Positions 1-64,000 of a stretch of 64,000 bases of DNA are shown piece by piece. Made by a program: the position numbers and the translations under genes. How positions within the stretch are numbered: position 1 is the first letter of the stretch; every line of letters begins with the position of its first letter. The notes under the pieces were generated by a model. It was not told the DNA's origin, searched no databases, and saw nothing but the letters and a program-made list of their open reading frames with translations. Source of the stretch: Alphaproteobacteria bacterium (lineage in GTDB: Bacteria; Pseudomonadota; Alphaproteobacteria; MPNO01; UBA830); contig JAJEBT010000066.1 of the NCBI GenBank assembly GCA_022822405.1, forward strand, positions 25,464 to 89,463, written 5' to 3'.

Positions 1-339
1 GCCGCTCTGCACAGCCGCTCAAGGGAGAGGTCGACGCGCAGATTGGCGAGACAGTCGCCCTTTGCCGCGAGAGCTTCGCATTTCCGTTCGATCCCGGATT
101 CTCGGGCATTGGCGATAGAGGACAGAAATGCCGGCGCAAGGATTATCGTCCCTGCGGTCAAGCTGGAGCGGCGGCGGTTTTCGGCGCTGCAACCGGCCTC
201 GGCGGGGCGGCGTCGGCAGGATTGCGGGTTTCTTGCGCACGGTGACCCGTTGTGCCAGTTTCGGCGCCCAGCGGGTCCGATGAGTCCGAGGATCCGCCCC
301 CTTCCGGATACGCCTCAACCTGCCACGGGAGATCAAGGC

Positions 340-756
340 ATGGCTATTGAACCAACCAACGAAAAACTGTTCGACGCGGGTCTCGCAGTGCGCAGGAAAG
401 TGCTTGGCGAGACCTATGTCGACCCCCAGATCGAACGGGCCAAGACGGATCCCTTCACGGGCGTCATCCAGACCATGGTCACCGAGTATTGTTGGGGCGG
501 GGCGTGGACCAACGACACGCTGGATCACAAGACGCGGAGCCTGATGAATCTGGCGATCCTCACCGCGCTCGGCAAGATGCATGAGCTGAAGGCCCATACC
601 CGCGGCGCGTTGAGGAACGGCTGCACGGTCGAGGAAATCCGCGACGCGCTTGCCCATGCAACCGTCTATTGCGGCATTCCGGCAGGTGTCGATGCGTTCC
701 GCAGCGCCGCCGAAGCCCTTGACCAGGCCAGGGAAGAAGGACTGCTGGACGAATGA
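340..756 (+). CDS. carboxymuconolactone decarboxylase (CMD/AhpD-fold) family protein
   Basis: In-frame ATG at 340 inside ORF 43..756. The product MAIEPTNEKLF...TEYCWGGAWT...LDHKTRSLMNLAILTALGK...GCTVEEIRDALAHATVYCGIPAG fits the gamma-carboxymuconolactone decarboxylase pattern. The 99 upstream codons are Arg/Pro-rich and look non-coding. Confidence 0.8.
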   Translation: MAIEPTNEKLFDAGLAVRRKVLGETYVDPQIERAKTDPFTGVIQTMVTEYCWGGAWTNDTLDHKTRSLMNLAILTALGKMHELKAHTRGALRNGCTVEEIRDALAHATVYCGIPAGVDAFRSAAEALDQAREEGLLDE

Positions 757-799
757 TGCCGTTCTCCCGATCCGCAGTTCGGCCGACGGGCGCGCATTC

Positions 800-1999
800 A
801 TGAAAGGCAATGATCGCGTTCTGATAGCCGGTGCCGGCCCGGTCGGCTGTGTGGCGGCGCTGCACCTGTCGCAGAACGGCATTCCGGTAACGCTTCTCGA
901 AGCGTGCGCCGAACTCCCCGAGGATCTGCGCGCCTCGACGTTTCACCCGCCGACCCTGGACATGCTCGACGAGCTCGGCGTCGTCGAGCGCCTCATCTCG
1001 GAGGGCATCATCTGTCCGGTCTGGCAGTATCGGGATGTCCAGGACGGCGTCATCGCGGAATGGGATCTCGGAGTGCTCGGAAACGATACCAGGCACCCCT
1101 ATCGCGTGCAGTGCGAACAGTACAAGCTGACCCGGATCATCGTCGAGGAACTCGCCCGGGCGGGCAGCGTCGACGTGCGTTTCCAGAACCGCGTCGTGGC
1201 TGCGGCACAGGATGATGATGGCGTTTCCGTCGAAGTCGAGGCGCCAGGGGGCCGCGAAACGCTGCACGGGCGCTATCTCGTTGCGGCCGACGGCGCCTCG
1301 AGCGTCATCCGCATCGGGCAGGGCATCGGATTCGACGGTCTGACCTTTCCGGAGTTGTGGCTGTGCGCGAGTACGGCGTATCCGTTTGATGATCATTTCG
1401 AGAACCTGGCGCCGATCGCCTATGTTGCGGGTGTCGATTTCTGGTTCGTCTTCGTGCGCGTCCCCGGCCTGTGGCGTCTCCTGATGCCGTCGCGACCGGG
1501 GGAGAGCGCGGAGATGCTGGTGACCGACGAGTCCGTGCAACAGCGCATGCAGCAGATATGCCCCAAGGACGGCGACTACGACACGTATCACCGCACGGCC
1601 TACGCGGTGCACCAGCGGGTTGCCGACACCTATCGCAAGGGACGGATCTTCCTTGCCGGAGATTCAGCGCACATAAACAATCCGCTGGGCGGAATGGGCA
1701 TGAACGGGGGTATTCACGATGCCGTCAATCTCTGCGAGAAGCTCGATGGCGTCTGGCACGGGCGGACGGACGAGAGTGAACTCGATCGCTACGACGCACA
1801 ACGGCGCCCGATAGCGATCGAATACGTCCAGCTGGCGACCTTGCGCAACAAGGCGCTCCTCGAGGAGACCGACGCGGATACGCGCAGGACAAAGCACGAC
1901 GAGTTGCGGCGGACGGCCGCCGATCCGGTGGCGGCAAGGAACTATCTTCTGCAGTCATCCATGATCGGAGTCCTGGCGCGCGCAAGGGAACTGGGCTGA
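800..1999 (+). CDS. FAD-dependent aromatic-type monooxygenase
   Basis: ATG at 800 inside ORF 650..1999. It has an N-terminal dinucleotide fold (VLIAGAGPVGCVAALHL) and the C-terminal flavoprotein hydroxylase motif (RIFLAGDSAHINNPLGGMGMNGGIHDAVNL). Confidence 0.8.
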   Translation: MKGNDRVLIAGAGPVGCVAALHLSQNGIPVTLLEACAELPEDLRASTFHPPTLDMLDELGVVERLISEGIICPVWQYRDVQDGVIAEWDLGVLGNDTRHPYRVQCEQYKLTRIIVEELARAGSVDVRFQNRVVAAAQDDDGVSVEVEAPGGRETLHGRYLVAADGASSVIRIGQGIGFDGLTFPELWLCASTAYPFDDHFENLAPIAYVAGVDFWFVFVRVPGLWRLLMPSRPGESAEMLVTDESVQQRMQQICPKDGDYDTYHRTAYAVHQRVADTYRKGRIFLAGDSAHINNPLGGMGMNGGIHDAVNLCEKLDGVWHGRTDESELDRYDAQRRPIAIEYVQLATLRNKALLEETDADTRRTKHDELRRTAADPVAARNYLLQSSMIGVLARARELG

Positions 2000-2069
2000 C
2001 GGAAACTCGGCGGACGCGGCTTCTTGCGCATCGAGGGCCCGTGGCGCCGGCGCGAGGGGGGTGCGGGCG

Positions 2070-2675
2070 TCAGACCCGCGGCGGCGGGGAGCGCTTCGGT
2101 CCGGTCGTGTCGGCCATGCCGGCGGCGACCATCTCGTCGTAGTACCTCTTGTAACCGGCCTTCATTTTCTCGGGCGCGCCACGGTCGCGAAAGACCTGTT
2201 CGTCCCACTTCTTGTCGATGCCGTGGCCGAGGATCATCCGGTTGAACCAGTTCCAGCTGGCGCAGACCGTGATCGCGATGGTGAGGTCCTCTTCCGACCA
2301 GCCTGCGCTATAGCATGCCCTGGCGTCCTCGTCGGTCATGCGGTCGGGGGTGAGGGTCAGCTTCTTGACGTATTTCAGGACGGGTTTAAGCCTGTCGTCG
2401 ACGGGAGCCATGTCGATGTCATCGATCAGCTTGCCGAAGAGGTCTTCGTCGACGCCGAGCGCCATGCAGACGTTCTTGTGCGCGCCGAAGCAGAAATCGC
2501 AGGCGTTCAACAGCGAACAGAACGCGGCGATGATTTCCTTTTCCTCCCGGTTCGGACCCGCTTCGTAGTTCATCAGCCGGTGGATGAAGTCCATGTAGGG
2601 CTCGAACAGGTCCCACTTGGACAGCTGAAGCTGTGACATCGAAATGATGCCGTCGTAGCTCGGGAAATGGGTCAT
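2070..2675 (-). CDS. AhpD-like / CMD-family peroxidase-related protein
   Basis: ATG (cat at 2673-2675) is preceded by aaggagg on the coding strand. The product MTHFPSYDGIISMSQLQLSKWDLFEPYMDF...CDFCFGAH has the CxxC-type motif typical of AhpD-fold proteins. The longer ORF to 2963 is an Arg/Pro-rich extension. Confidence 0.65.
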   Translation of the reverse strand: MTHFPSYDGIISMSQLQLSKWDLFEPYMDFIHRLMNYEAGPNREEKEIIAAFCSLLNACDFCFGAHKNVCMALGVDEDLFGKLIDDIDMAPVDDRLKPVLKYVKKLTLTPDRMTDEDARACYSAGWSEEDLTIAITVCASWNWFNRMILGHGIDKKWDEQVFRDRGAPEKMKAGYKRYYDEMVAAGMADTTGPKRSPPPRV

Positions 2676-2881
2676 CTGGTCCTCCTTCACGGTCTGGCGC
2701 GATGCGCGGCGATCAGGTGCTGGCGACCGGCGTTTCCGAAGCGCCGCCTCGGGATCGGGCAGTTGCACATGCCCCAGCCGGCGCATCGAGCCCATTCCGC
2801 CGGTGACGGGCGCCGGTGCGACGATACCTTCCGGTTCGCGGCCCGGACTGCGCAGGTCATGGAGGCGGGCGTCTCCGGGCG

Positions 2882-4069
2882 TCAGCCGCCGTTCGCTTCG
2901 AACAGCCGACGCTGGCCGGCCTGTTCCATCAGCGGCATGACCTCGTCGATCCACTGGCGGCATTCGGTCTTGTAATCGACCCAGGAAATCAGGATCCCGT
3001 CGACGCCGATCCTGACCAGCGTGTCGATCTCGTCGACGATCTGTTCCGCCGTACCGACCAGCGGGTAGCCGCCATGCCCGGCAATGAAGTGGAAGCGGAA
3101 TTCATCGAGGACGTCCGGCGGCAGGGTCTCCGACTGCATACCGAAGATCTCGAGCAGGTTGTTCACGGCGACATAGTCGCCGCGCTCCACGACATAGTGA
3201 TTGAGGTAGTCGCGGGCTTCCTTCTCGGTCTCACGGCAGACGACATAGACGTGAATCCAGCTCTGGACCTCGCGGCCGGCCTCGCGCGCCATGTCCTTGA
3301 GCTTGCGGATCTGTGCCCGGCCGCCCTCGATGTCCCGCTGCTTGAGAATGACGAAGTTCATGTCCGCCTGCGTGGCGGCGAACTTCTGGCCGGCCTCCGA
3401 GCCGCCGGCATTCATCACGGGAGGCATGGGCTTCTGGATCGGCTTGGGCTGGCTCCAGATATTCCGGGAGGTAAACCAGCGGCCCTCGAAATCGAACTCG
3501 TTCTCCTCGGTCCATATCCGCCGCACCAGGTCGAGCCATTCGGTTGCGTATTCGTAGCGGACGTCGTGCTCGCGCCATTCGGCGTTGAACATCTCGAATT
3601 CGTTCTTGAACCATCCACAGACGACGTTCAGCGCAAAGCGCCCGCCCGAGATGTGGTCGATCGTCGCGCACTGCTTGGCTGCGGCGACCGGGTGCGTGAG
3701 CGGAACGTGCGAGGTCGAGAAGATGCAGGAATAGTCGGTGACTGCGGCCACGGCCGCGGCCCAGTTGTAGGTCTCGAAGGTGCGGTTGTTGAAGTTCGTC
3801 TCGCCGCCATAGCCGCGCCATCGGGCAACCGGCAGCAGAACCTCGAAACCCGCGCGATCCGCCATCACCGAGACCTCGCGGGTGTCCGGCCAGGTCATCT
3901 TCCACGAATTGTCGGCGGTGGTGATCGTCGATCCATGGCTGCAGTTCATGGCGATGATGCCGATCTTCATCCGGTTCTGGTTGTAGAGCGGGTTGTCGCG
4001 GACCGGCCTCTGCTCCATGAAATGCAGCCCATCGTTTCCTTTTTCCGACAGTCCGAGCCATCTTGCCAT
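2882..4069 (-). CDS. LLM-class (luciferase-like) flavin-dependent oxidoreductase
   Basis: 395-aa ORF with a typical LLM layout (MKIGIIAMN..., ...HISGGRFALNVVCGW..., ...GTAEQIVDEI...). An alternative start is the ATG at 3970 (MKIGII). Confidence 0.8.
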   Translation of the reverse strand: MARWLGLSEKGNDGLHFMEQRPVRDNPLYNQNRMKIGIIAMNCSHGSTITTADNSWKMTWPDTREVSVMADRAGFEVLLPVARWRGYGGETNFNNRTFETYNWAAAVAAVTDYSCIFSTSHVPLTHPVAAAKQCATIDHISGGRFALNVVCGWFKNEFEMFNAEWREHDVRYEYATEWLDLVRRIWTEENEFDFEGRWFTSRNIWSQPKPIQKPMPPVMNAGGSEAGQKFAATQADMNFVILKQRDIEGGRAQIRKLKDMAREAGREVQSWIHVYVVCRETEKEARDYLNHYVVERGDYVAVNNLLEIFGMQSETLPPDVLDEFRFHFIAGHGGYPLVGTAEQIVDEIDTLVRIGVDGILISWVDYKTECRQWIDEVMPLMEQAGQRRLFEANGG

Positions 4070-4317
4070 GAAGGTCCGCCTGCAACAACCGGCGCATGAG
4101 GGCCGGAGCCCTTGACAGCAAAATCACCAATGCCCTAGAGTTCCATGCAGGGAGGCTCTGGCGCATGACTCCGGCAGTTTCCGCGGAGACGGCCCGGTCC
4201 GGGAAAACAGTCGTTTCGGGCCGGTGCGGCCATCACGCCGGTTGCGCAGAGCGGCGCCTGCGGCTGGCCTGACAAGGCCCCGCCCGTGCAGGCCGCCATG
4301 ACAACCACGGGGGCTGG

Positions 4318-5922
4318 ATGGCTCCAGTGATGGACAGCAGACGAGACAGGGGCCGCCGCGCGGCGAGACAACGTGCACGGATCGCGGGATCGATCGCGCG
4401 CGCCGCCGGTTCGGACCGCCGGACGCTCCTGCGCAAGGGCCGCCGCGGCAGGCGGGCCTCGGCCAGGCCGGCTGTCTGGGCGACGGCCGCGGTTCTCCTC
4501 GTGCTGGCCGGCGGCTCGGCCGGTTATCTCGTCCTCGACCGGAGCGATTTGCCCGACTGGCTGCAGGCGGAACCGCCGCGTGGCGACGACCTGCTCCCGG
4601 CTTCGGTCCTCCTGACGGAAGAGGACTGGGCCGACTACGTGATGCTCGAGCGCGGGCGGCGCGTTCACGCCGAGCTCGAGAAGTCTCTCGAGGGAAACCG
4701 CCGGGAGAGCGAACGCATCCAGACGCGGCTCCGCCTGCTGAGTGCGCTGCTCGACCGCACTGCGCGGGAGGCGGAGGAGGAGCGGGTGCGGTTTACCGAG
4801 GCGGCGTGGGCTGACGTCCTGACGGAGGAGCGGGCGCGGCGCCGGACAGCCGGCCTCGAGAAGTCTCTCGACGGAAGCCGCCAAGAGAGCCGGCGCCTGG
4901 ATACGCGTTTCCGTGTGCTGCGCGCGCTGCACGACCGCACTGCGCGGGAGGCGGAGGAGGAGCGGGCACGGTTTGCCGAGGCGGCGTGGGCTGACGTCCT
5001 GACGGAGGAGCGGGCGCGGCGCCGGACGGCCGGCCTCGAGAAGTCTCTCGACGGAAGCCGCCAGGAGAGCCGGCGCCTGGATACGCGTTTCCACGTGCTG
5101 CGCGCGCTGCACGACCGCAACATGCGGGAGGCGGAAGAGGAGCGGGCGCGGTTTGCCGAGGCGGCGTGGGCCGGTCACCTGACGCGGGAGCGGGCGCGGC
5201 GCCAGACCGCCGAACTCGAGGGATCGCTCAGCGACCGCACTGCGGCTGTCGGGCGCGCGCGGCTTGAGACGCGCATCCTGCTCGCGCTTGCGAACCGCAT
5301 GGCCTATGAGTTGCGCGCCGACATCGAACGCATCCGCACGCTGCTGGGGTCGACCGGCGTCGGGCTCGAACAGCTGGTCAAGGGGAATTCCGTGCGGGTG
5401 CTCGCCCAGGGAGGGCCGTTCGAGGGCGTCGAAGATGCATTCGGCGCCGCCGTGGCCACCCTTGAGGAGGAGCTCGATCGCAGGAGGTCGCTGCAGACCG
5501 CGCTGCGGCAGATTCCGCTTGCTTCGCCGCTTGATTATTATTATCTATCAAGCAGGTACGGCATGCGGAAGGATCCCATCAACGGCCGGCGCGCGATGCA
5601 TCATGGCATCGACATGGTGCCGCCGTTCCTTGAGAGGGTTCTTGCCCCCGCCCCCGGCGTGGTCACGTTTTCCGGACGCAACGGAGGTTTCGGACGGTTC
5701 GTCGAGATCGATCACGGCAACGGCATCGTGACGCGGTACGGGCATCTGCGCCGCGTCTATGTCAGGCGCGGGGACGAGGTCGGGTTCCGCGACCGGATTG
5801 CCCAGGTGGGCCGAACCGGGCGCTCGACCGGCGTCCATCTGCATTACGAGATCACCATCGACGGCAAGTCGGTGGATCCGCTCAAATTCATCATGGCAGG
5901 GAAAAATGTTTTCGAAGATTAA
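4318..5922 (+). CDS. M23 family metallopeptidase with TM segment and repeat-built coiled coil (LmdC-like architecture)
   Basis: The N-terminus is basic and followed by a hydrophobic segment (AVWATAAVLLVLAGGSAG). The centre holds 60-aa repeats. The C-terminal LytM/M23 motifs are HHGIDM ... GRTGRSTGVHLHYEI. Confidence 0.85.
   Translation: MAPVMDSRRDRGRRAARQRARIAGSIARAAGSDRRTLLRKGRRGRRASARPAVWATAAVLLVLAGGSAGYLVLDRSDLPDWLQAEPPRGDDLLPASVLLTEEDWADYVMLERGRRVHAELEKSLEGNRRESERIQTRLRLLSALLDRTAREAEEERVRFTEAAWADVLTEERARRRTAGLEKSLDGSRQESRRLDTRFRVLRALHDRTAREAEEERARFAEAAWADVLTEERARRRTAGLEKSLDGSRQESRRLDTRFHVLRALHDRNMREAEEERARFAEAAWAGHLTRERARRQTAELEGSLSDRTAAVGRARLETRILLALANRMAYELRADIERIRTLLGSTGVGLEQLVKGNSVRVLAQGGPFEGVEDAFGAAVATLEEELDRRRSLQTALRQIPLASPLDYYYLSSRYGMRKDPINGRRAMHHGIDMVPPFLERVLAPAPGVVTFSGRNGGFGRFVEIDHGNGIVTRYGHLRRVYVRRGDEVGFRDRIAQVGRTGRSTGVHLHYEITIDGKSVDPLKFIMAGKNVFED
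4610..5290 (+). repeat. in-frame 180-bp tandem repeat array (about 3.7 units) inside the M23 peptidase gene
   Basis: Units 4741-4920 and 4921-5100 are identical at 170/180 positions by hand alignment. The flanking units (about 4610-4740 and 5101-5290) are more diverged. Each unit encodes REAEEERxRFxEAAWADVLTEERARRRTAGLEKSLDGSRQESRRLDTRFxVLRALHDRT. Confidence 0.9.
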
Positions 5923-6370
5923 ACGAAATGCCGGATCCGGCGGCGATCTTGCACTGTCCTATCTGGCCGAAGACGTCGAGATCGCCGGGGACATCTTCAG
6001 CGACGGAGAGATCCAGGTGGACGGCACCATGTCGGGGAACATCAGGTGCCGGAGGTTCCTGCTTGGTGAGAAGGCCCGGTTCGCCGGGTCGGTCATGTGC
6101 TCCGAAGGCGTCGTTCTCGGCGAGGTAAGCGGGGACGTCAGGGCCGGCTCGCTAACGCTGGCGGAGACGGCGCGAATCGAGGGCGACGTGCTCTATGAGA
6201 CCCTTGTCATCGAGGCCGGCGCCCGCATCGACGGGCGCTGCAGCTTCAGCGAGGTCTCGGGTTCTCCCGAGCCCGATTCCGGAGAGGGGAACGACGAAGC
6301 CCACAGCCCGGACCCCGGATACCGGCAGTTAAACGTTGTCGCCGAGTCGGGTTCCGTGAAATCCGGCTAG
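5906..6370 (+). CDS. bactofilin family cytoskeletal protein
   Basis: ATG at 5906 overlaps the 3' end of the peptidase gene by 17 nt. The product MFSKIKR...IAGDIFSDGEIQVDGTMSGNI...GSVMCSEGVVLGEVSGDV...IEGDVLYETLVIEAGARIDGRC shows the repetitive beta-helix pattern of bactofilins (DUF583). Confidence 0.8.
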   Translation: MFSKIKRNAGSGGDLALSYLAEDVEIAGDIFSDGEIQVDGTMSGNIRCRRFLLGEKARFAGSVMCSEGVVLGEVSGDVRAGSLTLAETARIEGDVLYETLVIEAGARIDGRCSFSEVSGSPEPDSGEGNDEAHSPDPGYRQLNVVAESGSVKSG

Positions 6371-6502
6371 CGGTCCGCCGCCGGGCCAGCCGACGGCCTG
6401 CCGCATGCGCCGCGCGCGCGTCCGGCATCGGCCGACCGGTCCCGCATGTCCGGCGTCAGCCCGGGCCCGGGGCAGCCTGCGGTCTCCGCGACAGGAGGAG
6501 TG

Positions 6503-7078
6503 ATGGACACTAGGCGTCTCTACACGGTTGTCGAGGAAACCGTCCACGACATGGGCCGGCCGCGCGAGCAGGTGCTGCGCAAGGTTGCCGTGGTCGCGGT
6601 GATCGCCAACCCCTATGCCGGGCGGGCCTATGCCGAGGACCTGAACGGGCTGATCGAGCCCAGCGCCGCACTCGGCGCAAAGATTGCCGAGATGGCGGTT
6701 GCTCAGATGAAGCCCTACGCGGTGGAGTCCTACGGCAAGGCGGCACTTGTCGGCGGCGCGGGGGAGCAGGAGCACGGCGTGGCATGCCTGACCACGGTGT
6801 TCGGCAACGCGCTCCGCGACGCGGTCGGCGGCGGCGAGGCCTGGATCTCGTCCTTTACCAAGCGTTGCGCGCCGGGGGAGACGCTCGACATACCGCTCGC
6901 CCACAAGGACGCGCTCTATGTGCGCTCGCACTATGACGGCATGACCATAATGATCCCCGACGCGCCGCTCGCGGACGAGATCTGCGTCATCTGCTGTGTT
7001 GCCAATCGCGGGCGCCTCAATCATCGGGTCGGGGGCCTGTCGAGCGGCGAGATCGCCGGCACGGACGGGCTGAGATAG
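6503..7078 (+). CDS. amino-acid-synthesis family protein (DUF1185-like)
   Basis: ATG at 6503 is preceded by aggagg. The product MDTRRLYTVVEETVHDMGRP...VAVVAVIANPYAG...KAALVGGAGEQEHG resembles the 'amino acid synthesis' family. Confidence 0.6.
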   Translation: MDTRRLYTVVEETVHDMGRPREQVLRKVAVVAVIANPYAGRAYAEDLNGLIEPSAALGAKIAEMAVAQMKPYAVESYGKAALVGGAGEQEHGVACLTTVFGNALRDAVGGGEAWISSFTKRCAPGETLDIPLAHKDALYVRSHYDGMTIMIPDAPLADEICVICCVANRGRLNHRVGGLSSGEIAGTDGLR

Positions 7079-7092
7079 GGACGGGCCGCGAG

Positions 7093-8295
7093 ATGAGAAC
7101 AGCCATTGTCAACATCGCCGCCATCGTGACCGGTGACTGGCGCGCGCCCTTCGCGAAGGGCGATTCGATCCTGATGAACAATGGCAGGATCACCAAGGTC
7201 GGTACGCTGACTGACCGCCAGGCGGAATCCTGCGACTTCATCCTCGATGCCGGCGGTACGACTGCGGCCCCGGGACTCATCGACTCCCAGGTCCATGTCG
7301 CCTTCGCTGACTACACGCCGCGCCAGCGGACGATAGGTTTCCTCGAGAGCTACCTCCACGGTGGCGTGACGACGTCGATCTCGGCGAGCGAGGTTCACGT
7401 GCCGGGCCGGCCCGGCGATCCCGACGGGGTCGTGGCCCTGGCCATCGCCGCCAAGAAGAGCTTCGACAACTATTCGCCGGGAGGCATGCACGTCCATGCC
7501 GGTGCCATCATCATCGAGCCCGGCCTGACGCAGGCTCATTTCGACCAGGCCGCCGCGCAGGGAGTGTGGCTGGCCAAGGCCGGTTTCGGGAAGTTCAAGT
7601 CGCCCTTCGAATACACGCCCTATGTTCGCATGGCGCAGAAGGCGGGAATGATCGTCAACGTCCATACCGGCGGCGCATCGATCCCGGATTCCTCGCCGAT
7701 TACCGGCGACCATCTCCTCGACATGCGCCCCGACGTGTCGTTCCACGTCAATGGTGGCCCGGTGGCGATGCCGGACCGGGACTTCCCGCGGGTGATCAAC
7801 GAGAGCGACATAGCGCTCCAGATCTGCCAGGCGGGCAACATCCGGACCGCGCTGATGTGCCTCGACATGGCGGTCGAAGCGGACGCCTATGACCGCGTGA
7901 TCCTCGCGACCGACACGCCGACGGGTACCGGCGTCATGCCGCTCGGCATGATAAAGTCGGTGTGCGAGCTGTCCTGCCTGTCGAGCTACCCGCCGGAGAT
8001 GCTGCTCGCCGCAGCGACCGGCAACAACGCCGTGGTCTACCGGCTCGATACGGGCTTCATCAGGCGCGGCAAGGCTGGCGACGTGATGCTTCTCGACGCA
8101 CCGCTCGGCGGTAGCAAGCGGACGGCGCTCGAGGCCATAAAGAACGGGGACTATCCGGCGATTCCCGCTGTCTTCACCGACGGCGTGCCGAGGTTCATCG
8201 GCCGCTCGCGCAATACGCCGCCGCCGACGCGGCGCGTGAAGATCGTGCAGAACAGGATCATGCAGGAATTCGGTCCGGGTCGGCATACAGTGTGA
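7093..8295 (+). CDS. metal-dependent amidohydrolase (enamidase-like)
   Basis: The 400-aa ORF starts MRTAIVNIAAIVTGDW...NNGRITKVG...LDAGGTTAAPGLIDSQVHV, the usual N-terminal beta-sandwich plus metal-site entry of amidohydrolase-superfamily enzymes. Confidence 0.7.
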   Translation: MRTAIVNIAAIVTGDWRAPFAKGDSILMNNGRITKVGTLTDRQAESCDFILDAGGTTAAPGLIDSQVHVAFADYTPRQRTIGFLESYLHGGVTTSISASEVHVPGRPGDPDGVVALAIAAKKSFDNYSPGGMHVHAGAIIIEPGLTQAHFDQAAAQGVWLAKAGFGKFKSPFEYTPYVRMAQKAGMIVNVHTGGASIPDSSPITGDHLLDMRPDVSFHVNGGPVAMPDRDFPRVINESDIALQICQAGNIRTALMCLDMAVEADAYDRVILATDTPTGTGVMPLGMIKSVCELSCLSSYPPEMLLAAATGNNAVVYRLDTGFIRRGKAGDVMLLDAPLGGSKRTALEAIKNGDYPAIPAVFTDGVPRFIGRSRNTPPPTRRVKIVQNRIMQEFGPGRHTV

Positions 8296-8307
8296 CGGGG
8301 GCGGACA

Positions 8308-9630
8308 GTGGACGGAACAATACACGGCACCGGCATGGGCGGTCTGCTCGAGGACGATACCGAAGCCGGCATCTTCCGGGTCGACCGCGCCATCTATCTC
8401 GACGAGGCGGTCTTCGAGGCCGAGATGAAGACCATCTTCGAGGGCGACTGGCAGTATCTGTGCCACGAGAGCCAGCTGCGTGAGCCCGGGGACTACCTGG
8501 CGACGCATCTCGGCCGCCAACCGGTCTTCGCTCATCGTCAGCAGGACGGCAGCCTCAAGGCCTTCCTCAATGTCTGCTCGCACCGCGGCGCGGTGCTCAC
8601 GCCGCTGCGCCAGGGCAACGCCCGCACCATCACCTGCCGCTTCCACGGCTGGACGTATGACTGTTCGGGCGCCTGCATCCGGATCAAGCAGCAGGACACC
8701 GGCTACCCCGGGGACTTCGACCGCAGCGCCTACGACCTCAGGGAGATCGGTGCGCTGGAGAGCTACAAGGGCTTCGTCTTCGGCAGCCTGTCGCCCGATG
8801 TCGCGCCGCTCGAGACCTTCCTCGGGCAGTCGCGGGCCTTTCTCGATTTCGTCGCCGACCAGTCGGCGGCGGGCATGGAGGTTCTGCCCGGCTCGCAGAC
8901 CTACCTCGTCGGCGGGAACTGGAAGATGTCCGTCGAGAACGCCGTCGACGGCTACCACACGAGCACCGTCCACCGGGTCTTCGCCACCACCGTGCGCCGG
9001 CGCGAGAACCGGGAGGGTTATGAGGGCATGATGAGGACGGAGGTCGGGCGGCTGGCCAGGAAGGTGCGCACGGGCTGCTACGATCTTGGCCGCGGCCACA
9101 TGGTGATCTGGGCCGACCGCGACCCGGTGGCCACGTCGCCGCTGTCGGAGGCCGAAGAGCGCCTCGAGCGGGAATATCCCGCAGGCAAGGTCGACTGGAT
9201 GCTGCGCCGCGGCCGCAACCTGATCGTGTTTCCGTCGCTGATGATCAACGACTTTGCGGCCACGCAGATTCGCGTCTTCCGGCCGCTTTCGGTGGATCAG
9301 ACGGAAGTCACCATCCATTGCCTCGCCCCGTCTGACGAGAGCAGGGAGGCGCGCTATGCGCGGCTGCGCAAGTTCGAGGACTTCTTCATGGCCAGCGGAA
9401 TGGCGACATCCGATGACGTGTCGGCGCTCGAAGCCTGTCACGAGGGGAGCCGCGGCCGGCTCGCGAGATGGTGCGAGTTCCATCGCGGGATGCCGTCGGT
9501 CGTGACGGGGCCGGACGATGCCGCCGCCGGCGGCGGGTTCCATCCGGAGACGAGCAACTCGAGTTGGGATCACGAGACGCTCTATCACAGCTTCTACCGC
9601 CTGTGGCGCGAGAAGGTGGAACAGGCGTAG
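8308..9630 (+). CDS. Rieske ring-hydroxylating oxygenase, alpha subunit (copy 1)
   Basis: Rieske motif CSHRGA...CRFHGW and mononuclear-iron motif NAVDGYHTSTVH are both present. GTG start at 8308; an alternative ATG is at 8335. Confidence 0.85.
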   Translation: MDGTIHGTGMGGLLEDDTEAGIFRVDRAIYLDEAVFEAEMKTIFEGDWQYLCHESQLREPGDYLATHLGRQPVFAHRQQDGSLKAFLNVCSHRGAVLTPLRQGNARTITCRFHGWTYDCSGACIRIKQQDTGYPGDFDRSAYDLREIGALESYKGFVFGSLSPDVAPLETFLGQSRAFLDFVADQSAAGMEVLPGSQTYLVGGNWKMSVENAVDGYHTSTVHRVFATTVRRRENREGYEGMMRTEVGRLARKVRTGCYDLGRGHMVIWADRDPVATSPLSEAEERLEREYPAGKVDWMLRRGRNLIVFPSLMINDFAATQIRVFRPLSVDQTEVTIHCLAPSDESREARYARLRKFEDFFMASGMATSDDVSALEACHEGSRGRLARWCEFHRGMPSVVTGPDDAAAGGGFHPETSNSSWDHETLYHSFYRLWREKVEQA

Positions 9631-9640
9631 GGAGGGCGCG

Positions 9641-10963
9641 ATGGATTCGGGAGTGATGTCGCAGGGCGCGTCGCCGCTGGTGGACGACCGTGTCGCGGAG
9701 GGCGTCTTCCGGGTCGACCGTGCTGTCTACACCGACCCGGCGATCTTCGAGCGGGAGATGGACAGCATCTTCGCCAGATGCTGGGTGTTCCTCTGCCACG
9801 ACAGCCAGGTCGCCGCCCATGGCGACTATTTCTGGACCGAGATCGGGCGCCAGCCCGTATTCGTGCATCGCCAGAAAAACGGTTCGCTCAAGTGCTTCAT
9901 AAATGCCTGTTCCCATCGCGCGGCGGTGCTCACCCCGTTCCGGCAGGGCAACGCGAAGACCCTCACCTGCCGCTTTCACGGCTGGACCTATCGCTGTGAC
10001 GGCGCCTGCATCGGAATCAAGAACGAGGAAGAGGGGACGGACCGCAGCCGCTACGATCTGCGCGAGATCGCCCGGCTCGACAGCTACCGGGGCTTCGTCT
10101 TCGGGTGCCTCGACGCGGATGTCATGCCGCTCCGGGACTGGCTCGGCGCCGCCCGCAGCTGGATCGACCTCCTTGCCGTCCAGTCGCCGGACGGGCTGGA
10201 GGTCGTCCCGGGCAGTTCGACCTACGCCGTCGACGGCAACTGGAAGCTCCAGGCCGAGAACTCGGTCGACGGCTACCATGTCTCGACCGTCCATCGCGTG
10301 TTCGCAAACACCATCGCCGCGCGCGAGAGCAAGGGTGAATATACCGGTATCCGCAGGACCGAATCGGGGCGCCTCGCCAGCGCCCTGGTGCCGTCGGCTC
10401 AATACGATCTTGGAAACGGGCACATGGCAATCTGGGCCCAGCACATGACGCCGGAGGTGAGGCCGATCTGGGAGGCGAAAGAGCGCCTGGCGCAGGATCT
10501 TCGCCCGGTCGAGCTTGACTGGATCCTGAATCGCGGCCGCAACCTCTATCTCTTTCCCAACGTCATGCTGATGGACAACCCTTCGACCCAGATCAGGATC
10601 GTGAAGCCGCTCGCCGCCGATCGCGCCGACGTCACCGTCTATTGCATAGCGCCGAAGGGGGAGAGCGATCGTGCACGTGCGGGCCGCCTGCGCAAGTTCG
10701 AGGACTTCTACCTGACGTCGGGCATGGCGACGTCCGACGACATCGCGGCGCTCGAGAGCACCCATGAGGGCGCGGGCGCTGTGGACGCGAAGTGGAACGA
10801 CTTCAATCGCGGCATGGACGAGGTGACCGAGGGTGCCGACGAGGACGCCCGGCGCCTCGGATTCGAGCCGGCGGCATCGGCCGCCAACTGGGACCACGAG
10901 ATCATCTATCACGGCTTTTACCGTCAGTGGCAGCGCATGTTGAACGGGGACGCGCAGGAATGA
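9641..10963 (+). CDS. Rieske ring-hydroxylating oxygenase, alpha subunit (copy 2, paralogue of copy 1)
   Basis: ATG at 9641 lies 8 nt after the copy-1 stop and is preceded by gggaggg. Motifs CSHRAA...CRFHGW and NSVDGYHVSTVH are present. The protein is colinear with copy 1 over its whole length. Confidence 0.85.
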   Translation: MDSGVMSQGASPLVDDRVAEGVFRVDRAVYTDPAIFEREMDSIFARCWVFLCHDSQVAAHGDYFWTEIGRQPVFVHRQKNGSLKCFINACSHRAAVLTPFRQGNAKTLTCRFHGWTYRCDGACIGIKNEEEGTDRSRYDLREIARLDSYRGFVFGCLDADVMPLRDWLGAARSWIDLLAVQSPDGLEVVPGSSTYAVDGNWKLQAENSVDGYHVSTVHRVFANTIAARESKGEYTGIRRTESGRLASALVPSAQYDLGNGHMAIWAQHMTPEVRPIWEAKERLAQDLRPVELDWILNRGRNLYLFPNVMLMDNPSTQIRIVKPLAADRADVTVYCIAPKGESDRARAGRLRKFEDFYLTSGMATSDDIAALESTHEGAGAVDAKWNDFNRGMDEVTEGADEDARRLGFEPAASAANWDHEIIYHGFYRQWQRMLNGDAQE

Positions 10964-11448
10964 CCGATTTGCAGACCGAGGCGAGCAACCTGATCTGTCG
11001 CGAGGCGACGCTTCTCGACCGGCATCTCTGGGACGACTGGATCGACCTTTACACCGAGGATGCCGTCTACTGGGTGCCGTCATGGGTGAACGAGGAAGAG
11101 ACGACCGACGACCCCGAGCTGCAGTTGAACCTGATCTATCTGCGCAATCGCGGGGGCCTGGAGGACCGGGTGTTCCGCATCGAATCACGTGATTCCTACG
11201 CGTCGGTGCCGCTCGACCGCACCGTCCACCTTGTCGGCAACATCGTCGTCGGCGAGGAGAAGGATGGCGAGGTGGAGGCGATGGCAAGCTGCCTCGTGCA
11301 TTCCTACGGCAAGAAGGGGAGCCTGACCCGCGGCAGCCTCTATGACTTCAGACTCAGACGGGTCGACGGTGCCCTCAGGATCTGCCGAAAGAAGATCACC
11401 TTCATCGATGATCGACTTGAGGGGCCGATCGACGTGTATCACCTGTGA
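10960..11448 (+). CDS. ring-hydroxylating dioxygenase beta (small) subunit
   Basis: The start overlaps the alpha-2 stop (ATGA at 10960-10963). The product MTDLQTEASNLICREATLLDRHLWDDWIDLYTEDAVYWVP is typical of the SnoaL/NTF2-like beta subunit. Confidence 0.8.
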   Translation: MTDLQTEASNLICREATLLDRHLWDDWIDLYTEDAVYWVPSWVNEEETTDDPELQLNLIYLRNRGGLEDRVFRIESRDSYASVPLDRTVHLVGNIVVGEEKDGEVEAMASCLVHSYGKKGSLTRGSLYDFRLRRVDGALRICRKKITFIDDRLEGPIDVYHL

Positions 11449-12485
11449 TGCTTGCGCTGTGCAAGATTGAAGAGGGGCTCGGCGGCGTTGCCGTCCGCTC
11501 CGTGGAGCCGCGGGATGCAGGCGCCGGTGAGATCCGCCTGAGTATCGGCGCTGCCGGAATCTGCGGGACGGACATGCAGATCTACAACTGGGCGCCCCGG
11601 ATGGCGCGCAGGATGAAGCTTCCGCGCGTGCTCGGCCATGAGGCCAGCGGCGTCGTCGACCAGGTCGGCGAGGGGGTCGACGACATCAAGGTCGGTGACC
11701 ATGTCAGTCTCGAGAGTCACATCTATTGCGGCGTGTGCCGGCCGTGCCGCCTCGGGCGCGCACACCTGTGCAACGCCACCACCTATCCCGGAATCGACAT
11801 CGACGGCGTCTTTGCCGACCACGTGACCGTTCCGGCGCGCATAGCGTGGCGGAATCCGCCGGACCTGCCCCATGAGGTCGCGGCCATGCTGGAGCCGTTC
11901 GGCATTGCCGTTCATGCCTGCCTGGAGGGTTCGGGCGTCGCCGGCCAGACGGTCCTCGTCAATGGCTGTGGACCGATCGGACTCATGGCCGTCGCTGCCG
12001 CGCGCGCGCTCGGCGCCGCCCGCGTGTTCGCTGCCGACCTGAACCCGCTGCGCCTCGCGACCGCCGAGGCGATGGGCGCCGACCGGGCGCTGAAGGCGGA
12101 CGAGACGGACGTCGTGGCTGCGGTGCGCGACATGACGTCGGGCGAGGGCGTGGATGTCGGAATCGAGTTCTCCGGTTCCGAGGCCGGCTTCCGGGCGGTA
12201 TTCGAGAGCCTGTGCAAGGGCGGCGACTTCCGTCTCGTCGGGGCGCCGCCCGCGGCGATCCCGGTGGATTTCACATGGTGGCTTCTCAAGTGCCCGCGCA
12301 TGATCAACATCCACGGCCGCCGCATTTGGGAGACCTGGCAGCAGGCGACTGAATTGATCCATGCGGGGGCTGTCGATCTCGGTCCCGTCCGAAGCCATGT
12401 GCTGCCGCTGTCGGAAGCCGCGGAAGGCTTCGAACTGATCCGCCGAGGCGAAGCCGTCAAACCGCTTCTCGTTCCGGGGGCGTAG
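11445..12485 (+). CDS. zinc-dependent alcohol dehydrogenase (threonine/sorbitol dehydrogenase-like MDR)
   Basis: The start overlaps the beta-subunit stop (GTGATG). Motifs are GHEASGVV, the structural zinc cluster CGVCRPCRLGRAHLC, and the Rossmann segment LVNGCGPIGL. Confidence 0.8.
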   Translation: MMLALCKIEEGLGGVAVRSVEPRDAGAGEIRLSIGAAGICGTDMQIYNWAPRMARRMKLPRVLGHEASGVVDQVGEGVDDIKVGDHVSLESHIYCGVCRPCRLGRAHLCNATTYPGIDIDGVFADHVTVPARIAWRNPPDLPHEVAAMLEPFGIAVHACLEGSGVAGQTVLVNGCGPIGLMAVAAARALGAARVFAADLNPLRLATAEAMGADRALKADETDVVAAVRDMTSGEGVDVGIEFSGSEAGFRAVFESLCKGGDFRLVGAPPAAIPVDFTWWLLKCPRMINIHGRRIWETWQQATELIHAGAVDLGPVRSHVLPLSEAAEGFELIRRGEAVKPLLVPGA

Positions 12486-12488
12486 GCC

Positions 12489-13508
12489 ATGGGTGCGCAC
12501 GAGGTGACGCTGGTCTTCGAGGACGGGCGGGTGGCGCGGTTCGAAGCCAACGAGAACGACAGCGTCTATCTTGCCGCCCTCAAGAACCGCGTGCGGATCC
12601 TCACCGACTGTCTAGAGGGTGCGTGCGCGACCTGCAAGGGCGTGTGCACGTCGGGGGACTACTATCTCGACGAATACGAGGACGAGGCGCTGTCGGCGGC
12701 CGAACGTGAACGGCGCGAGGTGCTCACCTGCCGGATGCATGTCACGTCCGACTGCGTCATCGAGTTCCCCTACGCATCGCGCATCGCGCTCAAGACGGCG
12801 CCGACAAGCATTCCGTGCAAGGTCGTAGAAGTCGACATGGTCGCGTCCGCAGTGGCTCGCCTCGTGATTGCGCAGGACGCGGAGAGCGCTCCGGTTTCGT
12901 TCATCCCCGGCCAGTATGTGCATCTTTCGGTTCCGGGAACGGACGCCCAGCGGTCCTATTCGTTCGCCAACAAGGTGGGGACGAATCGCCACGCCTTCTA
13001 CGTCAAGATTCTCGAACAGGGGGCGATGAGCGACTACATTTCAAAAAGGGCCGCGCCCGGGGACGAGATCACGATGACGGGCCCGTTCGGCCGGTTCTAT
13101 CTCCGCCCGCAGGAACGCCCGTCCGTGATGGTGGCAGGCGGAACCGGGCTTGCGCCAATGCTCAGCATGCTCGACACGCTTGTTTCGCCGGGGGAGGAAG
13201 GGGCGCCGGTGCGCCTGCTCTACGGCGCCAACAGGCCGGAGGAACTCTTTGCCCTCGACCAGCTGTCCGGCTATCGGGAAAAGGGTATCGATCTCGAGAT
13301 CGAGCTGTGTGTTGTCGAGACTTCGAGCGGCTGGACCGGCAGTTCAGGTCACATCACGTCGCTGCTGCGCGACGAGATACTGAACGGCGGCAACTGCGAG
13401 GTTTATCTCTGCGGTCCGCCGCCGATGATCGAGGCAGCGGAAGCGGCGTTGGCGGCCCGGTGCGTCGACCCGTCGCGGATTCACGCGGAGAAATTCGTAG
13501 CGAGCTGA
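12489..13508 (+). CDS. oxygenase electron-transfer component (plant-type 2Fe-2S ferredoxin fused to FAD/NAD(P)H reductase, BenC/XylZ-like)
   Basis: It has an N-terminal CLEGACATCKG...C cluster. This is followed by the FNR-type motifs RSYSFAN, MVAGGTGLAPM and YLCGPPPM. Confidence 0.85.
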   Translation: MGAHEVTLVFEDGRVARFEANENDSVYLAALKNRVRILTDCLEGACATCKGVCTSGDYYLDEYEDEALSAAERERREVLTCRMHVTSDCVIEFPYASRIALKTAPTSIPCKVVEVDMVASAVARLVIAQDAESAPVSFIPGQYVHLSVPGTDAQRSYSFANKVGTNRHAFYVKILEQGAMSDYISKRAAPGDEITMTGPFGRFYLRPQERPSVMVAGGTGLAPMLSMLDTLVSPGEEGAPVRLLYGANRPEELFALDQLSGYREKGIDLEIELCVVETSSGWTGSSGHITSLLRDEILNGGNCEVYLCGPPPMIEAAEAALAARCVDPSRIHAEKFVAS

Positions 13509-13616
13509 CAGCCGTCCGTGTGGTCGCGGATGCGCGCTGCTCGCGGTTGCCGTGTTGCGGGTGTCATGCTCTTGCTTGCGCTTCGAGCGTGAAGCAGTTT
13601 GACCATTCCCCGCACC

Positions 13617-14030
13617 ATGAAGAGGAATGGTGAAAGGCAAGCATTACGATTCGCAGTCTCGATGACTGAAAATGCTCTGTTGCGCGTACGCGCTGCCGAA
13701 CACAGATGCTCCATGAAAGAGGAAGTGCGGATCATCTTGCGCGACGCCGCAAGCGGCAGGACAGCGGGTCCTCGCGATCTGGCAAAGTTTACCCGTGAAT
13801 GCTTCGCGCTCTTTGGTGGTGTCGAGTTCGAACTTCCGCCACGCGGCTGTGGCAACATACACCACCAGCCATGGCCCGGCGGTGTCCAGACCGCGCAGGC
13901 CACGTTCTTCCTAAGATGGTCACGGTTCATAGGAATACGCGATCGTAGTATACTTGCAGGCCATCCCACATGTTGCCTGATGGATTCCAAGCCGTGTGAC
14001 CTGATGTTGTCGGCCTGGAACGAGGTTTGA
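13617..14030 (+). CDS. ribbon-helix-helix antitoxin-like protein (FitA/VapB type), orphan and possibly 3'-extended or degenerate
   Basis: LLRVRAAEHRCSMKEEVRIILRDAAS...DLAKFTRECFALFGGVEFELPPRG matches the usual pattern of FitA/VapB antitoxins up to ELPPR. The frame then runs on for about 60 unrelated codons into AT-rich DNA. No PIN toxin gene follows. Confidence 0.4.
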   Translation: MKRNGERQALRFAVSMTENALLRVRAAEHRCSMKEEVRIILRDAASGRTAGPRDLAKFTRECFALFGGVEFELPPRGCGNIHHQPWPGGVQTAQATFFLRWSRFIGIRDRSILAGHPTCCLMDSKPCDLMLSAWNEV

Positions 14031-14055
14031 ACCTTCCACGTTCAAAGGGAGAGTC

Positions 14056-15897
14056 ATGATGTTTGAGCTCATTCAACCTAACCTTCAAGACGTTCTTCGT
14101 GATGCGCAGATTGGGAAACTGCAACTTCCTGATTTTCAACGCGGGTGGGTATGGGAAGAAAACGCCATCGCAAGTCTCGTCGCTTCGGTCGCTCGGAGTT
14201 TCCCTGTCGGTGCACTTCTTTCCCTGAAGACCGGTGGCGCCATCCGTTTTCAGCCACGGATCATCGAGGGAGCCACAGAAAAAGGTACAACGCCGGATGA
14301 ACTTCTCCTTGATGGCCAACAGCGCGTGACGTCGCTCTTCCAAGCCTTCATGCGCGATGAGCCTGTAGATACGCGAACGGCGCAGGGGAAAAAAAGAAAG
14401 GTATTTTATTACTTCAACATTGAGCGCTCGTTGGAAGCTTCATTTCCCGAGGACGCCATCGAAATTGTGAATGAATCCAAAGTGGTCAGCAAGGATTTTG
14501 GCCGAAAATTTGTACGCGAATTGACGACCAGAGAGGCTGAGTATAAGAACATGCGCTATCCTGCAAACGCGGTGTTTGATTCTAGAGATTGGTTTAACGG
14601 TTGGATGGCGTACTACGAGTACGAACAGGAGAAAATAACCCTATTCCAGAAATTTGAAAAGGATGTACTTGTTCCAATCAGGAACTACATGTTGCCAATG
14701 ATACGACTGGAAGATGAAACCTCAAAAGAAGCGATCTGTCTCGTTTTTGAAAAGGTCAATACTGGTGGTAAGAAACTCGACGCATTTGAACTTTTGACTG
14801 CGATATTTGCGGCATCGAGTAAAGTTAATCTACGCACAGACTGGTATGGAGAGAAGGGAACGCTAGGACGTGAGGAGCGGCTACACAAATTTGATGTTCT
14901 CAAGGGAATTGATCGCACAGATTTCCTTCGGGCTATTTCTCTTGCCCATACATATGAAAATCGCCGCACTTCCGAAGCTGAAGGCAAGACGGGGAGAGAA
15001 CTGCCTACTGTCTCCTGCAATCATGCGGCCCTCCTCGATATTCCGGCAGATGCTTACGAACGGTGGCGCGGCGCGATCACAAAGGGGTTCGAGAATGCCG
15101 CCCGATTCCTACACGGTCACGGGGTGTTTTGGTGGAAGGATGTACCCTATCCGGCGCAGGCGACCGCACTCGCCGCATTCTTCGCGATACGTGAAAACCA
15201 GCCGCTTACCGCAGCCGAAAGGAGAATGATAGAGCGGTGGTTCTGGTGCGGCGTCTTCGGCGAGCTTTATGGTAGTTCGACCGACACTCGGCTTGCGAAT
15301 GATGTGGAAGATATGACTCGCTGGCTTGGCGGGAAGCAAAGCGAGCCACGCACGATCAGTTCGGCGATTTTCAGCGAATCACGGCTGGATACTCTCTACA
15401 CCCGCACCTCCGCAGCTTACAAGGGGGTCCACGCACTCCTCTTGAAGTACGGTGCTATGGATTTCTTGACGGGGGAACGAGTCGACGTGGCGAATTACTT
15501 CTCTGAAAGCTTCGATATTCATCACATCTTTCCACGCCATTGGTGCGGAAACCAAGAACCGTCCATTCCGCGTGCTCTATACAATAATATAGTCAACAAA
15601 ACTGCGATTTCATCGCGTACAAACCGAAAAATAGGAGGCCGTGCACCTTCGACATATTGTCAAAATCTGGATGAACATATGAGTGATAACGAAGTTTCGC
15701 TGGACGAAATCTTGAATAGCCATAAAATCGATCCCGAATTGCTGCGTTCCAACGCATTTCATGAATTCTACACCACACGAAAAACAGCGCTTCTCACCAT
15801 GATTGAGGAGGCTATGGGCAAAGCCGCACATCGTGATGGCGTTGGTAGTCTTGAGGACTATGACGAGCAACAAATGGATGAGTCGCGAGCGGCATAA
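14056..15897 (+). CDS. DUF262/DUF1524 nuclease (GmrSD/BrxU-type, putative type IV modification-dependent restriction enzyme)
   Basis: The N-terminal ParB-like DUF262 motifs are LQLPDFQRGWVWE and LLLDGQQRVTSL. The C-terminal His-Me finger/DUF1524-like motif is FDIHHIFPRHW...NNIVNKTAISSRTNRKIG. The SD-like sequence gggagag lies upstream of the ATG. Confidence 0.75.
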   Translation: MMFELIQPNLQDVLRDAQIGKLQLPDFQRGWVWEENAIASLVASVARSFPVGALLSLKTGGAIRFQPRIIEGATEKGTTPDELLLDGQQRVTSLFQAFMRDEPVDTRTAQGKKRKVFYYFNIERSLEASFPEDAIEIVNESKVVSKDFGRKFVRELTTREAEYKNMRYPANAVFDSRDWFNGWMAYYEYEQEKITLFQKFEKDVLVPIRNYMLPMIRLEDETSKEAICLVFEKVNTGGKKLDAFELLTAIFAASSKVNLRTDWYGEKGTLGREERLHKFDVLKGIDRTDFLRAISLAHTYENRRTSEAEGKTGRELPTVSCNHAALLDIPADAYERWRGAITKGFENAARFLHGHGVFWWKDVPYPAQATALAAFFAIRENQPLTAAERRMIERWFWCGVFGELYGSSTDTRLANDVEDMTRWLGGKQSEPRTISSAIFSESRLDTLYTRTSAAYKGVHALLLKYGAMDFLTGERVDVANYFSESFDIHHIFPRHWCGNQEPSIPRALYNNIVNKTAISSRTNRKIGGRAPSTYCQNLDEHMSDNEVSLDEILNSHKIDPELLRSNAFHEFYTTRKTALLTMIEEAMGKAAHRDGVGSLEDYDEQQMDESRAA

Positions 15898-16033
15898 CCG
15901 ATCGCGCCATGAGAATTGTTTAGGGGTTTATATCGTTGACTGCGCAAGTCGGGGAAGGGTTATCCGGGCGGATTGACGATTCGGGAGGCGAGGTTACATG
16001 GAGTGAAAGCCCGCCACGATAAGGATTACAGCC

Positions 16034-16261
16034 GTGTCTCAAGATTATCCTAATCCAGATTATCCCACACAGCCCGAACCGCTGGATCTCCCAAATCTAA
16101 AGGCTCAGCTGATATTATCACCGGATACTTACACTGGAACGAAGAGACTATCTCTACAGTTTTCGGTCCGCCTCCCTGGGTATTTGCCGCTGGGGCCGGA
16201 TTTTGAGAGTGGGGTTCCCTTGACCCTGAATCCGGAGGACACACAGCATCTTGCGAAGTAG
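16034..16261 (+). CDS. hypothetical small protein (75 aa)
   Basis: GTG start with AGGA 8 nt upstream. The product is proline-rich with no recognisable family. It ends about 50 nt before the shared hairpin. Coding status is uncertain. Confidence 0.25.
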   Translation: MSQDYPNPDYPTQPEPLDLPNLKAQLILSPDTYTGTKRLSLQFSVRLPGYLPLGPDFESGVPLTLNPEDTQHLAK

Positions 16262-16311
16262 CTGTGTGAGTCTTACTGCCAGTTCGGACAGGGTGCTTCG
16301 GACTCGGAATA

Positions 16312-16336
16312 GCGTTCGACATCAGGAGTCGAACGC
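16312..16336. terminator. perfect 9-bp hairpin between convergent small ORFs (possible bidirectional terminator)
   Basis: The stem is gcgttcgac (16312-16320), the loop atcagga, and the second arm gtcgaacgc (16328-16336). The loop contains the stop codon of the minus-strand ORF. There is no clear U-tract on either side. Confidence 0.35.
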
Positions 16337-16522
16337 CAACAGTGCGCCCAGGGCGTCAGGAGCGTCGGCAGTATCGGCGTCGGCCTCGATCTCCAACTCT
16401 GCAACCTCAGCGTCAGCTTCGGCATCGATTACTTCGGTGTCGGTGGCTATATCGGTGGGCACGGGCTTGGGCGGGGTTGCGGTATCGGCGGACTTGTCTT
16501 CCGCCACCTTCAATCGGAACAT
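16322..16522 (-). CDS. hypothetical very acidic small protein (66 aa)
   Basis: The ATG has GGAGA 8 nt upstream. The product MFRLKVAEDKSADTATPPKPVPTDIATDTEVIDAEADAEVAELEIEADADTADAPDALGALLAFDS has roughly 20 Asp/Glu against 4 Lys/Arg. G-start codons (GAC/GCC/GAG) dominate this frame. The opposite strand also holds an open Ser/Ala-rich frame, so this call is tentative. Confidence 0.35.
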   Translation of the reverse strand: MFRLKVAEDKSADTATPPKPVPTDIATDTEVIDAEADAEVAELEIEADADTADAPDALGALLAFDS

Positions 16523-16714
16523 GCGACCGATCTCCGTCTGGTTTGGACTTAGGATATATGCGATCCGCGCCAGATTATGCCGTGAAGCGTACAGCGACAG
16601 AAGGCAAGATCACTAGTGGACGACATTTGCGACTTGGGGTATAGTCGGTATGCACCCATCAGCTGCATATAATAACCTGCTCTCCTTTAGAAGGTAGAAA
16701 CGGATAAACAAACT

Positions 16715-18268
16715 ATGACACTACATCCCTCATCTGTTGAGTGGTCTATAGATTCAGTCGCGCAGCATTCTGATGGAGATCTATTTCCGAAGATCATAGA
16801 ATTCGAGGCAATTCGAGACCAACAAGTGCAACTTGTAAATCTTTTGTCTAATGCCGATTTATTTTCTTTTTCTCCCGGGCCTTCGCGGCGCTTCATCGTA
16901 CCGAAAGATGAGATATCATATCGACAGGCAACACAGCTCGATCCTCAAGATTCAATTATTTTGTCGGCTTTGTTGTATCAGTACGGGAAGGGTATCGAAG
17001 ATAGGAGGTTACCCAAGAATATTGTGTATAGTTATAGGTTTGGACCTACTGACGAGCATGGATTGTATGCCAGTCAATCTGCTTGGAACGACTTTTGGGA
17101 AAAAGCAAAGGAGCTGACTCATGAGGCAGGTGTAGTCCTATATTGCGATATAGCAGATTTCTATAATCAAATTTCTCATCACACTGTAGAAAATCAACTT
17201 ATTCAATCTGGATTTCCGAATCAGGCGATAAAGTGGATTATAGGTTTGCTCGCATCAACAACAGTCGGTGTCTCGAGGGGAGTACCTATTGGGCCTCATT
17301 CTATTCACCTTCTCGCCGAAGCTAGTTTAATTCCCGTTGACAACGCCCTTACGGCGGAAGGCTTTCGGTTTCTTCGATTTGCTGATGATATTTTGGTGTT
17401 TTGTCTAAATCAAGGGGCTGCAAAATTGGCCCTGGCAAGAATGGCTGACATTTTGGATAAACAACAGCGTCTAATGTTGCAGCGGCACAAAACGACTTTC
17501 ATGAGTCCTGCCGAGTGTCGCAAGTTGTGCAATAGAATGGTGGAGGATCGACCGATTAATTCGGATGAAAGAGATTTGTTGGCGCTAGTAAGAAAATATT
17601 CTGAAGGAAATCCATATAAGATGATTTCTTTTGAAGAAATAGAGCCAGGAGATTGGAAATTAATAAAAGAAGAAAGTATTTCTTTAATTATAAAAGAATA
17701 TTTAATTCAAAAAGATGTGGACTACATTAGGCTGAGATGGTTCTATCGGAGACTGTCACAAGTAGGACATCCAGGGGCTGTACGTGTTTCATTAGAACGA
17801 ATAGATGAACTTGGCCCATGCTTCGCAAATGTCTGTGCTTATTTAGCATCTGTACAAAATATTGAGCCGGAGGACTGGAAGGAAATAGGAAAATATCTAT
17901 TGGCTCTTTTGGATAGACAAGATGTCAGGGAGAATGAATTCTTTAGATTGTCGATTCTGAGTCTTTTTAGCAGGAACGCATACCTGAACCACTTTGAATC
18001 TCTGTCGTCTCTGTATAGTAGTAGCGATTCTAACGCGCGAAGGGAAATTTTACTGGCTGCATCGAGGAATGGAGTTGTGGATTGGGTCAGAGGATACAAA
18101 GAGTCGTTTGATGCAATGGATGTTTGGCAAAAGCGAGCGTACCTATATTGTAGTTCTCAGTTTCCAGCTGATGAAAGAAAGTTCTTTTTGCGGAGGCAGG
18201 CGCAGCAGCGCCCCTTTGAGGCGGCCCTAATCGGGTGGGCAAAGAAAGGATCGAGCAATAATCAGTAG
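16715..18268 (+). CDS. stand-alone reverse transcriptase, Abi/UG (defence-associated) type with C-terminal alpha-helical domain
   Basis: RT motifs are present in order: 1/2-like YRQATQLDPQDSIILSALLY; A VLYCDIADFYNQISHH (Asp codon at 17147); B SRGVPIGPHSIHLLAEASL; C LRFADDILVF (DD codons at 17384-17389). About 290 further residues are helix-rich and repetitive. There is no endonuclease, maturase-X or retron VTG motif. Confidence 0.8.
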   Translation: MTLHPSSVEWSIDSVAQHSDGDLFPKIIEFEAIRDQQVQLVNLLSNADLFSFSPGPSRRFIVPKDEISYRQATQLDPQDSIILSALLYQYGKGIEDRRLPKNIVYSYRFGPTDEHGLYASQSAWNDFWEKAKELTHEAGVVLYCDIADFYNQISHHTVENQLIQSGFPNQAIKWIIGLLASTTVGVSRGVPIGPHSIHLLAEASLIPVDNALTAEGFRFLRFADDILVFCLNQGAAKLALARMADILDKQQRLMLQRHKTTFMSPAECRKLCNRMVEDRPINSDERDLLALVRKYSEGNPYKMISFEEIEPGDWKLIKEESISLIIKEYLIQKDVDYIRLRWFYRRLSQVGHPGAVRVSLERIDELGPCFANVCAYLASVQNIEPEDWKEIGKYLLALLDRQDVRENEFFRLSILSLFSRNAYLNHFESLSSLYSSSDSNARREILLAASRNGVVDWVRGYKESFDAMDVWQKRAYLYCSSQFPADERKFFLRRQAQQRPFEAALIGWAKKGSSNNQ

Positions 18269-18554
18269 GCAATAACGGGTGGGGAGTGGTGACCTTGGTA
18301 TTCTGTCGCAGTTAAGACAGTATTAAACTCTAATTCCCCGGAGGAGGATTTTCGGGCGACCCGACTCGCTCACCATGTGCAACGTTTGACCCGGACACTT
18401 CCTGTGATGCGGGGTTGCCGCTAACACTTGGGCTACCTCATTCATAAGGTGTGAGGTGGCTCTGCATAGCGTATCGGCAACGCACTGCCCGCCAGTGATC
18501 AGCATGTCGCGCCTGTGTCTTCTGCTCGGCCATCGTCTGCAGATTCCGGCGCAC

Positions 18555-19880
18555 TTAACAGCAGGCACAACGCTCCTGCATCTCGACCGGCACGTCGAGC
18601 GTGTCGCCATGCGCCATCGTCTTGTAGGGTCCGGCCCCGTCCGCGTCGGCCGACGCCCCCCAGCCGCCGTGTCCGGTGTCGAGGTGTTGGTAGAGTTCGT
18701 CCGTTGCCGGATCGGTGCCGTAGAACCAGTGGGCTGAAAACGAGGCGTGGTGACCGGCTGCCGCCGCGGCAGGCACCGCCTCGCCGACTGCACGCAACAC
18801 GGTGTCGATCATCGTCGGCAGGGTCGCGCTGTAGAGGCCCATCGGCGCGGTCGGCCCGGCGCTAAGGAACGTGCCGTCCGGAATAATGATGTTGAGCGGG
18901 CGGATTCTTCGTCAAGTGTCATCGGATTTTGCATCCGGTGAGGTCAGGGTCTTGAAGGCGATGCGGGCCGACGGATAAGCACCTCCGTGGACGCCGGAAT
19001 TGAGCGGATCCCAGAGCACGCCGCCGAGGCCGGACAAGTCGATGGTCATCGAGTCGCCCTCGATCCGCACCTCGACATCGACGGGAACCGGGCAATCGTT
19101 GTCAACGCCGTCATTGTCGAGACGGGTGGAGGCCCGCCATACACCATCAGGGAGCGCCTCGACGGCGGCGCGCGCGACCGCTTCGGACTGGTCCCAGATG
19201 GCGCCGATCGCCGCGCGCAGCGTGACGGCGCCGTGGCGGTCGATCCGGGCGTGGATCTTGTCGCGGCCGGCCAGGGTGCCGGCAAGCTGGGCATCAAGGT
19301 CGCCGAGCACCATGGTGGGGAACCGAGTGTTGTATTCGATGATCCGGTAGATCTACTCGTTGCGCATGCCACGCTGCTAGAGCTTCACGGTTCGGTACTG
19401 GATTCCTTTCTGGGAGATCTCGGTTGCATCGGATGCGCTTCACGAACCGACAGAACTGCCTCCGACATCGATCCAGTGGATCAGGATGCGCATGAAGCCG
19501 AACAGGTCGTCCTCGCCGGCGCCGGTGAAGACCGGCGTGTACGTGACGAGGTTGTTGAGGTGCTGGCCGAGGGTGCCGGCATGGTTGGAGATGATCACGT
19601 CTCCGTCGTGGATATTGTCGCGGCCGTAGACTTCCAGCCCGTCGCGTACGGCATTGCCCAGCGCGTTGGCGATGAAGATCGGGATCGAGCCGCTGCCTTG
19701 GGCAACCAGGCGGCCTTCCGGGTCGACCAGCCCGGTGGCGAAGTCCTTGTATTCGTAGACCAGCGGGCTGAACGCGGTGCGGGTGATGTTGGCGTCGATT
19801 TCATCGGGAATGGCGACCAGACCGTGACGGATGATTTCCAGGGTGATCGGATCGATGGTCGCCGGTTTCCGCATGTCCAT
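18555..19880 (-). pseudogene. hydantoinase B/oxoprolinase (hyuB-like), fragmented
   Basis: Three colinear pieces lie in different frames. They are 19440..19880 (MDMRKPATIDPITLEIIRHGL...), 18912..19313 (...DGVWRASTRLDNDG...VEVRIEGDSMTIDLSG...) and 18555..18842 (...YQHLDTGHGGWGA...GDTLDVPVEMQE). In-frame stops occur between the pieces, and the 3' end is ill defined. Confidence 0.75.
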
Positions 19881-19882
19881 GT

Positions 19883-21126
19883 TCAGCCTCCAACCGTGAT
19901 CCGGATTTCCCCGAGTTCGCCGATGGCGCACCTCTCTCCCGGGCCGACGACGGTGGTTGCGCCGTATTCCTCGACAATCAACGGACCGTCGGCGGCGTAC
20001 CCCGCGGCCAGGGCGCTGCGGCGGTGGACCGGAGTCTCGATCCACCCGCCACCGCGGCCGAAGGCGACCGGGCCGGGATCCGATCCGGCGCTTCGCGGTC
20101 CCACTCGAAGCCGGCCGGCGCCATCGATCCAGGCGATCGAACCGCCGCCGGCGCCGACCTCGACGATATCAACGACGGATCCGCGAATCGGAAAGCCAGT
20201 CGCGTAGCCGCCGACGTAATAGGGCGAGTGGAGCGCGTATCGCCCGTCGCGGATGACAGCGTACTTGGCTGTGGTTCCACCCATGTCGAAGGCGATCAGG
20301 TCGGGTAATTCAAGGGCTTCGGAGAACGCTCCGGCGCCGATGCAGCCGCCCACCGGCCCGGATTCGATTAGCGTGATCGGTTCCCGCAGCGTGCGCTCGA
20401 CCGATAACACGCCGCCGTTCGAGCCCATCATGAAGAGCGTCCTGTCGAACCCGGCCTCGCCGAGCCGGTCTTCGAGCCGGCTGACATAGGCGGCCATGCG
20501 CGGGCCGACGACCGCATTGGCCGCGACGGTGCAGCAGCGCTCGTACTCGTACCACTCGCGCGTCAGCTCGCTGCCTGCGGTCACGTAGATTCCCGGCAGC
20601 CGGTCGCGCAGGAGTCTGGCGATCATGGTCTCGTGGCGGTCGTCGAGATAGCTGTTCAGAAGCGAGACGGCGACCGCCTCGACCCCGAGTTCCGCGAGGT
20701 GCCGGGCAAGGCGTTCGACTTCGCCGGAATCGGGTGCCGCCAGCACCTCGCCGCGGCCATGGATCCGCTCGTCGATCTCGAAACGCAACGGCCGCGGGAT
20801 CAGCGGCGGTAGTCGATGCGAAAGGGGTTGGTCCGGTTGCCGCGGGCGAGTTCCAGCGTATCGCGGAAGCCCTTGGTCGTCACCAGTGCTGCCTTGGCGC
20901 CACTCCGCTGCAGGAGCGTATTGATGACGAGTGTAGTACCGTGCTTGGCGAGGACGGCCTTGCCGAGATCGATCCCGGCCTCGGAGGCGCATGCCATCAC
21001 GCCATCGACCAGATCGTTGTAGGCAGTCAGCGCCTTGGCGCAGGAAACCGTTCCGGTGTCGAGATCATAGGCGGCGATGTCGGTAAAAGTGTCGCCCGTA
21101 TCGAAGGCCACGATCAGCGACATCAA
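19883..21126 (-). pseudogene. hydantoinase A/oxoprolinase (hyuA-like), frameshifted and internally deleted
   Basis: The N-terminal piece 20800..21126 (MMSLIVAFDTGDTFTDIAAY...) is out of frame with 19883..20992 (...FDMGGTTAKYAVI...GPLIVEEYGATTVVGPG...). The total is about 414 codons, against the roughly 680 usual for HyuA as I recall. Confidence 0.7.
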
Positions 21127-21244
21127 ATGCGCCCGGCATGGCGTTCCATGCCGGGATTATAGCGCCGGCCGCCGGGACGTCATCCGGAGCCGCGTCCCGC
21201 CTCCGACTGCACCGGCGAGATACGGCGCGCGGGGAGGGTACGGC

Positions 21245-23476
21245 TCACTCATAGTTTCCGAAACGGTTGTTCCGGGGAAAGCCGCGCATCGCGACGCGCC
21301 CCGCCTGGGCGCGCTTGCCCCGGTATTCCGGCGGCACCTTCTCCGTCCGAACGCCGGCCCCCGTCTTCCAGGACAGGCCGTCGGCGAGCGCGAACGTGGT
21401 CACATCCGAGAGCCCGCCGTCCCGGTAGCTCTGGAGCTTGACCCCGCGGCCGCGCGTCATTTGGGGAAGGTCGGACAGCGGGAAGATGTTGAGCCTGCGG
21501 TTCTCTCCGACCACCGCGACCATGTCGCCGCGCACCGGCGCGCAGGCTGCGGCCTCGACGCCGTCGCCGACGTTCAGCACCTGCTTGCCTGCTCGCCGCG
21601 GCGCGACCACGTCGTTCTCGGCCACAACGAAGCCGCGGCCGTCCTGCGATGCGACCACGAGTTTTTCGCCCGGCCGGTGGACGAACAGCGCGACGATGTC
21701 CTGGCCGTCGGGCAGGTCGATCATCAGCCGCAGCGCCTCGCCGTATCCGCGCCCGCCGGGAAGTCGCCCGGCATCGAGCGTGTAGAAGCGGCCGTCGGTC
21801 CCGAAGGCAAGCAGCCTGTCGGTGGTCTGTGACGGGAGGACGAACCGGCGCCGGTCGCCCTCCCGGTATTTCAGCTCTCCGCCGTCCCTGGGATGGCCGC
21901 GGACCGTGCGGACCCAGCCCTTGTGCGAGCAGATCACGGTGATCGGCTCGCGCTCCACCAGCACGTCTTCGGGTATGTCGATCTCCGCGGGTGCGCCGGA
22001 AATCTCGGTGCGGCGCGCGCCGCCCGGAGTCTTCTTTCCGAACCGGGATCGCGCGTCGCGGATTTCGCCCGCAACCGCCTCCTTCCGCCTTTTCGGGTCC
22101 TCGACCAGTTCGCGAAGCGCGCTCATCTCGGTGGTGAGTTCGCCGTGTTCGGTCCGGATCGCCATTTCCTCGAGGCGCCGCAGGGCACGGAGCCGCATGT
22201 TGAGGATGGCCTCGGCCTGGACGTCGCTGAGGCTCCATTTCTCTACCATCACCGGTTTCGGCTCGTCCTCTTCCCGGATGATGCGGATCACCTCGTCTAG
22301 GTTGAGATAGGCGATCAGGTAACCGTCCAGAACCTCGAGCCGGTGCGCGATCCTGTCGAGCCGGTACCGCGTCCGCCGCACGAGGACATCGTCGCGATGC
22401 CGGAGGTAGGCGTCGAGAACGTCGCGCAGATTCATCACCCCGGGAACCGTACCGGCGTCAAGGACGTTCATGTTCAGCGAGACGCGGTTCTCGAGGTCGG
22501 TGGCCCGGAACATCTGCTCCATGAGGATGTCGGGATCGACGGCGCGGTTGCGCGGCTCGAGCACCAGCCGCGTGGTCTCGGCGCTTTCGTCCCTCAGGTC
22601 TCCGAGCAGCGGCAGTTTGCGCGCGTTCAGAAGGTCGGCGATCTTCTCGACCAGCCGCCCCTTCTGGATCTGGTAGGGGATCTCGGTGACGACGATGCAA
22701 TATTGGCCGCGGCTGAGCTTCTCGACGTGCCACCTGGCGCGGACGCGGAAGGAGCCGCGGCCGGTGCTGTAGGCCTCGATGACCGACTCGCGATCCTCAA
22801 CCAGGAGTCCGCCGCCCGGAAGGTCGGGGCCCGGGACGAACTCGACGAGTTTGGCGATGGTCGCCCGCGGATGCCTGATGAGATGCAGCAGCGCCGCACA
22901 GACCTCGTCGAGATTGTGAGGAGGAATGCTGGTCGCCATGCCGACGGCGATTCCGGCTGCCCCGTTGCAGAGCAGGTTGGGCACCGAAGCGGGCAGGAGC
23001 GCCGGTTCGCTTTCCGAGCCGTCGTAGTTGTCGCGGAAATCGACCGCGTCCTCGTCGATGCCCTCGAGCATGGCGATCGCGTAGCCGGTCAACCGCGCCT
23101 CGGTGTAGCGCATCGCGGCTGCATTGTCGCCGTCGATATTGCCGAAATTTCCCTGACCCTCGACCAGCGGATACCGGACCGAAAAATCCTGCGCGAGGCG
23201 CACGAGCGCGTCATAGACGGCCGTGTCGCCATGGGGGTGGTACTTGCCGATCACGTCGCCGACGACGCGGGCGCACTTCTTGAACCCGGAATCGGGATCG
23301 AGGCGGAGTTCGCGCATCGCGTACAGAAGGCGGCGCTGGACCGGTTTCAGGCCGTCGCGAACGTCGGGAAGCGACCGCGAGGTGATCGTCGACAGCGCGT
23401 ATGCCAGATAGCGCTCGCCGAGAGCGTCGGCGAGAGGCACTTCCTCGACGCGGGAGGCGACAATCGAATCCGCCAT
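21245..23476 (-). CDS. parC: DNA topoisomerase IV subunit A
   Basis: 743 aa with the [19 protein letters not shown]...KYHPHGD...MRYTEARL GyrA/ParC signature. The length and the lack of a GyrA box-containing long C-terminal domain favour ParC. Confidence 0.85.
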
Positions 23477-23499
23477 GGCGATCTATCCCCGGGCAGGTG

Positions 23500-24234
23500 T
23501 CATGCGGAAACGGCCGCGTCCCGGCGCAGCGCGTCGATCATCTGCGCGCGGGCCGGCGGCAGGCCCTCGCCCAGCGTCTCCCTGGCGCAGCGCTCGAGGA
23601 AATGGCCGGTCAGGGCCAGCCCGTCGACGATATCGGACATCCCGGCCGGCCCGCACGAGCGCAGGAACGGCGGCAGCCGCAGCAGCTTCGCGCGCCACGG
23701 TCGACCGGCTTCCGCCGACACCGCGCTGCCACTCCGGGGCGAGACATAGACGAGGGCTTCGGTGGCGCCGGTTGCAGCGCATTGCGACAGGTCGAGGCCG
23801 TAGCCGAGGTGGCCGAGGAGAGCCAGCTCCCACCGTACGAGTCCGGCATGCCAGTCCCCGTCTGCGGCGAGGCCCTCGACGAGGCCGCGGAACTCCTCGA
23901 AGACCCGCGGCTGGGGTTCGCGCTCGGGTATCAAACGGTCGAGGGTCGCGACCGCCGCCGTCAGGGCCAGGAGCCGCAGCCTCTCGGAAAGAAACGCCGC
24001 GGCGTAGGCTTGCGCGAGTTCGCATTGGTAGGCGCCCAGATGTTCGCTGAGTCGCGCCCGCCAGCGCGCTTGGACGAGATTGCCGGCCTGATAGACGCCC
24101 CGCGCCCGTCGACCCGCGCCGCCGTGCACGAAGCCGGCATGGCGGCCGTGGTCACGGGTGAGCAGCGAAACGATGGCCGCGTTCTCGCCATGTCTGCGTG
24201 CCGACAGCACGAAACCTTCGTCACTCCACTCCAT
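23500..24234 (-). CDS. recO: DNA repair protein RecO
   Basis: MEWSDEGFVLSARRHGENAAIVSLLT... is the typical RecO OB-fold N-terminus. The gene lies downstream of era, as is usual. Confidence 0.85.
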   Translation of the reverse strand: MEWSDEGFVLSARRHGENAAIVSLLTRDHGRHAGFVHGGAGRRARGVYQAGNLVQARWRARLSEHLGAYQCELAQAYAAAFLSERLRLLALTAAVATLDRLIPEREPQPRVFEEFRGLVEGLAADGDWHAGLVRWELALLGHLGYGLDLSQCAATGATEALVYVSPRSGSAVSAEAGRPWRAKLLRLPPFLRSCGPAGMSDIVDGLALTGHFLERCARETLGEGLPPARAQMIDALRRDAAVSA

Positions 24235-24312
24235 GGCGCATTATACCCGTTCTCCGGAGCGGGCGCGGACGCGTCGATTCGTCCCCCATGGCGGCGGAAG
24301 CGCGAAGCCGGG

Positions 24313-25230
24313 CTACCGCGAGTGGAAGTCGAGGCCCCACGTGCGGTAGCGTTCGGGATCCTCCTTCCAGTTGCCCCGTACCTTCACGAACAGGAACAGG
24401 TGCGTCCGGCAGCCCAGCGCGTCCGACAGCTCTTCCTGTGCGCCGGCGCGAATCCGCTTTATGCGCTCGCCGCCCCGGCCGAGGACAATTCCCTTCTGGC
24501 TGTCGCGCTCGACGTAAATGACCTGCTCGATCTTGACGCTGCCGTCGTCGAACCGTTGCCAGTTCTCGGTCTCCACGGTCAGCGCGTAGGGCAGTTCCTC
24601 GCGAAGGCCGAGGAACAGTTTCTCGCGCGTGATCTCGGCGGCGAAAAGCCGCTCGTTCATGTCGGAGAGCTGGTCGTCCGGAAACAGCCATGGTCCGGCC
24701 GGCAGCCGATCTGCGAGGGCGTACTTCAGGTCTTCGACGCCGTCTCCGGAAAGCGCCGAGATCATGAAGAAATCGGTGAGGAACTCCCGGCTCCGCAATT
24801 CGTCCGCAAGCCCGAGAAGACGGTCCCTGCGGATCAGGTCGATCTTGTTGAGGATGCAGGCTGCCGGCCGCTTCCGGTCGCCGAGCCTGTCGATGATGCG
24901 GCGCGTGTCTCGGGTGAGTCCGGCCTCGGCGTCGACCATGACGGCGACGAGGTCGGCATCCGAGGCGCCCTGCCACGCGGCGGCAATCATCGCCCGGTCA
25001 AGGCGCTTGCGGGGATCGAATATGCCGGGTGTGTCGATGAGGATGATCTGTGAGGCGCCCGACATGGCGACGCCGAGAATTCGCGTGCGCGTGGTCTGCA
25101 CCTTGTGCGTGACGATCGACACCTTGGCTCCGACAAGGGCGTTGACGAGGGTCGATTTGCCGGTGTTGGGCGCTCCGACCAGGGCGACGAAGCCGCAGTT
25201 CGTATCCGTCGACGCTGGCCCACCGGTCAT
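24313..25230 (-). CDS. era: GTPase Era
   Basis: G1 motif GAPNTGKST, G3 motif DTPG, and a KH domain at the C-terminus. The start overlaps the rnc stop by 4 nt. Confidence 0.9.
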   Translation of the reverse strand: MTGGPASTDTNCGFVALVGAPNTGKSTLVNALVGAKVSIVTHKVQTTRTRILGVAMSGASQIILIDTPGIFDPRKRLDRAMIAAAWQGASDADLVAVMVDAEAGLTRDTRRIIDRLGDRKRPAACILNKIDLIRRDRLLGLADELRSREFLTDFFMISALSGDGVEDLKYALADRLPAGPWLFPDDQLSDMNERLFAAEITREKLFLGLREELPYALTVETENWQRFDDGSVKIEQVIYVERDSQKGIVLGRGGERIKRIRAGAQEELSDALGCRTHLFLFVKVRGNWKEDPERYRTWGLDFHSR

Positions 25231-25904
25231 GCCGCGCCGCCGATCTGCTCGAGCATCTTCTCGGCGGCGCGCGCTCTGGCGATCCGCTTGGACGGCCCCT
25301 TTGCCCGCACCGGATCCAGCCCGGTGGCCGTGACCTCGATCGTGAACTCGGGCTCATGGTCGGTTCCGGTGCGGTCCACGACCCGGTATTCCGGCAGCGG
25401 CAATCCGCGCGTCTGCAGCCATTCCTGGAGATCGGTGGCCGGCACCTTCGGAATCTCTGCGCCGATATGGGTTTCCCAGTAGCGGGCGATGAATGTTCGC
25501 GCCGGAACAAGCCCGCCGTCGCGGTATAGAGCGCCGATGACCGCCTCGCAGCAGTCGGCGATGACGGACCGGCGCTCCGCGGCATTGCTGCTGTCCTCGG
25601 CGCGGATGAAGCGGGAAAGCGAGAGGGCGTCTCCGACTCCGGCGAGGGTGTCTTCGCTGACCAGGATCGAGTGCCGTCTGGCAAGCTCGCCCTCGTTCGC
25701 TTCGGGAAAGCTCTCGGCGAGGAGGTCGGCGACCACCAGCGCAAGAACCCGGTCGCCGACGAATTCGAGGCGTTCGTAGGTGGCGGTGCCGCCGGGCAGG
25801 TTGAGGCTGCCGTGGGTCAGCGCCTGCTCAAGAAGCTCCGGCTTCCGGAGTTCGTATCCCAGCAGGCCTTCCAGGGCCTCTACAGGATCGCGCGTCGCCG
25901 GCAT
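25227..25904 (-). CDS. rnc: ribonuclease III
   Basis: The RNase III signature ERLEFVGDRVL is present, together with a C-terminal dsRBD. Confidence 0.9.
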   Translation of the reverse strand: MPATRDPVEALEGLLGYELRKPELLEQALTHGSLNLPGGTATYERLEFVGDRVLALVVADLLAESFPEANEGELARRHSILVSEDTLAGVGDALSLSRFIRAEDSSNAAERRSVIADCCEAVIGALYRDGGLVPARTFIARYWETHIGAEIPKVPATDLQEWLQTRGLPLPEYRVVDRTGTDHEPEFTIEVTATGLDPVRAKGPSKRIARARAAEKMLEQIGGAA

Positions 25905-25919
25905 CGCAGCCTTTTCCCT

Positions 25920-26693
25920 TCATTCGACGGACTGCAACAGCCGCGACCAGCGAATGGCCGTCGGCCATTTCCAGACCTCCCATATATATGCGCTCGAATT
26001 GTGCGAAAAAAACAGGAATTCGGCGCGCCCGACCAGGTTTTCGACCGGAACGAATCCGACTTCGCTGAGCACCCGGCTGTCCAGCGAGTCGTCGCGATTG
26101 TCGCCCATCGCGAAAACATGGCGTTCCGGCACCGTATAGGTCCGCGTGTTGTCGAGGCCGCCGCGGTCGCCCTGGCGCTCGGCGATCAGGTGCTGGCGGC
26201 CGCCGGGGAGCGTCTCGACATATTGCGGCACTCCCGAGCCCAGCGGCCCCAGCGGAAGATTGCCGATCCGGCGGCGCTCGACGAGCCGGCCATTGACGTA
26301 GAGGCGCCCCTGCCGCATCTGGATGCGGTCGCCCGGCAGGCCGACGATCCGCTTGATGTAGTCCGTGCTGTTGTCCCTGGGCAGCTTGAATACCGCCACA
26401 TCGCCGCGTTCGGGCAGGGTCTCCAGTATGCGTCCCGGAATCAGGGGCAGTGAAAAGGGCAGCGAGAACCTGCTGTAGCCATAGGAATATTTCGAGACGA
26501 ACAGGTAATCGCCCACGAGCAGTGTCGGTATCATGGAACCGGACGGGATGTTAAAGGGCTCGAAACCGACCGTCCTGATCGCGACCGCGATCAGGACGGC
26601 ATAGACGAGGGTTTTTGCGGTTTCCCGGAAACCGCCGGATTTCTTCGATGGCATGAGGGTGTCTTCCGGTTCGGGCGGCGCATAGTGGATCAA
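25920..26693 (-). CDS. lepB: signal peptidase I
   Basis: A TM segment is followed by the motifs IPSGSMIPTL, GDYLFVSK, RGDVAVF, YIKRIVGLPGD and AMGDNRDDSLDSR. Confidence 0.9.
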   Translation of the reverse strand: MIHYAPPEPEDTLMPSKKSGGFRETAKTLVYAVLIAVAIRTVGFEPFNIPSGSMIPTLLVGDYLFVSKYSYGYSRFSLPFSLPLIPGRILETLPERGDVAVFKLPRDNSTDYIKRIVGLPGDRIQMRQGRLYVNGRLVERRRIGNLPLGPLGSGVPQYVETLPGGRQHLIAERQGDRGGLDNTRTYTVPERHVFAMGDNRDDSLDSRVLSEVGFVPVENLVGRAEFLFFSHNSSAYIWEVWKWPTAIRWSRLLQSVE

Positions 26694-26811
26694 TTTGCCG
26701 GAACTCTCAACTGTCAGGCTGGGGGCAGACCGCAGCTTTCGGCGGTATCCTGCTACCCACGGAGTCTGCAGAGAAAGTTCGATACAACTTCCGATCTGGC
26801 CGTGTCGCAGG

Positions 26812-27207
26812 TCAGGATACTGCGGTGATGATCACGACAGCCTGCGCGAGAGGGGGCTCGTCGGTTATCGTGACGTCGATCCGCGCGCTCATTCCTTCGG
26901 GCGTCAGTTCCCGCAAACGCCGGGCCGCGCCTCCGGTCAGCTCCATCGTTGGCTGACCACCGGGAATGTTCACCACCGCGAGATCGCGCCAGTAGACGCC
27001 CTTTCGGAAGCCGGTTCCGAGAGCCTTCGCGCAGGCCTCCTTGGCCGCGTACCGTCTGGCGTAGCTGGCCGCGCGAAGCCGGCGCCGGTCGCATCGCTGG
27101 CGTTCGATGCGGGTAAAGCACCGATGGGTGAAGCGCTTGCCGAAGCGTTCCAGGGTCCGTTCTATGCGCCGGATATCGATGAGGTCGCTGCCGAGCCCGA
27201 TGATCAT
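26812..27207 (-). CDS. acpS: holo-[acyl-carrier-protein] synthase
   Basis: The internal ATG (cat at 27205-27207) gives [16 protein letters not shown]..., the canonical AcpS N-terminus. It overlaps the pdxJ stop by 4 nt. Confidence 0.85.
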
Positions 27208-27980
27208 GCGTCGCCGCCATGATCGCCGGATGCGGTCGCTGGTCCGTCGCTGCGCGCGTTGTCCATGAGGCGCCGCATGTGTCCGACGGCATCCTCGATC
27301 CCCACGAAAATCGCCTCGCCGATCAGGAAGTGCCCGATGTTGAGCTCGACAATCGTCGGGATGGCGGCGATGGCCGATACCGTCTCGAAACCCAGCCCGT
27401 GGCCGGCGTGGCACTCGATACCGGTCGCTTCGGCATGTGCCGCTGCCGCCGCGATGCGGTCGAGTTCGCGCTCGCGCGCTTCGCCGGTCGCCTCGCAGTA
27501 GGCGCCGACGTGAAGTTCGACGACCGGGCAGCCCAGCGCGGCGGCGGCATCTATCTGTTCGGTCACCGGTTCGATGAACAGCGACACGCGGATGCCGGCG
27601 CCCGCCAGGCCGTTGACGATCGGCGCCAGCTGATTGTGTTTGCCGGCGGCGTCGAGGCCGCCTTCGGTGGTGCGTTCCTCCCGTTTCTCGGGAACGATGC
27701 AGGCGGCGTGGGGGAGGTGCTGCAGCGCGATCCTGAGCATCTCGTCGGTCGCCGCCATCTCAAGGTTCAGGGGCAGGTCGCTGCCGCGGGTCAGGCGAAG
27801 GATATCATCGTCCGTGATGTGCCGGCGATCCTCGCGGAGATGAGCGGTAATGCCGTCGGCTCCGGCCCGGGCTGCGGCCTCGGCCGCGCGCAATGGATCG
27901 GGATGGACGCCGCCGCGGGCATTCCGGACGGTGGCGACATGGTCGATATTGACGCCGAGTCTCAGCGGACGCACGGTCAT
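27204..27980 (-). CDS. pdxJ: pyridoxine 5'-phosphate synthase
   Basis: The ATG at 27980 gives [23 protein letters not shown]...[12 protein letters not shown], the PdxJ signature. Confidence 0.9.
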
Positions 27981-28038
27981 CGTTCGCCCTGTTCCGAGCG
28001 CGCCGCCGCCGGCCGAAGAGCGTGTGGCAGCAGCCATG

Positions 28039-30174
28039 TCAACTCTGGGCCAGCTCTACGGATGACACGTCGGACGCCGTGCGCAGAGCGGCGACGATGT
28101 CGCTGACGCGGCGCGCGTCCTCGACCTCGAAATCGATGGTCATCTGGTAAAAGTCCCGGGACCGGCCGGTGATCTTGAGATTGGTGATGTTGCCGTCCTG
28201 GCGCGCGATCAGCGTGGTGAGTTCGCCGAGAGCGCCGCGGCGGTTGGCCACCACCAGATCGAGTCGTCCGGCGTGATGGTCGGATGGCGCCGGCCCGAGG
28301 TCCCATGCGACATCGACCCATCGCTCCGGCATCTCGGTAAAGTTCGCGAGCGCCGAGCAGTCGCGGGTGTGGATCGAGATTCCCTGTCCCGGTATGACGA
28401 TCCCCATGATCTGCTCCCCGGGCATGGGATCGCAGCAGTTCGCGTAATGGACCGCCATGCCCGGCGTGAGTCCGCGGATCGGGATGACCGCCGCGCCGTT
28501 CCGCCCGTCGCCGGCCTCTGTCCTGCGGCGCGGCTTGCGGTCGGCAAGGAGCTGCGGCGGGATCATGGCCTTGACGACGTGCGCCGCGGCGATGTCGCCC
28601 CGGCCCACGGCCTCGACCAGCATGTCAACGCTGTCGAGATCGAAGCGTGCCAGAACCTCCTTCGTTATCTGGTCCGGCGGCGCGCCCGTGGAGGTGCGGA
28701 ACTCCCGGTCGAGCATGGCGCGTCCGAGCTGCGCGAACTCGTCGCGCTGGGTGTTCCTCACGTGGCGGCGGATGCGCGCGCGCGCCTTGCCCGTCACCAC
28801 CCACTGCTCCCAGGTCGGCGACGGCGCGCCTCCCTTGATGGTCAGTATCTCGACCTGATCGCCGTTGGCGAGCTCGGTGCGCAACGGCAGCATCCTGCCG
28901 TTGATCCTGGCGCCGATGCAGCAGTCGCCGATCTCGGAATGCACCGCATAGGCAAAATCCACGGGCGTGGCGCCCTGCGGAAGCGAGATGATGTCACCCG
29001 TCGGGGTGAAGCAGAACACCTGGTCGGGATAGAGCTCGAGGCGCGTGTTTTCGAGGAACTCGTCGGGACTGCCTGCGCTGTCGAGGATGTCGAGAAGCTT
29101 GTGCACCCAGTGATAGTGCTTGCCTTCGATCAGTGCGGCGCCGAACTTGTACTGCCAGTGGGCGGCAACGCCGAACTCGGCTATCCGATTCATCTGAGTG
29201 GTGCGGATCTGGATCTCGATGCGGTGCAGCTCTGGACCGATGACCGCGGTGTGCAGCGACTGGTAGCCGTTCTTCTTCGGGGTCGAGATGTAGTCGTCGA
29301 ATTCGCCGGGGATCACACGGTACTCGGAGTGTATCCTCCCGAGCACCCGGTAGCAGTCCTCGACCGACGCGACCACGACGCGAAACGCGATGATGTCGGT
29401 CAGGCGCTCGAAGCGCACGTTCTTGCGCTGCATCTTGCGCCATATCGAAACCGGTCTCTTGATGCGCCCCGACACCCCGGCGTCGATTTCGGAATCGGCG
29501 AGAATCCGGTCGATTTCCCCCGCGATCCTGTCGACGACGTCTCCGGCCTGCCGCTGCAGGAAATCGAGGCGGCTGACAATCGATTCGCTGGCGTCGGGAT
29601 GGATCTCGCGAAACGCGAGATCCTCAAGCTCTTCCTTGATCTCCTGTATGCCCATGCCGGCGGCCAGCGGCACGTAGATGTCCATGGTCTCGCGCGCGAT
29701 GCGGCTCCGCTTTTCCGGCGAGCCGACATGCTCCAGCGTGCGCATGTTGTGGAGCCGGTCGGCGAGCTTGACGAGCAGCACGCGGATGTCCTTGGAGATC
29801 GCCAGCAGGAGCTTCTGGAAGTTTTCCGCCTGCCCGCTGGCATTGGGCCTGAGCTCGAGTTCCGAAAGCTTCGTGACCCCGTCGACGAGCCGGGCGACCT
29901 CGGCGCCGAACAGGCCGCGGATCTGCGCGACGGTGGCAGCCGTGTCCTCGACCGTGTCATGCAGCAGCGCCGTGACGATGGATTCGGTATCGAGCCGGTA
30001 TTCCGTGAGAATTCGCGCGACTTCGAGCGGATGCAGGAAATACGGCTCACCCGAGGCACGCTTCTGGGCACCGTGGACCTCCATCGAGAAGTCGTAGGCC
30101 CGCGCCAGCATCTCTTCGTCCGCGTACGGGTCGTAGCCGCGGACGCGCTCGATCAGTTCCTGCTGTTCCATCAT
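28039..30174 (-). CDS. spoT: bifunctional (p)ppGpp synthetase/hydrolase (RelA/SpoT homologue)
   Basis: 711 aa with an HD hydrolase motif (HPLEVARIL...HDTVEDT), a synthetase domain, TGS and a C-terminal ACT. Confidence 0.9.
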
Positions 30175-30261
30175 GGCGGCAACCTGCAGTCCGGCGGCCG
30201 ATCCGGTCGTTGCCCGGGGGAAGGGGAGTATCGGAACTCCGGGTCGGGATTTCCGCGCCCG

Positions 30262-30726
30262 CTACTCTTCCCCTTCGAGATCCTCCTCCGGGACGTCCTC
30301 GAAACCGCCGACCGGCTCCGACCAGGACTCCTCGAGTTCAGGCTCGAGTTCATCTCCGTCTTCTTCATCCTCATCGTCGGAGAGCGCCTCGTCGTGGAAC
30401 GAGACGATGGCGTCGTCCTCTTCGGGCAGGAGAACCGGCATGCCGAGCGGCGTGGTCGCCTTGTCGAACTCGCTCTCTTCCTCGACCGGTTCGTCGGGAT
30501 CCGAATAGTCCTGCAGCGTCGCGATCATCGAATCCTGCAAGTCGTCCAGTTCGATTGTCTCCTCCGCGATCTCGCGCAGGGCGACCACGGGGTTCTTGTC
30601 GTTGTCGCGCTCGACAGTCAGATCGGAGTTGACCGAGATCATGCGGGCCCGGTGCGCAGCCATCATCACCAGCCGGAAGCGGTTGGGTACCATCAGAATG
30701 CAGTCTTCGACTGTTACGCGAGCCAT
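30262..30726 (-). CDS. rpoZ: DNA-directed RNA polymerase subunit omega with long acidic C-terminal tail
   Basis: The ATG at 30726 gives [28 protein letters not shown]..., the canonical omega N-terminus. The last 70 or so residues are Asp/Glu-rich. Confidence 0.85.
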
Positions 30727-30830
30727 TGGCGGGTTTCTCCAGTTTCGGCCAAGCCGGTATGCCGCCAATATAGGCGGATACGGCCGATCAAGGCAAGTTG
30801 TGGTTCCGGGCGGTCCCGCACCCGGCTGCG

Positions 30831-31373
30831 TCAGCAGGGCCGGCAGATCTGGTCTCCGGGCAGCTGGCGGACGAGGTCGTCGATGCCGCGCCCGTCCGCC
30901 GGGTGGCGCCAGTCCGGCGCGATCTCCCGCAGCGGCAGCAGCACGAAGGCCCGCTCTCTCATGCGCGGATGCGGCACCAGCGGCGGGCTCCCGAAATCGC
31001 GCACGAGGTCGTGATAGGCGAGAAGATCGAGATCGAGGGTTCGGGCCGCGTTGGCGACGGACCGGGTCCGGCCGAACATTGCCTCGATATCGTGCAGGAC
31101 CGCGAGCAGTTCCTGCGGGTCGCGCGACGTCGCCACCGCAGCGACGCCATTGACGAAATCCGGCTGGTCGGAGGCCGGGACGGGTGCGCTCGCGTACCAT
31201 CGCGAGCGGCGTTCGACCGTGATGTCCCGCTGTTCGAGTTCCGCGAGCGCCGCCATGCAGAGCTCCTTCGGCGGCCCGGCCTCGGGGTGTGAAAGGTTGG
31301 AACCGATACCGATCAGGATCACCGATTCGCCTCGAATCCCGTCCGGGTACTTGCTTCGCGAGGAGAAGGCCAT
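30831..31373 (-). CDS. folK: 2-amino-4-hydroxy-6-hydroxymethyldihydropteridine diphosphokinase
   Basis: The HPPK pattern is present: ILIGIGSNL...F.N........P.ELL..L..IE...GR.R...N..RTLDLDLL...PHPRM..R.FVL.PL.EI. Confidence 0.8.
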
Positions 31374-31452
31374 ATATTGAGTTCAAACTCCGTTCCAGGC
31401 CGTTGTCAACTCACCGCCTGCGGAATATTGCAACCGGAAGACCCAGAGGGAT

Positions 31453-32115
31453 ATGATGCACTTCAATCCTGAAGAACGCGTGGCGCTGTTCATTGACGGT
31501 CCAAATCTATATTCGGCAGCCCGGGCCCTTGGTTTTGATATTGACTACAAGAATTTGCTTGAGCTTTTTCGAAACGAAGGCCGTCTTGTTCGTGCCTTTT
31601 ACTACACGGCGCTCGCAGAAGACCAGGAATATTCCCCAATCCGACCGCTTGTCGACTGGCTTGACTATAACGGCTACACGATGGTCACCAAGCCGATCAA
31701 GGAGCATATCGATGATATGGGGCGCCGCAAGGTCAAGGGCAACATGGACATCGAACTGGCCATCGACATGCTGGAAATGGCGCAGCACATCGACCACGCG
31801 GTGCTGTTCTCCGGCGACGGCGACTTCCGCCGCCTCGTCGAGGCGGTGCAGCGCCGTGGCGTGAGGGTCACCGTCATCAGCACCTTCCGGTCCCATCCGC
31901 CGATTGCCGCCGACGAGTTGCGCCGGCAGGCGGACATCTTCGTTGAGTTGCAGGAGATCGCCCCCCGGATCGCCCGCGAGGGGCGCCGCCCGACGGACGA
32001 CAACGCCCACTACGCGGAACGGCGGCATGTGCGGATGCCGACACCCGGCAATCCCGATCCTGATCCCGACCCCGACTCCGATCTGGACGCCGCGGACCTT
32101 CTCGAAGACGCCTGA
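31453..32115 (+). CDS. NYN-domain (LabA/DUF88-like) protein
   Basis: VALFIDGPNLY...KGNMDIELAIDMLEMA...VLFSGDGDFRRLVEAVQRRG are the NYN/LabA motifs. The C-terminal tail is Pro/Asp-rich. Confidence 0.75.
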   Translation: MMHFNPEERVALFIDGPNLYSAARALGFDIDYKNLLELFRNEGRLVRAFYYTALAEDQEYSPIRPLVDWLDYNGYTMVTKPIKEHIDDMGRRKVKGNMDIELAIDMLEMAQHIDHAVLFSGDGDFRRLVEAVQRRGVRVTVISTFRSHPPIAADELRRQADIFVELQEIAPRIAREGRRPTDDNAHYAERRHVRMPTPGNPDPDPDPDSDLDAADLLEDA

Positions 32116-32117
32116 CA

Positions 32118-32780
32118 TTGCCGCAGGATCCCGAAGGGCCGGCCGGACCGCCGCCCGACTGCGCGCTCTGTCCGCGCCTCGCCGGCTTCCGCGCCGAGAA
32201 TGCCGCCGCGTTTCCTGACTGGCACAACGCGCCCGTCCCGTCGTTCGGCGAGCTCTCCGCCGCGCTCCTGATCGTCGGCCTCGCTCCCGGCCTCCGGGGC
32301 GCCAATCGGACCGGGCGCCCGTTCACCGGCGACCATGCCGGTGACCTCCTCTTTCCGACCCTCGCGAAGTTCGGTTTCCTCGACGGGCGCTATGATCGAA
32401 GACCCGACGACGGGGTGGCGGCCGTCAATTGCCGGATCGCGAATGCGGTGCGCTGCGTGCCGCCGAAGAACCGGCCGACCGGAGCCGAGGCACGTGCCTG
32501 CCGGCCGTTTCTCGCGGACGAGATCGAGGCCATGACGGGGTTGAGCGTGATACTCGCGCTGGGGCGGACGGCGCACGACGCAATCCTGTCGGCGCTCGGC
32601 GAACGAAGGGCAGACCATCGCTTTGCCCACGGGGCCATGCACGGGCTCGGCGGCGGCCTCGTTCTGGCCGACAGCTATCACTGCTCGCGCTACAACACCA
32701 ACACGGGCGTGCTCACGGTCGAGATGTTCGAGTCCGTGTTTCGCGCGATCGTCCGCCATCTCGGCGGCGCTGAGGGATAG
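32118..32780 (+). CDS. uracil-DNA glycosylase superfamily protein (family 4/5-like)
   Basis: TTG start. Motifs CPRL...LLIVGLAPGLRGANRTGRPFTGD...HCSRYNTNTG match the thermostable UDG/UdgB-type pattern. Confidence 0.7.
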   Translation: MPQDPEGPAGPPPDCALCPRLAGFRAENAAAFPDWHNAPVPSFGELSAALLIVGLAPGLRGANRTGRPFTGDHAGDLLFPTLAKFGFLDGRYDRRPDDGVAAVNCRIANAVRCVPPKNRPTGAEARACRPFLADEIEAMTGLSVILALGRTAHDAILSALGERRADHRFAHGAMHGLGGGLVLADSYHCSRYNTNTGVLTVEMFESVFRAIVRHLGGAEG

Positions 32781-32803
32781 GCGGCCGCAGGAACAGCCCG
32801 GCG

Positions 32804-33280
32804 CTACCCCTTGTTCCGGAGCATGCGCGCCTTCTGGCGTTCCCAGTCCCGCTTCTTCTCGCTCTCGCGCTTGTCGTAACGGTGCTTGCCGCGGCACACG
32901 CCGAGCTCAAGCTTCGCGATGCCGCGGCCGTTGAAATAGAGGTTGAGCGGCACCAGCGTCATCCCCTGGCGGTCGGCGGCGCCGGCCAGTTTCGAGATCT
33001 CCCGTTTCTTCAGGAGGAGCTTTCGTCGGCGTTCGGGCTCGTGGTTCATGCGGCCCGCCTGCTGGTAGGCCGGGATGTGGGCGTTCAGGAGCCAGATCTC
33101 GCCCTGCTCCGGCCTCGCGTAGGCGTCGGCAATGTTGGCCCGGCCCTCGCGCAGGGCCTTGACTTCGCTTCCGGTGAGAACCAGCCCAGCCTCGATCGAC
33201 TCTTCGACATGGTAGGCGTGGCGTGCCTTGCGGTTACGGGCGACGAAGTGCCGGGTCTCGGTGTCGGCTCGGGCCATCAA
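32804..33280 (-). CDS. smpB: SsrA-binding protein
   Basis: [35 protein letters not shown]...LLLKKREI...GMTLVPL is the canonical SmpB sequence. Confidence 0.9.
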
Positions 33281-33287
33281 GAGGCCG

Positions 33288-34160
33288 TCAGTTCAGGAGC
33301 CCCGCGTGCCGCATCGCCTTCTCGACCCTGGCCCGGGACTCGGCGCTGATAGACACCAGGGGCAGCCGCAGCTCGTCGGCGCACTTCCCGAGCAGGCTGG
33401 CTGCGTACTTGGCCGGCGCCGGGTTGGATTCGCAGAACAGTTCGACATGCAATGGCGTCAGGCGCTCGTTGATCTGCTGCGCCTGCCTGACATCGCCGGC
33501 CTGCCACGCGCCGTGCATTTCCGACATCAGCTTGGGCGCGACGTTCGCGGTGACGGAAATGCATCCGTCGCCGCCTTGGGCGAGGAAGCCGATCTGCGTG
33601 ACATCTTCCCCCGACAGCTGGCAGAAATCCTCGCCGCAGGCCGTGCGCTGCTCGGTCGCGCGGCCGACCGCGGCCGTGGCATCCTTCACGCCTATGACGT
33701 TTTCGAGCCGGGCGCAGCGGGCCATCGTTTCGACCGACATGTCGATCACGGAACGGCCGGGGATGTTGTAAATGATCAGCGGCAGGCCAACCTGATTCAG
33801 GGCCTCGAAATGACGGTACAGCCCTTCCTGCGTCGGTTTGTTGTAGTAGGGGGTCACGATCAGCGCTGCGTCGGCGCCGGCATCCTTGGCGTGGCGCGTG
33901 AGGTCGAGTGCCTCGGCTGTGGAATTCGACCCGGCACCGGCGATCACCGGCACCCGCCGGTCGGCGACCTCGATGCAAAGCTCGACGACACGCTTGTGCT
34001 CCGCGTGGTCGAGCGTCGGCGACTCGCCGGTGGTGCCGACGGGCACGAGCCCGTGGGTCCCCTCGCTGATCTGCCAGTCGACGAACGCGCTGTATGCGGC
34101 CTCGTCGAGGTCGCCGCCGCGAAACGGGGTTATGAGCGCGCAGATGGAACCGCTGAACAT
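33288..34160 (-). CDS. dapA: 4-hydroxy-tetrahydrodipicolinate synthase
   Basis: [13 protein letters not shown]...[14 protein letters not shown]...[10 protein letters not shown]...[11 protein letters not shown] is the DapA signature. Confidence 0.9.
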
Positions 34161-34296
34161 CGCCGCCTCCCTGAAGATGCCTGATGACCGCGGGGAAACT
34201 TACAGCGGCGGTTGCCGGGGAGCAACAGCGCTCCGCGATGCCGCCATTCGCCCCGATCCCGCGGTACCGGCCCCGCGGCTCGGCCGGGCCGTCGGC

Positions 34297-35520
34297 TCAG
34301 CGCAGGCGCCGCGCGAATTCTGGCGGCAGGTATTCCGGCCTGAAACCGTTCCAGCCGCGGTCGGTCGCAGCCTTCGCGTCCCTGATCCGGGCATGGAACA
34401 CGACCTCGTTGCCGGGAGCAACCTCCTTCAGGACGATCGAGCCGATGCCCTGCGGAGGGAATTCGACACGGGCGCCCGCCGGCGTGTGGCACAGCCCGGT
34501 GCAGGCCAGGAACCGGTTGCCCGACGGGGTCTCGCACACGCCGCTCACGTAATGGGAATAGGGCAGGTCCCGGCCGCCGTACCGCCAGGTCTCGCGGGCG
34601 GCCATTCCGCGTTCGTCGATCGAATAGGCGAGCCCGAAGCTCTCCCGTTCCTCGATAGGCTGTTCGGGGGCTGGCGGGATGACGCCCGCGGTACCGTTGT
34701 CGAACAGCATCAGATCGCCGCCCGCCGTGAAGCTGAGGTCGTGCTGGTGGTAGAACGGCCTGCCACCTTCGAGGGCGAGGAGCCTGTCCCTGCAGTTTCC
34801 TTCCCAGCCCCGCGGATCGCCGAGAATCCAGACCAGTTCGCCTTCGAGCGACAGCTTCGCCACGCAGTCCTGGTGGCGGAGCGACAGGAGGACGCAGCCG
34901 TCCCGCGGGTCGGCGATCGCGCAGTTGCCGTGCGTCCGGTCCCGGGTCTTCGGCCACCCCTGGCTCGGCCAGTAGGGCATGGCGTCGCCGTGGCTCTTGC
35001 GGCTGCCATCAAGAACATCGGCAAGGCAGAACTCGGTCGTGATCGTACCGTCGCCGGCGAAGACGACCACCGTGTCCGCGATGAAGTGGGTCCAGTCCGC
35101 GTCGGGGTCGGGCAGCGGGCGCTGTTCGATCGACAGCGAGAGATAGCGGTCGTGCTCGATCTCGCAGATTGTGTGATGGATCTTCTCCGTCGCTAGCGGC
35201 GTTCCGTCGAGCCCGCCCGGGAAGCGCGGGGCGCAGTACCACTGGCGGAGAAGCCGGCCGTCGAAGCCGATCTCCGCGGCCCGTCCGTCCGCGCCCATGA
35301 CCAGAAGCGTCTCCTGAAGCGACAGACGGCAATCCATCAGCCCGAACCCGAACCGGCGATGCCACACGATCTCGCCCGCCCGGTCGATGGCGATGATCGC
35401 CTCCATGTCGCTGGTCTTGTTGATCGACCGCGTGTTGCGTCCGACCGTCAGCAGGATGACGCCGTCGTCGCGGCGGGCGGGGTCGATCTCGAGGATCTCG
35501 ATTTCCGGCAGATCCGTCAT
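34297..35520 (-). CDS. aryl-sulfate sulfotransferase (ASST)-like beta-propeller protein
   Basis: 407 aa with the pieces ...IIAIDRAGEIVW...HHTICEI...THGNCIA-like and ...YHQHDLSF...LFDNG. The family assignment comes from overall pattern only. Confidence 0.4.
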   Translation of the reverse strand: MTDLPEIEILEIDPARRDDGVILLTVGRNTRSINKTSDMEAIIAIDRAGEIVWHRRFGFGLMDCRLSLQETLLVMGADGRAAEIGFDGRLLRQWYCAPRFPGGLDGTPLATEKIHHTICEIEHDRYLSLSIEQRPLPDPDADWTHFIADTVVVFAGDGTITTEFCLADVLDGSRKSHGDAMPYWPSQGWPKTRDRTHGNCAIADPRDGCVLLSLRHQDCVAKLSLEGELVWILGDPRGWEGNCRDRLLALEGGRPFYHQHDLSFTAGGDLMLFDNGTAGVIPPAPEQPIEERESFGLAYSIDERGMAARETWRYGGRDLPYSHYVSGVCETPSGNRFLACTGLCHTPAGARVEFPPQGIGSIVLKEVAPGNEVVFHARIRDAKAATDRGWNGFRPEYLPPEFARRLR

Positions 35521-35718
35521 CGCCGCTCCATCCCATGCGGCTCCGCGAACGTTCCGCGGAACAGCACCGGTCGCCTCGGAGCCGCCTTTGCGATCCGGGT
35601 GGTGTCGCGCATGCGCCGAACCTTCAGCAATATCCGCGTCAGGTCAACCGCACGCCGCCGGCCCGCGAGCTATAATGCCTGGCGGAAACGGACCGGCGCT
35701 TGAGCAAGGGAGACGGGC

Positions 35719-36486
35719 ATGACTGTCGAGGGCAACGGGTCGGGCGTCGCGTTCATCACCGGCGGCGGCGGCGGAATCGGCGGCGCGACGGCGCGGCTTC
35801 TGGCGTCGGACGGCATCGCGGTCGCGGTCGCCGACGTCAGCCCGGACCTTGCGGATGAGACCGCGGCGACGATCGGCGCCGACGGCGGACGGGCGCTGGC
35901 GGTCCGGCTCGACGTCACCGACCGGGAATCGGTCGCGCGGGCGGTCCGCACGGTCGGGGAGGAACTCGGTCCGGTCGACCGGCTCGTCAATGCCGCCGGA
36001 ATCTTCGACTGGGCGGCGATGGAGGACATCGACGACGATGCCTTCGAGGCCATGTTCCGCGTCCATGTCTTCGGCATGCACGCCGTCTGCCGCGCGGTGG
36101 TGCCCGGCATGGTCGCCCGCGGCCGCGGCGCCGTCGTCAACATCACGTCGATTCACGCCATTCGGGGACAGGCGAACGCCGTCCACTATGCCTCTGCCAA
36201 GGGCGCGATCCTGTCTTACACCAAGGCGCTGGCGCGCGAGAAGGCGCCTCATGGCGTCCGGGTCAATGCGGTTGCGCCCGGTCCCATCGACACGCCGATG
36301 CTGCGCGGCGGCATGGACGAGGACGAGGCGGAACGGAGATTCACCGAGCGCGTGAAGATCATCCCCGCCGGCCGCCTTGGGACCCCCGGGGAGATCGCCT
36401 CGGGAATAGCCTTCCTGCTGTCGCCGTCCGCCAGCTATCTCACGGGCCACGTCATGACCATCGACGGCGGCGAAGTGATGAACTGA
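35719..36486 (+). CDS. SDR family oxidoreductase
   Basis: TGGGGGIGGA cofactor motif, NAAG, and the catalytic YASAKGA (YxxxK). Confidence 0.85.
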   Translation: MTVEGNGSGVAFITGGGGGIGGATARLLASDGIAVAVADVSPDLADETAATIGADGGRALAVRLDVTDRESVARAVRTVGEELGPVDRLVNAAGIFDWAAMEDIDDDAFEAMFRVHVFGMHAVCRAVVPGMVARGRGAVVNITSIHAIRGQANAVHYASAKGAILSYTKALAREKAPHGVRVNAVAPGPIDTPMLRGGMDEDEAERRFTERVKIIPAGRLGTPGEIASGIAFLLSPSASYLTGHVMTIDGGEVMN

Positions 36487-36525
36487 CCGCGGCGCGAACG
36501 GCCCCGCGCGTCGGCGCCGCCCGCG

Positions 36526-37293
36526 TCAATGCACGGTCTGGCCGCCGTCGACCACCATCGAGGTGCCGTGAACGTAGGAGGCGGCGTCGGAGGCAAGGAA
36601 CGCGATCACGTCGGCGATCTCCCGGCAGTCGGCGAGACGGCCGAGCAGCGCCATGTCCTCGACGGCAGCGCCGTCGACCAACCCTGAGTCGATATATCCC
36701 TTGACCCGCGGCGACAGCGTCGCTCCGGGGCAGACCGCGTTGACGCGGATGTCCTCCCTGCCGTAATCGACCGCGAGCTGGCGCGTCAGCGAGAGCACGC
36801 CACCCTTGGCGGCGCAGTAGACCGGCATCCCGGGGTGGCCGATGATGCCGAACGTCGACGCGACATTGACGATGGAGGCGGTGCCGGGGGCCGCCTTGAG
36901 GAGCGGCAGGAAGGCCCGGCACATGTAGTAGACGCTGGACAGGTCGATGGCGAGAATCCGCTGCCAGTCCTCCTCGCCGAGATCCTCGAGCTTGCTGACG
37001 AAATTGGTCCCGGCGTTGTTGATCACTGCCTTGACGTGGCCGTGGCTGCCGGCGACGGCGGCGGCAAGCGCATCCACCTGTTCGCGGTCGGCGACGTCGG
37101 TGACGTGGCCCTCGCACGGCGCGCCGGCCGCAGTGAGCATCTCTTCGGTCCTGTGCACGTTCTCCGCCGTCTTGGAGGCGATGATGACATGGGCGCCGAG
37201 TTCGGCCAGAACCTCGCAGCAGGCCTGTCCGATGCCCTGGCCGCCGCCGGTGACGACCACGGGGGCGCCGCCGAAGCGCAGTCGGTCCAGCAT
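36526..37293 (-). CDS. SDR family oxidoreductase
   Basis: TGGGQGIGQA, NNAG and YCAAKGG (YxxxK). It is the last gene of a tightly packed five-gene minus-strand block. Confidence 0.85.
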   Translation of the reverse strand: MLDRLRFGGAPVVVTGGGQGIGQACCEVLAELGAHVIIASKTAENVHRTEEMLTAAGAPCEGHVTDVADREQVDALAAAVAGSHGHVKAVINNAGTNFVSKLEDLGEEDWQRILAIDLSSVYYMCRAFLPLLKAAPGTASIVNVASTFGIIGHPGMPVYCAAKGGVLSLTRQLAVDYGREDIRVNAVCPGATLSPRVKGYIDSGLVDGAAVEDMALLGRLADCREIADVIAFLASDAASYVHGTSMVVDGGQTVH

Positions 37294-37318
37294 TCCGGTT
37301 CTCCTTCCCTCGGGCGGT

Positions 37319-38485
37319 TCAGGCGCCGGCGGGCGCCAGCTCGGTTCGCGTTTCCCGGGTGTCCTGCCCGGCGGCTATGCCGTAGAACCGCGCCGGGTTG
37401 TCATACAGGATCTTCCGGCGCTGCTCCGGGGCAATGTCCGTGCGTTCCCCGAGATCCTCGCCGGAGCCTTCCCTGGCTTCGAGGTGAGGCATGTCTTCCG
37501 AGACCAGGATGTTGTCCTCGCCGAGATAGTCGATGACCTGCGGCAGCAGACGTTCACCGGCCTCGCAGGTGGTATAGATCCTGTCCTTGTAGGATTCGGG
37601 ACTCTTCGACGTTATGGGCTCGAAGCCGAAGGATTTGCGGAAGAATTCGGCGACCGGATAGTAGTGATCCATGCGTTCGAGATACCACGGGATCCAGCCC
37701 GCGCCGCCCTCGAGGAAGATGACGCGGAGGTCGGGGTGGCGATCGAGAATGCCGCCGCCGGCGAAGGAATAGAAGCCGATCAGCAGCGGCAGCGTGAACG
37801 AGACGTTGAGCGACGACGAATGCTCGTCGCACAGGTCGCGGAGCGGGCCCGGCCAGCCGACATGCACGGCGATCGGCAGGCCGCACTCCGCGGCGGCGGC
37901 CCACACGCGCTCGTATCTCGGGTCGTGGAGCGGGGTGTTGTCGACGGTGCCGTAGCACATCAGGGCGACGGCGCCGGCGTCCTTCGCGCGCCGCACTTCA
38001 GCCTCAGCGGCATCCGGGTCCCTGAGCGGCAGGGACGCGGCCCATTTCAGGCGGTCCGGGGCCTCGGCGCAGCGCTTGCTGATCCATCTGTTGTAGCTGA
38101 TCTCCAGGGCTGCCTGGAACTCGTCGTCATCGGTGAGGGGGACGAACAGCAGTGTGGGATAGATCACCTGCACGTCGACTCCGGCGCGGTCGAGATCCGC
38201 GAGCCGTGCGGGAACGTCCATCAGCGACTGGTTGCCGATGGAGAATTCCTTCATGCCGGCATGCACCGAACTCAGCGGGCAGCCGATCTGGACCGTGCCC
38301 GGCCCCCAGGTCCACTGGACCGCCTTTCCGTCGACCAGCCAGAAGGAGTTGTCGACTCCCATGTAGGGCGCGTCGCTTGGCGGTATCGTGATCGGCAGCG
38401 GCCGCCGGTGCATGAACTTCGCGGGCAGGTAGTCCCAGGTCTCCTCGACCTCGTACACGTGGGAATCGGCATCGATATAGGGCAT
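37319..38485 (-). CDS. amidohydrolase-2 (ACMSD/LigW-like) family protein
   Basis: The ATG at 38485 gives MPYIDADSHVYE... (metal-binding DxH entry). It also has ...IAVHVGW... and ...FLEGGAGWIPWYLERMD, as in the amidohydrolase_2 hydratase/decarboxylase family. Confidence 0.7.
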   Translation of the reverse strand: MPYIDADSHVYEVEETWDYLPAKFMHRRPLPITIPPSDAPYMGVDNSFWLVDGKAVQWTWGPGTVQIGCPLSSVHAGMKEFSIGNQSLMDVPARLADLDRAGVDVQVIYPTLLFVPLTDDDEFQAALEISYNRWISKRCAEAPDRLKWAASLPLRDPDAAEAEVRRAKDAGAVALMCYGTVDNTPLHDPRYERVWAAAAECGLPIAVHVGWPGPLRDLCDEHSSSLNVSFTLPLLIGFYSFAGGGILDRHPDLRVIFLEGGAGWIPWYLERMDHYYPVAEFFRKSFGFEPITSKSPESYKDRIYTTCEAGERLLPQVIDYLGEDNILVSEDMPHLEAREGSGEDLGERTDIAPEQRRKILYDNPARFYGIAAGQDTRETRTELAPAGA

Positions 38486-38526
38486 GGTCTGTCGTCCCCT
38501 GTTTTCGGCCGGATGCGGCCGGTTGC

Positions 38527-39717
38527 TCACTCCGCCGCCAGGCCGGACATCTCGAACCCGCGATAGTTCCCTTCCGGGAGCGCCTGCAGGGACGGCATCA
38601 CCTCCGTTGCGAAGAGCCGCATGCTCTTCTCGGTCAGATCGGCCGGCAGCGTTCCGAAATGGGCCAGTGCGACGAAGGTGCCGAAGCCGAGGGCGGCATG
38701 GCATTCAATCAGCTTGCGGCGCACCGTGTCCGGGCTGCCGACGATGACGACACCGTTCTCCATCAGCCCTTCGATGGTCTGCTCCGACATGATGCCGCGC
38801 TTGTGGGCGGCGACCCTCTTCCAAGACTGGAGGGTGAGGTAGCCCGGCGGGAAGAGCGTGTCGAACGGCAGATGGAGAAACTTGTTGAACAGCGCCTCCA
38901 TGTGGCTGCCGGCCTCCGCAACCGCGCGTTCATCGCTCTCGGCGACATAGACCGGCGCGGTCCAGGCGATCTGCTCCGAAGCCGCCTCGTATCCGTAACG
39001 CGTCTGGGCGACCTCGCGGTACTGGTCGAGGAACTTGCAGACATTGCGGAACGGGCTGTAGTTCTGGGCATAGACGTAGCGCCGGTCCGGGTGGGCCGCC
39101 CATTCTATGGTCTCGGTGGAGCCCAGCGACGGGCACCAGATTGGCGGGTGCGGATCCTGATAGGGCCGCGGCCACACATTGACGTACTCGAAATGATAGT
39201 GCCGGCCCTCGAAGGCGAAGGGGCCTTCCTCGGTCCACGCCCTGACGATGAGGTCGTGCGCCTCCATGTGGCGCTCATGGCTGAGCGTGGGGTTGGCCGC
39301 CATCGAGTAGAACTCGGCGCCGATGCCGCGCACGAAACCGGTGATCAGGCGGCCCGCGGTGATGCAGTCGATCATGGCGTGTTCCTCGGCAAGGGTCAGC
39401 GGATGTTCGCGGAGCGCAAACGCGTTGCCGAGAATGGCGATTCTGCAGTTCGTGGTGCGCCGCGCCAGCGACGAGGCCATGACCACGGGCGACGGCATCA
39501 GACCGTAGGCGTTCTGGTGGTGCTCGTTGACGGCGATGCCATCGAATCCGAGCTCGGCCGCGAGTTCGAGCTCGTCGAGATAGCGGTTGTAGAGTTCATG
39601 CCCGATGCGCGGGTCGAACAGCCTGTTGGGCAGGGTCACCCAGGCCGAGGGATGCCGGTCCCGCTCTTCCATGTCCAGCGCCGCGTACGGCATCAGGTGG
39701 AACATGAACAGCTTCAT
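38527..39717 (-). CDS. LLM-class flavin-dependent oxidoreductase
   Basis: MKLFMFHLMPY...VNEHHQNAYGLMPSP...ILGNAFALREHPL is the luciferase-like monooxygenase pattern. Confidence 0.8.
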   Translation of the reverse strand: MKLFMFHLMPYAALDMEERDRHPSAWVTLPNRLFDPRIGHELYNRYLDELELAAELGFDGIAVNEHHQNAYGLMPSPVVMASSLARRTTNCRIAILGNAFALREHPLTLAEEHAMIDCITAGRLITGFVRGIGAEFYSMAANPTLSHERHMEAHDLIVRAWTEEGPFAFEGRHYHFEYVNVWPRPYQDPHPPIWCPSLGSTETIEWAAHPDRRYVYAQNYSPFRNVCKFLDQYREVAQTRYGYEAASEQIAWTAPVYVAESDERAVAEAGSHMEALFNKFLHLPFDTLFPPGYLTLQSWKRVAAHKRGIMSEQTIEGLMENGVVIVGSPDTVRRKLIECHAALGFGTFVALAHFGTLPADLTEKSMRLFATEVMPSLQALPEGNYRGFEMSGLAAE

Positions 39718-39718
39718 G

Positions 39719-40504
39719 TCAGGCGGCCTGTCTCCCGAGGAAGCCGGTCAGCGAATCGACGAACGGGCCGGGTTTCTCGATATGCGGCAGGTGGCCGGCG
39801 CGGTCGATGATCGTCACTTCGGCGCCCGGAATGATGCGGCCGAACTCGTCCGCATAGGCGACGTCGACGATGCGGTCCGTGTCGCCCCAGATCACGTGGG
39901 TCGGGACCGTGATCCGGTGCAGCCACTTGCGGAGGGACGGGTTGAACAGCCGCGGCTGCCAGCCGAGGCGGGCGGTCGAGACCCGGTTGCGGAGCCGGAT
40001 GTCGGTTTCCTCCTCGGTCAACTCCGCATTGATGATCCCGTCCGCGAAGCTCTGGTCGACGAACAACTCGCGGGCGAGATCGTCCGGATCCATGATGAAA
40101 ATGTCGGCGATCGGCTTGCCCTTGATGCGGATCCCGGCCGTGCCGATCAGGGTCAGGCTCCGGAGCCGGGTGGAGTTGCGCACGGCGATTTCCATGGCAA
40201 GCCAGCCGCCGAGCGAGTTGCCGACGAGATGAACGCCCTCAAGCTGCCGCTTCTCGAGGAAATCGAGATAGAACATCGCCAGATCGCCGATGTCGTCGAG
40301 CCATTCCGGCTCGTCCGAGCGACCGTAAGTGGGGTGGTCGGGAACGTGGAGGTCGAAGGAGTCCGAAAGCGTGTCGAAGGCCGGTATCCAGCCCGGGACG
40401 CCGCTTGCACCGTGCAGGAACAGCATCGGGTCGCCCGAGCCTCCGCGGCGCAGGAAGATGTTGCATTCCCTGATTCCGACCATGCTCTCCGTGCATTCTG
40501 CCAT
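39719..40504 (-). CDS. alpha/beta hydrolase (meta-cleavage-product hydrolase-like)
   Basis: Oxyanion LFLHG, nucleophile elbow GNSLGG, and a C-terminal ...IDRAGHLPHIEKP histidine motif. Confidence 0.8.
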   Translation of the reverse strand: MAECTESMVGIRECNIFLRRGGSGDPMLFLHGASGVPGWIPAFDTLSDSFDLHVPDHPTYGRSDEPEWLDDIGDLAMFYLDFLEKRQLEGVHLVGNSLGGWLAMEIAVRNSTRLRSLTLIGTAGIRIKGKPIADIFIMDPDDLARELFVDQSFADGIINAELTEEETDIRLRNRVSTARLGWQPRLFNPSLRKWLHRITVPTHVIWGDTDRIVDVAYADEFGRIIPGAEVTIIDRAGHLPHIEKPGPFVDSLTGFLGRQAA

Positions 40505-40521
40505 GTTGCTCGCCGTCCTTG

Positions 40522-41364
40522 TCAGTTTGTTTCATCGCCGCCGGACCCGGACCGCGCCTGATCGGCGCTGCCGAGGCCGGGTTTGTACTTCTTGTCGAGG
40601 AACTCGCCGATCCCCTCGTTGCGGAAGGCGTCATCCTGACGCTGCGTATGCCATGCCTGCATTGCCCCGGCATAGTTCATCGCTGAATCCCAGTCCATCG
40701 CGAGGGAATGGAAATAGGCCTCCTTCGTCGCCTGCAGCGCCGAGGCGTCCTTCGCCGCGATCTCGCGGGCCAGCGCCATGACGTTGTCGCGCAGCTCGTC
40801 GCGCGGCACCGCGTAGTTCACGAAACCCATCTCCGCGGCGCGCCGGCCGTCGAACGGCCGGCCGGTCAGGGCGTAGAGCTTGTAGTCCCGGGGGCGCAGC
40901 AGGTTGCCCATCGACTTCGATACGCTGCCGCCGGGGAACATCTTGAAGTTGATCTCGCTCAGTCCCATCTTCGCCTCCTCGGCGGCGACGGCGAGGTCGC
41001 AGGCCTCGACGATGGTAAAGGCGCCGCCGAAGCAGTGGCCGTTGACCATGGCGATGGTTGGCTTGGGAAAGAGGCGCAGCGTCCGTCCGCGCCATTCGAT
41101 GGCGACCCGCGAGGCGCGGTCGTAGGCGGCCGGATCGTCACGGAGATCCATGAAGAATTCCTTGAGGTCCATGCCGGCGCAGAAGGATTTGCCGGCGCCG
41201 GTGAGCACGAGCACGCGGCAGCGCGGATCGTTGCGCAGCCGTTCGAGCGCATCGGTCATCTCCTCGCCGAGAACCGGATTCATCGCGTTGCGCTTCTCGG
41301 GCCGGTTGAGCGTGAGCGTCGCCACCCCGTCATCGAACTCAACCAGTATGGTCGTGTAGTCCAT
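40522..41364 (-). CDS. enoyl-CoA hydratase/lyase resembling hydroxycinnamoyl-CoA hydratase-lyase (HCHL)
   Basis: The ATG at 41364 gives MDYTTILVEFDDGVATLTLNRPEKRNAM...VLVLTGAGKSFCAGMDLKEFF...KPTIAMVNGHCFGGAF...GLSEINF...PGGSVSK...FLDKKYKPGL. From memory this is colinear with Pseudomonas HCHL. The remaining 944 codons of listed ORF 40522..44205 are antisense to asmA and rejected. Confidence 0.7.
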   Translation of the reverse strand: MDYTTILVEFDDGVATLTLNRPEKRNAMNPVLGEEMTDALERLRNDPRCRVLVLTGAGKSFCAGMDLKEFFMDLRDDPAAYDRASRVAIEWRGRTLRLFPKPTIAMVNGHCFGGAFTIVEACDLAVAAEEAKMGLSEINFKMFPGGSVSKSMGNLLRPRDYKLYALTGRPFDGRRAAEMGFVNYAVPRDELRDNVMALAREIAAKDASALQATKEAYFHSLAMDWDSAMNYAGAMQAWHTQRQDDAFRNEGIGEFLDKKYKPGLGSADQARSGSGGDETN

Positions 41365-41784
41365 TGCCGCCCTCCTGCCGCGCTCCGGCCCGAGAATGGC
41401 ATCCAAAGTGCAGTTTCGCCCGGTTACAGTCAAGCTGAGCGTGACGGAGAGCGCTCTTGCCGCTGCCCGCATTGTCGGTTTGTGCAATTCGTGATAGCGT
41501 CCGTGGGCACCATGGGTGGACGCTGGCTCGCCATGTTGCACGCGTCGGTAGCACAGGGCCGACGGCGCTACCCGGCCGGACAACTCAGGATGCCATGGGA
41601 TTCGGAACCGGCCCTTCCGGACGCCGCGGAGCCCCTTGATTCGATGTCTGCCATGCTGCCGGGAAATCAACCGGGATCGGAGTGCCGGAATCGATCCCGC
41701 CTGCAGGGAGGCCGCTGGTTGGTGTGCCATCGTGTCCGGCCCCGGCACGTCCGCGCATGTGACTCCGGTTACTGACGTCAGACC

Positions 41785-44700
41785 ATGATCCGGCGCGTGA
41801 TATACGGCATCGGTGGCATCGCGATCACCCTGATTCTGGTCTTCCTCGCCTTTCCAAGGCTGGTTGACCTCGATGGCTTCAAGCCCCGCATCGCCGCGGA
41901 ATTCCAGAAAGCGACCGGCAGGGTCCTGGCGCTCGACGGAAAGCTCGACATCGATTTCGTGCCCTATCCGCGCTTGGCCGCGTCCGATGTTCGGGTCCTC
42001 AATACCACGGATGACGCCGCTTTCGAGCTGGTGACGCTGAAGGCCTTCAAGCTGGGTGTCCGGTTGATGCCGCTGTTGCGCGGCGAGATCGAGATCTCCG
42101 ACATCGAGGTGGTTGAACCGCTGGTGCGGCTTGAACGGCTTCCCGATGGCCGCGGCAACTGGCAAACGGCGGCGGTCGGGTCGCCGTTCGACCCGCCGCC
42201 CGCGCCGCGCGCCGGCGCTCGGGGGATCCTGGGGACCGGAGGCGATCTGCGGATCAATTCGCTGAGGATCACGGACGGCACGTTCAGCTATCGAGACGCG
42301 GCGGGTGCGGTCGAGCGGATCGACGGGGTGACCGTCGATGTCACTGCCGGATCGCTGGCCGGCCCGTTCACCGTCAGGGGGGCTATGACGGTGCGCCGCC
42401 AGGCCGTCAGGGTCGACGCCTATGTCGGGCGGTACGTCGAGGGCGAGCCACTGGCGGTTTCGCTGCGGGCGGTTTCTGACGGCGACACCGCCGCGCTCTC
42501 GGCAAAGGGCCATATGGATCTCTCGGGCGCGGGGCCAAGGCTGCTCGTGGACGCCGCGCTCAAGGGACCCAGCCTCGGGGCATTCCTTGCCGTGCTGCCG
42601 GCGCTCGGCCCGTCGGCGGGTTTCGACCATCCGTTCAGCCTTGCGGCCACCGTGGATGCCGACGAGCGCGAGGTGAGGCTGAGGGGCATGTCGGTCAACC
42701 TTGGCGGCGTGACGGCGACGGGGACGGCGACGCTTCCGCTCGGCGGCAGTACCGCAACACGGATAGCGCTGGATGCGGATCGGCTCGATGTCGACGCCCT
42801 GGTCGGAATGGCCCGTCCGCCGCCCGACGGTGCCGCCGGGGAGGCTGTTCAGCTGCCGACGGATATCGATGTGGAGATGAAGCTGACGGCCGACGAGTTC
42901 ATCGTTGAGCGAAGGCCGGTCCGAGACCTGCGGATGACGGCCTCGCTCAGGGATGGCGAGTTCTCCGTCGCCAGGCTTTCCGCGCGCCTGCCGGGCGAGG
43001 CGGCCGTCGAGCTGAGCGGCAGTGCTGAAGCGCATCGCGGCAAGCTCGAATATCGGGGACGACTGCTGCTTCGCGCAAGCGATACGCGCTCGCTGCTGGG
43101 CTGGATGGGCGTGGATGCGGCGGCGGTGGCAGAAGACCGCCTGCAGAGACTCTCGATCCGGGCGGAGATAGCCGGAAACCTGTCCGAGATGCGTTTCGCC
43201 GACATACGCGGCCAGCTCGATGCATCGAACCTGCGTGGCGGCGTCACGCTGGCCCTGAGCCGCCGCCCGGCATTTGGCGCCAATCTGAGCGTCGACCAGC
43301 TCAATATCGACGGCTACGTCGACAATGCGCGCACGCCCGCTGAGGCCGTGCCGTCCGCTGCCGCGGCTGGAGCATCCGGCGGCGGCGAGGCCGCGCCGCG
43401 GGACCGGGTCGGCGTTCTTCCTGCCGCCCTCGGGGAGTTTGACGCCAACGTCGCGCTCCGGGTTGGCGCGCTGGGCTATCGCGGGACCATCGCAAGCGGC
43501 GTTCGCCTCGACGGAACGCTGCAGGACGGCGCGCTGACGATACGCGAGGCGAGCGTACGCAACCTTGCCGGCGCAAGTCTCCGGTTCAGAGGGACGCTGG
43601 CCAACCTCGCCGGAGCGCCCAAGGCCAGGGCCAGCCTTGCTGCGGCAGCGGATGACCCGGGACCGCTCCTGGGGCTTTTCGGGTTCGATACGCTCGCCGG
43701 CATCGAGAGACCAGGGCCGCTGCGCCTGTCCGCCCGCGCCGAGTCCGTGCCCGACGGGCTCGAAATCGACAGCACGCTCGAAATCGCGGGCGCCACCCTG
43801 GCTGTGGCCGGGACGGGACCGTCGCTCAAGGCCCTGCTTGCGGGATCGCTCGACGGTGGCCGCGAGCTGCGCTTCGAGGCGCAGCATCCCGACCCTGGCC
43901 AGCTTGCCGCCCTCCTTGGCGGGACCGCGGAAAGCCAGGGTGGCGAAATCCGCGCGAACGTTGTCGCGACGCGCGCGGACGGAAGCATCGGGATCCGGGG
44001 CGAGGCCAAGTTCGATGGCGGAAGTGCAAGCGTTTCGGGCCGGATTCTCGAGCCGCTCGCATCGCCGGGGTTCGATGTTGAGGCCAGTCTCCGCCATCCG
44101 GACCTGGTTCGGCTCTTGCAGCTCTTCGGCGCGGATTTCGGGCCGGTTCGAGGAGATTTCGGCGGCGTGTTCCTCGAAGCCGCACTCGAGGGCGACGGCG
44201 AGCATTTCTCGGTCGACCGTCTGGCGGGCAGCGTCGGCGCCGTTGACATCGCCGGCAGCGGTTCCTACCGCTCGGCCGAGCCGCGTCCGAGGGTGGAACT
44301 GACCCTGTCTTCGGGCCTGGTTCCCACGGACGATTTCTCCGGAAAGTCGCTACCCGGGAGCGTCCTGCCTGACGAGGCGGCGGCACAGGAGGATGCGGAA
44401 CGATGGTCGCCGGTGCCGTTCGATCCCGCACTGCTCCGGCGGTTCGATTCCCGGATCGGGCTGCAGGCCCGGGCGCTGCTTCACAAGTCTCTTCGCATCG
44501 ATACGCCGCGCCTGCTTGCCACCCTCGAGGATGGGGTCCTGTCGATCGAAGAGATGACCGGAACGATTTCCGGCGGCGCGTTTCGGGCAACCGGCGCACT
44601 CGATGTCCGCGATCTTCCGGTCGCCAGGCTATCTCTGGCAGTCGACGGCGCCGAGGTTGCGGCACCGCTGTTCGAAACTGGCGCCTTCGACATCGCCGGC

Positions 44701-45861
44701 GGCGAGCTGGATATCGACGTCGATCTCGAAGCCCGAGGACGCTCCGAACACGAAATGGTGCGGACACTTGACGGCTCGGGCCGGTTCTCAATCCGGAACG
44801 GCCGCATCAGCGGCCTCGATCTCGGCCGCATCTCCGAAGCGGTGGAAAACTCTGATCCGGAAGCGAATCTTGCGGATCTGCTCGAGCGGGCCATGAGTGG
44901 CGGAGAAACCGTTTTCTCGGCGCTCGACGGCAGCTTCGATCTGGAGCGCGGCATCCTGCGGGTCGGGCATCTGGGATTGCGAACGCCGACGGTGTCTGGA
45001 GATGCGGCCGGCCGCATCGATCTGCCGCGATGGGACGTGGATGTGGAAGCGGAATACCGGCTGGCGGATCCGGATGCGCCGGTCTTCCACATGCGCCTCG
45101 TCGGCTTGCCGGACCGGCCGCGGCGCATTCTTGGTTTCCAGGACCTGCTCCTGTGGGCGCTTGCCCGTGGTGTCGAGAAGGTGCCGGAACCCGAGGCGCC
45201 CGAGGAGATGGCGGCCGAGCCGGACCGGCCTTCGCGTCCGGAAACGGAAGCGGGGCCCGCCGGGGCCGACCTCGCGCCTCAGGCCACGGCAGCGGAGCCT
45301 CCGGAGGCGGCCGCGGTGCGCTCGGGGACCGCGCCCGCACCTCCGAAGGCAGCAGCGAGCGCTCCCGAAGCGGTATTGACGCCGGCGGCGGTGCCCGAGG
45401 TTGCGCCGCTTCCCGGGGTGGCTGCAAAGGCCCCCGAAACGGCGTCGGAGTCTCCTGAAGCCGGGGAGGGTTCCGGAACGGCATCCATACCTCCGAAGGC
45501 GGCGGCGAGCGCCCCCGAGTCGGCATCGACGCCTCCGGCGGCGACGCAAGAGGTTCCAGAGATGCTTCCATCGCCTCCGGTGGCGGTGAGAATTCCCGAA
45601 GCGGAGCCGGAGTCCGGAACGGCATCGACGTTGCAGAAGGCGCCGGCGAAGGTGTCCGCGGAGGTGCCGCCGGATCCCGAAACGGCGCTGGAGGTCCCGG
45701 AAACGGCATCGGTGATTCCCGATGCGGTGGCGTCTCCTGCAACCGAAACACCCGCGGCTGGTGGCGAACCTTCGGAATCCGGAGGGCAATCGGGACAGGA
45801 CAAGGGTCCGCAGTTCGATCCTGACAAGCTGATCAGGGATCTGCTCGAAGAAGTTCGCTGA
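41785..45861 (+). CDS. AsmA-family outer-membrane biogenesis protein with Pro/Ala/Glu-rich repetitive C-terminal region
   Basis: 1358 aa. It has an N-terminal TM segment (GIGGIAITLILVFLAF), an AsmA-like start (PRLVDLDGFKPRIAAEFQKATGR) and the long beta-rich body typical of AsmA/TamB-like proteins. Confidence 0.8.
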   Translation: MIRRVIYGIGGIAITLILVFLAFPRLVDLDGFKPRIAAEFQKATGRVLALDGKLDIDFVPYPRLAASDVRVLNTTDDAAFELVTLKAFKLGVRLMPLLRGEIEISDIEVVEPLVRLERLPDGRGNWQTAAVGSPFDPPPAPRAGARGILGTGGDLRINSLRITDGTFSYRDAAGAVERIDGVTVDVTAGSLAGPFTVRGAMTVRRQAVRVDAYVGRYVEGEPLAVSLRAVSDGDTAALSAKGHMDLSGAGPRLLVDAALKGPSLGAFLAVLPALGPSAGFDHPFSLAATVDADEREVRLRGMSVNLGGVTATGTATLPLGGSTATRIALDADRLDVDALVGMARPPPDGAAGEAVQLPTDIDVEMKLTADEFIVERRPVRDLRMTASLRDGEFSVARLSARLPGEAAVELSGSAEAHRGKLEYRGRLLLRASDTRSLLGWMGVDAAAVAEDRLQRLSIRAEIAGNLSEMRFADIRGQLDASNLRGGVTLALSRRPAFGANLSVDQLNIDGYVDNARTPAEAVPSAAAAGASGGGEAAPRDRVGVLPAALGEFDANVALRVGALGYRGTIASGVRLDGTLQDGALTIREASVRNLAGASLRFRGTLANLAGAPKARASLAAAADDPGPLLGLFGFDTLAGIERPGPLRLSARAESVPDGLEIDSTLEIAGATLAVAGTGPSLKALLAGSLDGGRELRFEAQHPDPGQLAALLGGTAESQGGEIRANVVATRADGSIGIRGEAKFDGGSASVSGRILEPLASPGFDVEASLRHPDLVRLLQLFGADFGPVRGDFGGVFLEAALEGDGEHFSVDRLAGSVGAVDIAGSGSYRSAEPRPRVELTLSSGLVPTDDFSGKSLPGSVLPDEAAAQEDAERWSPVPFDPALLRRFDSRIGLQARALLHKSLRIDTPRLLATLEDGVLSIEEMTGTISGGAFRATGALDVRDLPVARLSLAVDGAEVAAPLFETGAFDIAGGELDIDVDLEARGRSEHEMVRTLDGSGRFSIRNGRISGLDLGRISEAVENSDPEANLADLLERAMSGGETVFSALDGSFDLERGILRVGHLGLRTPTVSGDAAGRIDLPRWDVDVEAEYRLADPDAPVFHMRLVGLPDRPRRILGFQDLLLWALARGVEKVPEPEAPEEMAAEPDRPSRPETEAGPAGADLAPQATAAEPPEAAAVRSGTAPAPPKAAASAPEAVLTPAAVPEVAPLPGVAAKAPETASESPEAGEGSGTASIPPKAAASAPESASTPPAATQEVPEMLPSPPVAVRIPEAEPESGTASTLQKAPAKVSAEVPPDPETALEVPETASVIPDAVASPATETPAAGGEPSESGGQSGQDKGPQFDPDKLIRDLLEEVR

Positions 45862-46020
45862 CCGGCCGGCGTGAACCGGAGCGACGTCCGCCATCTCTGG
45901 AGGCCATGTGTCACTGCGGCCGGAACGGCAAAATTTCGGGGCCGATTCGGAATTGGGCTGGCGAAGGCCCGACCGCAATGTTACACATCATATTGGTGTG
46001 ATCATGGAAGGATACGCAAA

Positions 46021-46362
46021 ATGGCTACATCCCCAAGTCGCAGGACCTCGCCGGTCAAGGAGGCGATGACCAAGGCACAACTCGTCGAATCGCTTTCGGA
46101 ATCGACCGGACTTGAAAAGAAACAGGTGCGTTTGGTGCTGGATGAGCTTTCGGGCGTCATTGAGCGCCATGTCAAGAGACGTGCCGTCGGCACTTTCACG
46201 CTGCCGGGACTTCTGAAGATCAAGATCGTGCGGAAACCGGCCAGGAAGGCCCGCAAGATGACCAATCCCTTCAATGGGCAGGAAATCACCGTGGCCGCCA
46301 AGCCGGCGTCGAGAGGCCTGAAGATCCAAGCGCTGAGCGGCCTCAAGCGGATGGCGGAGTAG
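46021..46362 (+). CDS. HU/IHF-family DNA-binding protein with short N-terminal extension
   Basis: The ATG at 46021 gives ...MTKAQLVESLSESTGLEKKQVRLVLDELSGVIERHV...FTLPGLLKIKIVRKPARKARKMTNPFNGQEITVAAKP, the HU fold pattern. Confidence 0.8.
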   Translation: MATSPSRRTSPVKEAMTKAQLVESLSESTGLEKKQVRLVLDELSGVIERHVKRRAVGTFTLPGLLKIKIVRKPARKARKMTNPFNGQEITVAAKPASRGLKIQALSGLKRMAE

Positions 46363-46570
46363 TAGGGAAACAAACGCGGCTTTTTGGCCCCCGAGACGGG
46401 TTGCCACCGGCATCTGCAGCGCGGCGTACCGTGGCGTTTCCGGTCTTACCGCACACCACCGGCGTCAGAGACAGCGGAGGCGGGTGGCGGTATCGCCACG
46501 GGCAATCTGGCGCTGCGAGTTAAGGCTGCGTTCGGCCACGGTGTCGGGGCGGTCGACCGGGAGAGTGTCC

Positions 46571-47038
46571 ATGTCCGGAACAGTCGAGGCAAGACTTGCC
46601 GAAATGGGTTTCAAGCTTCCGGAGGCGGCGTCGCCCAAGGTGGCCCGGATCCGCAACTGGAAGATCGCTGGTTCGCTCCTGTTCGTGTCGGGGCAGGTGC
46701 CGAGAATCGACAACGAGATCGCTTTCATCGGCAAGGTCGGGCGTGAGTTCACCCTGGAGGAGGGGCAGGATGCGGCGCGAACAAGCGCCCTGATGGTACT
46801 TGCCTGCGCCAAGGACGCCCTTGGCGATCTCGACCGCATCGAGGAAATCGTGCGCGTCAAGGGTTACGTCAACGTCGACCCCGAGTTCACCGCTGTGTCC
46901 GCCGTCGTCAACGGCGCATCCGATCTTTTCAATGACCTGTTCGGCGAGCCCGGGCGCCACGCCCGGACCGCAATCGGGGCAGCGTCGATGCCCTTCGGCG
47001 TGGCAATCGAGGTCGAGGCAACCTTTCAGTTCACCTGA
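46571..47038 (+). CDS. RidA/YjgF family protein
   Basis: The ATG at 46571 gives MSGTVEARLAEMGFKLP...GSLLFVSGQVP...ARTAIGAASMPFGVAIEVEATF, the RidA-family pattern. Confidence 0.8.
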   Translation: MSGTVEARLAEMGFKLPEAASPKVARIRNWKIAGSLLFVSGQVPRIDNEIAFIGKVGREFTLEEGQDAARTSALMVLACAKDALGDLDRIEEIVRVKGYVNVDPEFTAVSAVVNGASDLFNDLFGEPGRHARTAIGAASMPFGVAIEVEATFQFT

Positions 47039-48039
47039 AAGCCGAGAGGGTCGAAGCCAGTCTCGGGATAGAGACCCGCCTCGCGGGCACGCGAGCGCAG
47101 CAACGCGTAGACCAGATCGATCATCGGCGTCGAAACACCGGCAAGCCGTCCGAGTTCGACGATGGCGCCGGTGATCCCGTCCACCTCCATGGGACGTCCC
47201 CGCTCGAGATCCTGAAGTAGAGACGTCTTATGGCCTGCCACCTCGGAGGTGGCGGCGATCCTGCTCTGGATGTCCTGCCTGAAGGTTACGCCGAACGCTT
47301 CGCCGACGGCCTGGACCTCCTCCATGATGGCGATGGCGAGATGCCGGAGATCCTCGTGCTCGACGAGGGGCCCCAACTTTGCCATGGCCAGTGTCGCCAT
47401 CGGGCTAAACGAGACGTTGCCCCAGATCTTGACCCAGACCTCGTTGCGGATGTCCGTACGGGTGGGAGCGCGGAGCCCTGCGGCTTCCATCACCGAGGCG
47501 ACCGCCGCGAGGCGTTCAGAGGACGAGCCGTCGGGTTCGCCGAGCGCGAACACGCGGTTGCCGATATTGCGGATGACGCCGGGCCGCACGACCTCATTGC
47601 TCGACGTGATGACGCACCCGATGACGCGTTCGCACCCGATGGCGGACGCAATCTTTCGTCCCGGATCCACCGTCTGCAATGCGCGGTTGTCGAACGGGCC
47701 GCCGTGGGCGTGGAAGTACCAGAACGGTATTCCGTTCTGCGCCGAGACGACCACCGTTTCCGGACCGATCAGCGGTCGGGCCGCCTGCGCCGCCGCGGCG
47801 AGGCCATGCGCCTTGACGGCCATGAACACGACGTCCTGAGGCCCCAGCTCCCGGGGTTTGTCCGTTGCCGGGACCCTGGCCGTGAACTGCTCGCCGTCGG
47901 TAATGACTTCGAGGCCATCAACGCGAAGCGCGGCGAGATGGGGCCCGCGCGCCACCAGCGACACTTCGGCGCCGGAACGGGCGACCATGCCGCCGACGAA
48001 TCCGCCGACTGCGCCGGCACCGAACACGCAGAACTTCAT
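47026..48039 (-). CDS. panE: 2-dehydropantoate 2-reductase
   Basis: The ATG at 48039 gives MKFCVFGAGAVGGFVGGMVARSG...KTSLLQDLERGRPMEVD, the PanE/ApbA motifs. The upstream part of listed ORF 47026..49662 is antisense to the fumarase gene. Confidence 0.8.
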   Translation of the reverse strand: MKFCVFGAGAVGGFVGGMVARSGAEVSLVARGPHLAALRVDGLEVITDGEQFTARVPATDKPRELGPQDVVFMAVKAHGLAAAAQAARPLIGPETVVVSAQNGIPFWYFHAHGGPFDNRALQTVDPGRKIASAIGCERVIGCVITSSNEVVRPGVIRNIGNRVFALGEPDGSSSERLAAVASVMEAAGLRAPTRTDIRNEVWVKIWGNVSFSPMATLAMAKLGPLVEHEDLRHLAIAIMEEVQAVGEAFGVTFRQDIQSRIAATSEVAGHKTSLLQDLERGRPMEVDGITGAIVELGRLAGVSTPMIDLVYALLRSRAREAGLYPETGFDPLGFQVN

Positions 48040-48356
48040 CTGACGGGCCCGTCCCGGCGGAGTTCGGCCAGACGGCGCCATGGCTGGATCGACAGCCAGC
48101 ATCGTGCTGCGCCCGGGGTCGAAGGCAGGGCGAACGTCTGCGCCTCGAGGCGGCAACCCGACTCCGCGATGTCGAACGGTTCGGCGAATGAGTGCCTCGG
48201 CGGTACCTTGCCGTTGAAGACCGGAAGGTGCGGGCAGGGGGCTTCGACCTTCCGGAGCGGTTCGCCGGTGTCGCAGGCGCCTGCCGCGGAGCCGCGCCGA
48301 ACCGTAGCCGCGCGTCGGTCGTCGGGAAGCGCCGTCATCGCCCGGGAGCAGGCCTG

Positions 48357-49967
48357 TCAGAATCCGGCGAAGAAATCGTTTCCCTTGTCGTCGATTACGA
48401 CGAATGCGGGAAACTCCTCGACCTCGATGCGCCAGATCGCCTCCATTCCGAGTTCGGGATACTCGATGCAGTCGACCTTTCTGATGCAGTCCTGCGCCAG
48501 CCGGGCAGCTGGACCCCCTATCGAGCCAAGATAGAAGCCGCCGTGCTTTCTGCACGACTCCGTCACCTGCCGCGACCGGTTGCCCTTGGCCAGCATCACG
48601 TGGCTTCCGCCGCGGGCCTGGAATTCCTCGACATAGGAATCCATCCGGCCTGCGGTGGTCGGGCCGAAGGAGCCCGAGGCGTATCCCTCCGGTGTCTTGG
48701 CCGGGCCCGCGTAATAGATCGCATGGTTCCGGAAATGGTCGGGCATCGGCTCTCCGGCGTCGAGTCGCTGCTTGATTTTCGCGTGAGCGGCGTCGCGCGC
48801 CACGACCATCGGTCCGGTGAGCGAGAGGCGCGTGCTTACGCTGCAGCGCCCGAGCGTGCGCCTGATATCCTCCATCGGGCGGGTGAGGTCGATCTCCACC
48901 ACCTCGCCGGCGAGATCGGCGGGTTCTATTTCGGGCAGAAACCTTGCGGGGTTCATCTCGAGCTGTTCGAGGAACACGCCGTCCCGCGTGATCTTCGCGA
49001 GCGCCTGGCGGTCGGCCGCGCAGGAGACACCGAGGCCGATGGGAACGCTTGCGCCGTGCCGCGGCAGGCGGATCACGCGGACGTCGTGGCAGAAATACTT
49101 GCCTCCGAACTGCGCGCCGATGCCGGTCTTCCGGGAGAGATCGAGAATCCTCTCCTCCATCTCGAGGTCGCGGTAGCCGGTCCCGCGATCGCCGCCCTCG
49201 GTCGGCAGCGAGTCGAGATACCGGGTGGTGGCGAGCTTGACCGTCTTCATGGTGAATTCGGCCGAGGTGCCGCCGATGACGATTGCCAGATGGTATGGCG
49301 GGCAGGCTGCGGTTCCGATCGAGCGGATCTTTTCGTCGATGAACGAGAGCATGGCCTTTTCGTTCAGCACCGCCGGTGTCTGCTGGTAGAGAAACGACTT
49401 GTTGGCCGAACCGCCGCCCTTGGCAATGAAGAGGAACTTGTACTCGTCGCCGCGGCTGGAATAGATCTCGATCTGTGCGGGCAGGTTGGTGCCGGTGTTG
49501 GTTTCGCTGAACATCGCAAGCGGCGAGACGTGGGAGTAACGGAGATTCCGTTCCCGATAGGTTCTGAGAACCCCGTCCGACAGCGCCGATTCGTCGTAGC
49601 CGTCCGTGCGAACGTTGTGTCCCTTCTTGCCCATGATGATCGCGGTCCCGGTATCTTGGCACATGGGCAGGATACCGCCGGCGGCGATGTTGGCATTCTT
49701 CAGGAGATCGAGGGCCACGAAGCGGTCATTGTCCGACGCTTCCGGATCATCGAGAATGTCGCGCAACTGCTGCAGATGCCCCGGCCTCAGGAAGTGGGCG
49801 ATGTCGGAGAACGCCTCCGCGGAAAGCTGTTCGAGGCCTTCGGGTTCGACCTTGAGGATCTCCTCTCCTTCGAAATCGCCGACCGACACGAAGTCCGACG
49901 TGAGTTTGCGGTATTCGGTCTGGTCGGGACCGAGAGGAAGGATGTCGTCGTAGGAGCCGTCGGCCAC
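48357..49967 (-). CDS. class I (Fe-S) fumarate hydratase
   Basis: 536 aa. ...[18 protein letters not shown]...[11 protein letters not shown]... and the C-terminal beta domain ...AKGNRS... are typical of FumA-type hydro-lyases. Confidence 0.85.
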
Positions 49968-50037
49968 GTCGGGTCAACTCCCTGGTTGCTGGTTGGCGCG
50001 GGGTCTGGCGGCGGGCGCGGGACGCGGACTCACGGGC

Positions 50038-50517
50038 TCAGGTCCTGTTCTTGCGAAAGGCATCGAGGGCAATGACCTCGCTGGTGCCTTCGCCGCCGTC
50101 TGCCTGCGCCGGCGGCGCGCCTTCATCGGAATCTGCCGGACCCTCCGCGACGGTCCCGTCGCCCGCGCCGTCGAACTGAAGGCTGAAATTGACGGACGGG
50201 TCGGCGAAGACGGTGATTGCCTCATAGGGGATATGGAGAACCTCGTGCCTGCCGGAAAAGCTCAGCGTGACGTCGAAGGTGTCCTCGCGTGCGGCAAGGC
50301 CCCAGAACTTGTGCTGAAGGACGATGGTCATTTCCTCGGGGTATTTGTGCCTTAGGAAATCCGCGATGCGGACGTCCGGATGCTTGGTCCGGAACGAAAT
50401 GTAGAAATGGTGATCGCCGGGCAGGCCTTCCCGTTCGACGCGCGCGAGCGCTTCGCGCATGATTCCGCGCATCGCCCGTGCAGCCAGTTCCGCATAGTCG
50501 ATCAGGTCGTCAGCCAT
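50038..50517 (-). CDS. sspB: ClpXP adaptor SspB (alphaproteobacterial type)
   Basis: MADDLIDYAELAARAMRGIMREALARVEREGLPGDHHFYISF... is the core. It is followed by an acidic/Gly linker and a C-terminal ClpX-binding-like tail, EVIALDAFRKNRT. Confidence 0.75.
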   Translation of the reverse strand: MADDLIDYAELAARAMRGIMREALARVEREGLPGDHHFYISFRTKHPDVRIADFLRHKYPEEMTIVLQHKFWGLAAREDTFDVTLSFSGRHEVLHIPYEAITVFADPSVNFSLQFDGAGDGTVAEGPADSDEGAPPAQADGGEGTSEVIALDAFRKNRT

Positions 50518-50589
50518 GAGCCGGCAAGTCCCGCATTTCCGCTGTCCGTGCGCTGCACCTAGCAGCCGGATCGCAGAATAGCTGCGGAA

Positions 50590-50950
50590 CCGGACCTAGC
50601 CAAGCGCGTCGGCAGGTCCACAGCCCGGGTGGCATCGGACTGTCCGCTTCCAGAGGCCTGTCAGGTCGTGGAGGTCGGGGGCTTCTGTTGCCCGGTGCCC
50701 CCGGGACCGCGCTTTCCTAGATCTAGGCAGCGAGGGCCAATTCGTTGTCATTGGCATTTGTAAAGGCGGCCCGCTAACGGCGGTACCATACCGGGCGAAA
50801 AGCAAGTCTTTAGACGCGTGTCGATCCTGTTTCGCCCCCGTCGGAACATCTGCGGCCGTTCCCGCAGGATGCGTTGGTGGAGGCGCCGGGTACTGCCCCC
50901 GGGTCCACGGCGCTTATTGCACAAACCGTTTATCGCCATAGTCGGCAAGC
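50590..50950 (-). ncRNA. ssrA: two-piece (circularly permuted) tmRNA gene
   Basis: Read on the minus strand. The acceptor piece ends ...CCGGG-GGCAGTA-CCCGG-CGCCTCC-ACCA (CCA at 50877-50875). A 35-nt spacer follows. The coding piece then starts GGGGGCGAAACAGGATCGAC (G1 at 50839). GGGGGCG pairs with CGCCTCC, including a G3:U pair. The tag frame GCC AAT GAC AAC GAA TTG GCC CTC GCT GCC TAG (50755-50723) reads ANDNELALAA*. The outer ends are approximate, and the T-loop is non-canonical. Confidence 0.8.
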
Positions 50951-51147
50951 CGACAAGACAAATATGGCGTATGCAACCGGGACAGTAAAGCCCGTTCCGC
51001 ACAAATTTTGGCCGGACCGCACCAGGCACCGGGGGAGTCTTGCAGGGTAGCGTCCGACACCGATTGACCGGAAAGGCTGGCGACATAATCTGGATCATGC
51101 CGGATGGCCAGGATCCGGCGAATGTCGGTTCGGTGGAGCGAGGGAAA

Positions 51148-52353
51148 ATGCGAACGGCTGCCAAATTTGCGGTTGGGCTGGTCGTGCTTGCCGCTTGCAC
51201 GACGGCTTATCTGTTTGCAACGGGGGAACGCGGTCTGTCGGCGCGCGACGGACAGGCGAGAACCCTCGTCGTCTCGCGGTTGAGCGCAGGGGAGACGACG
51301 GGGCTGGGCTGGAGTCCCGAGGGTCTGGATGCTGCGTTCGAATTCGCCGCGTCGTTGAGCACGGACGCTCTGGCCATCGTGACGGGGGGCAGGACCGTTG
51401 CGTCATTCGGCGATCCGGGCAGGGCCTATGACATTCACTCGATCCGCAAGGCGCTGCTGAGCGCGATCCTGGGACAGCACATCGGGACCGGACACGGACG
51501 GATCTCTCTGGCGGACACTCTGAGCGACCTGAATATCGACGAGGTGCCGCGACCGCTTACGGCCCTGCAGAAGACGGCGACCGTCAGGCATCTGCTGAGA
51601 AGCGTCTCGGGCATAAATCGCCCCGCGGCCGGCGAAGGCGGGTTGACCGCCGAGAAGAACCGGCTGCTGGGCAAGGGGGAAAACACCCCTGGTACCAAAT
51701 GGGCCTACAACAACTGGGATTACAACGTCCTCACGACCATCTTCGAGAGACGCACGGGGTTGACTGTCGCCGAGGCATTTCTGAACGGGATTGCCCGGCC
51801 CGCCGGGATGCAGGAATTCACGAAGGGCGCGGTCCGGTATATGGAAGAATCGAAGGTTTCAAGACATCGCGCGGCCGCGTTCGAGATGTCGACGCGCGAC
51901 CTCGTCCGGTTCGGCCAGCTCTACCTCGACCGGGGTCGGATCGGTGGCAGGGAAGTCATTCCCGCTGGATGGATCGACCGTATCCACGAGGACATGACCC
52001 CGACCGGGCGAAACGATCTGCGGTGGGGACACGGATATCTGTGGTGGGTTCCCGGCCCGGACACAGGACTTCCCAAAGGCACCTACTGGGCCTGGGGGCT
52101 CGGCAACCAGGCGGTTTTCGTCATACCGGCCTGGGACACGGTCATCGTTCACCAGGCGGACACAACGGAGTTCAGGAAGCGCTTCTTTCCGGCGGCCGAA
52201 CGGGGCGGTGACGCGGAAGCCGTCCTGTTGAAGATGATACGGGATTGCAGAGGCAGGGATAACAGAGGGTCCGAATACTGCGTCGAGCACCGCTTCATCA
52301 CGCGACGGGAATTCGACGGGTTGATCGCCCGCATCGTCGATGCGCGGCTGTAG
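51148..52353 (+). CDS. serine hydrolase (beta-lactamase/PBP4-like family)
   Basis: The ATG at 51148 gives a signal/lipobox-like N-terminus (MRTAAKFAVGLVVLAAC). An SxxK motif (HSIRKAL) and YNNWDY (YxN-like) follow. Confidence 0.7.
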   Translation: MRTAAKFAVGLVVLAACTTAYLFATGERGLSARDGQARTLVVSRLSAGETTGLGWSPEGLDAAFEFAASLSTDALAIVTGGRTVASFGDPGRAYDIHSIRKALLSAILGQHIGTGHGRISLADTLSDLNIDEVPRPLTALQKTATVRHLLRSVSGINRPAAGEGGLTAEKNRLLGKGENTPGTKWAYNNWDYNVLTTIFERRTGLTVAEAFLNGIARPAGMQEFTKGAVRYMEESKVSRHRAAAFEMSTRDLVRFGQLYLDRGRIGGREVIPAGWIDRIHEDMTPTGRNDLRWGHGYLWWVPGPDTGLPKGTYWAWGLGNQAVFVIPAWDTVIVHQADTTEFRKRFFPAAERGGDAEAVLLKMIRDCRGRDNRGSEYCVEHRFITRREFDGLIARIVDARL

Positions 52354-52763
52354 GCGGCGAAGAAGGGGATGTCTGCCCGCCCGGACAGCGGGTGGTCGGT
52401 GACCGTGGCCGTCGAAGCCGGCAGCGAAGGCGGAGGTCGGACGGCACCGACGGTCAAAGGAGATCGGGTAGACGGCGGAACCCCGGCCAGACCGGGGTGA
52501 GGGCGATGCCGTGGCTTGCCGGCTTGGAGCGGTTCGACGGCTTCGCCCTGTTGACAAGCTGTGAATCTCCGGGGGAACAGGGGGGAGGTCGTCCGCAAAA
52601 ACGGCGTATTCTTCTTGATCCGCCAGCCTCCAGGGGTGACGATAGGGCTGACCGGGATCGGCTGCGCCGGTCGACGCCGGGGCGGGTGCCATGTGCGGCA
52701 AACAGTCAGTCTGCTCGGGGCCCCGGTGCGCCGGTAGTCAGGGCTGCGGGAACAAAGTGAGGC

Positions 52764-53558
52764 ATGAAACAATATCTTGAACTTCTTCGTCGCGTGCGCG
52801 ACACCGGCATCTACAGGGACGATCGCACGGGCACCGGGACATACAGCGTCTTCGGCCATCAGATGCGTTTCGACCTCGCGCACGGATTTCCGCTCGTGAC
52901 CACCAAAAGGATTCACGTCAAGTCGGTGATTCACGAGTTGCTGTGGTTCCTGCGCGGTGACACCAATATCGGCTATCTCAACGAGAACGGCGTTTCGATC
53001 TGGAACGAGTGGGCTGACGAAGACGGCGATCTCGGGCCGGTCTATGGCGCGCAGTGGCGCTCGTGGAAGGGCGGCGACGGCGCCGAGATCGACCAGATCT
53101 CGCGCGTGGTGGAAGCAATCAGGGTCGACGGCGCGTCGCGGCGCCTGATCGTTAGCGCCTGGAACGTGGCCGAGATCGACCGCATGGCCCTGCCGCCGTG
53201 CCACTGCCTCTTCCAGTTTCATGTTGCCGAGGGCCGCCTCTCCTGCCAGCTCTACCAGCGCAGCGCGGACATCTTCCTTGGCGTGCCGTTCAATATCGCC
53301 TCCTATGCGCTGCTGACCATGATGGTGGCCCAGGTAACCGGCCTCGAGGCCGGCGAATTCGTCCACACCCTCGGCGATGCCCATCTCTATGCCAACCATC
53401 TCGAGCAGGCGGATGAACAAATCGAACGCGAACCCCATCCCCTGCCTGCGATGCGCATCAATCCCGAAATCCGCGACATCTTCGGCTTCCGTTACGAGGA
53501 TTTCTTCCTCGAGGAATACAGGTTCCATCCCCATATCCCGGCGGCCGTCGCGGTCTGA
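52764..53558 (+). CDS. thyA: thymidylate synthase
   Basis: [11 protein letters not shown]...DRTGTGT.SVFG...PPCHCLFQF...[22 protein letters not shown] is the canonical ThyA sequence. Confidence 0.95.
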
Positions 53559-53567
53559 AGGTCCGTC

Positions 53568-54077
53568 TTGCGCGTTGCGATAATTGTCGCCGTCGCCGAA
53601 AACGGCGTCATCGGCAGGGACGGGGGGCTTCCTTGGCGCCTGTCCGGCGACCTGCGGCGATTTCGGGCGCTGACCATCGGAAAACCCGTGGTGATGGGCC
53701 GCAAGACCTACCAGTCGATAGGACGGCCGCTTCCCGGCCGCCGGAACATCGTGATCACGCGCAATTCCGCGCGCCTGTCCGGTGCCGTGGAGGCCGCACC
53801 CGACTTGCGGGCGGCGCTTGATCGCGCCGCCATCGCCGCCGCCGAACTCGGGGCGGACGAAGTCTTCGTCATTGGCGGCGCGGGGGTCTACCGCGAGGCG
53901 CTGACCATGGCCGACATCATCCACATGACCGAGGTGCATGCCGCGGCTGAGGGCGCTGTGACGTTTCCCCTGCCCCTCGCCGCCGAATGGCGGGAGGTCT
54001 CGCGTGAGCGTCGCTCAGCGGGCGACGGTGACGACCACGACTATTCGTTCGTGACATTCGAACGCGCGCCGGCCTGA
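53568..54077 (+). CDS. folA: dihydrofolate reductase
   Basis: TTG start. IAVAENGVIGRDGGLPWRLSGDLRRFRALTIGKPVVMGRKTYQSIGRPLPGRRNIVITR is the DHFR signature. Confidence 0.9.
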   Translation: MRVAIIVAVAENGVIGRDGGLPWRLSGDLRRFRALTIGKPVVMGRKTYQSIGRPLPGRRNIVITRNSARLSGAVEAAPDLRAALDRAAIAAAELGADEVFVIGGAGVYREALTMADIIHMTEVHAAAEGAVTFPLPLAAEWREVSRERRSAGDGDDHDYSFVTFERAPA

Positions 54078-54094
54078 CTGTCCCGCGCGGCCGC

Positions 54095-54122
54095 CTGCGG
54101 CCCGAACGGGCCGCAGCGTTTA
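54095..54122 (+). terminator. intrinsic terminator-like hairpin after folA
   Basis: The stem is ctgcggccc (54095-54103), the loop gaac, and the second arm gggccgcag (54108-54116). It is followed by cgtttat. Confidence 0.55.
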
Positions 54123-54230
54123 TCGGCGCTGGGTAGGTTTGAGTTCGATACGCCGGTTGAAGTGGTATGCGTGCACCGCGTCACTCGTGTCGATAGTGCG
54201 GTGCTGCCCTTGAGCGCGAATACGGTCTCG
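54119..54230 (-). pseudogene. orphan 3' fragment of an OmpA/MotB-type peptidoglycan-binding domain gene
   Basis: The minus-strand frame reads ...IRAQGQHRTIDTSDAVHAYHFNRRIELKPTQRR*. This parallels the C-terminus of the 625-aa protein at 56059 (...IDTRDTVDAYRLNRRIELKLTQR*). No upstream part of a gene is present. Confidence 0.7.
54123..54194. repeat. direct repeat, copy A (matches 56059..56130)
   Basis: 63/72 positions are identical to copy B by hand alignment, in the same orientation. Confidence 0.8.
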
Positions 54231-54284
54231 TTGGCGATATCTTGCAGCGTGGTCAGGAGCAGGCGAATCTGGGTCACGTATCGG

Positions 54285-55133
54285 TCAAGTATCGCCGTCT
54301 GCCATTTGTGGTATTCCGGGCAGGAATGCTTCGGGCACGTAGATGCGATAGGCCGGGTGAAGCCTGCCGCCCTCCACCAGGGCCCGCGGTCCGGATCCGA
54401 AGTCGATCCCTGAGATGTCCAGGTGCTTGCGCCATGCGTGCCGGTGCTTGTCGGCAAACACAAAGAACAGCCTTCTCACCTTCACGCTGCGGCACGCTGC
54501 CAGGAGCGCCGCGAGCCGCCTGGGTCGGAGCGACACCAGCCCCTCGAAGACCTTGTCGAGGTTCTCGAAGGTTGCATTCCGCGGCAGTTCGTCGAGGGCC
54601 TCGAGGATGGCGCGTTCCGGCGAGGACGTCTTCAGGGGCCAGCGCCACACGTCCACCATTGGTCGGGTTCCCGCTGCCTCGGGATGGGCATCGTCGATAC
54701 CGAGGGGATCATCGCCGAACAGGGCGTGCCGGCGGACGACGACCTCGGTCTGCATGGGCAGCCGCTTCAGCCAGGACGGCACCTCGCCATAGAAAAGAAC
54801 GCGCGATCTTCCCCCCAATCTCAGGTAATGGGCGTAGCCGGCCATGTCGAGGGCGCTCTCTCCGCCGAGATGCACGGGATACTTCATGAGCCATTGGAGA
54901 GAGAGAAGCGGTATCGTCCAGGACTCCTCGTGGCCGGCTTGCGCGCCTTTGGGTAGCGGACGGCGGTACACGCCGCGGACGACGCGTTCGAGCCACCCGC
55001 GGGCAACATAGTCATGTATCGACTTCGGGTCGATCCCCTGGGCTCTCAGCCATGGTGTGTCGACCATGAAGCCGGGAGGGACGGTATCCAGGAGTGGTTT
55101 CAGTCGTGGGGTTTTTTGACGGTTCATAACCAT
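54285..55133 (-). CDS. AbiEi-like (type IV TA antitoxin family) DNA-binding protein, no adjacent AbiEii toxin
   Basis: The N-terminus ...GFMVDTPWLRAQGIDPKSIHDYVARGWLERVVRGVYRRP is the winged-helix AbiEi-type pattern. No nucleotidyltransferase ORF lies downstream. Confidence 0.5.
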   Translation of the reverse strand: MVMNRQKTPRLKPLLDTVPPGFMVDTPWLRAQGIDPKSIHDYVARGWLERVVRGVYRRPLPKGAQAGHEESWTIPLLSLQWLMKYPVHLGGESALDMAGYAHYLRLGGRSRVLFYGEVPSWLKRLPMQTEVVVRRHALFGDDPLGIDDAHPEAAGTRPMVDVWRWPLKTSSPERAILEALDELPRNATFENLDKVFEGLVSLRPRRLAALLAACRSVKVRRLFFVFADKHRHAWRKHLDISGIDFGSGPRALVEGGRLHPAYRIYVPEAFLPGIPQMADGDT

Positions 55134-55152
55134 TAAAATACGTTATTACTAA

Positions 55153-55296
55153 AATTGTGGCTTCGACTTCGCCTGTGCCGCCCGGACCTATGTCGTGGTC
55201 TACACGGTGCGGGGTTCGATCGTTCGCATCATTTCGGCCCGCAAGGCCAATGGCAAGGAGGTCGCGGACTATGAGCACAACGCGCATCAGGATTGA
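55153..55296 (+). pseudogene. BrnT-like (DUF497) toxin remnant
   Basis: The frame opens just after a TAA and reads NCGFDFACAARTYVVVYTVRGSIVRIISARKANGKEVADYEHNAHQD*. The ...VRIISARKA..E...Y end is characteristic of BrnT. The N-terminus and middle are missing and there is no start codon. Confidence 0.55.
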
Positions 55297-55606
55297 TCCG
55301 GACGATCCGTCCACCCTGCCCGAGGGGAGGATCGATCCCGCTAGGGTGGATGCCACCACCGAAGCGGAGATCGCGGCGCAGGAGCGGGAGGACGAGGCTG
55401 AAGCCATGCAGGACATGGCGCGGTATGCGCGCCGGGTTCGGCGGCGGCTGGGGCTTTCCCAGACCGAGCTGGCGCGGCGCATCGACGTGCCGCACGAGAC
55501 CATCCGCAACTGGGAACAGGGCAAGCGTTGCCCGACCGGGGCGGCGCGCGCCCTGCTGCGGGTGCTCGACAAGGCACCGGAAACTGCGCTTCGCGTTCTG
55601 ACCTGA
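55271..55606 (+). CDS. HTH (XRE-type) antitoxin-like transcriptional regulator
   Basis: MSTTRIRIDPDD...RRVRRRLGLSQTELARRIDVPHETIRNWEQGKRCPTGAARALLRVL. The start overlaps the end of the BrnT-like remnant, as in two-gene TA modules. Confidence 0.65.
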   Translation: MSTTRIRIDPDDPSTLPEGRIDPARVDATTEAEIAAQEREDEAEAMQDMARYARRVRRRLGLSQTELARRIDVPHETIRNWEQGKRCPTGAARALLRVLDKAPETALRVLT

Positions 55607-56058
55607 AAGTATGGCGGCGATACCACCCGGCGAATCTATTTTCGATCATGCGCCAGATGCCGCATTTTCCCCTGCGCTCCTGCTGCCCAACGGCTTGATT
55701 CCATGCAGGAAACCCTCTGACGGCAGCGTTTGACATGGCCGAATCGCGGGTCCAAATCGACTCCCGCGTGCGTAGTATTGCGGAAGAGCGAAGATCGCGG
55801 AATTTCCGTCATGCGTGGCGTGGCGACGAACCACAAAGGTGGAGCGGAGGCGCGGATCTATACCGGCGTGGTGACGCTGGCCCGGAACATCGACCGGCGC
55901 GTCGGGCGCGAGGAACTGGACAGGCTCGCCGCCGCCAACGACAACGCGCCGGCGACGGAGCGCCAGCCGGGTCTGATGCCCAAGGTTGGCTTTACCAACA
56001 ACGCAAGTTGTTCAGTTGAAAATAACCTGCGTTGTTGCCGCCCCAGGCACGGCCGTTT

Positions 56059-56130
56059 TCAGCGCTGGGTAAGCTTGAGTTCGATACGCCGGTTGAGGCG
56101 GTAGGCGTCCACCGTGTCACGCGTGTCGAT
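56059..56130. repeat. direct repeat, copy B (3' end of the intact motB/ompA-like gene)
   Basis: See copy A at 54123..54194. Confidence 0.8.
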
Positions 56131-57936
56131 GGGGTGGTTTGATCCGAAGCCGGCCGCGAACAGGCGATCGGCGGGTATCCCACGGTCGATCAGCTGACGC
56201 ACCACGGCAATCGCCCGTCCGGTGGACAGTTCCCAGTTCGAGGGATACGCTGGTGTGTTGATCGGAATACGGTCGGTATGGCCATCGATCCGGAGCACCC
56301 AGTCCACGCCATCTGGAATACGCGCCGAGACGTCCGTCAGCGTGCGCGCCAGCCTGTCGATCTGTACGAGCGCGTTCTCGCTGAAGTCCGTCGATCCTGA
56401 ATCGAACAGTATCTCCGACTGCACCACGAAGCGGTCACCCACGATCCGGATTCCTTCCTGGTCGCCGAGTACCTCGCGCAGCTTGCCGAAGAATTCGGAC
56501 CGGTACCGTGCCAGTTCGGCGACCCTGGACATCAGCGCCCGGCTCAGTCGTTCTTCAAGATCGACGATTTCCGCCAACCGTGCGTCCTCCCTGGTTTCGG
56601 ACACCTCGAGCGCTGTGTTGACCTTGGCAAGTTCCCGGCGTAGCGCCGTAACCTGCTCCGCAACGGCCTCGGCCCGTTTGCGCGCGGCTGCGCCGATTTC
56701 CTGCTCCTCGGCGAGACGGACGCGCTCCCGCTCCAGAGCGCGTCCTTTCGATTCGGCCTCTTTCTCGGCCCTGTCCGCCCGTTTCTCCTCGGCTGCCAGC
56801 AGGTCCGAGAGTTCCCGGGAACGGATGCCGAGGAGCGAGATGACCTGCCGATGTTCGGCGATCTCCTGACGAAGAGTCTCCGCTTGGGCGGTCGACACCT
56901 CTATCTCCTCGCGGGCCTCGACACCGGCCTCGCGTGCCTTGGCCAGTTCGCCGCGCAGCCGCGCGATCGTGCGCGCCCTGGCTTCGAGTTCCTCTTCGGC
57001 TCTTGCTGCTCTCTCCCTTTCGGCCGTCAACTCGGTCCTCAGGGTTCCGATCTCGTCACGGGCCTGAGCGATCATGCGCGCGCTGACCTCGAGTTTGTTT
57101 TCAGCCGTTGCAGATCTGTCTCGTTCGGCGGCCAGCAGCGCCTGAAGCTGCCGGGATCTGGCACGTGACCGGGCAATTGTCTCGTCGCGGTTCGCGAGAT
57201 CTTGCTGAAGCGCCGCCACCCGGGCCGTCAGGGCCCTGATTTCCCTGCGAGCAGCAGCGCCGGCCTCCTTTTCCGCGGCCAGTTCGGCACGCGTCTGTTC
57301 AAGCAATCGCGCCGTCGCGTCCAGGGCCTTCTCAGCCGTCCCCGACCGCTCCCTTTCGGCAGTCAGCGCCGCCGTCAGTTCTTCCGACTTGGCGGTCAAC
57401 TGCGAGACGGTCTCGGTACGTCTCGCGAGGTCACCGCGGATTCCCGCAAGCAGAATATTGAGAATTTCTATCTGCCTGCGCGCTTCCGCGCTGATGTCTT
57501 GCTCTTCCTTCAGTTCGGAGCGTGTCTGTTCGAGCGCCTGTTCCGTGGTCTTGACGTCTGCCGCCGCCTCCCGGTACCTCTCCTTCTCTATGGACAGCAG
57601 GGCGAAGAGTTCCCTCGAACTCGCGATCAGGCGGGCTATAGTTTCGTCGCGCTCGGCAATTTCCTGTCCGAGATCCGCGATTCGCTGCTCAAGATCCTCG
57701 CGCGCTCGACTTGCCTTCGTCCGTTCGAGCGAAAGGAGCTCCGATACCGTGGCGACCTCTCGCTTCAGATCGTCGAGAGCCCTTTCACGTCCCACAAGAA
57801 CGTCGCTGAGAAAAAACTGCGCCACGGTAAAGATCATCACGAGAAAGATGATCACCACCAGCAGCGCCGCCAGGGCGTCGACGAAACCCGGCCAGATGTC
57901 CGGCGTCTGCCGTTGCCGCTCGGGGATGCGTGCCAT
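56059..57936 (-). CDS. MotB/OmpA-family peptidoglycan-binding protein with a roughly 420-aa repetitive coiled coil
   Basis: The N-terminal MotB-like TM segment is DIWPGFVDALAALLVVIIFLVMIF. Four to five coiled-coil units of about 76 aa follow (...ERDETIARL...LLAAERER...LEQTRAEL...). The C-terminal OmpA-like domain is ...VLRIDGHTD...N.ELS..RA..V...L...G......GFG...P...NRRIEL. Confidence 0.8.
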   Translation of the reverse strand: MARIPERQRQTPDIWPGFVDALAALLVVIIFLVMIFTVAQFFLSDVLVGRERALDDLKREVATVSELLSLERTKASRAREDLEQRIADLGQEIAERDETIARLIASSRELFALLSIEKERYREAAADVKTTEQALEQTRSELKEEQDISAEARRQIEILNILLAGIRGDLARRTETVSQLTAKSEELTAALTAERERSGTAEKALDATARLLEQTRAELAAEKEAGAAARREIRALTARVAALQQDLANRDETIARSRARSRQLQALLAAERDRSATAENKLEVSARMIAQARDEIGTLRTELTAERERAARAEEELEARARTIARLRGELAKAREAGVEAREEIEVSTAQAETLRQEIAEHRQVISLLGIRSRELSDLLAAEEKRADRAEKEAESKGRALERERVRLAEEQEIGAAARKRAEAVAEQVTALRRELAKVNTALEVSETREDARLAEIVDLEERLSRALMSRVAELARYRSEFFGKLREVLGDQEGIRIVGDRFVVQSEILFDSGSTDFSENALVQIDRLARTLTDVSARIPDGVDWVLRIDGHTDRIPINTPAYPSNWELSTGRAIAVVRQLIDRGIPADRLFAAGFGSNHPIDTRDTVDAYRLNRRIELKLTQR

Positions 57937-57959
57937 CTCGGGCGGCTCCCGGAGCCTGC

Positions 57960-59114
57960 CTAGCGCCGCGCCTGTTCGGCCGCTGCGGCGAGGGTGCGCG
58001 ACAGTACGCGAATCTCGCTGCGGAGATCCTCGACGACCTGGGTCCGTCCCTTGACCGATTCGTCAAGCATCCGGGCGAAATGGTTGTCGATGCTCCGCAG
58101 ATGGCCCCGAATGTCGTCACCGGCGTCTCCAAGGCCCGGACGTGAGAGAAGCGCCGCCATCTGGTCCAGGACCACCTTGATCTCAAGTTGGGCTTCGGTG
58201 AGCCGCGACAACAGAGGCTGTTGCTGCTTCATCTGTTCGCTGATCACGCCGATATGCTCGGCGAGTTCGGTGATGCTGGTGTTGGCGCTGATGCGGGCTT
58301 CCTCGCCGCGCTGCAGCGTGCGCTCGAGATTTTCCAGATTGTCCGATGTCTGCTCGAGGAGAGCCTCGATATACGCCGGAACGGAAGCTTCTCCGGCCGG
58401 CCTCGCTTCGCCCGTGCCGAGGCGGACCTGCCCCGAGAGCCAGTCCTCGAGTTCGTTGGAGAAACGATTCTGGGCCTGCCCGGCCTGAAGTTCGAGAAAA
58501 CCCAGCACAAGCGAACCGGCGAGTCCGAACAGCGAAGACGAGAATGCGGTGGCCATTCCCGCCATGGGAGACTGCAGCCCGGCCTTGAGGTCGGTGAAGA
58601 CAGTTTCCATGTTGCTGCCTTCCACGGTCAGGCCGCCGATCACGTCGCCGACCGCCCCGATGGTCTTCAGCAGCCCCCAGAAGGTTCCCAGCAGGCCGAG
58701 GAATATGAGGAGGCCGATAAGGTAGCGCGATATCTCGCGCGACTCGGCGAGCCGAGAGAAGATGCCGTCGAGCAGCGAGCGCATGGCCGTAGAGGACATC
58801 CTGAACGGCTCGGCGCCGTTCCCCAGCATTGCCGCCATCGGGGCCAGCATCCTCGGATTCCGCTCGCGACCATCTGCAAGCACGCCGGCCTGTTCCGCAC
58901 GGAAATTTTCCAGCCAGCCGACATCGCTGATGAGCACGGTCACCGTGTGGTAGATGTAGACTATGCCGAGGAAAAGCACCCCGAGGATGAGCCCGTTGAG
59001 TCCGGGGTTGGCCATGAAGCTGTCGCGGACGCCCCCGTACAGCAGGGCGACGCCGATCGCGACGGCGGCAAGGAACCCGGTCATGCGGAACAGGTAGCGT
59101 TGCGGATGGGTCAT
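57960..59114 (-). CDS. MotA/TolQ/ExbB proton-channel family protein with a roughly 180-aa C-terminal coiled-coil tail
   Basis: There are three to four TM segments. The channel signature is LIFLGLLGTFWGLLKTI ... MATAFSSSLFGLAGSLVLGFL. The stop lies 21 nt (57937-57959) upstream of the motB-like start. Confidence 0.8.
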   Translation of the reverse strand: MTHPQRYLFRMTGFLAAVAIGVALLYGGVRDSFMANPGLNGLILGVLFLGIVYIYHTVTVLISDVGWLENFRAEQAGVLADGRERNPRMLAPMAAMLGNGAEPFRMSSTAMRSLLDGIFSRLAESREISRYLIGLLIFLGLLGTFWGLLKTIGAVGDVIGGLTVEGSNMETVFTDLKAGLQSPMAGMATAFSSSLFGLAGSLVLGFLELQAGQAQNRFSNELEDWLSGQVRLGTGEARPAGEASVPAYIEALLEQTSDNLENLERTLQRGEEARISANTSITELAEHIGVISEQMKQQQPLLSRLTEAQLEIKVVLDQMAALLSRPGLGDAGDDIRGHLRSIDNHFARMLDESVKGRTQVVEDLRSEIRVLSRTLAAAAEQARR

Positions 59115-59325
59115 CGGTCGCTTCCGTCCTCTGGTTTTGCCAACGGTGGCCTCCAGCGCTCTGACAACGATATTCCCGAATTCGAGCCGGATTCGACTCC
59201 CGGTCGGTTCGTGCCCGCGCCCGGCAAGAGCCCTGGACGACTGGGTGGCCGGCCCCCTTCTGGTTTCCGACGGGTCCGGCGCCGGTCAGGTTGCCCGGAC
59301 AGCACCTGGTCCCCGGTATGGTCGA

Positions 59326-60147
59326 TCAATCTGTGAACTCGAGGCCGCGGTTCCGGACAGCCTCAGTCAAAAGTCTGCGAATGTCGTTGTACAAGCGCGG
59401 GTTGGTAGCAAGAATCGTGTTGCCGTGCAACATGTTGGAACCGCCGCCGATCTCGCTGACCATCCCGCCGGCTTCGCGAACGATGATGATGCCGGCGGCG
59501 ACATCCCATGGCGACAGGCCGACTTCCCAGAAGCCGTCAAAACGGCCAGCCGCGACATATGCGAGGTCGAGGGAGGCCGCGCCGAAGCGCCTGACGCCCG
59601 CGGTGCGGTCCATGGCGGCCCCGAGCATGGTTGTGAAAGCCCTCTTGCCCGCACGGGCTCCGAAAGGGATGCCGGTCGCGAGCAGGGCATCCGCCAGCCG
59701 TCCCCGTTCAGATGCGCGCAGTCGGTAGCGGTTCATGTAGGCGCCCTGGCCGCGCTCCGCCCAGAACATCTCGTTGCGCAGCGGCTCGAAGATGAGCCCG
59801 GCCACCAGTTCTCCCTCGCTCTCTGCGGCAATGGAGATGGCGAAATGGGGGATGCCGTGCAGGAAGTTGGTCGTGCCGTCGATGGGGTCGATGATCCAGC
59901 GGCGGTCTTCCCCGGACCCTGCGACGGCGCCTGCCTCCTCCATGAGAAAACCGAACTCGGGGCGGGCCTTGTGGAGCTCTTCGCGGAGAATGCTCTCGGT
60001 GCGCCGGTCGGCCTCGGTGACGAAGTCGCCGGGGCCCTTGACGGACACCTGGAGCTGCTCGACCTCCCCGAAATCGCGCATGAGAGGCCGCGCGGCCTTG
60101 CGCGCCGCACGCTCCATGAGGTTGATCAGGGGACCCGGCCGTGCCAT
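59326..60147 (-). CDS. suhB: inositol monophosphatase family protein
   Basis: The IMPase motifs are present: ...FLMEE... WIIDPIDGTTNFLHGIPHFAISIA ... WDVAAGIIIVREAGG. Confidence 0.85.
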   Translation of the reverse strand: MARPGPLINLMERAARKAARPLMRDFGEVEQLQVSVKGPGDFVTEADRRTESILREELHKARPEFGFLMEEAGAVAGSGEDRRWIIDPIDGTTNFLHGIPHFAISIAAESEGELVAGLIFEPLRNEMFWAERGQGAYMNRYRLRASERGRLADALLATGIPFGARAGKRAFTTMLGAAMDRTAGVRRFGAASLDLAYVAAGRFDGFWEVGLSPWDVAAGIIIVREAGGMVSEIGGGSNMLHGNTILATNPRLYNDIRRLLTEAVRNRGLEFTD

Positions 60148-60205
60148 CGCATCCTTGCCTCGTCAGTGATGCGGCCCGCTGCGGGATCCGGCATCGGCCA
60201 CGCGG

Positions 60206-60772
60206 TCAGTCCTTGGCGCGCTCGACGTAGGAGGCGTCCTCGGTGTTGACGACGATGCGCGTGCCCGCCTCGATGTGCGGCGGCACCATGACGCGCACCC
60301 CGTTTTCGATGATGGCCGGCTTGTACGAGGACGAGGCAGTCTGGCCCTTGACCACGGGATCAGCCTCGACGACCTCCATCGCGACGTGCTGGGGCGGGCG
60401 AATGCCGGCGAGCGCGCCCTCGATGGTGTCCGCGGTGACCGCCATCCCTTCCTGCAGGAACGAGGCGGCATCGCCGATGGTGTCGCGCGAGAGCTCGAAC
60501 TGGTCGTAGGTCTCGCTGTCCATGAAGGTCAGCTTGTCGCCTTCGGCATAGAGAAAGGTGCACTGCCTCTCCTCGACCATGAGCTTCTCGACGGTCTCCG
60601 AGGTGCGGAACCGTTCGTTCGTCTTGTTCCCGGTCCGCACGTCGCGCATCTCGACCTGGATGAAGGCGTTGCCCTTGCCGGGCAGCAGCAGCTCGGTCTT
60701 CATCACGTTCCACTGCTTGCCGTCATGCTCGATGACGTTTCCCGCACGAATGGTGTTGGCCTGGATCTTCAT
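60206..60772 (-). CDS. efp: elongation factor P
   Basis: The ATG at 60772 gives MKIQANTIRAGNVIEHDGKQWNVMKTELLLPGKGNAFIQVEMRDVRTG... with the modifiable Lys in the PGKGNAF loop. 188 aa. Confidence 0.9.
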   Translation of the reverse strand: MKIQANTIRAGNVIEHDGKQWNVMKTELLLPGKGNAFIQVEMRDVRTGNKTNERFRTSETVEKLMVEERQCTFLYAEGDKLTFMDSETYDQFELSRDTIGDAASFLQEGMAVTADTIEGALAGIRPPQHVAMEVVEADPVVKGQTASSSYKPAIIENGVRVMVPPHIEAGTRIVVNTEDASYVERAKD

Positions 60773-61116
60773 GCTGTCTTCCGTGGTCGGCTGCCGGAGG
60801 GTTGGCCAAACTATCAGCCCGCGCCGGGCCAGGCAATTCGGACGGGCAGCGCGGTTCGTCCCCTGCCGCTCCGTGCGGCACAGTCGGGACGGGCGCGTTT
60901 TCCCGGGTTGCGCCGGCGTTGAAAGGGCCGGATCGGACAATCGGCCGCCGTTCTCCCACGGGAGCGGCAGACCGGCCACCGTGTCGCAGCCCGCGGCGAA
61001 AGCGTCAAGGCCGATTGGCGCGGTTCAAGAGTGCCGATCAGGATTTTCGCTGCCCTGGCGCACCCCGCGAGCTCCGCGGAATACCCTCCTGCGGTCGGAC
61101 CGGGCGCGCCGATCGG

Positions 61117-62241
61117 TCACGGGGTTGCGTGGCCCGTACGCTCCGGTCCATCTGTCCGGGTCAGCAGCCCTTCCGGCACCATCACGCTTCCGCGCATGAT
61201 CATGCGGGCGGTGCGAACCGTCCCGGCAGCCTCGATTCCGGGTTCGGGCGCATCCTCGCCGAGGGTCAGCACCAGGTTGAGGCGGCCCGCGGGATGTTCG
61301 ATCGAGAACACCGGCCGCCCGGCCGCCGGCAGGCGCTCGGCCAGCGGCTGGACCACGGTGCCGTCCGACAGCGCCGCGAAGGCCAGCGCAATCCCGCCGG
61401 TGATGGCATGGGTTTCGTGGGGCCGGTCGGGCACGAAATAGCGCGACGCGATCGTTCCGCCGTCCGCCGCCGCCGCGGCGATGATGATCTTGGGCACGAC
61501 CTTGCCGCGAACGTCTCCGAGTCCCATGCGCCGCCCGGCCTCCTGGCGCATGGGCTCGACCCGGTCGAAGAAGGCGCGGTCCGAGCCGAGCTCGGCTGCG
61601 GTCTCGCGTCCGGTCTTGCCGACATCGGCGGCGCGCAGGATCATGACCGGCATGGCCGCATCCACGAGCGTGACGGCGATGCCGTCGATCTCCTCCTGGC
61701 GCCGGCCACTCGGAAAGAGCGCTCCGGTATGGGAGCCGATCGCTTGCATGAAGTTCAGAAGGACGGGCGCTCCGGTCCCCGGCACGCCGTCTATCGCCTC
61801 GTCGCCCTCGTACTCGACCCGTCCGCCGGGGGTGCGGACCACCGCCTCGACCAGACCTCCGGTGTTGACCTGGTGAATGCGCACGCTGGTCTCCCCGTCG
61901 GCGCCCGGCACCATGCCGGTCTCGACCGCGTATGGGCCGACGCCGGCGAGCATGTTGCCGCAGGTGGGGCCGTAATCCACGTCCGTCCGGTCGACGGCAA
62001 CCTGGGCGAAGAAGTAGTCCACGTCGCAGTCGTCGCGGGCAGAGGGCGAGATCACGGCGACCTTGCTGGTCACCGACGTGGTGCCGCCGACGCCATCGAT
62101 CTGGCGCGGGTCGGGGGACCCGAATGCCGCCAGAAGGATGCCGTCCCAGAGGCTGCGGTCTTCGGGCAGGTCGGCACGGTCGAAATACAGTCCGCGCGAC
62201 GTGCCGCCGCGCATGAATATGGCAGGTATTGATGACAGCAT
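61117..62241 (-). CDS. PrpF/4-oxalomesaconate tautomerase family isomerase
   Basis: The ATG at 62241 gives MLSSIPAIFMRGGTSRGLYF...GPTCGNMLAGVGPYAVE...ETHAITGGIALA, the PrpF-family pattern. Confidence 0.7.
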   Translation of the reverse strand: MLSSIPAIFMRGGTSRGLYFDRADLPEDRSLWDGILLAAFGSPDPRQIDGVGGTTSVTSKVAVISPSARDDCDVDYFFAQVAVDRTDVDYGPTCGNMLAGVGPYAVETGMVPGADGETSVRIHQVNTGGLVEAVVRTPGGRVEYEGDEAIDGVPGTGAPVLLNFMQAIGSHTGALFPSGRRQEEIDGIAVTLVDAAMPVMILRAADVGKTGRETAAELGSDRAFFDRVEPMRQEAGRRMGLGDVRGKVVPKIIIAAAAADGGTIASRYFVPDRPHETHAITGGIALAFAALSDGTVVQPLAERLPAAGRPVFSIEHPAGRLNLVLTLGEDAPEPGIEAAGTVRTARMIMRGSVMVPEGLLTRTDGPERTGHATP

Positions 62242-62354
62242 GTCCCTCCCCCGATCACTGCCGGCGCCCGGCGGCGCCGATCCTATAGCCGAAGCCGGCG
62301 CACCGCCACCGCCGGGACCCTGTGCTTCCCCGCCCGTTCCGGGATCGCTGCCGG

Positions 62355-63395
62355 TCAGTCCCTGTAGGCATGTTCCCGGCCCGTGAAGTCCTTGAGCGTC
62401 CATTCGCCGTCACGGTCTCCGGGAACGGCGTCGAGGACCGGAATCTTGCCGTAGCCGCCCGGGATGTCGACGACATATGTGGGCTGGCACAGGCCCGAGA
62501 TGCGGCCCCTGAGCGCGCGCACGAGGTCCAGGCCTTCGGCCAGAGTCAGTCGGAAGCGCGCGGTGCCTGCGGCCCGGTCGGGATGGTGGAGGTAATACGG
62601 CTTGATCCCCGCCGCCACGAGGCGTCGCATCAGCTCGGCGAGCGTGTCCGCGTCGTCATTGACGCCGCGAAGGAGCACCGACTGCGAGAGCAGCGGGACG
62701 CCGGCTCCGGCAAGCCGGGCGAAGGCGGCCTCGACCTCTGGCGACAGTTCGCGGGGATGGTTGCAGTGCAGCACCATCCACGGCCGCCTCCGGAGCGTCA
62801 GGGCGCCGACGAGGCCTGGGGTCACGCGCGACGGCACCGCGACCGGCGTCCTTGTGTGGATGCGGATGACCGAGACGTGGTCGACGGCCTCGATCCTTCG
62901 CAGGATGCGGGCGAGCCGCGCATCCGAAAGCGCGAGCGGATCTCCTCCCGACAGGATGACCTCCCTGATCTCCTCGCGATCTTCGATATAGGCGAAGGCC
63001 GCGTCGAGTTCGTCGGCGTCGGGCGCGCCCGCCGCCCGCCCGACGCGATTGCGGCGGAAGCAGTATCGGCAATAGACCGGACAGGCGAGTGTCGGCATCA
63101 GCAGGACCCGGTCCGGATAGCGGTGGACGAGCCCCTTGACCGGAGACCGGGCGCCGTCGCCGATCGGGTCCGCGAATTCGTCGCTGCCGGAGGCCATCTC
63201 CTCGGTTGACGGCACGAACTGGCGTGCGATGGGGTCGCCGGAATCGGTGCGGTCGATCAGTTCCGCGAGATGCCGGGAGAGCGCGACGCTGTAGCGCGCG
63301 CCGACGGCGTCGATGGCCGCTTCCCGGCCCGGTTCGATCAGGCCTGCCGCCGCGAACTGGGCGCCGGTTCGCAATGTGGACGGGATGGGATTCAT
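62355..63395 (-). CDS. epmB: EF-P beta-lysylation protein EpmB (lysine 2,3-aminomutase-like radical SAM)
   Basis: The radical-SAM cluster is CPVYCRYCFRR. GGDPL and the KamA-family tail are present. The gene is divergent from an epmA-like gene and lies near efp. Confidence 0.8.
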   Translation of the reverse strand: MNPIPSTLRTGAQFAAAGLIEPGREAAIDAVGARYSVALSRHLAELIDRTDSGDPIARQFVPSTEEMASGSDEFADPIGDGARSPVKGLVHRYPDRVLLMPTLACPVYCRYCFRRNRVGRAAGAPDADELDAAFAYIEDREEIREVILSGGDPLALSDARLARILRRIEAVDHVSVIRIHTRTPVAVPSRVTPGLVGALTLRRRPWMVLHCNHPRELSPEVEAAFARLAGAGVPLLSQSVLLRGVNDDADTLAELMRRLVAAGIKPYYLHHPDRAAGTARFRLTLAEGLDLVRALRGRISGLCQPTYVVDIPGGYGKIPVLDAVPGDRDGEWTLKDFTGREHAYRD

Positions 63396-63450
63396 GTGGG
63401 ACTTCCGCGAGGGGATGACGGTCGCTGCCGGGATCGTGCATTATCCCGAC

Positions 63451-64000
63451 ATGAATAGCACCCGACAGCCTGCAGGCAAGGCATGGTGGCAGCCGCCGCT
63501 GTTCGAGAGACGGCGGCGGATCCTCGAACGGCGCCAGGAGATGATCCGCCGGCTCCGCCTGTTTTTCTCGGCGCGCGGCTACGCCGAGGTCGAGACCCCG
63601 ATACTTCAGGTCTCGCCGGGCCTCGAGCGGTACCTGGCCGCGTTCGAGACGGCGCTGGCGTCGCCTGCCGGCGACGTTCGGCGAATGTATCTTCATACCT
63701 CGCCCGAATTCGCGATGAAGAAACTGATGGTCGCCGGCATGGACCGGATCTGGCAACTGGCGAGAGTGTTTCGCGACGGCGAGCGGTCCTGGAAGCATCA
63801 TCCGGAATTCTCCATGCTCGAATGGTACCGGGCCGGAGCCGGATGGCAGGACATTGCCGCCGAGGCGGCGGAGCTGGTGCGCGCGCTCGCCGGCCCCGCG
63901 TTGTCGCGCGACGGGGTGGAATGCGACCTGTCCGGGCCATGGAGATTCGTGACCGTCGCGGAGGCCTTTCGCGAATATGCGGGCATCGAGCTTGCGGCGA
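63451..64000 (+). CDS. epmA: EF-P lysine aminoacylase EpmA (GenX/PoxA), 5' partial at window end
   Basis: This ORF is not in the supplied track because it runs off the window. My translation from the ATG at 63451 is MNSTRQPAGKAWWQPPLFERRRRILERRQEMIRRLRLFFSARGYAEVETPILQVSPG...YLHTSPEFAMKKLMVAGMDRIWQLARVFRDGERSWKHHPEFSMLEWY. These are class II LysRS-like motifs 1 and 2. Confidence 0.8.
   Translation, partial: MNSTRQPAGKAWWQPPLFERRRRILERRQEMIRRLRLFFSARGYAEVETPILQVSPGLERYLAAFETALASPAGDVRRMYLHTSPEFAMKKLMVAGMDRIWQLARVFRDGERSWKHHPEFSMLEWYRAGAGWQDIAAEAAELVRALAGPALSRDGVECDLSGPWRFVTVAEAFREYAGIELAA

Follow-up and report, generated by a model that had tools for sequence, protein, structure and literature searches.

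The AT-rich island and its flanks

The window, that is, the whole 64-kb stretch of DNA analyzed here, comes from a GC-rich bacterial chromosome and carries an AT-rich insert of 4.7 kb (about 13.85 to 18.56 kb). This island contains two large, co-oriented genes, both with intact ORFs: a nuclease of the BrxU/GmrSD type and a stand-alone reverse transcriptase (RT) of the UG7 (DRT8) family (Table 1). The preliminary description of this DNA had given the same gene coordinates and had recognized a foreign AT-rich island; its G+C counts per line are exact (18/60 at 17581, 48/60 at 12001). In 1-kb windows, the island has a mean GC of 0.48 and a minimum of 0.404 (z of about -7.5), and nothing else in the 64 kb is low in GC: elsewhere GC is 0.659 ± 0.024 and never falls below 0.612. 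The nuclease gene (0.497), the spacer (0.539), and the RT gene (0.423) differ in composition. The GC of the RT gene is strongly un-ameliorated (GC3 of 0.38 in a genome of 65% GC), which argues for a recent acquisition.

The limits first proposed for the island, 13900 to 18330, placed it correctly, but the foreign segment is slightly larger. On the right, the closest RT relative matches the window up to 18448, the end of the RT cassette, and similarity to the host (hyuB) does not return until about 18558. The left border of the foreign DNA is approximate (about 13.6 to 13.95 kb). GC begins to drop at a gene for a FitA-like antitoxin, which probably marks this edge; it is an orphan, as had been suggested, with no cognate PIN toxin downstream, and its ORF extends abnormally far, to 14030. 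The hyuAB operon on the other side is indeed decayed: tblastn searches with HyuA and HyuB from the sister genome L208, where both are intact, revealed a fragmented hyuB, cut short after codon 437 of 586, and a hyuA without about amino acids 363 to 621. At the same position, L208 has intact hyuAB followed by a different cargo (AbiE and toxin-antitoxin genes). The island thus sits in a variable hotspot between a dioxygenase operon and hyuAB-parC. The earlier observation that mobility genes and att repeats are missing also holds, since the sizeable ORFs of the island matched no mobility family and no repeat above chance flanks it; no tRNA was found near the island.

Table 1. Features of the island and its borders (window positions)
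Feature	Position	Strand	Basis or remark
FitA-like ribbon-helix-helix antitoxin	13617..13850	+	Pfam FitA-like_RHH, E = 2.5e-7, on ORF 13599-14030
Promoter-like site 5' of nuclease gene	13926..13954	+	Consensus scan, 9/12 matches; weak
BrxU/GmrSD-family type IV restriction-like nuclease gene	14056..15897	+	Pfam, PDB profile, fold
DGQQR NTP-binding motif of DUF262 domain, aa 86-90	14311..14325	+	Invariant in family alignment
DIHHIFP His-Me finger motif, aa 487-493, C-terminal	15514..15534	+	Aligns to BrxU VDHIYP
Spacer, decayed remnant	15898..16668	-	blastn vs L209
Promoter-like site for RT	16617..16645	+	Consensus scan, weak; just 5' of conserved cassette
RT cassette	16669..18448	+	46-nt 5' leader, RT ORF, 180-nt 3' tail
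Stand-alone UG7 (DRT8-family) Class 1 UG/Abi RT gene	16715..18268	+	PADLOC, Pfam, fold
Catalytic motif C, F-A-D-D, aa 222-225	17381..17392	+	DD at 17384-17389
Unassigned DNA, about 109 nt	18449..18557	.	From RT cassette end to truncated hyuB; outside both L001 and L208 similarity
Decayed hyuB and hyuA, host side	18558..21123	-	tblastn with intact HyuA/HyuB of L208

The nuclease and the reverse transcriptase

The nuclease ORF encodes 613 amino acids from 14056, and its true start is likely at 14059, giving the 612 amino acids also returned by the gene caller. The protein had been described as a DUF262/DUF1524 nuclease of the GmrSD/BrxU type. The type was upheld by Pfam (GmrSD_N, E = 3.7e-28), by the family profile against the PDB (BrxU 7P9K, E = 3e-8, with a match at both ends), and by the fold, but not the second domain name: GmrSD_N was the sole Pfam family at E ≤ 0.01 and no DUF1524 model scored. 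The assignment of the C-terminal nuclease follows instead from its motif, the BrxU profile match, and the fold matches. Foldseek searches with the AF2 model (pLDDT of 87.3) retrieved BrxU (E = 6.6e-15) and the C-terminal domain of SspE (E = 2.8e-3). BrxU is the best match in the PDB by sequence profile and by fold, with a TM-score that is low globally (0.37 to 0.39) and an alignment that is nonetheless full-length. The highest-ranking PADLOC models were those of PDC-M55C and HEC-05, which are candidate families, rather than any model named for GmrSD or BrxU.

The DGQQR (in the context LDGQQR) and HH motifs of the preliminary description are both present, and the invariant N/K/N residues that follow the latter lie at 15583 to 15639. 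In the family alignment (A5, numbered from 14059, so that residues are one lower than in window numbering), I/H/H/F/P, N513, K514, and N522 are invariant, and the nuclease keeps all invariant residues. Like BrxU, a GmrSD-family type IV restriction enzyme from Escherichia fergusonii pEFER, it is a single chain of about 600 amino acids, with an N-terminal DUF262 domain carrying DGQQR and a C-terminal His-Me finger region. Its DUF262 relatives have a defense context: they lie within restriction-modification loci, a BREX island, and a PARIS-like locus. It differs from BrxU in being only about 16% identical, in having HHIFP instead of the canonical DHIYP, in the missing DUF1524 match, and in lying in a window with no BREX locus.

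The RT (517 amino acids) matched the PADLOC model Drt8 over its full length (E = 3.7e-155; amino acids 4 to 511 on positions 3 to 491 of 493), with an E-value over 100 orders of magnitude lower than that of the next match, and also matched Pfam RVT_1. It shows the Class 1 architecture of DRT8, with a core at about amino acids 50 to 270 and a helical-repeat domain at about 283 to 511. The catalytic DD is located where it had been placed; among the 57 sequences of the RT family, 40 have Y at position 222 and the other 17 have F, D224 and D225 are invariant, and the RT keeps all invariant residues of its family alignment. The sole tested DRT8 consists of an RT and an adjacent PD-(D/E)XK "cluster 17" nuclease that was required, active site included, and a stand-alone variant of UG7 has been described (Mestre et al. 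2022, PMC9226505). Since no PD-(D/E)XK partner lies next to the RT, here or in any of the 84 RT-relative loci listed as matches, it belongs to this variant, which refines its earlier designation as a stand-alone defense-type RT. The mechanism of DRT8 is not yet established in the literature (PMC13213688).

Foldseek searches with the AF2 model of the RT (pLDDT of 90.2) retrieved DRT6 (9wy8, TM-score of 0.62 to 0.64), DRT4/UG15 (9vdo, 9l9s), Abi-P2, AbiK (7z0z), and AbiA. The best full-length matches, DRT6 (UG12), DRT4 (UG15), and AbiK, are single-gene Class 1 UG/Abi polymerases that share with the RT an organization without ncRNA and a similar size (about 500 to 600 amino acids), but they are only 13 to 15% identical to it and belong to different UG groups.

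The nearest relative of the RT, locus L001, shares with the window a 1.78-kb cassette (blastn, 90.7% over 1,780 nt), beyond which similarity collapses; it has neither the spacer nor the nuclease. A TATAAT-like box, the 5' UTR, and the RBS are conserved between the two at about 16655 to 16714. The RT evolves under purifying selection (dN/dS of about 0.18 versus L001).

The spacer and the neighbors of each gene

The spacer between the two genes is 817 bp, not 818 bp as previously counted, and is the wreckage of a third, unrelated module on the minus strand. It aligned collinearly with locus L209 (blastn, 77.5% over 267 nt and 78% over 73 nt). It comprises a small acidic ORF with its leader (16585 to 16328), to which protein P0248 is 60% identical, and the 5' end of a 213-amino-acid gene (15990 to 15920), which the nuclease gene truncates. 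The spacer matched nothing in Pfam, PADLOC, or Rfam and showed no similarity to the DNA upstream of other RTs. Its reading as an ncRNA was rejected, given the gene remnant collinear with L209 and the lack of an Rfam match.

The preliminary description had paired the nuclease with the RT and left open whether they form one system or two. We counted neighbors among homologs, at up to 80 loci per scan picked by peptide patterns, and the computation found no conserved co-occurrence. Among the matches listed, a DUF262 gene was adjacent to the RT in 0 of 84 RT loci, and a UG7 RT occurred in 0 of 116 DUF262 loci (80 from metagenomes, 34 viral, and 2 of nearest homologs); many metagenome contigs are short-flanked (median of 2.4 to 3.4 kb), and a rare or lineage-specific association could escape these counts. 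A DUF262 relative lay within about 8 kb of the RT at 1 of the 84 listed loci (L049), inside a BREX island and two genes away. The three closest RT relatives are flanked by a helicase, PIN toxin-antitoxin pairs, or P4-like integrases, the nearest-neighbor Pfam census around RTs was heterogeneous, and no DUF262 gene lies beside the copies in a Rhizobium megaplasmid and in E. coli. Because conserved co-occurrence is absent in both directions and L001 shares only the RT cassette, the evidence favors two stacked systems. The RT's own cassette, the different GC of the genes, their own promoter-like sites, and the remnant in the spacer also point to separate modules.

A probable small defense island and its alternatives

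It is highly probable that the locus is a small defense island of independently acquired modules, in which the nuclease and the RT act in parallel and not as one machine. We regard it as an ordinary mini defense island: both genes belong to known anti-phage kinds, and their side-by-side placing is an accident of island building. A two-gene system could be envisaged, with the BrxU-like nuclease standing in for the PD-(D/E)XK effector found in canonical DRT8 and switched on by the DNA that the RT makes: the tested DRT8 depends on an effector nuclease, trans-acting nucleases have been proposed for stand-alone UG7 RTs (PMC9226505), the genes are co-oriented neighbors, and both families meet within 8 kb at L049. 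This is very unlikely in view of the neighbor counts, the different company kept by the nearest relatives of each gene, the opposite-strand wreckage between them, the nuclease-free cassette of L001, and the separate composition and promoter-like sites; moreover, BrxU-family enzymes are self-contained (PMC10952713).

Decay all around (the orphan antitoxin, the spacer remnant, the fragmented hyuAB), together with the loss of all mobility genes, could also indicate that one gene or both are decaying leftovers of old transfers, no longer with a defense role, and no defense has ever been demonstrated for the stand-alone UG7 variant (PMC9226505; PMC13213688). Yet both ORFs are full length with all family-invariant residues and catalytic motifs, the RT combines a low dN/dS with un-ameliorated GC, and the same arrangement is kept, identical, in several samples, making inert cargo improbable. 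A retroelement that depends on RNA (a retron, a group II intron, or an ncRNA-dependent system of the DRT2/3/9 type), its RNA partner being encoded by the spacer or by the 3' tail, is barely conceivable. The upstream spacer is long, the 180-nt tail is conserved, and the RT core weakly resembles the RTs of group II introns and retrons; however, Rfam gave no match at E ≤ 1 across 13000 to 19500, upstream conservation ends by about 46 to 75 nt even against a 90%-identical relative, and shuffled versions of the tail fold as well as the tail itself (z = -0.13). The architecture of the RT's C-terminal half, helical repeats as in Class 1 UG/Abi enzymes, is neither that of a maturase nor that of a retron RT, and the lead of Drt8 in PADLOC points the same way.

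For the favored island of parallel modules, we infer activities, phage targets, and transcription units from characterized relatives. By analogy with BrxU and Eco94GmrSD (PMC10952713), the nuclease would be a single-chain type IV restriction enzyme of the BrxU/GmrSD family, whose N-terminal DUF262 (ParB/Srx-like, DGQQR) domain would bind and hydrolyze NTP and gate the C-terminal His-Me finger nuclease. The latter would cut incoming DNA with modified cytosines, which host DNA lacks. The RT would most likely be oligomeric and make protein-primed, template-independent single-stranded DNA, whose toxic or interfering effect would appear only once a phage factor stabilizes it, leading to abortive infection; priming, template independence, oligomeric state, and trigger (e.g., T5 ORF55) are carried to UG7 by analogy from DRT4 and DRT6 (PMC12783706) and AbiK. 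Each gene would be transcribed from its own promoter, the two forming layered defenses. The orphan antitoxin and the truncated hyuB are probably scars of insertion and deletion at the hotspot.

Composition and borders of the island

Both large ORFs that the preliminary description had placed in the AT-rich island were recovered on the forward strand (see the table), and the gap between them, given there as 818 bp, measured 817 bp. The sliding GC profile showed a trough from about 13.6 to about 18.4 kb, with a lowest value of 0.36, between flanks of 0.62 to 0.72; all the 1-kb windows with a GC content below 0.58 in the 64-kb window were confined to one segment. The 1-kb windows outside the region had a mean GC content of 0.659 ± 0.024 (minimum of 0.612, whole 64-kb window), and those inside had a mean of 0.48 (z of about −7.5). 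The per-line G+C counts reported earlier, 18/60 at 17581 and 48/60 at 12001, were exact. The GC content was 0.497 in the nuclease gene, 0.539 in the spacer, and 0.423 in the gene of the reverse transcriptase (RT), where the GC3 was 0.38. A separate promoter-like site could tentatively be assigned to each gene, on weak evidence. The reported absence of mobility genes and att repeats held, since none of the sizeable ORFs of the island matched a mobility family and the flanking repeats were short and at chance level. No tRNA was found near the island.

The window is part of a 198-kb metagenome scaffold, and the same island arrangement was found in sister samples. The sister genome L208, whose ParC is at least 90% identical, carries parC, an intact hyuA (683 aa), and an intact hyuB (586 aa), followed by a different cargo (hyuAB and cargo within 12319 to 22229 of L208) composed of DUF6088 and AbiEii, DUF433, a PhdYeFM antitoxin, and an AAA_14 ATPase. 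Compared with these intact copies, the hyuAB operon of the window is indeed decayed, as had been proposed: hyuB is truncated behind codon 437 (near position 18558), and an internal deletion has removed some 260 codons from hyuA. The intact hyuAB and the different cargo of L208 therefore point to the position beyond hyuB as a variable hotspot for defense and toxin-antitoxin genes in this lineage. Judged by sequence comparison, the right junction is within 18449 to 18557. These approximately 109 nt matched neither L208 nor L001, the contig carrying the closest relative of the RT.

On the left side, the antitoxin is an orphan, in agreement with the preliminary description: it is a FitA-like ribbon-helix-helix (RHH) protein (Pfam E = 2.5e−7), and the PIN toxin is absent. 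The frame of the antitoxin overruns its usual end by about 55 codons, so insertion or remodeling of the island probably removed the toxin gene. The left junction is approximate, at about 13.6 to 13.95 kb, and the attempt to fix it by aligning the antitoxin to a FitA-like homolog gave no alignment. Contig L171, which ends exactly at 13850, was considered as an allele with an empty site that would mark the left junction and rejected, because another contig of the same sample (L212) has the hyuB remnant linked to the RT gene. On the host side, the window also carries a permuted two-piece tmRNA gene with the tag peptide ANDNELALAA, and the gene order is era-rnc-lepB, acpS-pdxJ, and spoT, with a GC content of 65%; these features point to a probable alphaproteobacterial host.

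Coordinates of the features of the island and its surroundings (window numbering unless another contig is named)
Feature	Position	Strand	Remarks
FitA-like antitoxin frame	13617-14030	+	
Nuclease gene	14056-15897	+	613 aa
GmrSD_N/DUF262 domain (Pfam PF03235)	aa 11-251		E = 3.7e−28; 99.5 bits versus a cutoff of 33.2
DGQQR, NTP-binding motif	14311-14325 (aa 86-90)		Invariant in the 24-sequence family alignment
Spacer remnant	15898-16668	−	Collinear with L209 485-1365; deletion-bearing
First ~25 codons of a 213-aa gene	15990-15920	−	78% to L209; truncated where the nuclease gene ends (3′)
Small acidic 66-aa ORF and leader	16585-16328	−	77.5% to L209 485-739
RT cassette	16669-18448		1.78 kb
RT gene	16715-18268	+	517 aa
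DD of RT motif C	17384-17389		Invariant in the family
hyuB and hyuA remnants	18558-21123	−	
tmRNA gene	50632-50970	−	

Nuclease and reverse transcriptase

The nuclease had been described as a DUF262/DUF1524 enzyme of the GmrSD/BrxU type. Its DUF262 domain, its DGQQR motif, and its similarity to BrxU stood. Neither DUF1524 nor any Pfam family other than GmrSD_N matched the protein at an E value of ≤0.01, and a C-terminal His-Me nuclease is instead suggested by motif, profile, and fold matches. In PADLOC, two candidate families that contain DUF262, PDC-M55C and HEC-05, matched best. GmrSD/BrxU enzymes are defined by the motifs (I/V)DGQQR and DHIYP (PMC10952713), and the protein carries the first of these, with a leucine instead of isoleucine or valine before the aspartate (LDGQQR, aa 85 to 90); its His-Me motif is HHIFP, not DHIYP. 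Near the C terminus, the sequence DIHHIFP is followed by NNIVNKT and RTNRKIGG, and DIHHIFP together with the N/K/N residues was invariant in the family alignment (24 sequences, 44 to 72% identity). The profile of this family matched BrxU (PDB 7P9K, E = 3e−8) at the N-terminal DUF262 domain and again C-terminally, where profile positions 483 to 587 aligned to BrxU 467 to 579, with DIHHIFP opposite the VDHIYP of BrxU. The AlphaFold model (pLDDT of 87.3) gave BrxU as by far its best Foldseek match in the PDB, over the full length (E = 6.6e−15), followed by the C-terminal domain of SspE (E = 2.8e−3). From these profile, motif, and fold matches, we therefore assign the nuclease, whose C terminus bears a probable variant of the His-Me motif, to the BrxU/GmrSD architecture.

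Relatives of about 45% identity are often found within restriction-modification loci (type III-like Res with an N6_N4 methylase, type I HsdS, type ISP, and SNF2-Mrr), and about 20 full-length relatives are carried by viral or prophage contigs. From sequence, the context and the family would fit a self-contained role in type IV restriction. In the locus L166 (3837 to 7866), a 71%-identical DUF262 homolog lies directly downstream of an AAA_15/AAA_21 ATPase and DUF4276, a PARIS-like pair, in a mobile element that also bears ParA, an integrase, and a transposase.

The RT matched the PADLOC model Drt8 from end to end (E = 3.7e−155, 516 bits; aa 4 to 511 on model positions 3 to 491 of 493), far ahead of the next model, RT_UG21 (E = 4.3e−37). 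This HMM analysis, together with the lack of an adjoining partner gene, upholds its description as a stand-alone defense-type RT. All the family-invariant residues are retained; the invariant Y69, Y107, and Y118 are candidates for the priming residue. Motif C reads F-A-D-D (aa 222 to 225), and the first of these positions is a tyrosine in 40 of 57 family members and a phenylalanine in the other 17. The AlphaFold model (pLDDT of 90.2) comprises an RT core and, C-terminal to it, a domain made up entirely of helices (aa 283 to 511), and its best full-length fold matches in the PDB were DRT6 (TM of 0.62 to 0.64), DRT4/UG15, Abi-P2, AbiK, and AbiA, all of them Class 1 UG/Abi enzymes. Of these, DRT4, DRT6, and AbiK produce protein-primed, template-independent DNA (PMC12783706).

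DRT types 6 to 9 correspond to UG12, UG10, UG7, and UG28, respectively, so that DRT8 is UG7 (PMC9226505); UG29 is described in the literature as a primase-RT-nitrilase of about 2,500 aa. The UG7 group has two variants congruent with the phylogeny, one of 150 members with a PD-(D/E)XK-like gene (“cluster 17”) and one of 165 members without an associated gene (PMC9226505). The DRT8 system assayed against T5 was protective and needed the active sites of both the RT and the PD-(D/E)XK protein (PMC9226505). A 2026 review gives the mechanism of DRT8 as not established (PMC13213688). In contrast to this experimentally defined DRT8, the RT of the window has the features of UG7 but lacks an adjoining PD-(D/E)XK partner: no cluster 17 effector was found beside it, the ORFs of the spacer having no match and the hyuB remnant lying downstream. 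It is therefore filed as a stand-alone variant of the UG7/DRT8 family instead of a complete DRT8 system.

Nucleotide similarity to L001 was 90.7% over a cassette made of a 46-nt leader, the RT ORF, and a 180-nt tail, and collapsed beyond it; the nuclease and the spacer are not included. Therefore, the RT moves as its own cassette. The dN/dS of the RT relative to L001 was about 0.18. A noncoding RNA in the spacer or in the 3′ tail was considered and rejected: Rfam revealed no structured RNA at an E value of ≤1 in positions 13000 to 19500, the upstream conservation with L001, which is 90% identical, ended 46 nt before the ATG, and the predicted folding of the 3′ tail did not surpass that of shuffled sequence (z = −0.13).

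Relationship between the two defense genes

The preliminary description had treated the nuclease and the RT as a pair, leaving open whether they act as one system or as two stacked ones. The proposed pairing was not borne out, since co-occurrence was negative in both directions. When the ORFs around the RTs were compared with the DUF262 protein of the window and with profiles of its family for the N domain and the full length, none of the 84 RT loci had, among the matches listed, a DUF262 gene adjoining the RT, and only one of them (L049) had, also among the matches listed, a DUF262 relative within 8 kb. L049 is a BREX-type island in which two genes separate the RT from the DUF262 gene, the latter occupying a BrxU-like position. 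A DUF262 gene was likewise missing beside the three closest RT homologs, the Rhizobium megaplasmid copy, and the four E. coli chromosomal copies. Conversely, no UG7 RT was found beside 116 DUF262 homologs (80 metagenome loci among the matches listed, 34 viral loci, and the 2 loci of the nearest homologs). Co-occurrence was therefore not conserved in either direction. The RT of the window belongs to the stand-alone UG7 variant. As the RT cassette also moves without the nuclease, the evidence favors two stacked systems; each gene joins a known kind, and an RT-nuclease pairing is not supported. In L049 (3053 to 16799), which belongs to a Caldisericota MAG, the order is PglZ-BrxL, the RT, a 152-aa ORF, a DEAD/ResIII helicase, the DUF262 gene, and an HSDR_N-like gene.

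The DNA between the two genes was also considered as part of the nuclease or RT unit. This was rejected, as the spacer resembles neither the DNA flanking the closest RT relatives nor that flanking the closest DUF262 relatives, and it had no plasmid match. An exhaustive search with its sole called ORF gave one true relative, the protein P0248 (60% identity), encoded on the 2.1-kb metagenome contig L209, the only other place where this module was found. The genes of L209 matched no Pfam or PADLOC family, and none of them recurred in the other ~200 loci around RT or DUF262 genes. The collinearity with L209 and the cut 213-aa gene lead us to regard the spacer as the wreckage of a third module.

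By analogy with their relatives, the nuclease would most likely work like BrxU/GmrSD: its DGQQR domain would bind and hydrolyze NTP and thereby gate a His-Me nuclease that would cut DNA with modified cytosine. The RT most likely resembles DRT6, DRT4, and AbiK and would carry out protein-primed, untemplated synthesis of single-stranded DNA, a product that may turn toxic once a phage factor protects it, resulting in abortive infection. The two genes would thus provide layered yet mutually independent protection. A bolder proposal, to which we give a very slim chance, is that stand-alone UG7 RTs recruit a co-resident island nuclease in trans, here the adjoining BrxU-like enzyme, in a facultative, nonconserved partnership or, in its milder form, that the conserved clade (about 60% identity from Proteobacteria to Firmicutes, Cyanobacteria, and Methanoperedens) is a self-sufficient DNA-synthesizing immune enzyme of the DRT4/DRT6 kind. 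Under the favored reading of two stacked systems, the lesson is that two adjoining defense genes in an AT-rich island need not be one system. The stand-alone UG7 variant accounts for about half of what is named DRT8; it has spread very widely by transfer and is extremely conserved, and the sole DRT8 assayed relied on a nuclease partner that is absent from this clade. The cassette in the window offers an intact example of it with a putative native promoter.

Spread and neighbors of the RT lineage

Beyond the three closest homologs, the 80 RT loci among the matches listed in species-representative genomes came from Proteobacteria, Firmicutes, Cyanobacteria, Chloroflexi, Verrucomicrobia, Planctomycetes, and a Methanoperedens archaeon. 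The stand-alone UG7 RTs of L005 to L084 were 57 to 62% identical across Proteobacteria, Firmicutes, Cyanobacteria, Verrucomicrobia, Acidobacteria, and an archaeon, with examples in Candidatus Methanoperedens (L022), Paenibacillus (L016), and Richelia (L013). More than 100 residues, spread over both RT domains, were invariant, and the clade is unusually conserved for a defense gene. The RT genes are AT-richer than their flanks family-wide (median GC of 0.39 versus 0.51, 74 loci).

The three closest homologs (90, 75, and 74% identical) have as neighbors a DEAD/ResIII helicase, PIN toxin-antitoxin modules, and P4-like integrases. Across the 84 relatives, neither clustering of the neighbors nor a Pfam census of the closest sizeable ORFs (57 on the upstream side and 49 on the downstream side) revealed a recurrent partner of the RT except for alanyl-tRNA synthetase and scattered defense genes. 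The synthetase gene lies 140 to 166 bp upstream of the RT in all five loci concerned, which are from heterocyst-forming cyanobacteria (L053, L054, L055, L058, and L081; Nostoc, Fischerella, Fortiea, and Hassallia), an arrangement suggestive of either vertical retention or insertion at a fixed site. In E. coli, 4 of 5,426 complete genomes carry this RT lineage, in a P4-like element integrated at tRNA-Sec. On the chromosome of strain YZ22PE67 (L210, 50270 to 67823), this element encodes an integrase, a WYL-domain protein, the RT, ash, a RepA helicase, and a primase, and a retron St85 effector gene lies near it.

Follow-up and report, generated by a model that had tools for sequence, protein, structure and literature searches.

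UG7 reverse transcriptases (RTs) were named DRT type 8 (DRT8) after a UG7 system was found to shield E. coli from phage T5 (Mestre et al., 2022; PMC9226505). Two variants of UG7 are described, one with a PD-(D/E)XK nuclease and one without an associated gene, and 165 members are of the latter type (Mestre et al., 2022; PMC9226505). The validated DRT8 consists of a UG7 RT together with the PD-(D/E)XK nuclease; its protection against T5 depended on the catalytic site of the RT, and the nuclease was required as well (PMC9226505). For the variant without a partner, a need for nucleases that act in trans has been raised (Mestre et al., PMC9226505). PNP replacement in this family was previously noted by Rousset et al. 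The family itself, its class 1 architecture, the stand-alone variant and the swapping of effectors are all already in the literature. The mechanism of DRT8 is listed as not established in a 2026 review (PMC13213688). In the literature searched, no phage-defence test of the stand-alone UG7 clade was found, and the sole validated DRT8 belongs to the nuclease-associated clade.

More is known of related enzymes. AbiK, Abi-P2, AbiA, DRT4 and DRT6 synthesize single-stranded DNA without a template or a primer (PMC12783706). DRT4 and DRT6 are hexameric, and their protein-primed, template-independent synthesis of single-stranded DNA leads to abortive infection; the DNA products are covalently bound to protein, a phage DNA-end-binding protein stabilizes the product, and the cell dies (PMC12783706). 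The trigger of DRT4 and DRT6 is ORF55 of phage T5. A priming tyrosine has been mapped in DRT4, and tyrosines have likewise been named for priming in AbiK, Abi-P2 and AbiA (PMC12783706). In AbiA these are reported to be Tyr298 and Tyr303, which lie in the linker between the RT and the alpha-repeat domain (PMC12783706), whereas DRT4 primes from Tyr125 of the palm.

One more copy of this named defence RT family, ordinary in itself, is found in a 64-kb stretch of DNA that was analysed as a whole and is termed here the window. The features of the locus are listed below with window positions; L003 is the locus of the closest relative, with 90% identity.

13900-18450, no strand assigned: low-GC island with the RT cassette, a GmrSD-like gene and an 817-bp spacer (from composition profiles)
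14056-15897, + strand: GmrSD-like gene (GmrSD_N, DUF262, E = 3.7e-28)
16669-16714, + strand: short 5′ leader that travels with the RT gene (similarity to L003 starts at 16669)
16715-18268, + strand: single-gene UG7/DRT8-family reverse transcriptase with an RT core and a predicted alpha-repeat domain (from the open reading frame, PADLOC Drt8, homologues and the AlphaFold2 model)
16886-17506, + strand: fingers/palm RT core, aa 58-264 (from Pfam RVT_1 and the beta strands of the AlphaFold2 model)
17147-17149, + strand: codon of motif A Asp145, within the RT core
17378-17389, + strand: motif C, F222-A-D224-D225, within the RT core
17507-18247, + strand: predicted all-helical C-terminal alpha-repeat-like domain, aa 265-511 (from 17 AlphaFold2 helices and Foldseek superpositions)
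17615-17617, + strand: codon of Tyr301, a candidate priming residue (from conservation and a modelled linker loop)
18269-18448, + strand: 180-nt 3′ tail, also present downstream of the RT gene of the closest relative (83% identical to L003)

The RT gene is one open reading frame with an ATG start and encodes 517 amino acids. It had been proposed in an original prediction, made from the DNA letters and open reading frames, which quoted four RT motifs. The reading frame is real, and all four motifs are found exactly as given: QATQLDPQDSIILSALLY at aa 71-88 (nt 16925-16978), CDIADFYNQISHH at aa 144-156 (nt 17144-17182), RGVPIGPHSIHLLAEASL at aa 188-205 (nt 17276-17329) and RFADDILVF at aa 221-229 (nt 17375-17401). 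The last of these carries the motif C box, in which FADD does replace YxDD, as had been pointed out. Among the best 120 of 720 homologues, motif C reads YADD in 91 and FADD in 23, and by this comparison the FADD box is an ordinary variant and not a distinctive one.

The Pfam RVT_1 model covers aa 132-264 of the protein (E = 6.4e-12, with a score over the gathering threshold). The catalytic aspartates of motifs A and C, a criterion of the class 1 UG/Abi enzymes, are present in the window RT. Residues D145, D224 and D225, along with R221, K259, G189 and G193, are conserved in 100% of the family representatives (n = 106). An alignment of 26 family sequences from Proteobacteria, Cyanobacteria, Firmicutes, Planctomycetes, Chloroflexi and one archaeon has about 140 invariant columns. 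The window RT retains all of them, including D145, D224 and D225, and because every invariant column is kept, the gene looks intact.

The Drt8 (UG7) profile of PADLOC aligns to aa 4-511 of the protein over profile positions 3-491 of 493 (E = 3.7e-155). Its score is 516 bits, four-fold that of the runner-up, RT_UG21, at 126 bits; the UG7 placement is made from these profile scores. The NCBIfam Drt2-5 models all score well under their cut-offs. Drt8 is also the best PADLOC model for each of the 26 aligned relatives, and for all ten distant representatives sampled from differing sub-groups, at 321-538 bits; even relatives of just 27% identity fit Drt8 best. The 516 bits of the window RT are among the top Drt8 scores of the sampled family members, which suggests a position in the core of the family. 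Judged by profile, then, the window RT is a UG7/DRT8 protein of an already named family. The original prediction had left the subgroup unassigned, perhaps an undescribed clade, and had proposed placement by HMM; run with the PADLOC profiles, such a placement puts Drt8 clearly above the other UG groups, and the full-length match overturns the idea of a new clade.

An AlphaFold2 model built on the 26-sequence alignment has a mean pLDDT of 88.4 and a pTM of 0.89. All beta strands of the model are inside aa 58-263, and 17 helices are inside aa 265-511. This layout matches the division first drawn from the sequence, an RT core at about aa 60-260 and then a half made up of helices. Over the full length, the PDB structures that Foldseek matches best are DRT4 9vdo (E = 1.2e-9), DRT6 9wy8 (TM 0.58), AbiK 7z0z/7r06, UG15 9l9s, Abi-P2 7r08 and AbiA 8oz7. 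Superposition on DRT4, DRT6, AbiK, Abi-P2 and AbiA is full-length and runs through aa 265-511. For group II intron, retron and DGR RTs, the alignment is confined to the RT core, about 270 residues. That the window protein is a class 1 UG/Abi RT with a C-terminal alpha-repeat-like domain is supported by sequence and modelled fold together. The class 1 reading of the original prediction holds, as does the resemblance to AbiK and Abi-P2, for which it had advised a comparison of structures; the similarity of fold is full-length.

The class 1 enzymes resemble the window RT to varying degrees. DRT4 (UG15) and DRT6 (UG12) are likewise single-gene systems with an RT core and an alpha-repeat domain. 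No other structures match the window RT better, and among PDB sequences these two are also the best matches of the family profile (DRT6, 1.5e-12; DRT4, 3e-11). They belong to other UG groups, and identity to the window RT is 12-15% in structural alignments. AbiK, Abi-P2 and AbiA (7z0z, 7r08 and 8oz7) share the full-length fold at 11-15% identity, but AbiA has an extra HEPN domain. DRT4 and DRT6 are the most probable mechanistic analogues of the window RT.

The family is widely distributed. A word-indexed protein search finds 720 homologues at E <= 1e-5, and the best 120 of these are 58-90% identical to the window RT and 510-544 aa in length, mostly 512 aa. Sources are Proteobacteria, Cyanobacteria, Firmicutes, Planctomycetes, Chloroflexi, Verrucomicrobia and one Methanoperedens MAG. 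An exhaustive search of 50%-identity representatives gives 317 at E <= 1e-30, and matches remain full-length at identities as low as 27%. The phage collection searched holds no close homologue, and full-length plasmid matches are solely to Rhizobium megaplasmids, at 56-57% identity; a phage or plasmid origin of the gene was rejected on these grounds.

Gene neighbourhoods show no partner that is shared by the clade. When open reading frames within 4.5 kb of the RT were clustered for 67 loci of the window's clade, no cluster was present in more than four loci, and the four-locus clusters represent Nostocales synteny or antisense reading frames inside the RT gene. PADLOC profiles applied to 92 immediate neighbours found no family more than twice. 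Since no gene is conserved beside the RT in the 67 loci, the window RT is the stand-alone, single-gene variant of UG7. Its architecture is identical to that of the variant described by Mestre et al. (PMC9226505): the length is the same, an RT core is joined to an alpha-repeat domain, no gene is associated, and the setting is a defence/toxin-antitoxin island. The three closest relatives, at 90, 75 and 74% identity, are located beside a helicase, beside two integrases and between PIN toxin genes, respectively; the helicase at L003 is of the DEAD/ResIII type and adjoins the RT on the upstream side. Some relatives have defence genes as neighbours, including HerA, Old, BrxH, AbiEi, DrmD and methylases.

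In a further 80 UG7 loci, which are more distant, a different arrangement is found. In 32 of these, a co-directional gene of about 235 aa nearly abuts the RT stop codon on the downstream side, with a median gap of 33 nt. PADLOC names this partner RTasPDDEXK (E about 1e-66), the 'cluster 17' of Mestre et al. When the whole 64-kb window was translated in six frames and searched with an HMM made from the 32 partners, there was no match at E <= 10; by tblastn, the best match for a PD-(D/E)XK partner in the window has an E-value of 0.023 and is distant from the island. The window RT and the RT of the validated DRT8 are of the same family, but the nuclease gene of the latter is absent from the window. 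The two clades are also apart in sequence: the window RT belongs to a tight group of its own at 58-90% identity, and its identity to RTs that have the nuclease as a partner is about 24-38%. In still other relatives, effector domains are fused at the C-terminus, among them CHAT, a PNP-type nucleosidase (three proteins), an EEP nuclease, TIR and PRTase-CE. The RT/alpha-repeat module is the same in other branches of the family, where it is combined with cell-killing effectors that can be exchanged for one another.

The RT cassette sits in a small low-GC defence/toxin-antitoxin island. The island is about 4.5 kb in length and has 34-62% GC, compared with about 65% in the flanking genome; the contig belongs to a metagenome assembly (ENA ERZ23491617, scaffold_72, 198 kb). 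Its right edge cuts off a decayed hydantoinase B gene, and no convincing direct repeats or att sites were found at its flanks. The stretch common to the window and L003 extends from 16669 to 18448, with 90.7% nucleotide identity over 1780 nt. It consists of the RT gene with 46 nt upstream and 180 nt downstream, and similarity stops beyond both ends. The RT gene appears to have arrived by horizontal transfer, in a cassette of about 1.8 kb with these limits. A perfect TATAAT hexamer, read off the sequence, is present at 16668-16673, at the left limit. The idea that the 1.8-kb unit is an integron cassette or has an attC site was rejected, as the tail has no hairpin or inverted repeat and there is no integrase nearby. 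The low-GC island and its GmrSD-like gene, together with the defence neighbours and effector fusions of relatives, provide a context that suggests a defence role for the window RT.

The intergenic sequences at both ends of the RT gene were considered as possible RNA or partner genes. The 817-bp spacer (15898-16714) is absent from L003, and its reading frames of 75 aa and 66 aa have no Pfam, PADLOC, NCBIfam or PHROG match; the acidic 66-aa frame has one weak homologue among 5.8 billion proteins. With no Rfam match and no tandem repeat in addition, the spacer was rejected as a non-coding RNA (ncRNA) or partner gene, and it is probably junk or a remnant. Identity of the 3′ tail to L003 is 83%, compared with 85% at the four-fold degenerate sites of the gene, and there is therefore no extra constraint on the tail. 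The tail folds no better than shuffled sequences (z = -0.6 and -0.5) and is absent at the 57 other family loci where it was sought. A small antisense reading frame within it (40 aa, 18445-18323) was not retained either; its conservation is limited to the 90%-identical relative and is at the neutral rate. With neutral-rate identity, occurrence in one relative only and no folding signal, the tail was rejected as an ncRNA; it is probably neutral cassette DNA. More generally, sequences flanking the RT can be aligned between close relatives only, and 6 of 43 loci have 150 nt or less on both sides of the RT gene by mechanical calls of open reading frames. No conserved flanking ncRNA of the kind known from class 2 DRT2, DRT3, DRT9 and DRT10 was found, though a highly divergent RNA may have escaped these searches.

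What the stand-alone enzyme does may be modelled on its class 1 relatives. A self-sufficient, DRT4-like RT, horizontally acquired as a cassette, is moderately likely by this analogy. On the example of AbiK, Abi-P2, AbiA, DRT4 and DRT6, the enzyme would probably oligomerize and would probably make single-stranded DNA independently of a template; both this independence and protein priming are attributed to the window RT from its relatives. On phage infection, the DNA product, or else its stabilization or accumulation, would stop phage replication or kill the cell (abortive infection). In the stand-alone form, the DNA product itself would be the effector.

Other readings of the locus were weighed against this model. 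In the RT core there is weak similarity to the RTs of group II introns and retrons, and many homologues are entered in databases under the generic name 'retron-type reverse transcriptase', which would fit a conventional template-dependent retroelement enzyme (a group II intron maturase or the RT of a retron or DGR). Such an identity is very improbable, as the NCBIfam models for group II intron RTs (TIGR04416, 45.8 bits against a cut-off of 300) and retron RTs (NF038233, 33.8 bits against 235) score well under their cut-offs, and the C-terminal half is predicted to be an alpha-repeat domain, neither a maturase domain nor a thumb, with the structural matches to these enzymes limited to the RT core. 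In addition, an Rfam scan of 13000-19500 shows no intron, msr/msd or other RNA, and 13400-19000 contains no direct repeats of more than 20 nt; repeats of the TR/VR type and tandem repeats are absent. The original prediction had named membership in one of these three groups as an outcome that would refute it; family HMM scores, Rfam and repeats all speak against such membership. The GmrSD-like gene raises another question, that of whether the RT and this upstream DUF262/HNH nuclease form a two-gene system in which the nuclease replaces the PD-(D/E)XK effector. The protein has a weak GmrSD_C match and a DIHHIFP...N...N motif that resembles a His-Me finger. The two genes are co-oriented within one island, and DRT8 effectors are swappable, whether adjacent or fused, with the PNP replacement already in the literature. 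But the protein was sought in 75 related loci as well as in the window's own two contigs, and it is present only in the latter; it was rejected as a conserved partner. The 817 bp between the genes have no conserved content, the stretch shared with the 90%-identical relative begins 46 nt before the ATG and has a helicase upstream of it, the two genes differ in GC content and point to separate evolutionary histories, and known DRT8 partners are downstream and nearly abutting. A two-gene system is improbable, and the GmrSD-like gene, seen in the window's own contigs only, is for that reason considered an independent neighbour. In a broader form of this improbable reading, UG7 RTs without a partner would arm whichever nuclease shares their island.

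The fused or adjacent effectors of many relatives suggest that the family RT may act as a sensor or signal generator, and in that event the bare form could depend on a factor in trans. The window RT would then need an effector encoded elsewhere, or would be an orphan without an effector that no longer works in defence. The validated DRT8 needed its nuclease, nucleases in trans were raised by Mestre et al. for just this variant, and the effector fusions among relatives are many and differing. Against this, the clade without partners is large and conserved at full length (58-90% identity in the best 120 of 720 homologues), with its invariant columns shared by sequences from many phyla and an archaeon, and such a host range fits poorly with one specific trans factor. 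Dependence on an outside effector, or loss of function, is possible but rather unlikely. Strong conservation across phyla argues instead for a selected, self-sufficient function that has survived frequent horizontal transfer, as the DRT4-like model would have it.

The stand-alone clade is unusually well conserved: members from different phyla, an archaeal one included, are about 60% identical. Because it is also large and apparently self-sufficient, a member such as the window RT offers a clean single-protein system in which to ask whether UG7 enzymes are protein-primed and template-independent.

Under the DRT4-like model, priming would be from the hydroxyl of one of the enzyme's own tyrosines, and the best candidate is Tyr301. 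In the AlphaFold2 model this residue is in a loop (aa 297-310) that joins the RT core to the alpha-repeat domain, the same class of position as the linker priming tyrosines of AbiA. The choice is a guess based on conservation, because the priming position differs among AbiK, AbiA and DRT4. Two other tyrosines were down-weighted as priming residues: Tyr118, in the region that corresponds to that of DRT4 Tyr125, is Phe in 32% of the 106 UG7 representatives, and Tyr69, comparable to the finger-loop tyrosines of AbiK and Abi-P2, is Phe in 61%. Tyr301 is the best conserved tyrosine, with Y in 92% of the same representatives and F in 1%. No other tyrosine is both nearly invariant and so rarely exchanged for Phe, and this family-wide, hydroxyl-specific conservation makes it a concrete target for mutation.

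The stand-alone clade, the UG7 sub-clade to which the window RT belongs and which has no conserved partner gene, maintains an amino acid identity of 57–63% among members (loci L004–L075) from distant bacterial phyla and from one archaeon, a Candidatus Methanoperedens MAG (L023). For a defence gene such identity is unusually high; it implies that the clade spread recently and widely by horizontal transfer, with strong purifying selection acting on the full length of the protein.

The features that surround the RT gene in its low-GC island, and those of the flanking DNA, are as follows (window positions).

13599–14030, + strand, over-long ORF of 143 aa with a FitA-like ribbon-helix-helix antitoxin domain
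14056–15897, + strand, GmrSD-like protein of 613 aa with a DUF262/GmrSD_N domain and an HNH-like motif
15898–16714, spacer of 817 bp between the GmrSD-like gene and the RT gene
16322–16522, − strand, very acidic ORF of 66 aa predicted by the gene caller inside the spacer
18555–20045 and 19883–20992, − strand, broken hydantoinase B/oxoprolinase gene
21245–23476, − strand, ParC-like topoisomerase IV subunit gene
50632–50970, − strand, permuted (two-piece) tmRNA gene with tag peptide ANDNELALAA

The permuted tmRNA, the ParC-like gene and a GC content of ∼65% fit a high-GC, probably alphaproteobacterial, host chromosome. At the left side of the island, the ribbon-helix-helix domain occupies aa 27–51 of an ORF that extends into the island. 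The ORF is not followed by a PIN toxin gene, which suggests that a fitAB-type toxin–antitoxin pair was disrupted or replaced by the island. The locus of a 74%-identical RT relative, L079, is also situated among PIN and FitA-like genes. At the right edge, the hydantoinase B/oxoprolinase gene is cut off at the island start and its three reading frames correspond to profile positions 1–132, 176–295 and 329–413 of 519; gene calls on the source contig show that the neighbouring hydantoinase A gene is also split, into two pieces. Together these look like a decaying operon, or possibly assembly errors in a metagenomic contig.

Within the island, the GmrSD-like protein carries the DUF262/GmrSD_N domain at its N-terminus (E = 3.7e-28). 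It also has the HNH-like motif DIHHIFP...NNIVNK...N and matches GmrSD_C weakly, as it does the PADLOC models PDC-M55C and HEC-05. Its gene is probably an independent defence gene of type IV restriction-like character that shares the island with the RT. The spacer, whose GC content climbs to 62% at 16300–16500, gave no Rfam match, no tandem repeats and no family match. When its acidic ORF was searched against 5.8 billion proteins, the only homologue was a weak one of 71 aa at 57% identity.

Seven related RTs from outside the window with UG7/Drt8 as best match (P0126, P0156, P0165, P0167, P0168, P0186 and P0208) have C-terminal fusions to CHAT, PNP_UDP_1 (three proteins), Exo_endo_phos, TIR and PRTase-CE domains. 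In the literature searched, the PNP fusion is the sole one of these to be mentioned; those to TIR, CHAT, EEP and PRTase-CE may represent DRT8 effector variants that are as yet unreported.
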